Positions 1-64,000 of a DNA stretch of 64,000 nt are shown here, piece after piece. The DNA comes from Fistulifera solaris (taxonomy: Eukaryota), in NCBI GenBank assembly GCA_030295235.1, contig AP026130.1:1302001-1366000 (forward strand), written 5' to 3'. Under the pieces are notes generated by a model, which was given only the letters and a program-made list of their open reading frames with translations, searched no databases and was not told the origin of the DNA. Each line of letters begins with the position of its first letter. The first letter of the stretch is position 1. A program made the translations under genes and the position numbers.

Positions 1-43
1 CGCAAACTCGGTGTAGCCTTGAAAGATTGGAATTATTTCTCAT

Positions 44-952
44 GTGTCTTCGACGTTTCTTTTATTTGTTCTCTTCGCAGCGGTCAGCGTATCGATAATA
101 TGGAGCAACTCGGCTCATTTCTTCCGAGATTCTTTAGTGTCTTCTCAACAAGACAATCACGCATCGCCGTCATCAGGATCTTCTTCAGCAGTTATTGGTA
201 ATAGTAAACAGCGAAGTTGTACGCAAAAGGTGGGCAACGGCAGCTGCATCGACACCGAAAAAAATCGGTATAATTACTGTTTCAGCCAAGCGAACAGGCA
301 TTCCTTGGAAGCATGTCAATCCATTGCCGCGATTAACAAGGATATTTCCGGGATACAATATGTCAGAAACGAGCATGATGCATATTGTCTTTTGCTCCTC
401 GACGAGTCCACTTTGTCCGGCAAGCCTGGTACCCCTGGTATCGATGCCTCTTGCCCCGATCAGTTTACCTTTCATCGAGAGTCCGAGTCGAGTGGGGGCC
501 ACGGGTCCGTTGCAGGCATTGATAGTGTCGGCGAATGTTATAGCTGCACTGATGGTTATTGCACGGATCGGGTCGGGCCCGGCGAATGCGTAGATGTCAA
601 TCACAACCGTTTCAATTACTGCTTCGCTACCGCGTATGCGCTGCAACAATGTCAGCAGATTGCTTCAAAGAACAAACAACAATTTATTGGTATTGAGTAT
701 GGATCGTTTCAAGGTACATCGTATTGTTTCCTTCTCATGGGTGCGCTCACCACAGAGGGAGTCGATGTCGGTCGTTTGTGTCCGCCCGACTTCATGACCG
801 ATGAATCGTCTGGTTCCAATCGAGGGACGGGTTTGATTCACGATGCAGTCGCTATGAAAGGCTATGAATGCTACGCCTGTTGGGTCGATAGTGGCGCCGT
901 TGTGAGAGATACGACAGCAGTCAACAATAATCAAGACGTTCTGAGTGAGTGA
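44..952 (+). CDS. Secreted or membrane-anchored Cys-rich protein with two internal repeats (possibly PAN/apple-like)
   Basis: 302-aa ORF with a hydrophobic N-terminus and two ~110-aa repeats (CTxxVGxGxCxD...RxNYCF...CQxIA...GIxY...YCxLL...CP...ECYxC). The PAN/apple resemblance is only an impression from Cys spacing. Confidence 0.75.
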   Translation: MSSTFLLFVLFAAVSVSIIWSNSAHFFRDSLVSSQQDNHASPSSGSSSAVIGNSKQRSCTQKVGNGSCIDTEKNRYNYCFSQANRHSLEACQSIAAINKDISGIQYVRNEHDAYCLLLLDESTLSGKPGTPGIDASCPDQFTFHRESESSGGHGSVAGIDSVGECYSCTDGYCTDRVGPGECVDVNHNRFNYCFATAYALQQCQQIASKNKQQFIGIEYGSFQGTSYCFLLMGALTTEGVDVGRLCPPDFMTDESSGSNRGTGLIHDAVAMKGYECYACWVDSGAVVRDTTAVNNNQDVLSE

Positions 953-1445
953 AGTATACGTTGATCGCTGACAGTATTCTTGAAATAGTCTTCGATAGAA
1001 ATGCAATGACTCAACGCTACGCTTACTGTTCTTTGAATGAAGGTAGTCGCCTGTGAGAAAACGACTAACGTGATATTTACTCCAAGCCGGTATATCCTCA
1101 CATCCATTAGCGCCCTTTTGCCAGAACGCGAAAGTTTCCATTGAACTAAGCAACAAAGCCCTAAAATCGTGCTTCTCTTACTGTAGTCATCCTTTTAAAA
1201 TAGCAATGAAGTAGTCAAGATGTGTCATATGAGCGGCATTTAATTTTCAAAATATTAGCTTTCTTGCGAAAAGGACAAACAAGTTTCCCGCACGTAGGTC
1301 TAGATAAGCTTCACCGCATTCGTTAGCTAAAAATTTGTGTCAAGTTCACATCACAACTATTTATAATGATTTTTTAAGCGTTGCACCTTCTTTCGCCTTT
1401 CACGTCAAATAAGCGCAGCCTATTACACATACAGCGAACTGTGCT

Positions 1446-2052
1446 TTAGAGCAGTCCGTAACCGACAAACATGACGGCACCCGTCCATAACGTCGTGGTG
1501 GACACGGTAAAGCTAGCAGAGGATCCTCCGCCAGCGCCTGTGTCGGTGCCCGTGCCTCCGTTGTCACTTCCGTCGTCAACGGCTCCGCCGTCGCTGCCAC
1601 CATCTACCGCTCCACTGTCGTTGCCATCATCCACCGTGCCTTCATTGTCGTTTCCATCATCAACCGCACCACCATTGTCATCGCAAACGAAAGAACAAGT
1701 TCCATCCTCGGTCGTCTGCGATGCAACACAACTCAAAGTACGCATTCGCTTCGGCTTGACAAGCATTACAGCATTGCTGGATCGCGCAAAAGATCTCATT
1801 GAACCAATTGCACAAAAAGTTTGGATCCTCCAGCATGTTCAAGATTTGCTCCTCCGTCCATTCCGGATTTTGATCGACACCTTGGCACTCCGATTCGCAG
1901 ATATTCTGCTTGCTGAGGGCACACGCCTCGTACGCAGCGAGTTCATTGGGGCAAGAATCATCGTTCACAGTGCCATCGCCCCGGACGACCGTATTGACGG
2001 ACGCGAACAGAAGAAGAGAGAGAAGAGAGAGAATAGGTATACGGAAGGGCAT
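1446..2052 (-). CDS. Secreted, probably GPI-anchored 12-Cys domain protein (paralog 1; one frameshift near 1731)
   Basis: ORFs 1678..2052 and 1446..1799 join after removing one T (ANAYFE-CVASQTTEDGTCSFVC) to give a protein colinear with 2810..3340: signal peptide, CPNELAAYEAC domain, acidic DDG repeats, hydrophobic C-terminal tail. Confidence 0.75.
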
Positions 2053-2809
2053 CTTGGAAAAGGGAAAAGAAAGAATGAAAGAAGATGAGGTTACCTTCCA
2101 AATGATTTCGTGATGAATTCAATTCGAAATGCGAAGATGTCGTTTTTCTTTTGTAACGGATTCTTGGCAGAAGACGTATTCGACTTCCGAGTCCTCTGCT
2201 TCCGAGTGCCATATCGGTACTTTATCCACTATACAAATGGTACCTCGCGCAAACTCGTTCAAGATTCATTCCAATATTTCAAATATCGATCGATCGCTTT
2301 AGTACTGTACGATGGCCGTGATCTCCGAGGTATCATACAGCAATCTACTTCTTAATGCAGCTTCAGCATTAGTAACATTAGTTGAAACCGAATCTTACTA
2401 TAGAAGTTACGAGATGCGCTTTCGACATGTGGGAAGAAAAGACGTGACATGATCTTGCTTTTCGAACGAACCTCCACTCGACACGAGGTTACAAAACGCT
2501 TGCTTATAAGTGGCTAAGGAAACATGATAAAGAAGCTGCTGTAAGCAAAACATACTTTAGGCATGAGCGCTATTGTTAAGACTGTTGTGTGTAGTCCGAG
2601 GTGCTCAGTCATGGAACAGATTTTCTGGACGGTGCAATACGAGTACGAAGGAATGCTAGAAAGAACCGACATGCATTTTTTCTTTAATCGCTAGAAACAA
2701 AGAGAACATCAAGCCATGAAAAATGCATTAAATTTACGCCAAAGACGAGTTTTGCGCCGCACACCGAAAAACTATCCAGTCGAGGATGAATCATCATCAA
2801 GCCAACTGT

Positions 2810-3340
2810 CTAGCTCATTGTGTAACCGACAAACACAACCGCACTTGTCCACATCGACACTCTTAACAAGGAAAGGCTACCAGACGAGCTCTGGCCAACA
2901 CCGTCACCACCACTGCCGTCGTTATTATCAGTAGTGCCTCCGTTATCTTTCGCGTCATCCATTGCATCTCCGCTATCAGCGCAAGAAAACTCACAAGTTC
3001 CATCTTCAGCAAGTTCCTTGGCCTGACAATCGAGATAAGCCGTCGCTTCATTCAAGCACATATTGCAGCAGTGGTGGACCGCGCAGTAGGCTTCATTCAA
3101 CCACTCGCACATGAAGCTCGGATCTGTTATCAGTGCGACAAACACTTCTTCAGTAAACTCTGGCTCGTGTTCACAATCATTCTTGCAAGCAGCCATGTTG
3201 TTGGTGGCACAAGCCTCGTAGGCAGCCAGTTCATTGGGACATGACTCGTCGGTAAAGCCGTCACCCTGGACGACAGAGTTGACGGATGCCAACACGATAA
3301 GAGAAAGAAGAGAGAAAGCAGTTTTCGTCAAGCGCAACAT
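2810..3340 (-). CDS. Secreted, probably GPI-anchored 12-Cys domain protein (paralog 2)
   Basis: 176-aa intact ORF: signal peptide, CPNELAAYEAC...CC...C domain, Gly/Asp linker, hydrophobic C-terminus. Confidence 0.8.
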   Translation of the reverse strand: MLRLTKTAFSLLSLIVLASVNSVVQGDGFTDESCPNELAAYEACATNNMAACKNDCEHEPEFTEEVFVALITDPSFMCEWLNEAYCAVHHCCNMCLNEATAYLDCQAKELAEDGTCEFSCADSGDAMDDAKDNGGTTDNNDGSGGDGVGQSSSGSLSLLRVSMWTSAVVFVGYTMS

Positions 3341-3985
3341 TTTAGAGGAGAAAGAGTAGCTTATGGCTCGTCAACAAATGAAATTGTGGAACTAAAGCGA
3401 TATGGAAAAACGGAGTATGAATGATGAATATTGAGAACATTGTGATGCAAAATGCTTTCAGCTTCCGTGTGAAGCGCAAGTGAAACGTGAAACGGGTGCA
3501 CGTTTCGAGCGAATACTGGTAGTGCTCAGACATCCATTCGTCCTTCCGAGTTTGTCCGTTTCTGCACAGAACGTCCACCAGGAAGGTGCATGGCCAGCCT
3601 CATCGCCGTTCGCTTAGGCCTATGAGCTATGTTTCTCATGTCACGTGACCAAAGATCTTTGTCACCTCGCGAAATCGCATAAACGGAAGATAGAATTTGA
3701 ACAAGGGTGACTCCGATCGAACGAAAGGTGGAATACATCATGCAGTTTTGCTCACCGCAGTCTTAAGAATGTAACATGGCATACTGTATCATCCTTTTAC
3801 AAGAGAACTTCACTGACTGGAGCGTGAATGCTTTGCGAAGCCGTAATCGGTAGAAGCACTAAACCGCAGTTGATCCTGAAAATAGAAACACTATATTTTC
3901 AACTAAGGAATTCGGTTCTCTAGATGTTTTATGATCTAATCTATTGGTGGTGTTTGGTATTGATGTCTGCGACTCCAAACAGCTC

Positions 3986-5893
3986 TTAGAACTTCATGTA
4001 CAAAAGAAGAGTAATTGACGCAACAAGCCAAGCTGCGTTTTTCTCACGGCGAGAGAAGCTAGATGCCGTATTCTCTTCCGTGCCTTCAATGGCGTCAAAG
4101 TTGGTGGCCCTGTCCCCGTCGATGGGGTCCAAGATAGCTTGACAGTCAATTTCACCGCAGCCCGCTTCGCGCTCGATACAGCTCCAGTAAGTAGCTTCTT
4201 CAGCGGAACATTGCTCGCAGCAACCACGCATGGCACAGGAAGCCAACTTCATCGGATCACATGTGAGAGAGGGGTCCATCATGTACTGCAAGTCTTCTGG
4301 TTGAACTCTCACGGCGACTTTTCCGCATGTGGGAAAACAATACAAAGGTTGGTTCGCAATACAGTCTTGATAGCTAGCCAGTTCGTTTGGGCACGTCAAT
4401 CCTCCTGAACTTGAACTTGATGAACCTGATCCACCGACGTTAACATTGGTGTTACTGTTGGCTCCATTCGTGTTATTTGAGGTTGTTGAAGGGCTAGTGG
4501 AATTGTTCACCACGGGCGTGCTTCCGTTGGTGGTGGTGGAATTGTTCACCACAGGCGTGCTTCCATTGGCGGTGGTGTTTTGCGGTGGAGACTGGTTGCT
4601 GGTGCTGTTGTTGACGGCATCAGTTGCTGGGGCGACGCCTTGTCCATTCGATCCTCCTGTAACAGGCTTTGTGGTATTGTATGTTCCACTCGAATCTCCT
4701 GTAACAGGCTTAGTAGTGTTATAGGTTCCACTTGGTCCTCCTGTAACAGGCGCTGTGCTATTGCTCGTCCCACTCGACCCTCCTGTGGCAGGCTTTGTAG
4801 TATTGTTCACGCCCGTTGATTCACCCGTCGTAGGCTTTGTGGTGTTAGTTTGCCCACTAGATCCTCCAGTAATAGGTTTCGTAGAGTTTTGACAGTCACA
4901 GTCGCCGTCCGACGGTGCTCCATCTCCATTCGAAGTGTTGTTCGCCGTAGGTGTACTGGATCCTCCTGTGACAGGTGTTGTTCCACCGTTGCTCTCAACA
5001 GGAGGCGTCTGGTTCCCGGTAGAATTAGAACCAGTTCCTGTATTAGTGGGAGCGGGGACATCTCGGCAATCAATAGCTCCACATCCTGTTTCGCGCTCGA
5101 TGCAAAACCAGTACAGAAACTCCTCTAGAGCACAGTCCTCGCAACAGCTGCGTTGCGCGCACGAAGCAATCTCCATAGGAAGGCACAGAACTGAGGGATC
5201 CGACAAATCCGTCAAGTCGTCCGCCTTGAGTGTCACGTCAACATTCGCACAAGAGGTTGAGCATGACTTGCTTGCGACACATTGCTTGAAGATGCCCAAC
5301 TCTCCAGGACACGTCAAGTCTTCCGAACCCGAAGTGTTTGAACCGCTACCTCCAGTCGAGTTAACCGGGTTCGTTCCTGAGTTAGTGTTGTTCTGCAACG
5401 GCGGCTCTCCACTTTGCCCATCGCCGTTATCCCCGTTATTCGTCCCGGTCCCCTGTCCGTTCGATCCGCCGTTGTTTGGAGTAGATACATTCTCTTCCTC
5501 GGAGGGAGATTCTTCTTCTTGTGGCTCGTTGTCAGGAGCCAAGACTGATTCGCAGTCAATTTCACCGCATCCTGCTTCGCGCTCGATGCATGCCCAGTAT
5601 GTTGCTTCTTCAGCGGAACATCGCTCGCAGCAACCGCGCATAGCACAGGAAGCCAACTTCATCGGGTCGCATGTAAGAGAGGGGTCCATCATGTACTGCA
5701 AGTCTTCCGGTTGAACTCTCACGGCGACTTTTCCGCAAGTAGGGAAACAATACAAAGGTTGGTTCGCAATACATTCTTGATAACTGGCTAGTTCATTGGG
5801 GCATGTCAGCTGTGCAATGGCAAGGTTCGGTCCCTGAAGCGTCAAGAAAGACGCGATAAAAATCAATCGTTGTGGTGATAAGTATTTGTTCAT
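3986..5893 (-). CDS. Secreted, probably GPI-anchored mucin-like protein with three 12-Cys domains (paralog 3)
   Basis: 635-aa ORF: signal peptide, three LTCPxEL... domains, N/T/S/G-rich linker with PVTGG repeats and many NxT/S sequons, hydrophobic C-terminal tail. Confidence 0.85.
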   Translation of the reverse strand: MNKYLSPQRLIFIASFLTLQGPNLAIAQLTCPNELASYQECIANQPLYCFPTCGKVAVRVQPEDLQYMMDPSLTCDPMKLASCAMRGCCERCSAEEATYWACIEREAGCGEIDCESVLAPDNEPQEEESPSEEENVSTPNNGGSNGQGTGTNNGDNGDGQSGEPPLQNNTNSGTNPVNSTGGSGSNTSGSEDLTCPGELGIFKQCVASKSCSTSCANVDVTLKADDLTDLSDPSVLCLPMEIASCAQRSCCEDCALEEFLYWFCIERETGCGAIDCRDVPAPTNTGTGSNSTGNQTPPVESNGGTTPVTGGSSTPTANNTSNGDGAPSDGDCDCQNSTKPITGGSSGQTNTTKPTTGESTGVNNTTKPATGGSSGTSNSTAPVTGGPSGTYNTTKPVTGDSSGTYNTTKPVTGGSNGQGVAPATDAVNNSTSNQSPPQNTTANGSTPVVNNSTTTNGSTPVVNNSTSPSTTSNNTNGANSNTNVNVGGSGSSSSSSGGLTCPNELASYQDCIANQPLYCFPTCGKVAVRVQPEDLQYMMDPSLTCDPMKLASCAMRGCCEQCSAEEATYWSCIEREAGCGEIDCQAILDPIDGDRATNFDAIEGTEENTASSFSRREKNAAWLVASITLLLYMKF

Positions 5894-6601
5894 GTTGTTC
5901 GTATTTTATGAGCTCGGATGCAAAATTTCTTTTTCTTCCTCTTGGCATTTTGTGGCGAGATGCACGATAAAATCAGACTTCTTTCCGAATGTCGGAGTAT
6001 GTATCTAACGCAAACTCACGATTGAGACCAGCGACCAATCTATCATAGTCCAAAACGTCAACAAGTTTTTTGCTTGCCAAAATTTCAAACTGTCACAGCG
6101 AGTTGTTAACAACTCAAAACCGGTTCTTTTTCGTGGGAAAGTCCGTTTGGCGTTGGGCGGCGCACCTAAATTTTGTGTGACGTGTTATCTGTTATCCCTA
6201 CTGCAACCGTTATTCAGCCCTTTTTCCTTCTTGCGTGCACTATCTAAAACAGTGTGGGCGTGACACGCTGTGACATGTGGCCACCTTTGATCCAGTCCCC
6301 AGTTTTGACCACAACATTCACTCATCATAGCATTGATTGACCACGTGACTATGATAAACCAATTCATGCCAAGCAATCAAACGACCATTACGATATCAGA
6401 TACTGTATCAGATATTATAGATGTTGTTATTGTTGTTGGAATGAAGTGCATGATGCCGCTCATTTGTTCAACCGAAGGCACTATGCGGTAAAGTGTACAG
6501 TACTTGTACATGGCAAAGTTGTTTCATAAACGAATACTCGTCGTCCTTCATCATTGTCATTGTTGCATCGCTTTATTTGTCAATAATTGTGTTATCTTAA
6601 C

Positions 6602-7461
6602 ATGAATGCTGCAACCCAAATAATAGTATCGACATCTTATAAAGATACATGCAATCAACCAGACATTTCAAAACAGCAAAATCGCCCCAAAGTTCCTCAA
6701 GTTGTGACAGCGTTGCAATTACTGCAGCAAAGACGACAACAAAACAATACAAATAAGAATTCTTTTCATTGATACCACATTCCGAAGAGCCATGGCTACA
6801 ATTGAATTTGCCTGGAATCTATGAGTTGTCAGGTTCTGCTGGTTCAGGCAAAACGCAACTGGCTTTACAATGGGCCTTGACTGTCGCGCAATCTCGAAAC
6901 GAACACGACGCGCCGCGTACAGTCTATTATCTCAGTTTGAGCTCTCTGTCACCCAAATTAGAAAGGTTACAACAGATTGTCACGGAACAAAAGAACTCGT
7001 GTAACAGCAAGGACATCGAGGAAGCCGCCGAGAGTTCATTGCATCGAATATGGACCCGTCGCATTGTACAAATTGATGATTTCTGGGAGGCACTGCACGA
7101 ACTGACCCAGCGCACGGACGTACATGCGGTGGTGTTAGACTCCTTGGCAGACTTGTTTCGTGGGGGAGACTCGCATAGCAATAATACGGAACGGTCGAAT
7201 CATCTGTTTCAAGTAGCGCAGCAGTTATTGCAACGCAACATTCCGTGTCTTGTATTGAATCAAATGCAACTGGAAGATCGCCCTGCGTTAGGGATCTCTT
7301 GGGCTCATTGTGTGACACGACGCTATCGCATTGTACAAACTGAGTCTACTACTTCAAATGGTCGACGTCGAATATTGAAGCTAGAGCATGCACCTGAATT
7401 CGGTTCGCAACAAACTTCCTTTGAAATATATCGTGGCGGCATTGTGTCATTAAATCACTGA
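6602..7461 (+). CDS. RAD51 paralog (XRCC3-like) RecA-fold ATPase; start uncertain, probable frameshift near 6765
   Basis: Walker A IYELSGSAGSGKTQLALQ, Walker B VVLDSLADLFR, C-terminal RPALGISWAHCV. The upstream frame contains TALQLL, typical of RAD51-paralog N-termini. Confidence 0.8.
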
Positions 7462-7539
7462 AAGCCTAATTATAGCGAATAATTGATCCCAACAGTTAAT
7501 AATTGAATTGATAGGTTTATATTAAATGTGTTCAAGCAG

Positions 7540-9126
7540 TTACCGAACCAGCATCGAGTCCTCGGGCATGGGGAAGGACAGAGCAAACGCTTCAACACGA
7601 TTTCGAAGGTCTCCAAGTTCGCTTTGTACTGACGCATCCGACTCAAGCAATTCAATAAAGTTCTTCAATGCAGCCTTTTCGTATCGTTCCTCTGTTAGCG
7701 CTTGCACTCGCTGTGTCAATTGATAACCTTCGTGTAGAAATTCTGCAACTTTGTCAAAATCGCCCTCACGCAACCCACGTGTCGTCAGTGCTGGAGTCCC
7801 TAAGCGCACACCTCCCGGATTCAGGGCTGACGTATCTCCCGCAATTGTGTTCTTGTTGGTTGTAATCCCAGCTAGTTCCAGCACCTTTTCTACTTTAGAT
7901 CCCGACAAAGGCCGAACATTCCACAGCAACAAGTGATTGTCGGTACCACCGGTAGCTAGTTGGTAGCCGCGCTTCAGTAAACCTTCCGACAATGCTTGAG
8001 CATTGTTCACTATTTGACGAGCATACTCTCGGAATGATGGTTGTTGTGCTTCTCGTAGCGCCACGGCGAGAGCACCGATCTGATGATTGTGTGGTCCTCC
8101 CTGTAACATGGGAAACACAGCTTGGTTGATCGCATCCATGTATTTTTGTTTCGCAAAGATCATTCCCGACCGCGGTCCCCGCAAAGTTTTATGCGTTGTT
8201 GAAGTAACGACATCGGCGTATGAAAACGGTGAATCAACGACACCGGCTGCCACAAGACCGCTGATATGCGCCATGTCGACCATGAACAAGGCCCCCACAC
8301 TGTCAGCGATTTCTCGCATCTTGGCATAATCCCACTCGCGTGGATACGCCGACGCTCCAGCAATGAGTAGCTTGGGCATGAACATTTGCGCGCGTTTCGC
8401 CAGTTCGTCGTAATCGAGTAATCCAGTATTTGGGTCGACTATGTAAGGCATCGACTCAAAGTAAACACTCGTCGCCGACACTTTTCGTTTGGTTGTTTGG
8501 AAGCCGTGAGTCAGATGTCCGCCACTCGGTAAATCCAAACCCATGATGCGATCGTGTGGTTTCAACAATGCCGTGTAGACGGCAAAATTGGCAGGGCTCC
8601 CCGAGTACGGCTGCACGTTGACGCCCCATCCTTCCGTGTCGTCGTCTCCGTGTCCGGTCAAGTTAAACAATTCCAACGCCCGTTGCATGCACAATGATTC
8701 TAACTGATCAATATACATATTCCCACCATAGTACCGTTTTCCCACTTGACCTTCACTGTATTTGTTCGTCAATCCACTCCCCAAAGCGGCTTGTACGGAC
8801 GGACTGACAAAGTTTTCCGATGCGATCAACTCCAAACCAGATCTTTGACGCTGTTCTTCCGCAGCAATCAAATGCGCTACTTCCGGATCGTGTTGCTTGA
8901 GTAACTCAATGTGGGGTCGTGGTGTATTAAGGGAGTCTTGCTGTCGCAGTGAAGGGTGGTCATGATGATTGTTGCTGTGTGATTCGTCAATCTGCGTCGT
9001 AGCCGCCTGCGAAAGAGAAGAGGAAGAGAGAGCTTTCCGTCTAAACATCCATCCTGCAGTGTATCGAAGTGTATGAAAGAAGGCGCATGCCTGAAGGAAG
9101 AATAAGCGATGAACCAGTTTCAACAT
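7540..9126 (-). CDS. SHMT: Serine hydroxymethyltransferase with N-terminal targeting extension
   Basis: [44 protein letters not shown]-lysine motif [25 protein letters not shown]. Confidence 0.97.
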
Positions 9127-9469
9127 TTGTAATAGTGAAAAGAAAGAACAGAACTCGTCTTTGTGTCAGAAGTCACAAACGAAGAGATCCTTCTGATATC
9201 CCAAAACGCCAGCGAAAAGGACTAAAATGAAGATGATAGTATAAGATACTGAAGGTGAAGAACAGATAGTCTAGTGTTGTCGAAGCAGATGTTGATCATG
9301 ATTATTATTATTATTTGATCATTGACGCGGAATGCAATGGAGACAAGTTTCTGCGTCATTCATTGCGCATGAATCTAAACGGTACTGGTAAACTGCGGCC
9401 ATTCATCAAACGGACGACGGATCTACCAAAGATATTTACTATAATAGCAAAGTGTTGGTTTATACCCTC

Positions 9470-10181
9470 ATTGACTGAATTTCGTCACGATCGATATCTA
9501 AGAAATGGTAACAATGAATTACACAAATGCTAGCATTAAATGTATGATCAATTGTATTGGTATTGACGGTGATGTTACAAAATATCATCATCATTCAAAA
9601 CGCAATGTATCGTTCCTTGGATCCGAAAAGCTTTCGCATCGATTACCGGCAAATTCACTATAGGATCAAAGTGATGGTTTACGCTATGCTTGACTGAACT
9701 TGAGTCACGATCGATATCTAAGAAATGGTAACAATGAAGTCCACAAATGCTAGCATTAAATGTATGATCAATTGTATTGGTATTGACGGTGAAGTTACAA
9801 AATATCATCATCATTCAAAACGCAATGTATCGTTCCTTGGATCCGAAAAGCTTTCGCATCGATTGCCGGCAAATTCACTATAGGATCAAAGTGATGGTTT
9901 ACGCTATGCTTGACTGAACTTGAGTCACGATCGAAATACGAAAATAAATAATGAAACGGCAACAGTGAAGTCCACAAATGCTAGCATTAAATGTATGATC
10001 AATTGTATTGGTATTGACGGTGATGTTACAAAATATCATCATCATTCAAAACGCAATGTATCGTTCCTTGGATCCGAAAAGCTTTCGCATCGATTACAGG
10101 CAAATTCACTATAGGATCAAAGTGATGGTTTACGCTATGCTTGACTGAACTTGAGTCACAAGCGAAATACGAAAATAAATG
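9470..10181. repeat. AT-rich tandem repeat, about 3 copies of a 220-231 bp unit
   Basis: TAGCATTAAATGTATGATCAATTG recurs at 9531, 9751 and 9982 with near-identical intervening sequence. A diverged partial copy precedes the first. Confidence 0.95.
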
Positions 10182-10406
10182 AAACTTTTATATAATACAG
10201 TTTCTTGCATTTCGTAAAGATTAGTTATCTCGCTAAGAACTTTACCACTGTTTCTAAGAATCAGATAATTTGATTCTCAGTTTGTTTTGATAGGAAGCTC
10301 CTCAGCAGTAATGCAAAGGAGTTGATGCTCCATTTTAACATCAGGTTCGTCAACTGATTAATGTAGCTCGACAGTAAGTAATAGAAGTCAAGCTAAGATA
10401 ACAGAA

Positions 10407-11352
10407 CTATGGATCTCGGCTGCTTGTTACGTTCTTTCGAGCGGCATTGTACAGGGTTGTCAAGCGCTTACGGTAGAACTTCCTCTCGTCTTGTCCCCGA
10501 ATGAATAGCTCGCGAAATTTGTTGTTTGAGAAAGAGCCGATACCGAATGCTGGAAGGATACGCAAGCCACGTGCGAATGAGACAGTCGCAAACTCTTTTC
10601 TGATCGTCGCAAAGCGATCGGCAGTCGTCGCTTCGGGAAAATTGAAATAGTCCATGGCATGAATGTGTAAAGGAGCAGTCAATATTTGAGCACTCACGGG
10701 TATCGCTAACGCCATGGTCAGTTCCGCAGTATTACGCTCCCAGCCTCGCTCATGCTCTAAATACTTGGCGACACTCGGGGCCGCGTAGAATGTAGCATAC
10801 ATGGTAGCAGTGTCGCGTGCGGCAAACAGGCCGAACGTTCGTAACGGAGTCTTGCGTTTCGCAGCCTCCGGACAACCAAAAGCTTTGGCAAATACGGAAT
10901 CTCTCCAAGCCAATAAAGAAATATTCGCCACGGCCGACGCCGCAACCTTTCTTTGCTTGCGTGCTTCGTCGTTGCGTATCTTTTGAACATCTAAAAACAT
11001 TTCGGAAAGATTCGCAACGGCATACGTTCCGAAGTAGACGGCAAATGTCAACCGAAACGACAAGCCTCCGAAAAATACACGAGGCTTTGCTACCATCTCG
11101 TGAGAAGCATTCCTTATCGCAATGAGAAACTTTGCAGAGCCCGAAATATCTTGTACAATGCATTTGTCAATGATCGAAACTAGCGGAGACACAAGAAAGG
11201 GAAGCGGCAAAAGCGCATCCGATCTCTTTCGGGGCACGGGTCTTGGCAGCTTCAATGAAATCGTGCGGTCTCACATCCGAAAAGATAAATGCACGATACC
11301 ACGGATCTTCCGGTTCGTCCTCGACTTCGAACTCCAGTCTCTTGTCGCTCAT
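10407..11352 (-). CDS. Uncharacterised mitochondrial-carrier-like membrane protein (paralog A; frameshift near 11200)
   Basis: MSDKRLEF...GCAFAAS (from ORF 11167..11595) joins FLVSPLVSIIDK... (ORF 10407..11255). Highly similar to 12167..13111. Confidence 0.85.
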
Positions 11353-11718
11353 TTTTGTCACTCCGTGATTGTTGTTTGAAGATTTAGTGTCGCGGCGAAA
11401 TAGAAAACGACGATCGAAAGAACGTGAAGATAAACTAGTCAAAGAGGGCACAGAAAATGCTGATATTGATGAGTTTACTTGTGTTTGACCCTCAATGATG
11501 ACGATGAGGCGAAGATACTGGTAGCAAAGATGCCGGAAGGTGCCAAAGAAAAATTCTGTCCCTTCGAACTCGAACAACCCTACGAGTAAAAGCATGAAGC
11601 CCCGTTAGGGTTAGGGGCACAGTGAGACACATGACTGAATATCCAGTCATGGAAAAAGTAAAATACATTACATCCTACAGTAAAATTTGACTTACATTTC
11701 CTTTTAGAGTGTTATGGT

Positions 11719-12084
11719 TGACGTCATCTTTTGTTCGACGAGGTCCCTGCCGATCCGAGCTCGTGCTTGACACCAAAGGCGGACACCCTGCGGAGAGACT
11801 ATCAAAAGTTCATAACGTCATCACTGACGTAAGTGATGGCTTTGCAGTAGTTATCACGGACCGGGACAAAGTGACCACGTGGTGTGGGTGATGCGGCACT
11901 GATAGTCTCATTTGATTGGCTGAGACACTCCGCCAACGAAGTCATTTGAGTCGATTTGGCCAAGTATTACCTCATCGTTTCCGCTGGAATGAAATCTTCA
12001 ACTTCTTATGTGGTGACGTGGCGTCGACGTGGAAAAACAATCGTACATACACAAACGAGAGGCTTGAAAAGGAAACCTACGTCA
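11719..12084. promoter_or_regulatory. Cluster of bZIP-type ACGT elements (TGACGT/ACGTCA, G-box) in a bidirectional promoter
   Basis: TGACGTCA 11719, ACGTCA 11815, TGACGT 11825, CCACGTGG 11875, TGACGT 12014, CGACGTGG 12025, ACGTCA 12079. Confidence 0.6.
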
Positions 12085-12166
12085 CACCACATTCATTTTT
12101 ACAAGGGCAAACAATTCCTTCACAACTTTGTCAAACGTTTCTAAATCTTGCCTTTTGTGACCCAAG

Positions 12167-13111
12167 ATGAGCAACAACCCGAAACTTGAATTCAGCGCTG
12201 AAGATGAGGAAGAGGCCCCTTGGTACCGCGCCTTCATCTTTTCGGATGTGAGACCGCACGACTTCATTGAGGCCGGCAAGACACGTGCCCCGAAAGAGAT
12301 CGGATGCGCTTTTGCTGCGTCCTTTCTCGTGTCTCCGTTAGTTTCGATCATCGACAAGTGCATTGTGCAAGATATCTCTGGTTCAGGCAAGTTCATGGAC
12401 GCTATTAAGAAAGCTTCCTACGAAATGGTTGCGCAGCCACGCACTTTCTTCGGTGGCTTGTCCTTCCGTTTGACCTTTGCTGTCTACTTCGGTACCTATG
12501 CTGTTGCCAACCTTGCTGAAATGTTCCTCGATGTACAGAAGATTCGCGATGATGAGACCCGTAAGCAAAGAAAGGTCGCGGCGTCGGCTGTGGCGAACAT
12601 TTCTTTGCTAGCATGGCGCGATTCCGTCTTTGCCAAGGCGTTCGGTAATGCGGCGGCTGCGAAGCGAAAGACTCCCTTGCGTACCTTCGGCTTGTTTGCT
12701 GCCCGTGATACAGCCACCATGTACGCTACCTTCTACGCTGCTCCTCGTGCCGCCAAGTACTTGGAGCATGAAAGAGGCTGGGAACGTAACACTGCAGAAT
12801 TGTCCATGGCGTTGGCGATTCCTGTTACGACTCAAGTCTTGACTGCCCCGATTCACATTCACGCCATGGATTACTTCAATGTTCCCCAGGCAACTACCGC
12901 TGAACGCTTTGCTACAATCAAGAAAGAGTTCAACACCGTCTCGTTTGCACGCGGTCTACGTATTCTTCCAGCTTTCGGTATCGGGTCTTTCTCCAACAAC
13001 AAGTTCCGTGAATTGTTCATCCGCGGACAAGATGAATCCAAGTTTTACCGCAAGCGCTTGACGACCTTGTATGACGCCGCGAGACGAAATACTACCAAGG
13101 CCTCCAACTAA
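12167..13111 (+). CDS. Uncharacterised mitochondrial-carrier-like membrane protein (paralog B)
   Basis: 314-aa intact ORF with motifs LVSPLVSIIDK, YFGTYAVAN, FAARD, APIHIHAMDYFN and ARGLRILPAFGIG. These resemble an uncharacterised fungal/protist membrane protein family with carrier-like features. Confidence 0.85.
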   Translation: MSNNPKLEFSAEDEEEAPWYRAFIFSDVRPHDFIEAGKTRAPKEIGCAFAASFLVSPLVSIIDKCIVQDISGSGKFMDAIKKASYEMVAQPRTFFGGLSFRLTFAVYFGTYAVANLAEMFLDVQKIRDDETRKQRKVAASAVANISLLAWRDSVFAKAFGNAAAAKRKTPLRTFGLFAARDTATMYATFYAAPRAAKYLEHERGWERNTAELSMALAIPVTTQVLTAPIHIHAMDYFNVPQATTAERFATIKKEFNTVSFARGLRILPAFGIGSFSNNKFRELFIRGQDESKFYRKRLTTLYDAARRNTTKASN

Positions 13112-13764
13112 TTGTCCGAAACACACCCTTTTTCGAGCAAGTTTTTAATTGTTACTAATTTTATCTTATAGTCGAACGTTTCACTTATTCACACAAACAT
13201 CTGCTCCGTCAATTATCCTAAGCAAGTAAATATAGCCCCAGCGGTTACCAAAGCTTTATCAGACGCTTTGGAGGGACCTTTTTGTTTTCCAAAATGGAGG
13301 AAAATGAGAAGTCCATTGTTTACAGAAGTTCTAGATCTGATATTTCATACTTGGGCATAGTTCAAATGTAAAGATATAGCTATGACGCAACGAAACGTAC
13401 GTTCTAATCCAGAGAGGTCTCCCTAGTTTAGTCAATCGTGCGTGCGTCGTGCGACGTGCGAAGGATGGTCGGAGTTTAAGATTCACTGTAGAAAATCGAG
13501 TACGAATTGAGTACACTACAGTTTAGTGTACTCAGCGCTGTTCAACGGATGCATTTTGTCGATAAGCGCAAGGATAAGCGCAGCAGCAACGCGTCTCGCG
13601 TTAACCTCGTCCGCAACGCAATGATGAAGACGGGCGCTGTATCTTGTTAATTGCTCCGGTAATATTTCATTTGCGTAGCTTTCTTTTTATCATTGAGCCA
13701 CGTTCGAAACTTACGTGTGTTTTTAGCAGACAGTATTTGACTTGCAAGAAGCGGAAAGAAAACG

Positions 13765-16700
13765 ATGGCGGAAAGCAGTGCGATGAGTTACGTGCCGACG
13801 GCAGAGGAAGTGGTGCGTATTTTGTTTGATGTTATTAAGTGCTCATCCAGCATCGCGCAAAGTCCCTCTCACCTTCCCTTCACATTGAATATGAACTTAG
13901 CCTTATTACAATGCACTCTTTGCGATGGCGGATACTCAACGTGGTGGCTCGATCGGAGGAGCTCAGGCTGTGCAATTTTTCTCTCGGTCTAAGCTACCGG
14001 TAGAAGTACTCAAGAACGTTTGGACGATCGCGGATCAACCCACGACGAACTCTTTGGATAGGCCTAAATTCGCTGTTGCGGTAAGACTCATTCAACTCAT
14101 TCAAAATGGAGTGAAAGGTCAAGGAACGGATTTGCGAGCACCAGAAGGAGTCGTTTTGAAGCCTGCGTTTTTGAAGGAGTGCCTTTGCCTCCTGCAGAAG
14201 CTCCCCCTCAGCAACAGCAAATGCAGCAGCCTGCTCCTCCGGCGCAGCAACCAGCCCCTCCTGCCCCGCAGATGCAGCAAGCGCAGCCTCCGAATATGCC
14301 CCCTCGCCCTCCGATGCAGCAGCCACAGCCACCGCCCGGACCACCCCAGGACAATCGAGCTTTGACGGTTCAAGATCCTTATATGCTAACTCCTACCGAA
14401 CAAGCTCGTTACGAGGAACTTTTCCCCACGTATGCTCAACCAGATGGTTTTGTTTACGGAAAGGAAGCTGTTGAACTATTCTCGAAATCGGGTGTTCCTC
14501 AGAACAATCTAGCAGCAATCTGGAAAATGGTGGATGAACCTGTCGATAATCGTCTCGACAAATTGGAGTTTGCCATGGCTATGCACTTGATTGTGTGCGT
14601 GTCGAGAAAGAACTTGCCGATGCCTCCGTCTTTGCCGATCTCACTGAAACAACTTAGGTCGCAACGTCCTCAGCAGTCCCCTGGATTGTCACCGCAACCT
14701 ACTTCACCCGAGGCACTCCCCAATTCTTCTCCGCAAATGCAACCGCAACAAGGCATGCTCCCTCCACCCATGCAGTCGCAGCCGGGCATGGGCATGCCGC
14801 CTCCGCAAATGCAGCCTCAGCAGGGAATGGGAATGCCTCCTTCGCAAATGCAGCCACAGCCACCTCAGGGAATGGGCATGCCTCCTCCGCAAATGCAGCC
14901 TCAGCAGGGTGCCGGCATGCCTTCTCCACCGATGCAGCCACAGCAGGCGATGGGCGTGCCCCCTCCGCAGATGATGCAACAACCTGGTTCTCCCAAACCC
15001 CAGATGCAATTTCCTCCGCAATCTATCCCAAGTCCGCCTAGAAGTTCCATGGGTATGGGCATGCCTCCTCCGCCCTTGCAGTCTTGGAGTGCTCCCTCTA
15101 TGGAGCAAAGTCACATGAAGCACGAAAGCATTGGAGGAAATGTGTCTGTCATGTCGCAACTATCGGCACCGCCTCCGTTGCCTACCGGTGGAGCAAGCAT
15201 ATCGGACGCCTTCGATGGATTAGATGGTATGGGATCTGGACCGACAGACATGAATAGTTACTTGGCGTCGGCGCCGCCTGTTCACACCGTTTCGTCCTTT
15301 GATGCCGCGAATCAGCAGGAAGAAGCCCCGTACCTCCGCCTCCACCCGTCACAATGCAGCCAGAGTCGCCCGCTCCGCAGGTCAAACCTCATTTTGAAAT
15401 GCCGCCGCACATACGCTCGGCGATGCTGACAACCGGTCACAGTACTACTTCTGAAAGTCAAGATTTGGAACAACTAAGGGAGATTCTGCAAAAACTCCAG
15501 GCAGAAAATATTGCACTTAAAGCTCAGATGGGTCATCTCGCCGAGGAAGAATCTGTAGTTACGAAGCAGGTTTCTCAAACAGCTGCAGAGCTAAGTCAGT
15601 TATCCAGTCAGCTGACTCAAGTTCGGGCGCAAATGCTCGCCAGTAAGGCACGCTTGATGGAAGCAACAGCGGAACTGAACGCCGCTAAAGAGCGAAAAGG
15701 GTACGTGGAAATGGATTAATCGTGAGATCAGTGCTGGCTAAGAATTGCCTGAGAACTAACTTCTTTAACACTTTGTAGTGTGATTCAAGATTTGATTACA
15801 GAAGTGACTTCTACGAAAGAGGCAATTGACGATGCTACACGAGGGGTAGAAGAGAGTCTGCAACAAATGAAGCTCCAATCCGTTCCGCCACCCTTGCCTC
15901 AAACTAACTCTCTCGACGGAGATCTCTTTGGTTTTGATGCCGCGCCAGCTCCCGCCCCTGCGCTTGAAGAAAGTGCTGTACCGGAGCCGCCTAGTCGTTA
16001 TGAATCTCCACAATACACCGCTCCTCAGGAACCGATGCAACCCCAGGGGCACCAGGACAACTTTATTCAAACTGTGCCATCACAGGCATCTTACGACGAC
16101 AGCATTAACGGTCACAAACGTGATAACTCTTCTGGTTGGTTTTCTGGCGGAATTATGGGTGGAGAGTTCGGTGGGGCGATGGGACAAACCACCACTGCGC
16201 CCTTGTCGCTTAGTGCTAGCACGGGGAATGTGCTCTCGCCTCAAGCTATCAACGAGTTGAAAGCAAAGCACAGAGAGGCTGAAAATGTAGCTCGCGACGC
16301 GGAAGAATCCCGGCGTCAAATTGTTGCCCAAACGGATGAGCTCAGGCGTTTGGCCGACGAGGCGGAAAAGAACTTAAGAGAGTATTCGAAGGAAACCGAT
16401 GACAAAAAGAAAAAAGAAAGGGATGTTTGGAAGTGGACGAGGGAAAAAGAAGGATGAGGTACGTCTTGCAAACCAGATCTTGTTTTAAAAGCTTAACACG
16501 GTGTCCGATTCTAAAATTTTATTTGATCGCAGAAACATGCTAGCGATCTAGCAGAGGATGCCCGAACAAAGAAAGAAGCTTTTATGCAGGCACAATCACA
16601 GCTGAATGACGCAACATCGTTGGCAAAAGACACGAAAGCCGAAGTAGAAAGACTGGCGAAGGAGATTGAAGATGCTGAGATTTCTGCAGCGTCTGCAGCG

Positions 16701-16937
16701 TCGATGGAATCGGCACCGCCGCAACATCAGCCGCAATCATCTCTCCCGTCATATTACCCCCCTGCCGAGAGCCAATCTCAACAACCTAATTACGGCGGGT
16801 ATTCGGAAAGCCCATACGGTGTCATGGGAGGGCCTTCGAACTCACCCTACAATCCTTCTGTCATGGGTGGAGGCGGCTTTGAGATCCCCACACCAAGTGC
16901 TACTTACGATGTATACGACAACCCTTTTGCATCTTAG
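13765..16937 (+). CDS. EH-domain endocytic scaffold (Eps15/Ede1-like); multi-exon, several homopolymer frameshifts
   Basis: Two EH domains (GAQAVQFFSRSKLPVEVLKNVWTIAD...FAVAVRLI; GKEAVELFSKSGVPQNNLAAIWKMVD...EFAMAMHLI), Pro/Gln/Met repeats, coiled coils, C-terminal NPF. Introns near 13820, 15700-15778 and 16459-16532. Confidence 0.88.
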
Positions 16938-17401
16938 TCATCATCAACCTGCACTCTAAGGATTGTAATTAGTCGGAGTCACATCAGTTGGTGCTTTCTT
17001 TTCACATGACATAGTTCATAGGGTTAGTTTTTCTTTGCTGTAACCTTATTCGTCGTTATAATACGTACAAAAAAGCGTTGCTCGTGACTCAAGAATGAAT
17101 TCCAGTCGTGGTAATGTTGACAGTGATGAAGGCCCTTTGACTTACACGTGTCACGTTAGTTTTTCATGCAGCAGTTTGCAGTTTTGTTCATTCATTCGCA
17201 TTCCTCATGAATTCAAATCATCTTTCTTTATAATATTAAAAAAGTCTTTCAGTCTCTTCCCACAAGGATTTGTTGGTTATCTCTTATGAATTAGCGGAGC
17301 GTGTCCTCTGGCAAGAGTGAAGTTAGTGTGAGATTTTACGTCACGAAATCATTGCATTTCTCGTTTCCACTGTTTTCTCTACCAATTCATGTCCGGCTAG
17401 A

Positions 17402-17950
17402 ATGATTATGGAACGCAGACGCAATGATCCGAACGAGGAAGAAGGCCGCGCTGTCAAACGAAGACGGACAGCCATTTTAGACGCATTTCAATCAATCTCT
17501 TTGACTCGAGAATCGCCGCAGCGCGATGAATCGATGAGTACGACTGCGAGCAGTTACTTTGATGATGTCGGAAACACTGATGAGGATGATGACGATGAAA
17601 GTGACGTAGTTGAAGCGACGCTACTCTCCGATCGAGAAGAAGTAGAACGACAAGTCATGTTTGATTTGGCTTTCGGTAGACCTACAGGAACACGGAGACA
17701 CCCTATTGACGAAAAGGTAGAAGAATGGATTCGTCGTGACTATTTGATGAGGCAACGCTTTGAACGAAATATTTCTCCGTCAGCTCCGCATCAAGATGAT
17801 ATGCATTTAGACCACGGAACCGTTTACAGAGAACAGTCCGGATTTTCGTCATCCCCTACGATGGTGTACTCTTCGTTACAAAGGTCGCAATCGTTGTCTG
17901 ACCTCAAACAAGCCGTCGACGATAGCATGGACATTGATATGACTGATTAA
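17402..17950 (+). CDS. Hypothetical protein (acidic, basic NLS-like patch)
   Basis: 182-aa ATG-initiated ORF with protein-like composition; no recognised domain. Confidence 0.6.
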   Translation: MIMERRRNDPNEEEGRAVKRRRTAILDAFQSISLTRESPQRDESMSTTASSYFDDVGNTDEDDDDESDVVEATLLSDREEVERQVMFDLAFGRPTGTRRHPIDEKVEEWIRRDYLMRQRFERNISPSAPHQDDMHLDHGTVYREQSGFSSSPTMVYSSLQRSQSLSDLKQAVDDSMDIDMTD

Positions 17951-19197
17951 TTATCGAAAGGGTGCGATTCATTCTGAAATGGGGGAATAAGTGAATTACT
18001 CGTTGATGTTTTAAGGTCGTGCTCTTGGTCAACGGGCATCTCTAGACTTTCAATTAGATGCTGCCTGCGGGAATTCCAACTCTTACGTTGGGAGCAACTC
18101 ATTGAAGGTCTCATGGTGGCGAACTCCAGTGCGAAAATGTCCTTAAAGTTAATTGAAAGGAAAAGACTCAGCATCTATACTATCTTTCACAAGACAAAGT
18201 TGGTGATAGGTTAACCACGCGTCCGATGTAAAATTTTACCGGAAGTTACAGTATGGGTACTTTCAAGACATTGGATGAGAATAGAGAGATGACGGTCCCA
18301 CCCTGTTTCCAAGAGCTTCCATTCCTGGCGTTCTTCGCTGTCGCGAGATGTGTTTCTTTCCGAAAAAGTCGACTTTTTTAATGGAATTTGGTTACAAAGA
18401 TTAATTCTACCCTGTCAATCTGATCACTATTACAAAGAAATAGAACGGTATATCTCGGACTCGTTGCCTCTCAAACTTGAAGCATTAGTTTCGAGTTACG
18501 GGTAGTCCGTTTTGCTGCATGGAATCATGTACGGCCACTACGCTATTAGTATCCTTTAGGGACGCAAACTGCTAAAAGATGACTAAAATATATAAGTTAC
18601 GTAAATAATTAGCAGAATTTCCACTCTCTGAAACGCTAGATCAAGATACAAAGCACCACATTCCACAATTTGCGACCTTAGCTCTAGCTTTTCCGATCAA
18701 TGACGAACACATCAAAGGGTAAGGTTTGCTGGCCTTGCGACATGGTACAGTAAGGTTACAGCTAAACAAACTTACGTAAAGGCCCAACAGAAATGACCGC
18801 AATGGTCATCGGTCATCAGTGTTATACTGGAAGCCGGAACTTTCCTTAAACCGAAACCACATAATATAAGAAATAAGAACCAAGACACAAAACCTAACCG
18901 GCATTAAGGACTATGAGTACATGGGTACACGTGTACCGTAAAAGGGATAGGTCATAGGAACGAAAGAATTGTACACTTATCGGTATAGACAGATGCCCAA
19001 TCGGGTTTCATCTTCTTGAACTGTATCAGTATTGTAGTACTCAACCTTTCGTCCTGGTCATTTGGTCATCGGTGAACAACAAAACAAGAAACTGGAAAGC
19101 GGAGTGCCACAAGTGCCTCATAAATGTCGATTGACACCACTTTTTGGCCAACCGACTCATTGTTTTCATTATTTCTTTTCATAACATCATCGGCATC

Positions 19198-20573
19198 ATG
19201 ACGCTCACATCGCTTTCATTGACGCTGTCTCTCATCTTTATTTTCATAACAAATATTGAGGCTCATGGCGGCCTCGTTTCCCCTCGTAGCCGCAATCAAG
19301 TCGCCCGCGTGCAAGGCTCGGAGACCTCTCGACAAGGTGTACCAAAGCCTGAGTATTGCTGGCAATGCTTGAACCGCAACAATGGAGTTTGCGGTAAGGC
19401 CGGGTCGAATGACTATGATGCTTGGGTTGATTCAACAGGGAAGCCAATGCCGTGGTCATCGGAAGCTACTTATCAAGCTGGTCAAATCATTCAGGTCGAA
19501 TTGGAGATTACTGCCAATCACTGGGGCCACTTCGAGTTTCGTGCGTGCCCAAAAGGAAGACAGACGACTCAGAGCTGTTTGGACCAGTATCCTTTGGAGT
19601 TTGTCCAAGATGTTAGCTACGGAATGCCAAAAGACTTGAATTATCCCGAGCGTGGTTACATTACTGGAGACAAATCGAGATTCGTCATGAAATTCCGTTT
19701 GCCGAATAACTTGTCCGGATCGCAAGTTCTTCTTCAGGTAAGGTGTTTTCGTAATTGTGCATAACGTCTTCATCGGCCGTTCCTCCCATCTCACCTCATG
19801 TCTGCTTTTATTCAAACAGTGGAGATACATTACCGCAAACTCGTAAGTGCATGGCACAAAAGTGATAGGAAAGATTGCCAAACACAACAAAAACTTACAG
19901 TTTGTTCACGCAGATGCAATCCTCCGGGTTACAAATCCTATTTCAATGGCTCAACCAATGCTGATAAGAAGGTCATCAACAGCCAGTATGTCAACATACT
20001 TCCAGATTGCCAACTTCCGTTGTCAGTTGTTGGTGATGGTGTCCCGGAACAATTCTGGAATTGCGCTGAAAGTAAGTGCCGAAATCTTTCCTTGCAGAGT
20101 GTAACTTGATATCGTCATTGCTTATACTTTTCGCTTCACATTTAGTTTCCGTGGGTCCGACATCGCCAAGTACGCCAGTTGCTCCAATTCCGAGCCCCGT
20201 GCGAGCGCCCAGCCCCGTCAGCCTACCCACACCCGTACGAGTTCCCACTCCAGTCTCTACTCCAGTCCGTGCACCAGCTCCAACGCCTGTCACTTCTCCT
20301 GTTCGAGCCCCCGCTGTATCTCCGGTGAATCAGTCGGGCTCTAGCACTGGATGCTGCTCTCATGATTTCAAAACCTGCATCAATTGGTGCGGATCCACCA
20401 GATCCCAGTGCCTCGCTTGTCGACCGGATGTGACATGGCTTTCCAGTGGAAGCCTCCAGTCATCGACGTGTTCCGCGCGTTGGGGAGCCTGCAATGGCCG
20501 ACGCCAAAAGTGTTGTGCCGGTTTGGTTTGCAAAAGGCAGAATGCTTGGTATTCTCAATGCACAACTCCTTGA
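19198..20573 (+). CDS. Lytic polysaccharide monooxygenase, AA15-like (chitin-binding type-4 fold), with P/T linker and C-terminal Cys-rich/CBM1-like module; 4 exons
   Basis: Signal peptide then mature N-terminal His (EA-HGGLVSPRSRN), second His ITANHWGHFEF, LLQWRYITANSC, EQFWNCAEI. GT-AG introns 19738-19819, 19843-19913 and 20072-20145 restore the frame. Confidence 0.9.
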
Positions 20574-21869
20574 TTCCATTACGAAGAGATTATCTTTAAT
20601 TTATACTATCACTATAGAATTCATAACTCCTTGATCATAGTATTTTTAATGCACATTAAATATATGATGTGGGTACCATACCTTGAAGTGTAGCGGAACT
20701 TCGCCACGACTGCATATTATCTCAAAAATGAATTATCATTTTCCGAGTTGGAAAGCTACCTAAAACTAAATCATTATTTCAATTCGTAACTTTCATTAAC
20801 TAAAGCTTTCGTTATTTGTAATAAATTTTTCATCTTTGGGATACATGTCTCGCATTTATGATGTCGAATACTCCGGGGTACTTTTTCCACGACTGCATTT
20901 CAGTCCTGAACGCAGGGATTTTTTTGCGCGGCACGCATCGTCGCAAACAACACCATGGTGATGACGACAAGAGGACGCGCTACAAACAACACACATTTAT
21001 ATGCAAGCTAGAAAGAACGACAAGCTCTACGTCCTCGAAGAATTACATCGCTTTGTTCTTGTCGTCTTCACGCGACGAAGATCAAATGATATCTTTCGGA
21101 AACATCGAGCCAGAGGCGCTAGTGAGGTTGCAGAAGCAGCAGCAAAGCATCCGGACTACTGCTATTTTTTCGTGTCTTTGTCAGCTCCAACTCAAGAGTT
21201 GCGGGCAACCATCAGCGCTGTCTGTCGTTTTGCCGCAGGAGTGAACGTCGTACAAATGACACACTTACTGACAAGTATCGTTCCTCTTTCCCGGACGTGC
21301 GGAGTAGTAAAGGACTAGCAAGCGTCCGTCCCGTTGGGATGCAATCGTGATTGATCGGTAAACAGGGCCGTTACTATGTTCTTTTTAGACGAGAAAATGA
21401 CTCAAAACGCTGTTGTTGGCTAGAGAAACGGAGAAGGGGCGGAGACGATTGACAAATGCGGTCCAGTCAAGGATCAGTCCGCCGTTCGATCCTAGATACG
21501 ATGTCCGGACTGCACCGATTCGGTCCCTTGCATCCAATCTAGGCCAAGAACGACTTATCCACGATGAAGCGATGCCAGCTAAAGTTTAGTTGCACGCTTG
21601 ACTGGACCCTTTTCCTCGGGTGCGCATCGTCGAACTTGATACTAGGCTGGATCGGGTGATCGGGTGTTCGCAGAATACTCCATCAACCACCCAAGGATGC
21701 ACCATGTTGATAGTCAGGTCGATCCCTTCAGATTTCTCTTCATTGGAGGATATCTTAGTCCTAGGTTCTCGCAGGAAAGACCTGTCATGGAAATGATTTG
21801 GCAGGCATCACACCATTCTTCTCACAATTACAAAGTTTGCGCAAAACAACAAACATCTTATCCGGAATA

Positions 21870-23351
21870 ATGGAAGCTTCTCTCGTCTTTTTCGTTTGGA
21901 TGGCTACCGTGTTAGGCGCCGACGCGCTTCGTCATCGCAAGTTGGTACGAGCGCAAGCCGAGAAACGCATCGATCATGAATACATTGTCGTCTTTCGTGA
22001 AGGAACAAACTCGAAGGATAAGGTCGCAACGCTCACGGGAACGCTAACCGATTGCTCGTTCCGATTTACGTACGAAGACGATCAGTTTCAGGGTGCAGCG
22101 ATTGGCAACATGTCTGCGGTACAGCTCTCCACTATGTTGGAAGATCCGGATGTGTTGTTTATTGAAGAGGTACGTTTATGACAGATGGTGTGAACGATAG
22201 CTACACCAGCTAATGCTTACACTTGTATCACGTACTTTTACAAACGTTAGGACCAGATTGTGGAAGAATTCGCTGTTCAGGCAGCCCCGTCGTGGGGACT
22301 TGATCGCCTCGATGAATCCTCGTTCCCTTTGGATGGAAATTATGCATACACTTATACTGGAAGAGGTGTTAAGGCCTTTGTGATTGATAGTGGAATCGCG
22401 AATCATCCGGATTTGAGGAATCCGAAATGTGGATACACTCCGTTCGGCAGCTGCATCGACACGCGAGGACATGGTACTCATGTTGCAGGTATCATCGGCG
22501 GATCTACTCATGGAGTTGCGAAGCAAGTCGAGCTCGTTACTATTCGTGTATTTGATTCCGAGGGTAGAGGCAGTGCATCTGGTCTCATTGCGGGTCTTGA
22601 TTACATTCGCAAGGAGAAAAGAAATAACCCGCGACAGCCTATGGTCGTAAACATGTCCCTCGGTGGTGGCTACAGTCAAGCTATGAACAATATGGTCAAC
22701 AGTGTCGTGGATGCCGGAGTATTTGTAGCCGTGGCGGCGGGTAATACGAAAAATGACGCCTGTGGAACATCTCCAGCATCTGCGGAACGTGCCATGACAG
22801 TGGCATCCTCCAACAACTACGACGACCGTAGCAGCTTCTCCAATTACGGGCCTTGCGTCAACGTCTTTGCTCCTGGAGAGGGAATTATTTCTACCTGGTT
22901 AGACAATCGTTCCGTCCTCCGCTCTGGCACTAGCATGGCAAGCCCTCACGTTGCCGGTGTCGCCGCGTTGTATCTGGAGGCCAATCCGAGCTGGTCGCCT
23001 GCGCAGGTCATGAGTGCAATTGAAAATGATTCTGTGAAAGGAGTCATTAGCGACGTTCGCGGTGCGCCCAATCGTTTGTTGAATACTCAGAAAATCGGAG
23101 GAAATGGCGGAAGCGGTGGTGGAGGCGCAGGATGTTGCTCCTACAACTACAAGGACTGCATGGATATTAATGGCTGGTGTGGAACAACGCAAGATGAATG
23201 CACCAGGTGCCAGAGGGATGTGACTTGGCTGTCGAATGGGAAGCTCTCTGGTTGTTTGGCGCGCTGGGAGAATTGTTTACACGGAACTTGCTGCCCCGGC
23301 ATGACTTGCGAGTATGTGGGCAAGTGGTATTCGGCGTGCACTCCTGCCTAA
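21870..23351 (+). CDS. Secreted subtilisin/proteinase K-type S8 protease with I9 propeptide and C-terminal Cys-rich/CBM1-like module; 2 exons
   Basis: Signal peptide, EYIVVF propeptide, SWGLDRLD, catalytic triad VIDSG / HGTHVAG / GTSMASPHVAG; intron 22170-22250. Confidence 0.95.
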
Positions 23352-23608
23352 TCAGAAGTTAATACTCAGATAATAATCGACTTTCTGGTCATACGCAGTA
23401 TTCGGAGTATGAAATATAGCCAAATAATAGCTCATCCAAAGTACCCGGCGCAGGGATTGCCTAGCTATTGGCTATTGTACAGAGTTGTTTTAGAAGAAAT
23501 GCCATGACTACTAAGCTAGTCAAAAGCAAAGCCACAAGTTTTCTCTAAGAATGACAATGTAATACATTTATTGAAGCTCTAAATAGTATAATTACTGTGT
23601 TCGCCCAC

Positions 23609-25743
23609 TTATCGAACATACGCTTCAATGGCAGACGAACCGACGCGATGGCAGAAATCTCCAAAAGCTTCAAACGGCTCTCTTTGCGTTTTCCACATTT
23701 TCAATATCGGTTCCATCGTCTTCTCTAGGTCGTCCGCGTCCATCTTTGCCATGAAGGGGTACGCTGTTCGAGTGAGAACAGGGCTGCCTCCCAACCAGAC
23801 TTGATAACTTTTGGGACCGTCGCCTACAAAAGCTAATTCCGCCATGTAAGGGCGAGCGCATCCATTAGGACATCCGGTCATACGAATCAAGATTTCTTCC
23901 TGGTCGAGATCTAGCTTGGTAAGAACCGCCCTTATACGTTCGAGATAGCTCGGCATAAGACGCTCAGCTTCTGTCTGCGCCAATCCACAGAGTGGTAAGG
24001 CTGGGCAAGCCATGGCCAGGCGATTAAGAGGATCGACTTGCTCGAGGGGCTTAATACCATGCTGAGCGAAGATGGCCTCAATGCCTGCTTTGTCGGCCGG
24101 ATCGATGTCTCTGAGAATAATTGACTGAGTAGGTGACATGACCATGTGGAGATTGTATTTATCCACGATGGCTCGAAGGGCACTTTTAAGCTTGAAGTCG
24201 CCTTCATCTTTGACACGGCCGTTTTCAATGTGGACACCGTAGAAAAGCTTTCCATCTCCTTGGTCCCACCATCCCATCCAATCATGATACTTGAATTCTT
24301 GAATGGGTTTCCACGGTTGAATAGGCTTGCCAAAGTAGCTTTCAACAAGGGTGCGGAAGTTGTCGATACCAAGGGTGTGCACCAAATACTTCATGCGGGC
24401 ATTTGCACGAACATCACGATTTCCGTGATCTCGTTGTGCCGCCAAGATACTCTTCATGACTTCCATGATATCTTCCTTGGGAACGAAGCCCAAGTGATCT
24501 GCGACACGAGCAAAAGTAGTTTCCTTGTTATGCGTGCGACCCATGCCACCACCCACCATGACGTTGAAGCCTTCCAAGTTGCCAGCGTTATCAGTAATAA
24601 CAATCACACCGATATCGTTGGTGTAAATGTCGAGACTATTGTCGCCGGGAACTGTGACACCAATCTTGAACTTTCGTGGCAAATACCGATCTCCGTACAG
24701 TGGTTCGACGGGATCATCCAGCACAATCCCTCGACCATTATCGTGTGTCATGGCTTGATCAATGTTGAAATGCTCGACATCCTTGTGCCAGAATTCCACA
24801 CTCGCTGCCTTTTCTCCATCCAGCCATATTTGCGAAAAAGCCGGAGTCATGGGTCGAAACAGCTGCGCAAAGACCTTGGAATATTCTCGGGCGTACTTGT
24901 ATTCGGGTGACTGGAAAGGGGCGGGTGTGCACATGACGTTACGACTGACATCTCCACACGCACCGACGGTGGAACTTCCAATGTTCATGATCGTACTAAT
25001 GACGGTTTTGAGACCCCCTTTTAGAATACCGTGAATCTGGAAGCACTGACGCGTCGTGGCTCGTAGATCACCTTGTCCGTAGTCTCGACTCAAGTCATCA
25101 ATGGTGCGATACAATTCCGGAGGCAATTCTCCAGCGGGTTGTTTCAATCGTAACATGAACTGATAGTCCTTTCCTTTTCCTTTGTATTCACGATCCGATT
25201 GTTGATAACTTCCGTGATATTTTAGAATTTGGTAAGCATCTTTGCTGATACCGGCTTCTTCTGTGGCAAGTTCCTGCGATGATGAAACGTGTGAAAGAGA
25301 GAACGTGAGGGAATGCGGAATGCAATTACAAATTACACCATTTTACAGAAAGAAAGCATCGATCAGAGTTTACCCAAATCGTCCACTGGCTTGTGGGACG
25401 GGGCCTTTCTTAGCCGTCGACATGTATCGATCAGACGGGGAAAGAATATACTGCATCACTTCGTCGTAGCTTTGTGAAAAAAGCATACTGCTGCGTGCTG
25501 CTATTCAGCATGCTTTCACTATCCTCAAGTCACACTGAAACGTACCGTCAAAAGAGGCTTGAGTAAATGATCCGAATCTACTTTCAGGGACTCAATCTTG
25601 GCGAGTTTCTTCTCCTTTGGCTTCTCTAACACCATCGATAAAGACGAAGAAGATCCGCCAAGTGACCGCGCAGAAAGTTGTGAGACGGTAAATGCCTGCG
25701 CCGCCGTCGCCAATCCCGCTATTATTGCTGCCGAATACTTCAT
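23609..25743 (-). CDS. SIR: Plastid ferredoxin-dependent sulfite reductase; 2 exons (exact C-terminus uncertain)
   Basis: Bipartite presequence (AAQAF); intron 25274-25545; KYHGSYQQ, YLPRKFKI, VGGGMGRTH, siroheme/4Fe-4S ligands CPALPLC and GCPNGC. Confidence 0.95.
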
Positions 25744-26503
25744 TGTGCGTTTAGAGGCTTATAACGAGAAGGAAACGCAAGGAAAGACAAATGAATTGAA
25801 TCGGTCACTTCTCCGATCGGAAAGAGTGGTGTGGTGTGGCTGCTGCGGTGTCGACATCTCCAGACACACGAAAACAAGCTTTGTTCGGCGAAGAGAAGCT
25901 GAAAAAAAAGATCGGATGGCTCCATGACCTTGTGTACTGTCAATAGTATAGTAAAGCATACCTTCTTTCTTCCGTTCGGTTACAGCACACCCAATCTTCA
26001 AGACAGTCGAAACGAAGAACATCGGATGGCTTTTTGTGTGGCCCTACGTTCGTCGCTGACGTCAGACGGATGGAAGACCAGGCGGACGAAGAAGAACGCA
26101 ATCAGTTTCCGTTGTGCCGTTGTGCCTAACTTCAAGTACCGCTCCGATGGGAGTAAAATCCATGACTGAAAGGCAGTCATGGAAAAGGTCGCCTACACAT
26201 ATTTCCATAGTCCCTAAGAAAGCATTATCACTGCGACATCATTCACAAACGTGCCGTTTCGCAGGGCAAAACTTCCTCTTGGATTTGCCACGGAACATCT
26301 GCTTTCAACTGCGGGAACTTCGGTCCCTACCTGTTTTGCAATCGCTAGAGCCATCGAAGACGGAGAACTGATAATAAACAAACCTAGAGGAATACAACAA
26401 ACACATCATGGTTACTTAGATCGTTTTTATAGATAGTGGTTATTCAAAAATGTGAAGGGTATGTAGAAGGAAAAAGAGACACTTGCTGCCTCATAAAGAT
26501 AAT

Positions 26504-27481
26504 TCATGATAGATGTTGCTTTGTGCGTCTCTCTTGTTCCTTGGCTTTTCGGGTCGCTTCATCCATAAGAATAGTAATTTTGCGATTCAATAACTTGTTT
26601 TCATTGTGACCACGAATAAAGAGTTCTCGGAGTTTATTGTTTGAGAAAGAACCAATTCCAAACGCAGGAAGAATTCTTAATCCACGTGCAAAGGCTACCG
26701 TATGAAATTCATGAGCAATGATTGCGAGGCGATCCGTCCAGGGCAATGGTTGAGGTCGATTAAAATAATCCATCGCATGAATGTGCATGGGTGCTGTCGC
26801 AAACTGTGAAACAACAGGGATACCTAACGCCATGGAAAGTTCTGCTGTATTCCTTTCCCATCCGCGTTCGGTTTGTAAATACTTGGCAGCTCGGGGCGCC
26901 AAATAAAAGGTAGCGTACATCGTGCAAGCATCTCGTGCGGCGAAAAGACTCAGCGTACGGAATGGTGTTTTCGTTGCATTCGCCGTTTCACTTCCGTACA
27001 CACGAGCAAAGACCGAATCGCGCCACGCCAAGAGAGAAATATTAGCGATAGATGAAGCTATCACCTTGCCTTGTTTCCGTTGCTCGTCGTCTCGAATCTT
27101 CTTTACGTCAAGAAAAAGTTCGGAAAGGTTCGCAACGGCATAAGTCCCAAAATAGACAGCAAACGTCAAACGAAAGGAAAGACCCCCGAAGAAGGTACGG
27201 GGATGAAGAATCATTTCGGTGGACGAATGTTTCAAGGCCGCTGCGAACGTTCCGTGTCGAGAGATATCTTGCACAATGCATTTGTCGATGATCGAAACTA
27301 AGGGAGAGACGAGAAACGATGCAGCGAATGCGCACCCGATCTCTTTAGGAGCACGACTCATGGTCGTTTCGATGAATCCGTGTCGCTTGGCATCGGAAAA
27401 GATAAAGGAACGCCACCAAGGACCTTCTTCACGCGGTTCTGTAAAGAATCGCTTGCTGATTTTACGTTTGAGATCTTCCAT
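26504..27481 (-). CDS. Uncharacterised mitochondrial-carrier-like membrane protein (paralog C)
   Basis: Intact ORF sharing long identical blocks with paralogs A and B (RAPKEIGCAFAASFLVSPLVSIIDKCIVQDIS; ARGLRILPAFGIGSFSNNK). Confidence 0.85.
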   Translation of the reverse strand: MEDLKRKISKRFFTEPREEGPWWRSFIFSDAKRHGFIETTMSRAPKEIGCAFAASFLVSPLVSIIDKCIVQDISRHGTFAAALKHSSTEMILHPRTFFGGLSFRLTFAVYFGTYAVANLSELFLDVKKIRDDEQRKQGKVIASSIANISLLAWRDSVFARVYGSETANATKTPFRTLSLFAARDACTMYATFYLAPRAAKYLQTERGWERNTAELSMALGIPVVSQFATAPMHIHAMDYFNRPQPLPWTDRLAIIAHEFHTVAFARGLRILPAFGIGSFSNNKLRELFIRGHNENKLLNRKITILMDEATRKAKEQERRTKQHLS

Positions 27482-28246
27482 GATGAAGTACAGCATGCAA
27501 TAAACATGCACCGCGAGAATAAGAGGCGATTGCTTGATTGTTTATGGATTTGTGGGGCTTGATGCAATGCACTTTGAAGCCGAATGGAATTCGAAAACCT
27601 TTTGGAGGAAACGTTTTTGGCAAAAGATTCATTTCTTCATTCGTACTTCGTATCTTTATAACTATGGGTGCTTTGAGTAGAGAAAAGTGCCGGTTTTTTC
27701 CCTTTCACATTCTATCGTATAGTGCATTTCCTCCGGTACTTGGAGACTTGCTTCCGTGAATTTTAGGTGGATCGCCAATCGCCAGTTGGCAGTTCCTGAA
27801 GTTTCTGATGCAGAATCTAGAATCCGGAATTATTAGCATCGCTTAAGCATTTTTTATCAAAGTAACATTGTCTAAGCCTTCGCCACAGCCATAGTCATAG
27901 CAATGGGGCATCTATTATCTATTCCTAGTGTGTGTTCCTCAAAATTACCCAAAGCTCCTACAGCGATAAGTACTAGCTTTGCAAAAACTAAAGCGTGAAA
28001 GCCGAGTAATTTATTCGTAAACTCTGTCCGCACGTTTTCCGGGACTGCATTATTGTTGAATCACGGAATGTTGACTTTACATTTTAGACAATAGTGCGTG
28101 TACCGGTACGTATCGTTTCCGACTCAACCGCTCTGCAGTCCCGGAGACACGACGGCCGCACTTTTCGCAACATACAATAAGTACTTGTAACAAACTTCCA
28201 CTCGCGTCGTTTTCATTACTCTCTTGCAAAAGCCAACAAGACAACG

Positions 28247-29452
28247 ATGATCAGTCCTTCTACAAAAGTAACGCCTATAATATTATTTTTGATGATCTCC
28301 TCACTAACTCATAACTTAGCTCGGTCCTATTGCTTACGCAGCAAAAGGAAAAGCTACCGAAAATCACGTTTGGCCTCCACCAATCATCGACAGAGTGACG
28401 ACGCGGACTTATTACTCAACAATGTTCTGCAACGATCGCAACGTGTGCTATCCACTTTGCCGAATAACCAAAATAACAATCAGAAATCGCCGGGGACTCC
28501 GAAAGAGTCGAGTCTTGATAATTCACAACCGGTCGAATCTCTGTTGAATACTGTTACGCAACGGGCCGATCAAATACTGCGCGAGAAATCAATTTCATCG
28601 GCTAAAGATACTCCGTCCACTCAAAGAACAAAGGAAGAAGTACCGCAACCCATTAGAAATTACGGAAAGAATCCAGCCATTACGACAACGGCGTTGGCGC
28701 ATTTGCTCTGGTCGCACGTTCTCCAAGATGTAACCCACACGACAGTCATTGATGCCACAGCCGGAAACGGCAATGATGCCGTTTTTCTCGCTCAGCAATT
28801 GTTTCCGAACATGTCGAACGAAACTGCACATGCCTCGTCAAACCAGTTGCTATGTCTCGATGTGCAGGAGCGGGCTTGTCAGGTGACGCAACAACGACTG
28901 GCCGATCTTTTACCACAATCCATACTGCAAAACAATGTTCAAGTACTACAACAATCGCATGCCACGTTTCCGGAATTGCAGGTGCCCGTGTCTTTGGTAG
29001 TGTACAATCTAGGATATCTACCCAATTCGACGCATTTGGAGGGCGATGACGCTCCAAATAAGAACATTAAAACGAACACCGAATCCACCTTGGAATCCTT
29101 GATGAATGCGGCCACTTTTCTTCAAGTAGGAGGAATGCTTTCCATCATGACGTATCCGAAATCGGATGCTGTGGAAGATGCGGCGGTGCATGCCTTTTGT
29201 CAGGGCCTGGCGCTCTTTTCGAGCCAAACACAAGATTGGCGCGGCATGTTCACGGAAAGTGATAACAACAACATTCATCCGGATCTAGCGTTGTCTCCTT
29301 TGATTGATCGTGAGGTAAAACAGCTAATCTATGCTTATCTGGAAACAGTGCTGCATGCACTAGGTGGCACATCAGCATGGCGAGTTCAAGAATACAAAAA
29401 AATGGGCTGGATTGATTCGCCGATTCTTCTTACTGCGGTTCGAATCAAATAG
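28247..29452 (+). CDS. Class I SAM methyltransferase, MnmM/YtqB ('putative rRNA methylase') family, with organellar-type N-terminal extension
   Basis: VIDATAGNGND, LDVQERA, VYNLGYLP, GGMLSIMTYP motifs. Confidence 0.8.
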   Translation: MISPSTKVTPIILFLMISSLTHNLARSYCLRSKRKSYRKSRLASTNHRQSDDADLLLNNVLQRSQRVLSTLPNNQNNNQKSPGTPKESSLDNSQPVESLLNTVTQRADQILREKSISSAKDTPSTQRTKEEVPQPIRNYGKNPAITTTALAHLLWSHVLQDVTHTTVIDATAGNGNDAVFLAQQLFPNMSNETAHASSNQLLCLDVQERACQVTQQRLADLLPQSILQNNVQVLQQSHATFPELQVPVSLVVYNLGYLPNSTHLEGDDAPNKNIKTNTESTLESLMNAATFLQVGGMLSIMTYPKSDAVEDAAVHAFCQGLALFSSQTQDWRGMFTESDNNNIHPDLALSPLIDREVKQLIYAYLETVLHALGGTSAWRVQEYKKMGWIDSPILLTAVRIK

Positions 29453-29780
29453 ATGGAACTTTACATCAGATGAAGTGATCTGGGCGGAAATTACTGGAAA
29501 CTATTTTAGCATGTGGTGTAACTTCATAGAAGTTTCAATCCGTGGACTTGTTTGCCAAACCGGTTTTAGATTTAATATTTCTTTCATGACTGAAATGCAG
29601 TCGTGGAAAACGTAAACTACACTAGAAGCTATAGTGCATCAAAGCCAAAAATAATGAAAGCATCAACGCAATGTAAAAATTAAATAAACAAGTGGAGTCA
29701 TTCATTGATTTAAATCATTCATTCGAATCGTCTAGCATTCCATTTACTCGCATCTACTAAGAAAAAGGTCTCCTATCGAC

Positions 29781-30868
29781 ATGAATGACAATCGCTTCCG
29801 AAATACGCAACAACGTCGTACTTTTCGACACCCATCGCTTCCACAAGAAAAACATAGTGCTCCTTTTGAACCATTTACCTTTGTGGTGACTGCGGACACT
29901 CAGTTTGGGATGATCGATCAGAATGAAAAGACAGTGTTCATGATTCTTATGCAGAAGTCGAATACAGCCGAAAAGCCATTGCAGCGATCAATCAGATGAA
30001 TCCCCGACCTTTGTTTTGTTGCATTTGCGGCGATCTAGTCGACATGACTTCCGAGATTTATACAAACACTCCAAAGACACAACAACAAGCTAACGCTAGC
30101 AAAGATGGCTTTAGTAACGCATCCAGGATATGGACGAAGGAAGAATGCGATTCCGAACAAGACGAACAGTTTCGAGTCTTTCGAGAAACATGGAATGAAT
30201 TGCATCAAGACATTCCCTTAGTTTGCTTGTGTGGAAATCATGATGTTGGTAATCGGCCGAACGCGGCTTCAATCAATCGATTTCAGAAGCTCTTCGGAGA
30301 TGATTATTTTTCATTTTGGGCCAATGGGAGTTACAACATTGTCATCAATTCATCGCTCATCTCACAACCAGATGATGCCATGGAACTGTGCGAGAAGCAA
30401 CTACAATGGATCGAAGAACGCCTTGCTTACGCCAACGAAGCAAAGGCTGCCATAATATTTGTATTTTCGCATCATCCGCTATTTTTATACGATCAAGACG
30501 AAGACGAAACGGAACTGTCGGGAACATTGAGGATCCATTGGCCACCAGCATACGCACATCGCCAGAACTCTCAGATCAAAATTCCCGAATCGTACTTTCC
30601 CTTACCACGCACCCGCCGAAAGCGACTTTTGGACTTGTTTGCGAAGTACAATGTGGCTGCTTGTTTTGCGGGACACTTTCATCAGAATCTGGTTCGAACA
30701 ACATCTTTCGGTATGGATATGATCACGACTGGACCGCTGTCATTGGTACTCCCCTCTGATAACAATCCATCCGATGAGCCTTTTGCTGTAGGGTTTCGCT
30801 TGGTTCATGTGAAACAAGAGGAAGAGACGGGAAAATGTGTGTTTGATCACTCTTTTAATCCTTTATGA
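29781..30868 (+). CDS. Calcineurin-like metallophosphoesterase, CPPED1-like (frameshift near 29935-29945)
   Basis: ADTQFG, ICGDLVD, CGNHDVG, FSHHPLF, FAGHFHQN motifs split over two overlapping ORFs. Confidence 0.88.
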
Positions 30869-31272
30869 TGTTCCAAGAAGGTTCGAGTTCGAGTGAATCA
30901 CGAAAGTCGTGGATTTTCGTGAACGCAGGCGAAAGCGAGAGGCTTAGTCCAACCAAGACCGATCAACAACACCCAACAGACAAGCTTTTAGAAACTCCGA
31001 AGGCCGATTGTGGCCTGGTTGTTTTGTTCGTAGTCCTTCCAATGACCTATGACTTTCTTTGTACTTAGAATTGTGACGACTTGTGTGACCCGTCATTAAG
31101 TTTGCTCACTTTAATCTTTACATTAAAGCCCATACAGACGAATTACGTAATACAACACACAACAGGCCAAATAACACAACGCACACGCCACAAAAAATAA
31201 ATCATCACAAAAATCTCCACCGGTTTGTTTTCTCTTCCCGAAGATTTCGCTCCTCAGGCTTTTAAAATCACC

Positions 31273-31962
31273 ATGTCAAATATGCGCTTCAATTCTTCGG
31301 TTCAAAAGAACAACATGGCAGTCAATTGCATTCGCCAAGGAAATATCAGTCATGCGCACGCGCTTCTCACCGAAGCGATATCTTCGATGAGAACGCAGTT
31401 GGACAAAATATCCGTAGCATCGGATAATATGTCTCGATGCAGTTTCGAAGATGTTGCTCTACAATCTCTTCCAGTTTGTCAAGAATCCCCACAGCATCGG
31501 GCACTCCATGAGCAAAGCTTCGATTGCTCCGCTATTTGCTTTTTTGATCGAGTCTTTCTCATACAAAGAGAAGACACCGACAACGAACGACTTGTCTGCG
31601 CTACCGTCCTCTACAACTTTGCTATTGTCTTTCACCTGGCAAGCTGCAGTGGCAAACGAAGCCACCGTCATCTTGAAAAAGTGTTGAAGCTTTATAAAAT
31701 GTCCGCTATGGCCGTTGAACGCTATAAGGCACGCTCTGCTGAAGCCTACCTGTTGACGTTGGCGATCCGCAACAATATGGCTCATATCCATTCTGTCTAT
31801 TTTAATAGTCGTGAGACACACCAAGCGCTTGATGAAATGCTTCTCATGCTCAAATCTGAACATTCGCGCAAGGCGGTCGACTCGTCGAATGCATTCGTCT
31901 TTCAACTGAATGCTTTTGTTCACTCTCACAGTCAAAGCGTTCGATTTGCCCCTTCAGCCTAA
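31273..31962 (+). CDS. Diatom-type helical TPR-like hypothetical protein (paralog 1)
   Basis: NNxAV..I, FDRVF, ATVLYNFAIVFHL, LAIRNNMAHI, C-terminal APSA; colinear with 33345..34031. Confidence 0.8.
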   Translation: MSNMRFNSSVQKNNMAVNCIRQGNISHAHALLTEAISSMRTQLDKISVASDNMSRCSFEDVALQSLPVCQESPQHRALHEQSFDCSAICFFDRVFLIQREDTDNERLVCATVLYNFAIVFHLASCSGKRSHRHLEKVLKLYKMSAMAVERYKARSAEAYLLTLAIRNNMAHIHSVYFNSRETHQALDEMLLMLKSEHSRKAVDSSNAFVFQLNAFVHSHSQSVRFAPSA

Positions 31963-32398
31963 TACGTTCATAAGCCCCTATCTAAACATGTGAACACCAA
32001 TTTGCTATAGTTTCTATTATTGCGGATTAAATTGATATTTTTTGCGCTCTGTCGCGCTGCCTTCGAAAGCCACCAGTGATATCCCGCAGAGATGATTTGA
32101 ACTAATAAAAGATGAGAAGTCTATTCCTTACAACGTCAGTTGGCAATGTATTATTGTAGTGAAGAGCAGTGGCGGTTTGTCGCTTTAACTCTCATTCTGC
32201 CTAGAGTAATTCTTTATAAAATCAGTCACGAAGAGATAAGCGCCCTTGGCCGGATCACTCGTCCGAGGGCTAAGGGCCGATCAACAATCAACAGTCGGCT
32301 CTGACGAACGCCGCATCCCGCATCAGCTTGGCATCTCTAGGACCCCTCCTAGAAAATCAGGGTTTTGAAACTGAAAGCCCATTGTAAAGAGTATCAGA

Positions 32399-33030
32399 GA
32401 CGCATGACGCATGACGCATGTGAAGTATCAATGAAAGAGGCGATTCGCACTGTTCTCACTTCTCACTAATGACTAGACTAATGAGCGCTCGCTGACTTCT
32501 TGAGCAAATTCTTAAACCGTCGTGGGTTACGGACGGGTTTGAGTTACGATTAGAAAGCCTTATCGGCAGTCGGCACAACGCACAACTGCTGGCGAACTTG
32601 CAAATATTCCTAATCATCTATCATCTCGAATCTCTAAGTGGTGCTAAGTGATAACAGATAAGAGATCAGTAAGTGATATGAGTGTTCCCATTTCGATTTG
32701 CACGTTTTTGGGTTCGGAGTTCGGAGTATGCTCTTAGCTCTAGCGCTCTAGCGCTATGTGCTATGTGCTATTGCTAGTTTATGTAGGATGATGGATGATT
32801 CAACTAGCAGAAAGCAAAACGTAAACCACAACAGACAGCAGGGTAACAGGCAACGGGAGACGGGAGACGGGAGTTGTCAGTTGTCAGTTGTCATCGTGCA
32901 TGGTGCATGCAGTATGCAGTCTTTGTTTTTTGTTTTTTGTCCTCTAGTCTACAGGCTACAGGTATACAAAGTACAGGTATTTTTTAGTCTACAAAGTACT
33001 GTCTTATTGTCTATTGTCTATTTTGTTCTA
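32399..33030. repeat. Tract of chained, sequence-diverse 6-8 bp tandem micro-duplications (dominant period 7)
   Basis: (GACGCAT)3 at 32399, (TTCTCAC)2, (GTTCGGA)2, (CTATGTG)2, (ACGGGAG)3 at 32853, (TTGTCAG)~3 at 32874, (GTGCATG)2, (ATGCAGT)2, (CTACAGG)2. Confidence 0.85.
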
Positions 33031-33344
33031 CAGAAGAAGGGGACCTACGTATGTCGAACTCGTGACCGAATTGATTACTGTAAACAGGGCCAAACTGTAA
33101 TAAGTGATCAACTTTAACCTTCCTTTAACTCGATAACTATTTTATAGAAAGACTTAAGGACCACGAAAAAAGAAGAAAGGTAAGGTCTTATAGACTAGAC
33201 TAGAGATTTTCATTTCTTCCTGACATCTTTCAAGAACTTTCATCATTCAGCAGAGCCATCCAATGGCAACTACCAACCCCAAAGGGTCGACACTCACAAA
33301 TGTTTCTCCATTTCCATTGCCTCATTCCGGCGACTAACACAGAA

Positions 33345-34031
33345 ATGAACGTCGCGGTAGCGATTGAAGCGAATAATGCGGCAGTATCTTGCATCTGCCA
33401 AGGACAACTGGATGAAGCACGCGTCCTCCTTGTCGGATCGATTCGATCGATGAAAGATCAGTTAAATGTGGACGCTGGAGATGCCACAGCAGAATTGCTT
33501 AAACAACCAAACCAGATGCCAAGTGCTGTCTTATCTCTTCAATCGGTATCGGTCTTTAGCTTGGCATCATATGATGCTTTTCAAAAACGTAACATCGAAA
33601 GTTCTTCTCTTTCCCTGTTCGATCGAGTCTATCGCATAAGATCACCGTGCGCTGACAACCAGAGCCTCATCAGCGCAATTATTCTTTACAACATGGCTAT
33701 GGTCTTTCATTTGGAGATTCTGTTGGGGAAATGCCATCAATTAGAGAAAGTAGAGCAGCTTTATTTGATGTGTGATGTTATCGCTCAGCAAAGCAAATTG
33801 ACATGCTCGCAAGCTAGTCTTCTCACCTTGGCGGCACTCAACAATACGGCTCATCTCAGTTCGATGTATCTGATGACTCGTGAAACTGGCCATGCTCTGG
33901 ATGATCTCATAAGTGAACTGGCTTTTCTAAACCGTGATAACACTATTATGGACGATGACTTGCTAATCTTTCAAATGAACGCCTTTCTGCATTCGACGGG
34001 GCAAGGCTTTCGTACCGCGCCCTCTGCGTGA
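33345..34031 (+). CDS. Diatom-type helical TPR-like hypothetical protein (paralog 2)
   Basis: ANNAAVSCI, FDRVY, AIILYNMAMVFHL, LAALNNTAHL, C-terminal APSA. Confidence 0.8.
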   Translation: MNVAVAIEANNAAVSCICQGQLDEARVLLVGSIRSMKDQLNVDAGDATAELLKQPNQMPSAVLSLQSVSVFSLASYDAFQKRNIESSSLSLFDRVYRIRSPCADNQSLISAIILYNMAMVFHLEILLGKCHQLEKVEQLYLMCDVIAQQSKLTCSQASLLTLAALNNTAHLSSMYLMTRETGHALDDLISELAFLNRDNTIMDDDLLIFQMNAFLHSTGQGFRTAPSA

Positions 34032-34129
34032 TACGTCTTATACCAGTAGAATAAACTTTGTTCGTTTAACAATCAAAATTAGGCTAAGCACAAAAGACTA
34101 TTTTTAATTAGGTAGACAATACGTTCCTG

Positions 34130-35726
34130 TTAAAGTAGCAAGGTAACAGGATTTTCAATATGCCCTTTGAAAGCAGCCAGCCACTGAGCTCCCACTGCAC
34201 CATCAACCACTCGATGGTCGCAAGACAAGGTGGCAGTCAAGACTTCGCTTTCTTGATAAATCGTGTCTGGATCATTTGACGGCACAATACGCGTTTCTAA
34301 AGCCCCTACTGCCAAAGCGCATGCTTGCGGTTCTCGAATGATAGGTGCACACGCCTTAATGCCGTACATCCCTAGATTGAGGAAAGTAAATGTTCCCACT
34401 CCATTCGTTAACGGAGCTATGGCCTCTGCGTTTGGATCCAAAGCTGAAACGGCCGTTGCCAGTTCTTTGGCGATTGCCTTCAACCCACGTCGGCCCACAT
34501 CCCTCAACACCGGGGTATATAACTCATCACCACTTCCCACTACTACATTCATATCCACAGCATCGTATACGCGCACAAAGTCGCCCATCCATGCCGCGTT
34601 AACCGTGGGGACCGCCTGCATCGATAAGGCCGCTGCCTTGATGAGCAACTCGTAAACACCAATTTCCGGCATTCCCAGCGAGTCGCGTAATTTCAACAAT
34701 TCATCACAATTGATATCGACCGTCAAATAGTAGTGAGGGACGTTGCGCTTGGATTGTGCAAGCCGAGCGGCCACCTCTTTCGAGGCATCACTGAGTGGGT
34801 AGTCGGTAAATCCGTCACCGAGTGTCGGTGTGGCTGTAGCTACTGCAACCGCACCTGGAGCCTCCGTAGGTGGGGCCGTCACTGCTGCTACAGCTGCCGA
34901 AGGAACAAATTCGTGTACATCTGCAGCAAGAATGCGACCTCCGGGCCCTGTGCCAGGAATGGCCGCCAAATCATATCCGAGTTCTTTTGCCACTTTGTAA
35001 GCTTTCGGCGATGCCACGATGCGATCTCCATTTGCCGACAAAGCTGCTGGAACTGCTGCAGGTGTTGGTGGTGGCGGGGTGACCGCTGTGGGAGATGCTA
35101 CCGGTGCAGCAGGTGGTAGTGGTGGTGCCGAGGATGCCGCTGGAGGTGCTGCTGATGTGGTGTCAAGGGAAAATGTCTGAAACGCCGCCACATCGTCGGC
35201 ACTATCGACCGTAACCATAATAGGTTCTCCGACTTTAATATCTCCCCCACCTGCTTGTACTAAGATTTTCGCCAGAACACCATCGTCTTGGGCTTCAAAA
35301 TCTACCGTAGCCTTATCCGTTTCCACACTGCAAAATACATCTCCGGCGGCGAACGAGTCTCCTTCTTTGAGATTCCATGAAGCGATGGAACCCGATTCCA
35401 TAGTCTAAATTTTGTTTCGATTGTGTTTTTTGCGTAGAATGAGAAATGATTGAGTGTCAGAATTGAAGCAAAGGAAAGCACAATCAAAGCGAAGGAAATA
35501 CAACCCCATTCGCTTAGCGCATACGTTTCGAATCGAACTTGCTCATTCTCTCTTTCTTTCGGCTGATTACATCATGAAGACTTACCGGTGACAAACTAGG
35601 CAGACCGACGACATGATGGGACGGTAAACTCGAGAATGGTCGAAGAAGAATGGACTGCTGATAGCGCGTGAAGACAGCACTGTGCTTCCGTAACAAATAG
35701 CGAGTCAAAAGAGATGCTGTCGTCAT
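34130..35726 (-). CDS. Mitochondrial pyruvate dehydrogenase E2, dihydrolipoamide acetyltransferase; 2 exons
   Basis: Transit peptide plus LPSLSP / intron 35405-35585 / TMESG; lipoyl motif VETDKAT; E3-binding GTGPGGRI; catalytic DHRVVDG. Confidence 0.93.
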
Positions 35727-36185
35727 CTTTGTCGAGGCGATCGTCTAAATGAGTGATGTCACTATACAATGATTGAAGGATGAAAGGGGTCCTCTAAAAA
35801 AGGAGAAAGCGTTGACGTTAATAACGAAGCAAACAATTCGTTCATGTTCATTGCGCCTCGCTTCGTCGTCTATTCATTCATCATTCATCGCGTCGATCAT
35901 CGCGATCTTCGCGATGAGAAAAACGGACGGATGGCGGACGCGCGAAAAATTCTCCATTCCATCATGACTCAATCCAATCGTGCGCAAAACGGGCAACACT
36001 TTGTGTCTATAGTAAACTTTGACGTACGAAATAAGACCTTAACCTTAAGCGCAGCGGAACTTTAGACCCTATCATGTCATTGCGTTTCAATACACACCCA
36101 TTCTCATTCATTTATTGTTCATTTCTTCATTCATCATGTAATCATTATGCATTAGCTCTCTTATTCATGGTCAAATCAAAACACA

Positions 36186-37316
36186 ATGAAAATCCAGAGG
36201 CTCTTCATCGCCGTGACAGCAGGCCTCCTATTTCCTTATGTTTCCACGCTCTTAACATCTTCATCGCCGTCGACATCACCATCAAGAACTCATTTATCCC
36301 TTGCTTCTTTATCTTCATCAATCTCTTTTACGCGATTTCTTCCTCATTCGGCATCTCGTACCAGAGGAGCAATTCAATACTATCTGCAGCAGCATTATAA
36401 TGTCTCCTGCCCTGCACAAATTGTACAACACAATGCGTTTGCAGCGACCTTGACATACGAACTGCCATTCACGGCCATTGAATGGGAATATTTGACAGTT
36501 CGCTTACAACTGCACGTAGAAGAGACGTGTGCAGAGGGATGCTTTGTAAGAATTCAAGTTGAACCGGCGTGGACGGAATGGTGGGTTCGCAAAGCTTTGC
36601 GAGACATAGAATGCGGTCTGTTAGCGACGCCGCGGCTTTTACGACGACAAATGATCTTTTCAATACACAATTCTACTCAGTATAACACAACAATCGCAGC
36701 AACGAACGTGACAGCATTCATGTGGAGGGATTTTTGTTGGAATCAAGGCGGTGGTTTACCGTTACCACTGCCTCCATTCGTCGGCAAAGAAACACGTATC
36801 ATTCTCCCACCGGGTCTGGTCGAGCGCATTCGTTCCATAAAAACGAAAGAAGTTTACTATCAAGTCGACAATCCGGGATGGCTGTCCTTGTACCCGGTTT
36901 ACACTCACATCGGGCGCGTACGATTTCTGCCCCGTCGAACGAATCTTCGGAATGCACTGCCAGATACTATTCTTCTCGATTGGCAAGTACAAGTACGGCC
37001 GTATCCTGAAACGAGGCGAATCGTGGAATGGTTTACCGAAACCATTGTGGTGACACTAACACGTAATTTATATGTCCATTGCACCGAGCCGGAGTCAGTC
37101 ATCAATGTATGGGCACCGATAGGGCGACCCGGCGCGTTTTGGACGTTGCGTAAGGATTCTTGGTTCGGTGGAGTCTGGGAGGCGCGACGAACAGATCAAC
37201 GTGCTCCATGGCGACAAATCATTGATCTAGGGCGTCCCTGGACGTGGGGGCGGTCGCATGATTTATCTCAAATGAATGCGACTACTACATGGACAGATGG
37301 GTACTTCCACGACTGA
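36186..37316 (+). CDS. Hypothetical protein with signal peptide or anchor (possible SRPBCC/START-like domain)
   Basis: 376-aa ATG ORF with hydrophobic N-terminus. The fold guess is weak. Confidence 0.65.
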   Translation: MKIQRLFIAVTAGLLFPYVSTLLTSSSPSTSPSRTHLSLASLSSSISFTRFLPHSASRTRGAIQYYLQQHYNVSCPAQIVQHNAFAATLTYELPFTAIEWEYLTVRLQLHVEETCAEGCFVRIQVEPAWTEWWVRKALRDIECGLLATPRLLRRQMIFSIHNSTQYNTTIAATNVTAFMWRDFCWNQGGGLPLPLPPFVGKETRIILPPGLVERIRSIKTKEVYYQVDNPGWLSLYPVYTHIGRVRFLPRRTNLRNALPDTILLDWQVQVRPYPETRRIVEWFTETIVVTLTRNLYVHCTEPESVINVWAPIGRPGAFWTLRKDSWFGGVWEARRTDQRAPWRQIIDLGRPWTWGRSHDLSQMNATTTWTDGYFHD

Positions 37317-37351
37317 TTTGGGAAGATTAAGGACCAAATGATATTAAAGTG

Positions 37352-39353
37352 TTATGCTTCAGGACAGTTACGGGCACCACAGCACAAGCACGTGACTGTA
37401 CAATCCACTTCGAGGATAGCCAGTTGAGATTCCAGAGTACCTCGCTCGCGACACAAGGTTTCAGATATTTCTCCCGTAAGACCCGTATTCGTCAATACCA
37501 GTTCTTCAAGTTGTGTGCATTCATCGAACTCGGCCGGTATTGTTCCGGAGAGTGCATTATCATTGAAACGAATAACACGCAGAGTATCGCACGCTAGGCG
37601 GATGTCTTCGGTTAGGACACCGCGAAATTGAGCTCCACTTAGGTCCAGAGTCTGCAGGTCGGGTACAAGAAACAATTCCGAAGGAATTTCTCCTTTCATG
37701 CTAGTCGCATGCAAATCTAGTGCTTCCTGGGAAGACATGTTACTGATCGTGGCCGGTATTGTGCCGGACAATGCTTGATTTTCTCCTAACAGTAACTCTC
37801 TCAAGTTCGAATGGGAGAACAGATTCATGGGAACTTGCCCGTCCAAGTGATTTCCTGATAGCCCTAACGTTTCTATCGAGATCATTCACAAAACGTTAGG
37901 TGCTATTGGTCCTCTGCATACTCTTACTTTCTATTTCATGATGACGTACCGAGAAGAGGTAATACTCCCAATAAGGATGGAATCGTTCCAGTAATGCCGT
38001 TTGCATCCACATGAAACTCTCGCAGCTTTTCCAGCCTTACCAGTGCATCGGGCAAGGATCCTGTCAGATTGTTCGAACGGACGTTGAAAACTTCCAAGAA
38101 GGGATGGTTTGCATCTAGCTCAGTTGGAATTGTTCCAGTCAGCACATTGTTTTCCACATTCAGAACACGCAACTGAGTAAACACCTTAAATGCATCCAAA
38201 GATCCCTGGACATCCATGTTAGCAGCTAGAAACTCTTCCAAGTACGTGAAATGACGTAATTCTGGAGGTAGTTCGCCTTCAAGACGGATACGACTTTCAT
38301 GCAATTCAATGAGGCTGTCAGGGTCCGCAGTTGAGTATCTAGCGGACTCTAATAGTACCGAAAACATTCGGGTAATGTGAGGGACAATTGGCAAATAGAG
38401 GAATTTAGAACGAAATGATACTTACCAAAATCTAACCCAATCATTGCTCCTGTCGCATCACAAACAACTCCAATCCAATCACATTCCGATGTTTCTTGAT
38501 TGAGCCAATTTCTCGGCCTTCCCTCAACAGCACAATTGGACCGTCCCTCTCCACATGCCTCCCATCGCTCTCCTCCCATGGCAAAGTAAAAAACCGCCAG
38601 TAGATATCGTTGCAGAGACTCATCATATTTGCTCTCAGGTGTCCACCATGACGCTGCTTTGGCTTGCGGTGAATCGTTATCGAGTAAGGCCGTCTCATCC
38701 GAAATATTGTTCTGAACGAGCCAACCAACCTGTTCAGGAAAACTAGACATTGTCGGAGATGGCGTGGGCGGCAAGGTCGGCGCAATAAGAAGTCCTACAG
38801 ATTGATTCCCCGGACGAAGAAAGAAGTAGGTGCAAATGACGACCACAACAGCACCAACAGGAATAAGCGACCACCACGCAAAATTCCATTTTCGCGATGG
38901 ATGTGTAACTTCTTTTTCTTCTGATTCAGCAAGAACAACTGCAACAGCCCCAGAGTCTACCATTACCGGTGTCTCTACAGTTATAGCTGTCAAGGTAGCT
39001 ACGGGCTCTTCAAATGTGTCCGTGAAATCGGATGCGTCTCCGATGGGCACAGGTTGTGCCGGAATGTCGTGACGTGCGTTCTGTCTTGACCGCCTGTTCA
39101 TTCCTGCAATTCGAAATGCCCCCGGATGAAGAGATGGATCGTTACTTAGCGCAACGGAACAGCTGTTCTTGCTTCTAAGGACGGGTCTACGAAACAAAGA
39201 TGGGTTCTCATCACTCGCTGTCTCGGCGGAAAAGCGTCGGCAATCATTGTCGTCTTCAGCGTCCCCTGCCTTTGCTTCCTCTGCGATTGACGTCGGTGTT
39301 GCCCTGTTATATTCATCTTTGATGGATGGGGCAGCCTCTTTGTTTTTCTTCAT
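37352..39353 (-). CDS. Type II membrane leucine-rich-repeat protein (diatom LRR family); about 3 exons
   Basis: PGAF motif, single TM helix, SPQxxAxxW / QRYLLAVFYFAMGG / NWL...ECDWIGVVC cap, plant-type LRRs (NxLTGTIPxE). Confidence 0.88.
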
Positions 39354-39599
39354 GACAAAATGGAATGAAGGGATATAAGTCAATGCTGTTGAACGAAATA
39401 CCTGGTAAGGACAAGCCGCGAGAGTTGCAGCTTGCAGGGCAAGCTTGTTGCTTGTTTTCTGTGGCAAAATACTGAGTACCTAAGTCCACAGTCAACTGCG
39501 AAGAAAAAAGATTTGCCGAATATGCCTCTTTTGAAATGACCACCTTCATCTCTACTCTCTACGGTACACAGAATCAGATAGTCACTTGCAATGGGGTCA

Positions 39600-39890
39600 T
39601 TCCTTAGCCCTTAACCCCTGCTGCTTTTGTGAGTTGTGAGTAGTCAGAGTCAGCCACAATGACCACTGTAGAATGTCGATACTTTATCGCTTATATTGCA
39701 TAATTGACGCATTCCGCCGTACTGTAGTCATTTCTATAAGGAATGCGCGACTTGCGACTTGCGACTGCGAATTGTAAGGTTACTACTAGAGATTAGAGAC
39801 ATCGACAGCGAACAACCTTAACCCTTGCGTCGATGTAGTTCGGGAGTGAAGAAGCATCGAAAAGCAGTTCGTCGTCGTATCGTCGTCGCG
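39600..39890. repeat. Short tract of 6-7 bp tandem micro-duplications
   Basis: (TTGTGAG)2, (AGTCAG)2, (GCGACTT)~3, TAGAGAT-TAGAGA upstream of the LRR gene. Confidence 0.6.
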
Positions 39891-40121
39891 CACACACGCG
39901 GCCCATTTCCTATTTTGCTCATGCCCATTTGTCTTCTAACAACTTACTCCGTATTTCTTATTTGACATTATAACTATTTATACGTGCTGCCAAAACTTAA
40001 CTCTCTAAAGCGATCAAAATAGAAATCCAAGGATTCTCGATGCACTTGTGTCGCGCACTGAGAAGACCTGATTTCGCACAAAAACGTCACATCTGCGACC
40101 GCCACATTCAATGTTCATGCG

Positions 40122-41462
40122 CTAGTTATCAGCTGCACTAAAGTTCAAGGAATCAAATTGGTCTTCAAAAAAAGGAACATCCTGCCACTCTAACTCATCT
40201 TGGGAATTATAATGATCCGTCAAAGTTGTTACGGCGGACTGATCATCAGCATCTGTATCCACCAATGGCGCAAGAGGCGCTGATGGAGCTGCCATTTCCA
40301 TTTCAAACTTTGCTGTAGTTCTTCCACGAAGAGGAGAAACGATACGCTGTACTCCGTCCCAAGTCTGCTGAATTTGCTCAATTGGAAATTCTCCAGTTGG
40401 AAAAGACATTCCTTGCCCCGAGTAAATGACGTTTTGACTGCTAGGGCACTCTGTGAGTGACGAGCATGGTACTTGCTGCATGCCCATAGACCCTCCATTG
40501 ATGTGAAATTGCTGCAAGCTTTGAGAATAGAGTGCTGATGTCGCACCCAACACTGTCGGTTCCGACAATGGCTGCCATGCCAGCACCTGTGTGTAGTTCT
40601 GTCTCTGCGGAAACAATAACTGAGGCGTCGCCTGGTTCGTGCACATGGTGGGCATTACGCCGCTACTGACTTGTCGATGAAAAGTATTCCCCATCTGGGA
40701 ACCAAAGATTTGCGGAGCTTCCTGGAGTACTTGAGACGGAATCATCGTTGCGTTGCCAGGCTGATACAAAGTCTGAACGTTCGGGGGCGGAAGAAACATT
40801 ATCGTTGTCTGCCCGGCATCGTTGCTTTGCATTGGCATGGAGACTCGACGAATCGTCGTTTGCCCAACTTGATCGTTTCCCTGGAGCTGCTGCAGCTGAG
40901 CAGGTGTGATGACTCCCATGGACGGATGGGTCGCAATCATGTTCTTGTTCATACGTTGCAATTGCAGCAGAGAGTTATCTTGTTGATAGGTAAAAGGCAA
41001 GCTGCTGCAACTGTTGGCACTAAGCTGCAGATGCTTCCAAATGGCGAGCTCGCGATCGAACTTGATCTTCTCGATATGCGCGCGCTGCATGAAGAGCGCT
41101 TTCAGCGATGGTGAAATGCACTTCCATTTGCTGGCAATTGCCGTCGCCAGACCTTTGAAACCCATCTTTACGCTCGCCTCTTGGGGATTCTTTGTTTTGA
41201 TGAGATCTTTGGTATCACTGCGATCGATGACGAGCGTTGCGAGATCCTGGCTAGTCAAGGTATCTATGCTTGATAATTTGCGATCTCCGGCCTGAATGCG
41301 AGCGCGCGCTAGTTGGAAGAAGATGTTGTAAGCGCTGAGAGGACGCTTGGGACGTCCGTCTGACTTCTTTCTTTTCTTTCTCGCGGATACTTTCTCATCG
41401 TGAGAAAAGGAGGCTTTGTTGTTCATAACGGGGTCGATGGGTGAAACCGGATGCGGTTTCAT
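40122..41462 (-). CDS. HMG-box transcription factor with Gln-rich C-terminal region
   Basis: RPKRPLSAYNIFFQ...MGFKGLATAIASKWK...EKIKFDRELAIWK, a split HMG box as seen in diatoms. Confidence 0.88.
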   Translation of the reverse strand: MKPHPVSPIDPVMNNKASFSHDEKVSARKKRKKSDGRPKRPLSAYNIFFQLARARIQAGDRKLSSIDTLTSQDLATLVIDRSDTKDLIKTKNPQEASVKMGFKGLATAIASKWKCISPSLKALFMQRAHIEKIKFDRELAIWKHLQLSANSCSSLPFTYQQDNSLLQLQRMNKNMIATHPSMGVITPAQLQQLQGNDQVGQTTIRRVSMPMQSNDAGQTTIMFLPPPNVQTLYQPGNATMIPSQVLQEAPQIFGSQMGNTFHRQVSSGVMPTMCTNQATPQLLFPQRQNYTQVLAWQPLSEPTVLGATSALYSQSLQQFHINGGSMGMQQVPCSSLTECPSSQNVIYSGQGMSFPTGEFPIEQIQQTWDGVQRIVSPLRGRTTAKFEMEMAAPSAPLAPLVDTDADDQSAVTTLTDHYNSQDELEWQDVPFFEDQFDSLNFSAADN

Positions 41463-42239
41463 GATGCGTTGCGGAGGAAGATTCAGGTAAATGCGGAGAG
41501 CTACTCTTTCGTCTTCGTCGCAATGGAGGTGCGGGGATGGGGAAATGCAAGCAAAACTTCGTCTGCAATGAAGTTTCTTCTTGTTAAGGTTGACTTTTCT
41601 TAACACAAGCACACGCGTCTGGAGAATGAAAGGATGTGCATTTGACGATTTCAGCGAAAATGAGATACATTCCTCAGCCCGTATTATTTGACATAATAGG
41701 TTCCTCTGACTTAGGCTGATGATGATTCATTCACTTTCTCTTGCTTCTCCGTTCGCGCTTCTTGGTCGGCGGTCGGCGGCAATTCGCTACTTTATTACCA
41801 TAAAGTCGTCAGGAAGACCTGGGACTTGTTTGATCGCAACCCGTCACTACAGTTTACTATAGGATCAAGTCCGGTGATAACAAGGGAGCGAATTTAAAAC
41901 TAGAAAGTGAGAACAAAACTTCCTAGAGTATTTGCGGAGCTTCCGTACCAGCGATAAGAGCTTAAATGTTCGTGTACATAGCTACTTTAGATTCGTTCAC
42001 TAATCACTACACTCTTCTTCAGGTTCTAGATAATGTACCGAATGTGAGGGTTTTTATGATTCATGACCTGTTACCTGCTACTTGCTACTTCTCAATTTTC
42101 ATGGCAAGATGCAAGATTGCTGTGAAACGCCGATCCAGCAAGCAGCAACCCAGCAACCAGAAACACTCTAAGCTCGTTGTTGCTAGCTAAGAGAAAGAGA
42201 CATGCGCATGGAGGATGGGGGATGATGGCGATTTCTCCC

Positions 42240-42930
42240 TACTACCAGGTACCAGTAGCTAAAGAGACCTCTAGAGAGCACCTCACAGCTCACAGAAGCA
42301 GAGCTAAAGACTTTATGTTATACGGAGTAGTCTTTAGTCTTCAGAGCCAGAGCAGAGAGCGATGAGCGACGAGCGACGAGCGGTGACATGACATACTGAA
42401 CAAGAACCCAAGACCAAGACCAAGGCCCAGGGACCAGGAGTCCAGGAACCAGGAACAAACAATAGCTATAGTTATTGGTTAACGATCACGGAACAAGAGC
42501 GCTACAAACAATAGCTATAGTTAATGGTTAATGGTTAACGATCACTCAACTCAACCTACGAGTAATCTACTCTACTCGACGATTGAGACAAGGGGATTAT
42601 TGCCCCTTGCTTGAGATGTTTTTTCTTGAAGTTTCGACTCATGACTTCTTCCAAAACTGCACAGAGATTGTATAAGGTCGAACTGTACACATTCGACTTC
42701 GCCCCGGCTGTCGGCGAAGTTGCTTCCGTTCCAATCATTGTTTGATACTGGAATGTTGACTCGGGACTCGGGACTGCATGAGGCATGAGGCATGAGGTAG
42801 ATCGTACAATGTAGACTACAATAGCAAACGTATTCCGCATGACATAAATATCTTATGGAAAAAATAAAAATGAAAACGCTTTTCAGCAACTTAATCCACT
42901 TTACTAAATAGTTACTGGTTACTGGTAAAC
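42240..42930. repeat. Tract of chained 5-7 bp tandem micro-duplications plus a ~35-bp direct repeat
   Basis: (CTCACAG)2, (TAGTCTT)2, (GAGCGAC)n, (CCAAGA)n, (CCAGGAA)2, (TTAATGG)2, (GACTCGG)2, (GCATGAG)3, (TTACTGG)2; ACAAACAATAGCTATAGTTA..TAACGATCAC occurs twice. Confidence 0.85.
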
Positions 42931-43970
42931 TTTCTAGAGAGATAACTCTAGACATATTCACGTGTTCCGCGATTCGTGACTCATCTCAACCCCCTCTGGA
43001 CAGTCTATAGCTATAGGCTCTAAACCATGAGTCCCCACGCTTTTTGGCTTATTCTTTAACATTGTGTGGCTTCAAAAAAACAAGGTCTTTCGCCAGCATT
43101 TGCACATTGAGTGAGTAAGTGAAAGCCTCTTAGCTTCTGTTATTTTCCACCTACCTTACCTTGCCGCTGCACTGCATAACTGCGTACCATTAGTCGAACA
43201 GAAAATGGCGTGACAACGTTCATAAATACACTACGACGGTTACGTGAGTTTGCGTAGACACTCGAAACGCTGAATCTCTTTCCTTGCTGCATTTGGAGCA
43301 TAAAATGTTGCTTATTAATGTCATGTTTCTATGTCGTTGAAAATAACGACAAAGTCGGTGCAAACCAGAGCCGTAAATTGATGAAGTCGAAGTCACATAG
43401 ACCTAATACCAGTATCCGGAAACTCCCCTTAGGGGGCCCACGTAAACGCTCGTAGGCTTGGAAACGTTGCATCTATTTTCTTTTCATGTGCCGTACACAG
43501 GTAACTTGAACTTTCGAATCATGCGTATTGTTTTTATAATTGTGACAATGGATTTTGTCGCGACCGGACTCGAGAGACGATGAGCTCGATTTCGATAAGT
43601 GGTCGAATGACTACCTGCATCAATAAAATTCCTACTGGGCCTACGTGAATTTTACGTAGAGAATTGAAGCATTGTTTCTTCGCTTTTCTGAACGTTTTGA
43701 TTTCGATTTGACTCATTTTTTATTAAATGAGTGCAAATGATTGATGTTTCAAAAGCATTTTATCGCAAATCAGTTGTAAGACTACCCGAAAAAGGGATGA
43801 TGCATGATGCGTCTATATCTCTATTCTCTATAGGATTTGCACAATATCCGGGTTCCGCTTCATGATCGTTTTCCGCCGTCCGACGATGCCGTCCGCATAA
43901 AAAAATTACTCTGTATGCTGTTTACCTGGTACTATAGTTAGCAAGCAAATAACAACGGTAAAATCAAGAA

Positions 43971-44468
43971 ATGAGGCTTTCGAAAATAATAGTATTCGTT
44001 GTGTTCATCAGATCGTCGTTGGGCTTTCTAATGCTTCTACAATCGGCGAGGCCAACAGCACTCCTTCATGCCAACACTTTGCCGACCCCAGAAGAATCGG
44101 CACGTGCGTTATCTGATTATATGGCTAAAGCACACGAGGACAAATTGAAAGCTGTAGCACAATGTGAGAAAAAGTATCAGTTAGAAATCGCAGAGCTCAA
44201 AGCCAAAATTGCACAGCTCGAGCAGAACAAATTTGTTGCTATTTCCAGTGAGGACGACTCGTTTGTTTTCCCAGTCACCAACAAGGCCATGACGGAAAAG
44301 ATAGCTGCCTACCGAAACTTTATTACGAAATACATTGTGAATGCACAAGAAGATAAAAGACGAGCGGTCGCAGAAGCAGAAAAGAAAGTGAGAGACTATT
44401 ACGAAGAAAAACTCCGACAAAAGGAGCTCGACGCTAACGCAAAAGTCACAGAAAAGAGTTTCGCGTAA
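43971..44468 (+). CDS. Hypothetical, probably plastid-targeted coiled-coil protein with an internal duplication
   Basis: Signal peptide ending SSLG-F; repeated YxxxAxEDKxxAVAxxEKK motif. Confidence 0.75.
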   Translation: MRLSKIIVFVVFIRSSLGFLMLLQSARPTALLHANTLPTPEESARALSDYMAKAHEDKLKAVAQCEKKYQLEIAELKAKIAQLEQNKFVAISSEDDSFVFPVTNKAMTEKIAAYRNFITKYIVNAQEDKRRAVAEAEKKVRDYYEEKLRQKELDANAKVTEKSFA

Positions 44469-44547
44469 AGGAAAATCGCAAACGGATTGTCATAGTCAAG
44501 CTTTTATTGTATTTCAAAAGCTGGTAAATTATGCGACCTTTTGATCG

Positions 44548-45735
44548 TTATGCAGCAGGAATATGTTTTCGTTTAGCAATTTCCAGGACCGTCTCCGAGT
44601 ACGTAGCGAGGGCTTGGTCAATAGTCTTCCACAATACAGCTTCTGCCTTGGCAATTTCAGGATCGTGACTTATTTTATCGCGACAAGGGAGAGCCGATGT
44701 CTGTTGCGATGCTCCCAAAGAGAAACGAAGATGTGTTTCTTCCGCTCTGGACTCGTGATGTGCTCGAGATGTAGGTTGGCTAGACGACCGTAACTTTTCA
44801 GAACAAGAGCTGAGATTCTGAAAGTATTTCTTCCAAGCATGCGATTGTACCTTGTGAACTTCTTCTAACATGACACGGTAACGTTTCTCGTACTCCACAG
44901 AAGAAATCCGCTGACCATTGGATACACAAAAATACTTCATTCCGCCTCTTCCCTTTTCACTTCGCGCGTCAAGAATCTTTTCCGCCAACCTGGACTGATT
45001 TGATTTGTATTCGTCCATCTGTTTCAACTGAGGACCCAAGCGCTGGTATATTGCTGCTTTATCAGGGGCCTGATAAGGAAGGACTGGGTCGACGGTCGGC
45101 GAAGACAAAACATACCCCGTGAGTTCTTCGATATCCTCTTTTGCGCTTTTTGCTTCACTCGAAGTGTAAGAATGGACGAGGCTTTGAGCTTGCTGTAATG
45201 TTGTCGCCATAGAATACAGTTGAGAGGGAGGAATGCAGACGAATGGTGATTCTTCCAACAAGATTGTATTGTTATCAGGCAGCTCCTCAGGATTCAGACT
45301 GTTGCGAGACCGTTTGGGCGCCCGAGGAGCGATATCGCGATTCAAAACCTCTGCCGTCAGTCCACTGTTTTCTTTCAAAAAATTACTCTGATCTTTTGCA
45401 TTGATTGGTAACGGAATATGGCACAAACTTTGACGTGATGGCTTGGTCGCAAGTTTTTCGACGCGAACGGTGCTATCTCCGTTCTTGAAAGCGCTGTGAT
45501 GTGTCAAATCCTGTAGAGGAGCTGAAAGTCTTCGCCGGCGGTTTGTGAGGAGAGCATTCGAAGTGGTAATGCCATCTGGTAGCGAAGAAGAGGAATCTTT
45601 GGATGATAGTGTTTGTTGGAAAGGCATATCTGCGTGTTTCATTCGTTCGACCGTGTTGGAAGCATTTTCGTCGCTCAAAGACGGCATTGACGGAATGTTA
45701 TCTGAATGTTGATATATTGGTTGCTTGACTTCCAT
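44548..45735 (-). CDS. Hypothetical protein
   Basis: Long ORF (about 395 aa from MEVKQP) with protein-like composition; no recognised domain. Confidence 0.65.
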   Translation of the reverse strand: MEVKQPIYQHSDNIPSMPSLSDENASNTVERMKHADMPFQQTLSSKDSSSSLPDGITTSNALLTNRRRRLSAPLQDLTHHSAFKNGDSTVRVEKLATKPSRQSLCHIPLPINAKDQSNFLKENSGLTAEVLNRDIAPRAPKRSRNSLNPEELPDNNTILLEESPFVCIPPSQLYSMATTLQQAQSLVHSYTSSEAKSAKEDIEELTGYVLSSPTVDPVLPYQAPDKAAIYQRLGPQLKQMDEYKSNQSRLAEKILDARSEKGRGGMKYFCVSNGQRISSVEYEKRYRVMLEEVHKVQSHAWKKYFQNLSSCSEKLRSSSQPTSRAHHESRAEETHLRFSLGASQQTSALPCRDKISHDPEIAKAEAVLWKTIDQALATYSETVLEIAKRKHIPAA

Positions 45736-46150
45736 TGTAAAAGCTGGTTGTAGATGAAATGCTGGGAATGAGTGAATGGAAAGGAATGTTTGGCTTGAAA
45801 CAAGGATAAGACGACGAGCATGTAAAATAATGAATGCAATGAGGAAAAGCATTCGGGTCGCTGAACTGAGAACACGCACAATAAAACGCTGACATGGACC
45901 CAAAACCAGGCGGGCGTGTCTTTACTTAGCAAAGACGATTGATACTTAGACTCAGTGAAAATTTATATAACTAATAATATTTTGTCAATCGGCGTAAGAC
46001 AACAATTTTTCTGATACTCAGAGTGCCGCGCTTCTTGTTATGACTGTCGGCGGGCGCGCTAGATGACGTCATCACTAAAAATTGAACCCCAGCGTAAAAG
46101 TTTACGCGTGGACGGGAGGACGTGTTTTTTGAAGATGCGAAAACGAGACG

Positions 46151-46480
46151 TGTGAAAATCTACGACGTACGGATAGGCCGCAGATTCGGGCTGTTTGTTT
46201 TATTTTACTTGATATTATGGTGTGTAAAGCGTGATGGAGTCGAATGAGTGTTTCCCTTTGTTTTCCTGTTGATTTCTACTTGATTCGGTAGGTTGTTTGT
46301 TTGGTGTCAAGATAGCGTTCCTTATCTTCCCACTCTTCAGTATGTCGAGCTGTTGTTCCTCATGATAGGATTTAACGACATTAGCTGACAACCGTTCCGA
46401 ATTCTTGATTCGTATTCCTGACGTGTATTCGGGATTGTGGTTCACGAGTCAACCTGTCTCACCATACTGGTTTCCTCGCA
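46151..46480 (-). repeat. 3' LTR (330 bp)
   Basis: Matches 52422-52749 apart from two single-base indels that I could see. Preceded on the minus strand by the polypurine tract TGAGAGGGAG (46481-46490). Confidence 0.95.
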
Positions 46481-46677
46481 CTCCCTCTCAGTCTTCGGCG
46501 TAATCCATTCTTCTTGAAATGTAAATATATGTAGTATGTATTGATGTATTGATGGCCCGGTCATCCTTTTCTTTCTTCATGCAATTCTCGTACATCGCTT
46601 GTTCGTAGTATGGCTTAATCCGTACGAGTTTCCTGATACATGGAATGTAGGTTGCAATAAGATAGCTTACAACGCTA

Positions 46678-49600
46678 CTACCATCCCATGATGGCTTTCC
46701 GATGTCTTCTCAGTAGCTCCGTGTTCAACGGCTTTGTGAGAATGTCTGCTGGTTGGTTTTCCGTACCGATCTTATGAATGGTAATCTCCTTCCGAACAAC
46801 GTAATCGCGAAAGTGATGTAGCTTGACTGCCAAGTGTTTAGTACGCGGTCTCCACTTGTGTGTGGTAGCTATCTCAAGTGCCCCACTGTTGTCTTCGAAA
46901 ACACGACAGTGGACTTTCGGACGATGATCCAATACATCAAAGCCCTTTGCCTTCATTTCCTTAAGAAGCTCCATGATCGGAATAGCTTCTCGAAGGGCAT
47001 AACTTAGTCCTGTGTACTCGGATTCAGTAGAAGAGAGAGCAATTTCAGTTTGCAACTGAGATTTCCAAGTGATGGGACATCCAGCATAGGTTATAATGTA
47101 TCCATGTCGTGACCGGACGTTGTCAGGGTCATGACTTTCATCACGATGATAGTTTCCGCAAAAGTCTGCATCAACAAAAACCTCGAATGACTTCGACAAG
47201 TCTGGTTTGAGAATCATTCCTTTGTCTTTTGTTCCGAGCAAGTAACGACCCAACCATCGGGCAGCGTCTCCGTGTTCCTTTCGGGTTTCCTTAGAGAAGC
47301 GTGCGCACTGGTGCACAGCATACGCGATGTCGGGGCGTGATCCTCTTTCGAGATAATTCAGCTTGCCAATGAGTCTCGAGAAATGGAAACTGTTATCGAA
47401 TAGAGGAGATAGTTTGAATCGCTGGAGAATAACTGATGATCTTGCAGGAGTTTCTTTCGTTTTTGCACCCAACGGTAAGCGTAGCTCATCAAGTACCTGT
47501 TGAATGAGATGTGGCTGTGTCATTTCGATCTCACCGCTTTCTTTTCTTTCGATATTGACGCCTAGAAAGTCGCTCAAGTCACCTTCAACTGTCATATCGA
47601 GAATGGCTTGCATTTCTTTGATTGTGTTGGCAATTTCCGTTTTATCAGGACCGGCAAGGATTGAATCATCAGTGTAGAGGACGTAGATCATTTTTCCTTT
47701 GTAGAAGACACATTCTTCGATGGCAGACTGTTCGAAACCAATCGACTTGAGTTTTGAAACAAGATATTGATTCCAAACGCGACCGGCTTGTTTCTGACCA
47801 TAAGTGTTGCGTCGAAGTTTGAAAACATATTCACCTGGTTGTGCACCTTCGACTTCGAAACCTCTTGGAATTTTCATGTAAAGGTCTCGTTCGACTGGAG
47901 CCTGTGTAAAGGCAAGTACATAATCGAGTTGTTTTGTATGCCAGCCGTGAATGAGAACAAGAATGAGCAATAGTCGAATGGAATTCCAACTTGCAACAGG
48001 TGCGTAAGTCTGATCATAGTCTCGATGCTTGACCATTCGAGAGCCATCAATATTCAAACGAGCCTTCCACTTTTTCACTTTCTGTGTGCGAATGTCACGC
48101 TTGCGTTTCATTTGCCATACTGCAGGTAAGATCGTTGCGTTCTTGGGAACATCGTTGATGTGTTTTAGCTCTAACCCTCCGTGATCCATCTGCGAGTCAA
48201 TTTCTTTGCGCATTGCCAACATGAACTGATCCTTGTCAGGCTCTTTCATTGCTTGATGAAGATACATTGTGTCTGGATCAGATGTCGCTTTGAATGCTAG
48301 TAATGGGTGCCCTGTGTCCTCTTCCTCTTCAGGAAACATTGCCTGAAAAGAAAAGATCTCTCCTTGAATCTGTTGATCCCGTATTTGAATTTCCATTGCA
48401 GCAATCAACCGTTTAGGTGCGGAGTGCTTTCGTGAAGAACGCCGTGTTGCAATGGGAATATTCTTAGGTGCTGTCGCTGACGTCGGCTGTGACTGAAAGG
48501 CTTCCTGGGAAGTTTCGACTGGATTTTCCGCCTCAGGTCGTTCCTGATTTGATGTCGTTGGTGCAGATTCTGCGGTAGACGATGGCGGTTGTTGCTCCCT
48601 CTCGAGCTGAGGGGGGAATGACAGGAGCTCCCTCTGAAGCTGCCGCTGGAGGCAGAAGGGAGAATTCAGCATCCGGTGCTGGTGGATCGGTGGTTGACTT
48701 GCGCTCGGAAGCGGCCACAAATCCAGCTTGTTCCTGCCAGAGCGAGACCGGTCGCTCTTGTTTGGTAGAGTTCTTTACTGTTGTGAAGAGTGAATCCAGA
48801 GTCACGTGAAATTGCGGAGAGACTCGTCCTGTCTGTAGGTTGAGGACGCCAACATTTCTGGAGTGTTGCGGAGATCGGCCAAGATAGAGGCCAATTCGAG
48901 ATCGTTCCATCCATTTGCCACCTTTGGGTCGTCGTTTGCCCTGCTGGAGGGCGTCGTCGAGGACATAGGCTGGGCATCCGAAGTGGTGCCAATGTGTGGG
49001 ATTTTCGTTGACGACAGTACCACTGAAAACTTGTTCGGGGGGACTGGTGGCCAGGATGTTTGAGCCATGGTGTCGCGTTGATCGAGTCATTTGCCATCTT
49101 GATGGCTGCACGGCCAGAGATGTGTCGTGACAGCTTCAGGCCATCGCTTTGCAGCGAAGATCAACATTGTGCGAGCCATATTTTGTAGTTGGCGGATTCG
49201 GTTTTCCGCTTTACCATTCTGATGGTGAGCGTTTACGCTCGCAAATGATAACCCCTGTTGTTTAGAATAACAGTCGCGGACCCAGTCTTGTGCGGCAAAT
49301 GTGCCATTGTCAGCATGATAATGTTTAATAGTCACACCTCTTTGTTTGGCGTGGCGTTCGAAAGCCTCTTTGGCTTGTAGAGTTTCAGTAGGCTGAAGTG
49401 GACTTTTGTAGATGAACATAGCTGAGACTGGAGTATTGATCCACGAAGACGGTGGCTGCGGTGTAGCTCTCTGGTGAGAAAGCCAGCCATCTGGGCAATG
49501 AGACCAGGGCGTTCGGGAAATGAGCTGGTCAACTGATACAACTTCTCCAGGTTTACGAATGTGGTCAACTGGAGAGGCGTTTTGCGATAGTTTTAGTACG

Positions 49601-50960
49601 CCATGGTCGACGTGTTGCTTTGCCGAACTGACATGCGCTGCAAATTGGAACTGGACATTTGGCGAGCCGACGAGGAATAATACCTAGTGTCGCCATGAGT
49701 TGTAGTTTCTTAGGAGAACAGTGTCCGGGCGTAGGTGATATCGAAGGAACTCAGCTGAGACATTGTCAGGCTTGTCTTCGTCATTGTCGGCAATATCGTC
49801 AATAGAAGTCGGTCCATTGGAGTAGACGTCCGAAGTTGAAGTCGTCAGAATTCGTAACTGCGGGAGCGTCGATATCATGTCGAGATGGATCAGCAGTCGA
49901 AGTGTCACCGGTGGGGGACATATCGGAAGCGGTAGCCTCATAGCACATTGGTTCAAGAACGTCGTCATCGTCATCAATGTCGGCTTCGAGCAGAAGGCAT
50001 GGTATTGCGAGTAACCCGATGCCAGGCAGAAGGTCGCGACGTTGGTTCGATGGTCGAGAGGAACAGTTTTCTTGTAACGACGCTGATCCCAGAAGAGTGT
50101 GCACGTGTCGTGAGTAGTAGTTTCTCCCGTTCCCGCTCGCGGCTTGGTATCTTTCTGTGACTTGGCCCAGTGCTGAGGGCTAAACAGTCGGACGCCGCCC
50201 TGCGGTACATAGTAAGAGTTCGGGATCAGAAACGTGTGAAGCATTCCCGAGTCGTCTTCGATCTTCCATCGGAGTGTGCCCATTCGGACATTGTCAATAC
50301 GAGTGCCACCAAACCCCTTGATGTGACGTTTTGTAGGGATAGGGGGATCTTCGAAGTCACGAATGTCATGCGAAATACACGCGGTGCAACGATTATCGAT
50401 GCCAACAGGTGCTGAGTCGGTGTCGAACGACGCAAAATTCATGTGCTTGCCATCCATTATTTGCATCGAAATTAACGACAGCGCCAAAAGTCGCGATTTT
50501 GATCGTTTGATTGGCTTTTTCTTTTTCTTCTTTTGCACCAAAGATAAATTCCAAAAAGAGTAAGTAAAGGAAGAATCTCCACAATCTTGAGAGGAGCGTC
50601 AGAATCGATTGTTTGGCGATTCTGCAAATAGAAATGGCTTTCGCCACCGGTGCGTAACTTGAAAGGATTTTGACTCGTCGATCGTATCGTCGTTTTGTTT
50701 CAAGCTTGAGTGACCAGGCTGCAATGTGCTGGCGCATGATTGTGTTTGACTTCTTGAGCCACGATTTCAACCACTCACACTTTCCTCGTTTTGATTTAGG
50801 AATGTATGAAGCGGTATCATTATCGGGCGGAGGAACAATCACGACCACAATGCAGATAGCTGTGGCGACGACGGAGAAGAGAGCAATGCTCGTAAACCAA
50901 CGAGAAACTGCTCGCCACCACGCCGTGGTCAACGCTTCGCCACAGCGGAGCCTCCTTGGA
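46678..50960 (-). CDS. pol: Copia pol (protease, integrase, RT, RNase H), fragmented by multiple indels
   Basis: Protease VGIDNRCT; integrase YHADNG..F, HHQNGKAENRIR, HFGCPAYVL, GLYLGRSP; RT WKARL, QLDYVLAFTQA, YGQKQAGRVW, VLYTDD; RNase H FVDADF, LSSTESEY, FEDN, QPADILTK. Confidence 0.93.
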
Positions 50961-50963
50961 GGC

Positions 50964-52358
50964 TCACTCGGAGTCGCTTTCGGTGTCGTCGTGGCCATCG
51001 ATGGCCTCGAGCGCCTTTGCAAACTTGAGTTTCTTCTTCTGGTCGTTCTTGCCACTGAACTTCTTTTCCTTTTCCTTTCCCATGCGACAATCAACCGGCT
51101 TGTGTCGGCACCAGCGCTTGAGTGCGGTGCACCACCAGTACTCCTTGTTGTCGACCTTCTTGGGTTTGGACTCCTCTCCGGACTTGGGAGGTTCCTTCAT
51201 CCAGTCGGCAATGTCTGTTTTCTTGTCCTTTGCCTGCGGAGAATCCTTTGCGTTGGACTTCCCTTTTGTGCTGGGAGTCTTGCCTCTGTTGTTCTTTCCG
51301 GCGTTGTTCTTCTTCTCCATGTTGCGGATTTTCGTTTCGAGTGCGAGAATTCGTTTGTCCGCTTGAGCAGAAGCCTTCCATTCGCCCACGGCCGACGAGG
51401 GATTTTGTACTTTCCTTCGGCTTTGTCCATGAGATCCTCGGGAGTCATTTCCAGCGCCTTCTTCGTACAGTTCTTCCTTGCTTTTGATGAACCGAACGAA
51501 CTCGTCGTCTTTCGCGGCTTTGTAACCTTTGATGAGATGGATCATGAGGTCTGTCGAAGTCTCGCCGTGGTTGCGAAGCTCCAGCATGAGCGTTTTGACT
51601 TGGATGTTGAACTTCAAGATGTCCGAGTCAACTGTGCTCATGTATGCATCCAAACCTGCAAGTTGCGTTCGAATGTTTGACACAGTTGCGTGCGTTTGCG
51701 TGCCCGATACCTCAATGATGACCTTGAGGAAGGGAACTCCGGCTGTGATACCATTGATTGTGTATCTGTCGGACTTGATAACCACTTTTGTGCGTCCTGC
51801 CGCGAGAGAGCGAGTTCCACAACATGTTGTAGAGCATGATCGAGTCCTGTGCGTCGCGAGTTTGAGTTCCCACGTACGAGGCCGCATGGGCCTGAACCTC
51901 GTCGAGTGTGATCCTTCCATGACTGGTGAGAAAATGGAGGACGACGGGCTGCGAAGTTGGAGTATCGCTAGGTGCGGGATCTGGTAGATTCTTTCGAATC
52001 CTGCGACGTTGCCGTTGTTTGGTGAGCTCCAATAGGTCGAAAAGTCCTTCAGCTCGCAATTGAACAATTCACTTGAGTCGCCGTAAACGCTGCGGGTAAC
52101 ACTCTGAAAGGTCTTGATTCCTTCAGGGCGTGAGTAGTCAAGGATGCCTCGTGTCGCCCTGGGCGGGCACAAGAGCAAAGGGAATCGGTGCGGGAACGTT
52201 GTCTGCACCGCCTTGTCCCTGGTTTGCGTCTCCTTCTGGTCTTGACCTCCATCACCACCATCACCCCCGCCGTGGTGGCCTCCTGGGGCGTTGTGGGGAC
52301 CTGCTCCGCTCGGTGTCGCCCCAGAGGCCGCGGCAGCGCGAGTAGTTACGGTAGACAT
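50964..52358 (-). CDS. gag: Copia gag (contains compensating frameshifts)
   Basis: GILDYSRPEGIK, AQDSIMLYNMLWNSLS (alternate frame), DILKFN, HLIKGY, and a C-terminal Cys/His knuckle YWWC...WCRHKPVDC. Confidence 0.8.
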   Translation of the reverse strand: MSTVTTRAAAASGATPSGAGPHNAPGGHHGGGDGGDGGQDQKETQTRDKAVQTTFPHRFPLLLCPPRATRGILDYSRPEGIKTFQSVTRSVYGDSSELFNCELKDFSTYWSSPNNGNVAGFERIYQIPHLAILQLRSPSSSIFSPVMEGSHSTRFRPMRPRTWELKLATHRTRSCSTTCCGTRSLAAGRTKVVIKSDRYTINGITAGVPFLKVIIEVSGTQTHATVSNIRTQLAGLDAYMSTVDSDILKFNIQVKTLMLELRNHGETSTDLMIHLIKGYKAAKDDEFVRFIKSKEELYEEGAGNDSRGSHGQSRRKVQNPSSAVGEWKASAQADKRILALETKIRNMEKKNNAGKNNRGKTPSTKGKSNAKDSPQAKDKKTDIADWMKEPPKSGEESKPKKVDNKEYWWCTALKRWCRHKPVDCRMGKEKEKKFSGKNDQKKKLKFAKALEAIDGHDDTESDSE

Positions 52359-52407
52359 GGTTCAGAGACGTTTGTAGTTGATAATACCTTAATAGATGCT
52401 TTGTTAA

Positions 52408-52423
52408 GCGCAGAGGAAGCGTG
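52408..52423 (-). other. Candidate primer-binding site complementary to the D-arm of initiator tRNA-Met
   Basis: Plus strand GCGCAGAGGAAGCGTG versus GCGCAGCGGAAGCGTG of vertebrate/plant tRNAiMet as recalled (15/16), abutting the 5' LTR. Confidence 0.65.
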
Positions 52424-52749
52424 TGAAAATCTACGACGTACGGATAGGCCGCAGATTCGGGCTGTTTGTTTTATTTTACTTGATATTATGGTGTGTAAAC
52501 GTGATGGAGTCGAATGAGTGTTTCCCTTTGTTTTCCTGTTGATTTCTACTTGATTCGGTAGGTTGTTTGTTTGGTGTCAAGATAGCGTTCCTTATCTTCC
52601 CACTCTTCAGTATGTCGAGCTGTTGTTCCTCATGATAGGATTTAACGACATTAGCTGACAACCGTTCGAATTCTTGATTCGTATTCCTGACGTGTATTCG
52701 GGATTGTGGTTCACGAGTCAACCTGTCTCACCATACTGGTTTCCTCGCA
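52422..52749 (-). repeat. 5' LTR (328 bp)
   Basis: Direct repeat of 46151-46480. Confidence 0.95.
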
Positions 52750-52822
52750 GAGACGAACATTGACATTGTAATCGCCACGGAGTATCATTCACTGCACTTT
52801 ATCTCGCAACGCTACTGTTCTC

Positions 52823-53379
52823 ATGATCTGCGTAAGACACTGGATATTTCTCGCTTTATTCGCAAGCGCGAACTGCGCCGAGGCCGCCAGCAGATGGGGC
52901 TTTCGCAAGCAATATACTCCGTTACTTTTCTTCACGGTGCCGAAAGGCTTGATTCCGGAATGCGATGCAATGGAACGCGCCGTGCGAGCACTCGAAAGGG
53001 ATACAGGTATTCGTGTGGAACGGCTCGACTTGTTGCGTCAGCCAGAAACAGAAGCCATTTTGGGATTATTGACGCAAAAGACGCCTCCTTTTTGTATCAC
53101 CGCGAATCTGGACAAAGTCTACATGTACCAACAGGAGGCAAAGCAATTGATATAATCCGCTTGCGTGCGTGGGCAAAAGGAAGAATGCTGTCTACCCCAT
53201 CGGGTGTTCGTGGGAGTGTTTCTGGCATTTGTAGTCGGGCGCCCGCTGCGGCTCGTCAACAGCAAGAACGAGAAGAAAAGGAAGACATGATTGAGAATAT
53301 GTCCTTGACGCCAACGCAACTGGAAGGAAAACAGAAAATGAAAGAAAGAACAAGAGAGAGTAACAACAAAAAAACTTGA
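52823..53379 (+). CDS. Hypothetical signal-peptide protein, possible degenerate thioredoxin-like fold (frameshift at the T-run near 53090)
   Basis: ORFs 52823..53155 and 52894..53379 join as TPPF-LYHRESGQ...; PLLFF...PECDAME...LERDTGIRVERLD. Confidence 0.7.
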
Positions 53380-53952
53380 CAGTGGAATGTTGAGGAAATT
53401 AAGCTTGCCAGTTGTGAATGAGCATGAAAAGGTTGACACCACGTCGTTCTACAATACATGTAAAGCATTATTGACATTACTAAATTAACAATATTTATCT
53501 AAAGAGGTATGTCTTTTAGGTTGTCAATAGACGCCTCGATTCTTGTTTCAATTTTGCTTTTGTTATGAAAGTAAATCTACTATAACCCTAATGTGTAGAT
53601 TACTTTTTCACGACTGCATCACGATAGTGAGTCATGAGTCAACATCAAAAACAGTTCCGATTGCTAATCTAACTAAAACCTTTGTTTGTTCTGCTTTTCT
53701 TGGTAAGTTTAGAGTAAAAAAAGTTCTGCGTCGACAATCGTTGCGAAATGCATGATGGTTCCCTTTTACTTGTACTCCGTAAGTTACTGCGTACTACCTT
53801 TAACCTTAACCTTGGTAAAGCCATGGAAATCACAAGACGCGCGTCGATTTCATTTTGTGTTCATTGAGATGTTTTCGTCTATTGACCATCCAACTGTAAA
53901 TAGTTGCGCCCTTTACAATACGAACAACTCAGAAGACTCGAAACACAGAATA

Positions 53953-54514
53953 ATGATGATGCAAGTCCTCCGAGCTCCGGCAATTGCGCGTTACGCTGTT
54001 CGTAACAACTCTATGAGAAACTTTTCGACGGTTCAAAAGCTTGCGGATTCGAATGCAGTCGAAGATTTCCGCAACCTCAACAGCAAAGCTGTCATGTATT
54101 TTACTGCTTCCTGGTGCGGGCGTGAGTATTCTACATCCAAAATGAAAGTTGCGTTTTCGAAAAGCCACCTCACTTTGTGACTGCCTTCTCCTCTATGTGC
54201 AAGCTTGCAAAGCCATCTCACCCATGTATCAAGAAATGGCTACCAAGTATACGGATATTGCGTTTGGTAAAGTAGATATTGATGAGAACGCTGATTCGTC
54301 AATGGAATATGAAATTTCGGCGGTACGTTGTTTGTGGAATACGGCCGGTTTGTTATTGCTTGTTGATGAATCATTCTGATAACTTCCATACTTCTTCCCT
54401 ACTAAGGTCCCTACCTTTATTTTCTTTGAAGACAACAAGGCTGTAGCTCTTGTTCGTGGTGCTGATGTCAAAGGTTTGCAAAGTAACTTGGATCTGTTGC
54501 AAAATTCAAAGTAG
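53953..54514 (+). CDS. Thioredoxin, probably mitochondrial; 3 exons
   Basis: Introns 54122-54203 and 54323-54406 give YFTASWCGPCK...KVDIDE...AVPTF. The N-terminus is Arg-rich and transit-peptide-like. Confidence 0.93.
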
Positions 54515-54685
54515 AGATCTTTTTCGGGTTTACAAAGAAGCTCACGCGCCACAAAACTGAGCAACCTGTATTTGGATAAGAACTAGGCTTAATAGTATTA
54601 TGCGTTTTGTCAGAAGATAGTGGGAGTGAAATGGTTCAAAATCATGGTGTTCTGCTCTGTTCTTTGCTACAAGCATTCTATTTTG

Positions 54686-55995
54686 TTATACACTTCGATA
54701 CACGCGGCCCCAACCGGGAAATAGCATGGTATCCATCACGATGTGAACTCCGCATTTCACAAGTTTCTGTATAATCTTATTCCGGTGAAACACTGCCAAA
54801 TCTTTGTTTCGACCGATTTTACTACGACCATGCAACTCCAGTAACAAACTTACGTGTAGTTGATGCTCTTCTACGGCGCGGCATAACGATTGCCAATCAT
54901 TGTTCAAAATAGCGTATTCGGCGCCTTCTACATCCATTTTGATGATCAAATGAGAGTCATTTGTCATCAAGACGGTCTCTTTCAAAAGAGTTGACAGACT
55001 GATTCCACGGACAACAACAGTCGATTTGTCCGTATGTTTGCTGTCGTCTGCTCTTTTCGGCTAAGATGGAAGACCCCTGTCCAGCATTGCCTTCCACAAA
55101 CATTTCAATGGGTCCATCACGGTCCGTAATAACAGTGTCCGTGTAAAAGGCTAAATTACGCACGGGGCGAGGTGTCGTTTGCATCGTTCGCGATGCAAGA
55201 CGCTGGAGAGGCTCTGTTAAAGCTGGATTGCCCTAGCGAAGATGTCAGTTTCTTTCCTGTATTATAGTTCACCAATCATACCAATCTACGTACCTCCACT
55301 CCAAAGTAACAATAATCCTCAGGGCGCGTTTGATGCGTCGCTTCGCGCATTCGAGAATCAGCCCAATCGTGAATTCCTTCCCAGTGGGCTGCGTTGATAA
55401 AATTTCCAAAGCGCTTACTCCACCGGCTCCTTGGTGGTGGGTCAACCACACTCGTGTAGCTTTCCACCATGTAACCCGTGTCCAAGTGAAATGACGAGGG
55501 GCAGGGAAGATGGTAAAACCCGGCATTGACGAACTTGTAGACAGTATCGCCGATGTTGACACCCAAATCCCAGAATACCCTCCTACATGGTTGTATCGAG
55601 ACGTTGTGGGGAATAATAGAAGGCTCTTCTGGCTGAAAAACTGCCTTGAGTCCTTGAAGATAATGGCCATTGTCAGCGTGACGGCACAGCGTTTCCAGCT
55701 GAGCGCGCTGTTCGGCGACAACAAGAGCATTTTGGAGACTAGTTTCATCATCGAAAGGTTCAATCTTCCGTGAGCTGCTCAACAATGATGATCTCTCCTT
55801 CATTTCCGTAAGAATCGCGGTGAAATCTACGGTCTTTGTAACAAGACGGGTCGGTCCCTCCCAGTTCATATTGACCACACATGTCAGAATGACCAAAGCA
55901 ACCAACATGCACCGTAACGTCCATTTTTGGTGAACTCGTCTCGCATCGACAGTTGCGGGCTTGCGCGGACGCTGCAGCATGATGAATGATGACAA
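54686..55995 (-). CDS. Type II membrane FkbM-like methyltransferase (intron near 55235-55295; frameshifts)
   Basis: N-terminal TM, VFWDLGVNIGD, YFGVE, GSSIL, IIKMDVEGAEYAIL, LELHG. Confidence 0.75.
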
Positions 55996-56116
55996 TGTGT
56001 TTCACGTCAACAAGAATGATTTAGCCCGATCGACCGGTTGCTTGCCAATGAAAACGAAGGAGGATCAAAAAGTGCCGATCCTCGATCCTTGGCCGATGAT
56101 GGTCGTCTGGATGCGG

Positions 56117-56180
56117 CGTTAAAATTCTGCCTCATCGTAGAGGCTATGTAGAATCTTGTACTGGAGGCAGAATTTTAACG
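56117..56180. repeat. Perfect 17-bp inverted repeat with a 30-nt spacer
   Basis: CGTTAAAATTCTGCCTC (56117-56133) and GAGGCAGAATTTTAACG (56164-56180). Confidence 0.9.
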
Positions 56181-57461
56181 TCCTTTACTGTCGTGTGAAA
56201 CGATCAAGTATGTTCAAAGTCAGATTTACGTCATTACGACACTTTATTGGTAATCGGAGTTGACAAGCAGTATAGCTTGAATAGTAGCCTTTCTGTTTTT
56301 CAAGCTGTCACTACTGTAAGGTTTACTACTCCTTAATTCTTAATATCTCTGACGTCTGACGTTGACCAGAAATCGGAACTTCCAATTGTACATTAAGTTA
56401 TATAGTGCATTTCAAATTTGTACGTTCCCTTTCCAGCCAAGTTCCTCGTCCGCAGTCCGCACTTCCATCCTCCACCCTTCATCTCCATGCAAATCATCGA
56501 ACCAAAAAATCTTTCGGATCGAGGAGTCCGCGCATTCAATTCAAAACATGACAAATTTTTTTGAAGAATAGAGAAGACGATAGCCTCGAAACTCCATTTT
56601 GGTGAAGCGGAAAGGTTCTGTTGCTATTCAGCCCGCAATACTGTTGCGGAGTGAAAGGATGAATGAGACTATCTGAAGCATCGCGTATGCGAGAAATATT
56701 TCACGTCCAAGTTCTGGAAACCGTAAGTTCAGCTGCGAATTCTTAGAACCAAGTTTTTCAACCTCGAAACTGGTAATTGAACGATGGCAAAATTAGTTGT
56801 AATGAGGAATGAATATCAATGGGAATCTCTCCGAACAAACATGATGGATTCAAATATATCATCTCCATATCATTCATGGATTCTGAACGCTACTTTTGAT
56901 CACCTTCATCGGTACTTCGTGTGCTTACTTGATCACAAACGACTTACTTCCATATAAACTTTGTCTTCTTGCAGTCTACGGATTGAGTTCATCGGCTGGT
57001 TCTGTTCGGCTTTTTCCGTCCTTGCACTCGAACTGCAGTAGCGAGAGATTCAAAGGCGTGAGGATGTACCTTGGAAAAAGGAGGATTCGATGATTGACAT
57101 AACTCGCGTGTTGCAGAAGGCCGATCGCCGTACACTGTAAAATGTCTTCTCGAACTTATCGAAGATTGACAACAGCGAAGACCCATTCGTTGATGCGATC
57201 GACCTTTCTTTTGCGTGTTAGCGAGGCTTTTGCTTATAGCAATATAGAGCATTGGAAGATAGTTCTATGGATTTCTTCGCGCTACAATCATTGTAAAAGC
57301 GACCCGCAACAAAAGGTTGACAAAAGAAAGTAACAATTTGTTATGGAAAGGTATTGCTGTTGTGCTTAATTGTTCGTCACGGAGCTCAATCGCATTGTTG
57401 TTACCGCCTACAACTAAGTCCGGGCTGTGCTCCGTAGCGCAATATCTTGCATAAAGTGGGG

Positions 57462-59295
57462 GTCTAGAATTTTGGAAGGTGCGCAGCATTTCGGTAGGAT
57501 CGAAAAATATGGTCCAGAATTTCTGGACCACCACAGACTACACGAATCCAGAATTTCTGGAACACGCACTTTCGTTCCCAAGGATTTACAACGAAGTTAT
57601 CTGAACTTTTGGAACGCGTATTTTCTTTCGTTATGATCCCAAACACCGTGCCCAACGTACACAGCTTTTCGATCGGTTCAAAAGACTGGTCCAGAATTTC
57701 TGGACCACCACAGAAATTCTGTATGATCATGAATCATGAATGACTTTTCCAGAATTTCTGGAATTATCATTTGCTTACGTTATGATCCAACACCAGAGTT
57801 TCCAGAACTTCTGGAGCGTGCATTTTTCTTCGTTATGATCTAAACCACCATCCATAGAATTTCTGCAACGTGCACAGCATTTCGATCGGTTCGAAGAAAC
57901 TGGTCCAGAATTTCTGGACCACCACAGAAATTCTGTATGATCATGAATCATGAATGACTTTTCCAGAATTTCTGGAATTATCATTTGCTTACGTTATGAT
58001 CCAACACCAGAGTTTCCAGAACTTCTGGAGCGTGCATTTTCCTTCGTTATGATCTAAACCACCATCCATAGAATTTCTGCAACGTGCACAGCATTTCGAT
58101 CGGTTCGAAGAAACTGGTCCAGAATTTCTGGACCACCACAGAAATTCTGTGTGACCATGAATGACTTTTCCAGAATTTCTGGAATTATCATTTTTTCGTT
58201 ATGATCCAACACCAGAGTTTCCGAGGTTTCGGGAACATGCTTTTTCCTTCGGTATGATCTAAACCACCATCCATAGAATTTCTGCAACGTGCACAGCATT
58301 TCGATCGGTTCGAAGAAACTGGTCCGGAATTTCTGGACCACCACAGAAATTCTGTATGATCATGAATCATGAATGACTTTTCCAGAATTTCTGGAATTAT
58401 CATTTGCTTACGTTATGATCCAACACCAGAGTTTCCAGAACTTCTGGAACATGCTTTTTCCTTCGTTATGCTCCAAGACACCTTGTCCAGTATTTCTGAA
58501 CCGTGCATAGCCTTTCGATCGGTTCAAAAGACTGGTCCAGAATTCTGGACCAACACAGAAATTCTGTATGATCATGAATCATGAATGACTTTTCCAGAAT
58601 TTCTGGAATTATCATTTTTTCGTTATGATCCAACACCAGAGTTTCCGAGGTTTCGGGAACATGCTTTTTCCTTCGGTGTGCTCCAAGACACCTTGTCCAG
58701 TATTTCTGAACCGTGCATAGCCTTTCGATCGGTTCGAAGAAACTGGTCCAGAATTTCTGGACTAACACAGAAATTCTGTATGATCATGAATCATGAATGA
58801 CTTTTCCAGAATTTCTGGAATTATCATTTTCTTTCGTTGTGATCCAACACCAGAGCTTCCAAGATTTCTGGAGCGTGCATTTTCCTTCGTTATGCTCCAA
58901 GACACCTTGTCCAGTATTTCTGAACCGTGCATAGCCTTTCGATCGGTTCAAAAGACTGGTCCAGAATTTCTGGACCAACACAGAAATTCTGTATGATCAT
59001 GAATCATGAATGACTTTTCCAGAATTTCTGGAATTATCATTTGCTTACGTTGTGATCCAACACCAGAGTTTCCAAGATTTGGGAACATGCTTTTTCCTTC
59101 GGTATGCTCCAAGACACCTTGCCCAGTATTTCGGAACCGTGCATAGCCTTTCGATCGGTTCAAAAGACTGGTCCAGAGTTTCTGGACCACCACAGAAATT
59201 CTGTATGATCATGAATGACTTTTCCAGAATTTCTGGAAAATTCACGTTCTTTCGTTATGATCCATACCACGCTCTCCAGAATTTCTGGAAATTCC
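57462..59295. repeat. Satellite array, about 8 units of 205-214 bp built from palindromic sub-repeats
   Basis: CCACCACAGAAATTCTG-type anchor at 57705, 57919, 58133, 58338, 58550, 58762, 58975 and 59187. Each unit has several TCCAGAA-N-TTCTGGA variants, and both ends are degenerate. Confidence 0.97.
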
Positions 59296-59664
59296 AAGAC
59301 ACTTTGATAAGATCGAGAAAAATGGAACGTGTGGACAAACATTTCCAAAAAAATCTGTATGAGTCCTGTTTTCACTTGTAAAGAAAGTTTGCGCGCGGGC
59401 AAAATTACTGGTGTATCACCCACGCACATAGCAAGAAGCGAAAGAAATACTACGTAATAAACTTCGCATAATTAGAGCTTGAATCAGAAGACAAGCTTAC
59501 TAAAGAGATTCAAATCCCTCTCTATTGTGTTAAAGATTTACCAGTAAAGGTCTTTTTCAGACACTTTGCCGTTTTTTATTAATCGACTTGTTGCTATAAA
59601 GCATTGCTGACATTCTATCTTTGGCCAGCGGCTACGCACCTACATAATACTCACCTGTAAAAAC

Positions 59665-60656
59665 ATGTTCTTCGTCACAAAAGCACAAACGACGCGACAC
59701 GCACATACGCAACAACAACTGTTTCATCAAATCATCCGCTCGTTCGCTTCTTCTCCCGCAACGGCACCTCCTTTTGTACGATCACCCGTTCAGAAATATC
59801 CCCTCACTCCGACTCGAAACGTTCCTTCTCATATTCCGCGTCCTCCCTACGCACGAACCGGACGTGTTCCTCCTTCCGTGTGGCTACATCAAATTGCTTT
59901 ACACACCGAAGATCCTGTCGAATTGCGGAATGCGGCTCGTTTGGCGCGACGTGTGCTCGATTTGGCGTGTTCGTCAGTACAGCCCGGTATGACTTCGGAT
60001 GAAATTGATGCAATTGTACATGAGGCGATCGTACGACACGGAGCCTATCCGTCTCCTTTGAATTATGAAGGGTTTCCTAAATCGGTGTGTACATCCATCA
60101 ATGAAGTCATTTGTCACGGTATTCCGGATCTGCGGCCCTTTCAATACGGCGACGTCGTATCGCTGGATGTCAGTTGCTACTTGCAAGGTGTGCACGGAGA
60201 TAATTGTGCGACAATTCTAGTCGGTGACGATGAGGAAGGCAGTGATTTACAATTGGCACCCGCTCGTCGATTGATTCAAGCTACAAAAGAAAGTTTGGAT
60301 GCCGCCATTGCGACTTGTCGTCCGGGGAGTTGCTTGACATCGATCGGAGCGGCGATTCAAGACGTGGCGGATTCGTACGGATACCAATCGGTTGAAAAGT
60401 ATCGAGGCCATGGAATTGGTACAGAATTTCATTGTGCGCCCTTTGTCAAGCACTTTCGCAATCATGATTACTTGCGCTTGCAAAAGGAATGGTTTTTACG
60501 ATTGAACCCATGCTGACGGCAGGATCTGCCGATTGTTTCGAATGGGATGATCAATGGACGGTAGCTACCTCGGATGGCAGTTTAGCAGCGCAATTTGAGC
60601 ATACAGTGTATATAACTGACGATGGAGTGGAGATTTTGACGCTTCCAGACGAATAG
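59665..60656 (+). CDS. Methionine aminopeptidase type 1, organellar MAP1D-like (frameshift at the A-run near 60485)
   Basis: [43 protein letters not shown]; downstream frame [10 protein letters not shown]...AQFEHT. Confidence 0.93.
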
Positions 60657-60777
60657 TTGTCAACCAAACGCGCGTGTTCTTCTACAGATCAGAGGAACTT
60701 TCGCTAAATGCATGACAAAAGTCTCTTTTTCTGATGATAGAACTAATAAATATAGAGAGAGAGACTACTGTTTGCAC

Positions 60778-62231
60778 TCAATAATACGGGTCCGGAACTT
60801 TCAAAGGGAATCGTGCGACGACAACTTCAAACGGGGGGCCTTCAGGATTTTCACGACTTCCCGGTACACAGCGGAAGTAACCTCGGATATGTGCACCATG
60901 GTCATTTTCGCGAGTGGTTCCAGCCATGGGTCCGGTTTCGCTGTTGAAAGAAAACGGAGTGTTCGTATGAACCTCGCCATTCGGTAACGTGTATTGAAAG
61001 ACCTGACCAACAATGGGATCCTGACGCAAGGCTAAAAGCGGTTCTTGGTCTTCCCCGAATTCATCATCAATGGTAAAGCTCACCTCACCGCGACCGTCAA
61101 CACCTTAAAGATGAAACGAGACCAACTGGTTCGTGCTTGCAACGGACGAATCGATCATTCGAACGCGAATATGATAGCTAAAGTCCAGTCCACGCTTTTC
61201 TTCCAATAGTCCACGCATATTTCCGAATACTGGATTGAAGTAAGGGATCCATCGTGCGCTGGCACGAACTTCGATCCCTTGTGTGACACAAACGGACATA
61301 AAGTCATTTCCAGCGTCAGGAAAGAGATCAATGCCGAGTATTGGACCAAGTACCGGGAGCGGTTTATAGAACCCTTCCATCAAGTGCGCAACATACTGTT
61401 TCAAATACTGCAGAAACCCTTCTTTTCCAACAATAATTGAATCGGTATCATCAATAGCAGTAGCAAGAAGCATTCGAACAATAAGGCCCTGCGGATCATG
61501 CAAAGGATCCTTCCGAACGGACAAACTCAGTTTGGGATTTGCTTGGGAGTTACTGAGCACGACATGATTGTGGGGGAAGTGAACTCGACTTTTACGCCGA
61601 CGGGCCCCAGGACCTGTGCTTCATAAAGTCGCATCATATAATGCGTGCCGTGAAACTGAGTCCGCCCGAGGAAGGGCGCCCCAATGTCTTCTCGAGATGA
61701 TTTCCTTGAAATCGTGCGTCGCCCTCCACACACCGCCAACCATGCGATAAGATCCGACGGTACTTGGGGGTGCTCCGCCCACGATTGCAAGGTGTTCTTG
61801 TCTAAACCCGGGACGAAGGTGTCTCACAAGGCTTCATAGTGATACTCTTTACAAAACGATAGAATATCTTCAAACATTCCCATCGCATCCAGTCCTTGTT
61901 GAGTTGTCGTCACGTGATGCGTATGAATGTGCCAAGCCCGCCAGCGTCGATAGATTTGTTTCCACTCCTTGATGTCTCGACGAATTGCTCGAAAGGAATC
62001 ATTGGGTGCTTCTTTCGTATGTAATGAAAAGTCTCGTACACACAAGAGTTCCCATGTCTTCTCTTTATCAATGCAACGAAACACTTGCTCACAACGAGCG
62101 ACGTCTTGAAATGTCAAGAAGGAAAGGAAATGATGCGTCCATAGTTCGGGAACACCCAAAACGTCCGTTGCATCCAGTGGTTTCGAAGGACGGTTATCGA
62201 GGTTCGTATCGTTCGCGAATGAATGTGGCAT
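60778..62231 (-). CDS. F-box + ApaG-domain protein, SKIP16/FBXO3-like (several frameshifts)
   Basis: F-box (VPELWTHHFLSFLTFQDVARCEQV...WELLCVRDF), LRPG, SVCVTQGIEVRASA, FSYHIRV, and C-terminal GYFRCVPGSRENPEGPPFEVVVARFPL. Confidence 0.8.
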
Positions 62232-62982
62232 CTTTAGAGATGTTCAAATGAAGAGAAAAGGATGTTTCGAAAGGAGGAAGGAATGAAAGAAGAAGGGAAG
62301 AACGACAAAAGAGAGAGGTTCGTCAACGAATGATGCATGCATGCAATGAAGTGTGAAGAAAATACATAAACGTGGATAGGACTTAAAATATAACATTGAA
62401 TTATTATCTTATTATTATTACATAAAATAATACGCGGGTATAATAGGATCGATGCAGTCTGATGACTGCAATCCAGTCGTGGATTCATACAACCAACTGT
62501 TTGGATCATAGTAAAAACATGAAGGTCAGGATTCGAGAGCATTGCCGGCTGAAATCGCAATTGCGCGATATTTCCAAGTTGAGAGCATAATAAGCTTAGA
62601 TTTATTAATGTAATGAGTTTATAATCAAACGCGAAAAAGACAAGAAAAACTCGCGCTGCAGGCTGCATTTACAAAAGGATCGATGCATCTCGTTTTTTCG
62701 CCGTGAGACGTACCGGTACTTGGAATCATGGTAAGGCTATTTCGTCATCGGTCACGCCTGGGTCACGCAATGCATGACAGGATTAAAGAAAACCGTCCGT
62801 CTATCCGGTCGCAGGAGGAAAAACTCCAGCCGACGCGACGAAAAGACGACGATGAAACGATGATCGACGAGGACGAGAGGAGGAGAAAGAAAATGATTTC
62901 ATCACACACCCACACAAATATACGAAAGTAAAGCCCATCTTTCTCTTTATTAGAAAACTAAAGAATCAACTCACGCTTAAAG

Positions 62983-64000
62983 ATGATACGGCAATGCTTA
63001 CCGTCGTCACGTCATGCAAAAGCGATAGCAAATCACCGACGCATTCTTTCGAAACGACCGCTCGCGGCTTCCAGTAATCACAATCACAATCGTCACAAAG
63101 ATAATCACTCGGATAACAACCGAAGAATTCCTTCAAATACAGTCTCGAAGGATGGAGACGACAACAAGCAGAAAGAATTGAATCATGTTATGAAAGCATT
63201 CTTTCAAAATCGTAACACCGCACCAAATACTTCCGACAAATCAAGTCTTCGCCCTTTCCACCACAACAATAACAGACATCACAATAACAGGAATAGAACA
63301 AATGAACAGCAGAATTGGCGGCCTTTATTTCCCAAGCAACAGCAAAACAATCAGACGTCATCCTTGCAGAAGGATACGACGCCTCCTTTGACTCAAACGA
63401 CAAACTCCAACAATACGAATGATTCGATACGAGCCTTCTTTCAAAGCACTTCGGCACGTAAGAATGCTGCGTCGCAGCCACAGCAGCAGCAGCAGCCGCC
63501 GCAGCAACCTTCGTCTTTATCCAGCAGCCGAGGGAAATTTCCTTGGGATCTCAAACCTTTACAAAGGACGTCGACCGATACGACTACTCCTCGAACCGAC
63601 TTTGCATCCGTTTTGGATAAATACAAGACGTCTTCTTCGAACATGGAAAGGAAAACCGAGCCATCATCTTCAGTAACACCGCCGGCTACGAATACGACAA
63701 CATCGCTACCGAGACCCCCGCCGCGTTCTGGGGTCGGATTGGCGGCACCAGCAAACCCACAGCCGTTCACGTCACCGCTCTCCGAAATGATTCGTAAGAT
63801 GCAGTTGGCACAGCAACAGAAGCAGCAACAGCAGGAAAGTGGGAATGCAATGAATCCTTTGGCGAATGAACCGCGTTGGCGTACCAGTCCGCTGCGTGCG
63901 TTGCGTCAGTCGTCGCGCATAAACAACCAACAGCATTCAAACAACGGCCATAATATCAGTGTCAACAAAGCGAATGATTTCTTGAAAGCTGCCGACACGG
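62983..64000 (+). CDS. Low-complexity N/Q/S-rich protein, N-terminal part (runs off the window)
   Basis: Frame open from ATG 62983 (MIRQCLPSS...) to the window end with no stop; absent from the supplied ORF track because it is unterminated. Confidence 0.65.
   Translation, partial: MIRQCLPSSRHAKAIANHRRILSKRPLAASSNHNHNRHKDNHSDNNRRIPSNTVSKDGDDNKQKELNHVMKAFFQNRNTAPNTSDKSSLRPFHHNNNRHHNNRNRTNEQQNWRPLFPKQQQNNQTSSLQKDTTPPLTQTTNSNNTNDSIRAFFQSTSARKNAASQPQQQQQPPQQPSSLSSSRGKFPWDLKPLQRTSTDTTTPRTDFASVLDKYKTSSSNMERKTEPSSSVTPPATNTTTSLPRPPPRSGVGLAAPANPQPFTSPLSEMIRKMQLAQQQKQQQQESGNAMNPLANEPRWRTSPLRALRQSSRINNQQHSNNGHNISVNKANDFLKAADT

What the first reader, a model, noticed from the sequence alone, without database searches (positions are those of the whole stretch)
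52408..52423. Copia PBS matches the D-arm of initiator tRNA, suggesting priming by a ~23-25 nt 5' tRNA fragment
Seen: the element strand just inside the 5' LTR reads CA|CGCTTCCTCTGCGC and lacks the TGG that pairs with a tRNA 3' CCA end. Its complement GCGCAGAGGAAGCGTG matches nt ~10-25 of eukaryotic tRNAiMet (GCGCAG-C-GGAAGCGTG in vertebrates/plants, from memory), and the one mismatch falls at a D-loop position that differs between species. Established: Ty1-like elements prime from the tRNA 3' end, and Drosophila copia and Ty5 use a tRNAiMet half ending in the anticodon arm. Inference: this element may use a third mode, a short 5' tRF ending at the D-arm. I do not know whether this has been described for CoDi elements.
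Basis: partly seen in the sequence, partly recalled or inferred. Interest (0 to 1): 0.8.

Follow-up and report, generated by a model that had tools for sequence, protein, structure and literature searches.

The report
Diatom copia primer site matches tRNA D-arm
A jumping gene in a diatom genome, and dozens of distant relatives, carry a reverse-transcription start site that pairs with an inner part (the D-arm) of the initiator methionine tRNA, which points to priming by a short 5' piece of that tRNA.

Summary
The window holds one young Ty1/copia element on the minus strand (46151-52749; LTRs of 328 and 330 nt with no substitutions). Directly after the 5' LTR's terminal CA lies CGCTTCCTCTGCGC (52421-52408), with no TGG.

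- **tRNA match:** The 16-mer including that CA is the exact complement of positions 10-26 of tRNA-Met(CAT) genes. 35 of its 57 occurrences in viral contigs lie there, and 28 of those have an initiator-type T-loop.
- **Conservation:** RT-based sampling of metagenomes gave 77 relatives (48-67% RT identity). 49 carry the block on the RT strand and 42 match it exactly. It gives 43 distinct junctions, with flanks unalignable on both sides.
- **Variation:** It is concentrated at the D-loop position (T 38, C 5) and at the last base of the block.
- **LTR boundary:** Six 3' LTRs followed by host DNA all end in ACA. This puts the primer's 3' end at G24.
- **Rivals:** Self-priming and a tRNA 3' end are excluded.
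- **Prior reports:** I found none. A 2019 survey names only three primer types.
- **Not shown:** the host's exact D-arm letters (one 47-nt contig matches 31 of 34 over positions 7-41), and the primer molecule itself.

The parts
52422..52749 (-). 5' LTR (328 nt), element sense TGCGAGG...GATTTTCACA
   Evidence: Direct repeats and an LTR alignment with 0 substitutions and 2 single-base indels. The end at CA is fixed by the 3' copy.
52408..52421 (-). Primer binding site proper, CGCTTCCTCTGCGC (14 nt), complementary to tRNA-Met positions G24 back to G10
   Evidence: Twelve of the 14 positions are invariant across 43 distinct junctions. The exceptions are the D-loop position (T 38, C 5) and the last base (C 39 of 43).
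52408..52424 (-). Full conserved tRNA-complementary block, A-CA-CGCTTCCTCTGCGC (17 nt, tRNA 27 back to 10). Its first 3 nt are the end of the LTR.
   Evidence: A at -1 in 40 of 43 junctions, CA in 42 or 43 of 43. T27 in 26 of 28 initiator-type tRNA genes that carry the 16-mer.
50964..52358 (-). gag ORF (ATG at 52358-52356, 464 aa)
   Evidence: 12 homologues, none with a Pfam family.
46678..50598 (-). pol region in four frames: 49684-50598 (PR region), 49087-49683 and 48533-49135 (IN), 46678-48774 (RT/RNase H)
   Evidence: RVT_2 at E 2.3e-45 and SH3_retrovirus at E 1.2e-5 (25.5 bits, below Pfam's 27-bit cut-off).
46481..46489 (-). Polypurine tract GAGAGGGAG, abutting the 3' LTR
   Evidence: The same tract lies before the 3' LTR in L061 and L093.
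46151..46480 (-). 3' LTR (330 nt)
52750..52755 (-). Target-site duplication, upstream copy CGTCTC (6 bp; or GTCTC, 5 bp)
46145..46150 (-). Target-site duplication, downstream copy CGTCTC

Best explanation
The 14 nt after the 5' LTR are the minus-strand primer binding site of a diatom Ty1/copia element. They pair with the D-arm (positions 10-24) of the host initiator tRNA-Met, not with a tRNA 3' end.

DNA synthesis must start from a 3'-OH paired next to U5, and the integrated LTR ends at the CA just upstream. The primer is therefore a tRNAiMet piece whose 3' end is G24. If it starts at nt 1 it is about 23 nt long.

**Shown:** the complementarity, its position at the LTR boundary, its conservation across 43 unalignable junctions, and the absence of any other candidate site.

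**Inferred:**
- The RNA is tRNAiMet of the host.
- The cut lies at 24/25.
- The fragment is either pre-made or cut after annealing.
- The site stops at G10 because position 9 of tRNAiMet is m1G (recalled), which would stop plus-strand strong-stop synthesis. This is by analogy with m1A58, which sets the 18-nt site of retroviruses.
For: **Anatomy of the element.** LTRs, TSD, PPT, gag and RVT_2 pol are all present.

**The 16-mer is a tRNA-Met D-arm.** 35 of its 57 occurrences in viral contigs lie at tRNA positions 10-26 of CAT-anticodon genes. 28 of those have the GATCRAAAC T-loop and 26 have A1.

**Conservation in relatives chosen by RT alone.**
- 49 of 77 loci carry the block on the RT strand, and 42 match exactly.
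- In 43 distinct junctions the top base frequency is 0.88 or more across the 16-mer plus the A before it. Most flanking columns lie at 0.3-0.5. A few next to the block are higher (T at -3 in 33 of 43, A at +2 in 33 of 43, A at +3 in 27 of 43).
- The block is spread over the whole RT tree (quick tree; 10 of the 77 loci with short RT matches were left out).

**LTR boundary.** Six 3' LTRs followed by host DNA all end A-CA and then diverge. Four were found by script and two by eye.

**Variation sits where pairing matters least.** The D-loop position reads T 38 and C 5. The last base is C in 39 of 43.

**The base that would pair with G9 is C in only 4 of 43 junctions**.

**The host has an initiator-like tRNA-Met.** One contig has acceptor AGCACT and matches 31 of 34 letters over positions 7-41 with no gap in the D-loop.

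**Principle of a modification-set site length.** Passages of PMC13191261.
Against: - The host's exact D-arm letters were not seen. The 3 differing letters of the 34 could fall inside the 16-mer.
- There are no RNA or cDNA data. No RNA run was listed.
- The same D-arm 16-mer also occurs in 7 non-initiator-type CAT tRNA genes and one tRNA-Pro gene in viral contigs. The D-arm alone therefore does not name the tRNA.
- L058 has 408 nt upstream of its gag ATG without the block.
- A at +2 in 33 of 43 junctions hints that pairing may resume at U8. That fits a clean stop at position 9 less well.
- Complementarity runs 3 nt into the LTR (ACA against U25-G26-U27). The primer end could therefore lie at 26-27, with RNase H leaving ribonucleotides behind.
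- This window copy has frame breaks in pol.
Confidence: 0.7

Rival explanations
1. The block is an auxiliary tRNAiMet-binding box, used for packaging or for building the initiation complex, like the D-arm contacts of Ty1 and Ty3. Priming would then happen by another, unrecognised route.
For: Ty3 pairs the tRNAiMet D arm with its U3 region, and Ty1 has extended contacts (passages of PMC5371799).
Against: The block abuts the LTR's CA in all 43 junctions. No other conserved block, TGG site or self-complement exists nearby. A site at exactly this place is what defines a PBS.
Confidence: 0.07
2. The primer is another host RNA with the same D-arm sequence, such as an elongator tRNA-Met or another tRNA, and not the initiator.
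For: In viral contigs the 16-mer also sits in 7 CAT-anticodon genes without the initiator-type T-loop and in one tRNA-Pro gene.
Against: 28 of the 35 tRNA hits are initiator-type. The host contig that matches through the anticodon loop begins with A1. Other Ty1/copia elements use tRNAiMet.
Confidence: 0.1
3. Self-priming as in Tf1: the 5' end of the transcript folds back on the site.
For: None found.
Against: The longest exact complement of the block in the upstream 350 nt averages 4.6 nt, against 5.0 in shuffles, over 37 distinct junctions. The longest single case is 7 nt. The window's LTR has no match with up to 2 mismatches.
Confidence: 0.02
4. The resemblance to the tRNA is a chance match.
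For: Within the window alone, 2 matches with up to 2 mismatches against 0.54 expected is not striking.
Against: The same 16-mer sits at the same junction in 42 further distinct families whose flanks cannot be aligned.
Confidence: 0.01

Closest known systems
Half-tRNA priming of Drosophila copia and yeast Ty5 (tRNAiMet cut in the anticodon arm)
   Same: Same element superfamily and same tRNA species. The 3' end is internal and must be made by a cut. The site abuts the LTR and has no TGG (passages of PMC5371799, and PMC6317226).
   Different: Here pairing covers positions 10-24 (to 27) in the D-arm, not the anticodon stem-loop. The fragment would be about 23 nt rather than about 39 nt (the copia and Ty5 figures are recalled).
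3'-end tRNAiMet priming (Ty1, most plant copia lineages, metazoan GalEa with TGGTAGCAGAGC)
   Same: Same tRNA and same place of the site.
   Different: There is no TGG and no acceptor-end complementarity in 0 of 43 junctions.
Tf1/sushi and TAR self-priming
   Same: No tRNA 3' end is used, and a cut creates the primer.
   Different: The LTR holds no complement of the site.
Auxiliary D-arm contacts of tRNAiMet in Ty1 and Ty3
   Same: The D arm of tRNAiMet pairs with element RNA.
   Different: In those elements the contact is additional to a 3'-end site and lies elsewhere. Here it is the only site, and it sits at the LTR edge.
Fungal GalEa 'conserved hairpin site' (no PBS)
   Same: A copia branch-1 relative with a non-classical site at the PBS position.
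   Different: That site is a palindrome with no tRNA match. This one is a plain tRNA complement.

Membership tests
Ty1/copia (Pseudoviridae) LTR retrotransposon | Copia-type reverse transcriptase (Pfam RVT_2) | tested here: met
   E 2.3e-45, 155.6 bits against a cut-off of 31.6.
Ty1/copia (Pseudoviridae) LTR retrotransposon | Integrase lies upstream of RT | tested here: inconclusive
   SH3_retrovirus scores 25.5 bits, below its 27-bit cut-off, in the ORF just upstream of RT. The integrase-like start of the RT alignment consensus was judged by eye.
Ty1/copia (Pseudoviridae) LTR retrotransposon | TG..CA LTR pair, polypurine tract and short target duplication | tested here: met
   The TSD reads as 6 bp (CGTCTC) or 5 bp (GTCTC).
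CoDi (copia of diatoms, Maumus 2009) | RT clusters with the reference CoDi1-7 elements | not tested
   No reference CoDi sequence was available. The host is a diatom by SHMT relatives (67-70% identity to named diatoms). The nearest named RT relative is from Fragilaria crotonensis (58%).
Half-tRNA-primed copia elements | Site complementary to the anticodon stem-loop end of the tRNA 5' half | tested here: not met
   The complement lies at positions 10-26, upstream of the anticodon stem.
3'-end tRNA-primed elements | Site starts with TGG (complement of CCA) | tested here: not met
   0 of 43 junctions.
Self-primed elements (Tf1 type) | The LTR holds a complement of the site | tested here: not met
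tRNAiMet as the primer RNA | The host tRNAiMet carries the exact 14-mer at positions 10-24 | tested here: inconclusive
   A host contig matches 31 of 34 letters over positions 7-41 with no gap. The differing letters were not listed.

The most novel reading that the evidence does not exclude
A whole radiation of diatom copia elements starts reverse transcription from a roughly 23-nt 5' piece of initiator tRNA-Met ending at G24 in the D-stem. This would be a fourth primer class, beside whole tRNA, half tRNA and self-primer. The 14-nt site length would be set by a methylated G9. The LTR's terminal ACA mirrors U25-U27, so the tRNA may anneal whole and be cut in place.
Probability: 0.55. Interest if true: 0.8.

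Novelty: new variant of a known kind. Interest (0 to 1): 0.72.

Why it matters
Reviews list three ways in which LTR elements prime reverse transcription (passages of PMC6317226). A D-arm-ended tRNA piece would add a fourth. It would also tie retrotransposition in diatoms, a major phytoplankton group, to the making of short 5' tRNA fragments.

It is directly testable. The block is invariant, so one probe or primer serves many families.

It also has a practical side. Annotation pipelines keep LTR elements only if a site matches a tRNA. One example is the LTRdigest filter in the Cyclotella genome paper. That LTRdigest compares sites with tRNA 3' ends is recalled. Such filters would drop these elements. 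Conversely, the 16-mer marks the 5' junction of this clade in metagenomes.

Tried and rejected
- **Own genome:** none is held, so the host tRNA set could not be scanned. ARAGORN finds no tRNA in the window.
- **Viral contigs with the RT protein:** 28 pattern hits, none a relative.
- **gag as bait:** only 12 homologues, 2 of them from the searchable metagenome source, so RT was used instead.
- **RNA evidence:** no RNA holder was listed.
- **Laying reads on a tRNAiMet reference:** X3 and X5 laid nothing. The differing letters of X1's contig were not listed. The 9 contigs laid from X2 (a metagenome) cannot be tied to the host.
- **tRNA genes next to relatives:** only one doubtful tRNA-Ala call, in L115.
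- **Earlier findings of this scan:** nothing turned up.
- **Papers:**
  - Maumus 2009 has no mention of tRNA or a primer binding site (term search of the full text).
  - The P. tricornutum small-RNA paper names D-loop/anticodon fragments but not iMet. Its Table S3 is a PDF that I could not read.
  - Ke 1999 is not held.
  - Searching the library for the site's letters gave one unrelated goldfish paper.
  - Word searches found no description of a D-arm site.
- **Careful tree:** not finished in time. The quick tree was used.

Full report
**What is in the window**

Window 46151-52749 holds one LTR retrotransposon on the minus strand.
- Two direct repeats align as LTRs of 328 nt (52422-52749) and 330 nt (46151-46480). 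They show no substitutions and two single-base indels.
- In element sense the LTR runs TGCGAGG...GATTTTCACA.
- It is flanked by CGCTTC-free copies of CGTCTC, at 52755-52750 and 46150-46145. This reads as a 6-bp target duplication, or as 5 bp (GTCTC) plus one chance C.
- A polypurine tract GAGAGGGAG (46489-46481) abuts the 3' LTR.
- Inside lie a 464-aa gag ORF (ATG at 52358) and a pol region split over four frames.
- Pol carries RVT_2 at E 2.3e-45 and an integrase SH3-like match just upstream of RT. That match scores 25.5 bits, below its 27-bit cut-off.
- It is the only LTR element in the window, and the window has no tRNA gene.
- The host is a diatom. Its serine hydroxymethyltransferase is 67-70% identical to named proteins of Mayamaea, Cyclotella, Seminavis and Nitzschia.

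**The observation**

The + strand at 52408-52423 is GCGCAGAGGAAGCGTG. In element sense the LTR's last CA (52423-52422) is followed by CGCTTCCTCTGCGC (52421-52408), then an unremarkable leader, and then the gag ATG 50 nt further on. No TGG follows the LTR.

**Is the 16-mer a tRNA D-arm?**

I had no eukaryotic tRNA library, so I scanned the viral-contig collection for the exact 16-mer. It gave 57 occurrences in 56 loci.
- ARAGORN calls tRNA-Met(CAT) across the match in 33 of the 56 loci.
- By register, 35 of the 57 occurrences lie at tRNA positions 10-26 in front of a CAT anticodon loop.
- 28 of these have the T-loop GATCRAAAC, 26 start with A1, 26 have T at position 27 and 10 have the GGG/CCC anticodon stem. 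That these are eukaryotic initiator hallmarks is recalled knowledge.
- The rest are 12 loci of one unrelated repeated virus sequence, 9 scattered loci and one tRNA-Pro with the same D-arm.

The 16-mer, with A at the variable D-loop position, is therefore a real and common initiator-type tRNA-Met D-arm. It is not exclusive to initiators.

**Are related elements the same?**

The RT/RNase H ORF has 1743 relatives. I aligned it with 23 of them and used the alignment to fetch DNA from metagenome contigs. Of 332 confirmed relatives the best 80 were kept, giving 77 loci at 48-67% identity. The choice was by RT alone, so it was blind to the site.

- **Presence.** The block CACGCTTCCTCTGCGC, with up to 3 mismatches, is on the RT strand in 49 of the 77 loci and is exact in 42. 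One further 3-mismatch hit on the other strand of L063 is spurious.
- **The 28 loci without it.** In 27 of them gag runs off the contig's 5' end, or the contig holds only pol or pol plus a 3' LTR. L058 has 408 nt of repetitive leader before its gag ATG and no block, so it is undetermined.
- **Distinct junctions.** After merging near-copies there are 43 distinct junctions, the window included. The commonest base reaches 0.88 or more in each of the 16 columns and in the A before them. Most flanking columns stay at 0.3-0.5. A few next to the block are higher (T at -3 in 33 of 43, A at +2 in 33 of 43, A at +3 in 27 of 43).
- **Variation.** Fourteen of the 17 columns are 42/43 or 43/43. The exceptions are the D-loop position (T 38, C 5), the last base (C 39 of 43) and the A before the block (40 of 43).
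- **Phylogeny.** I built a quick RT tree of 68 rows. Ten loci with tblastn matches shorter than 380 of 440 residues were left out. The block occurs in all major branches, and the C variant arises at least twice.

**Where the LTR ends**

In six cases a 3' LTR is followed by host DNA. They are the window, L074, L076 and L113 by script, and L061 and L093 by eye. All six end in A-CA and then diverge (CG, CC, GA, CT, AT, AG).
- The CA therefore belongs to the LTR, and the site proper is the 14 nt that pair with G24 back to G10.
- The first DNA base would be laid opposite the A of CA, so the primer's 3' end is G24.
- The three LTR-terminal bases ACA are also complementary to U25-G26-U27. This may reflect only the usual TGT...ACA ends of LTRs.
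- Alternatively the tRNA may anneal beyond the cut, or the primer may end at 26-27 and leave ribonucleotides behind. I cannot tell which.

**Rivals**

- **Self-priming.** The longest exact complement of the block in the 350 nt upstream averages 4.6 nt, against 5.0 in shuffles, over 37 distinct junctions.
- **A tRNA 3' end.** No TGG in 0 of 43 junctions.
- **An auxiliary tRNA box as in Ty1 or Ty3.** This is possible in principle. But nothing else is conserved near the junction, and the block sits exactly where a primer must sit.

**The host tRNA**

No genome is held. I found runs that hold the locus: X1, organism A, holds 0.88 of the sampled words. I laid four runs on an initiator-type tRNA-Met gene from a viral contig, L013:592-663.
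- X1 gave one 47-nt contig at depth 36.9.
- It reads AAT, then AGCACT, then 34 letters on tRNA positions 7-41 with 3 differences and no gap.
- The host therefore has an A1-type tRNA-Met with a D-loop of the same length.
- The three differing letters were not listed, so exact identity of the D-arm is not shown.
- A recent copy's site is expected to be refreshed from the primer at each cycle (established for retroviruses; here an inference). This argues that the host tRNA has A at position 16.

**How it most likely works**

A piece of tRNAiMet that ends at G24 primes minus-strand synthesis into U5.
- Plus-strand strong-stop DNA then copies the primer back from G24. In retroviruses this copy stops at m1A58, which fixes the 18-nt site (passages of PMC13191261).
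- Here the block stops at G10, and the base that would pair with G9 is C in only 4 of 43 junctions. This fits a block at a modified G9.
- That tRNAiMet carries m1G9 is recalled, not tested. A at +2 in 33 of 43 junctions is left unexplained.
- The nuclease is unknown. RNase P is cited for the Ty5 cut.

**What is known**

- Neumann 2019 states that the primer types described are a whole tRNA, a half tRNA cut in the anticodon stem, and a self-primer (passages).
- Donnart 2017 gives TGGTAGCAGAGC for metazoan GalEa, an internal tRNA-Lys match for FunCo1, and a hairpin site for fungal GalEa (passages).
- Maumus 2009, which defined CoDi, does not mention tRNA or a primer site (term searches of the full text).
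- Searches for the site's letters and six word searches found no description of a D-arm site. The library lacks most subscription journals, so an older report cannot be excluded.

**Verdict**

The priming molecule itself is inferred. I rate this a new variant of tRNA-fragment priming, widespread in a diatom copia clade.

Noticed in passing
L057 3-773 / 777-4910; also L058, L064, L070, L082, L096, L112, L116, L119: In relatives, gag ends at a single stop codon and pol follows in the same frame three bases later. This suggests stop-codon readthrough for gag-pol.
   Followed up: no
window 46678-50598 and the two LTRs: The window copy's pol is split over four frames, yet its LTRs differ only by two single-base indels and no substitution. 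The frame breaks may be assembly indel errors rather than decay.
   Followed up: partly
L059, L062, L063, L065, L066, L071 and others; L076 (2981 and 8971) and L089 (126 and 6435): Many metagenome contigs are circular permutations, running pol, LTR, PBS, gag. Two contigs hold two PBS copies about 6 kb apart. The cause could be collapsed LTRs in assembly, tandem copies or one-LTR circles.
   Followed up: no
43 junctions, 3 to 10 nt after the block (for example L089, L091, L106, L104, L115, L097): A subgroup shares TAAAGAACG-like letters right after the site. Across all junctions, A stands at +2 in 33 of 43.
   Followed up: partly
L001, L010, L015, L016, L021, L027, L029, L032, L033, L038, L047, L054: Twelve viral contigs of 4-9 kb share one identical stretch that happens to contain the 16-mer. 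It has no tRNA or LTR context.
   Followed up: no
L004 592-666: A viral-contig tRNA-Pro(TGG) gene carries the same D-arm 16-mer as the tRNA-Met genes.
   Followed up: no
window 57523-59286; 9502-10180; 14734-14979; 4643-4894: Several tandem repeats: period about 212-214 nt over 1.8 kb, three copies of 228 nt, and 39-45-nt and 42-nt coding-like repeats.
   Followed up: no
L058 1-408: A long leader built of repeated GAGACGATCGGAACGTTCG-like units lies before gag, with no D-arm block within reach.
   Followed up: partly
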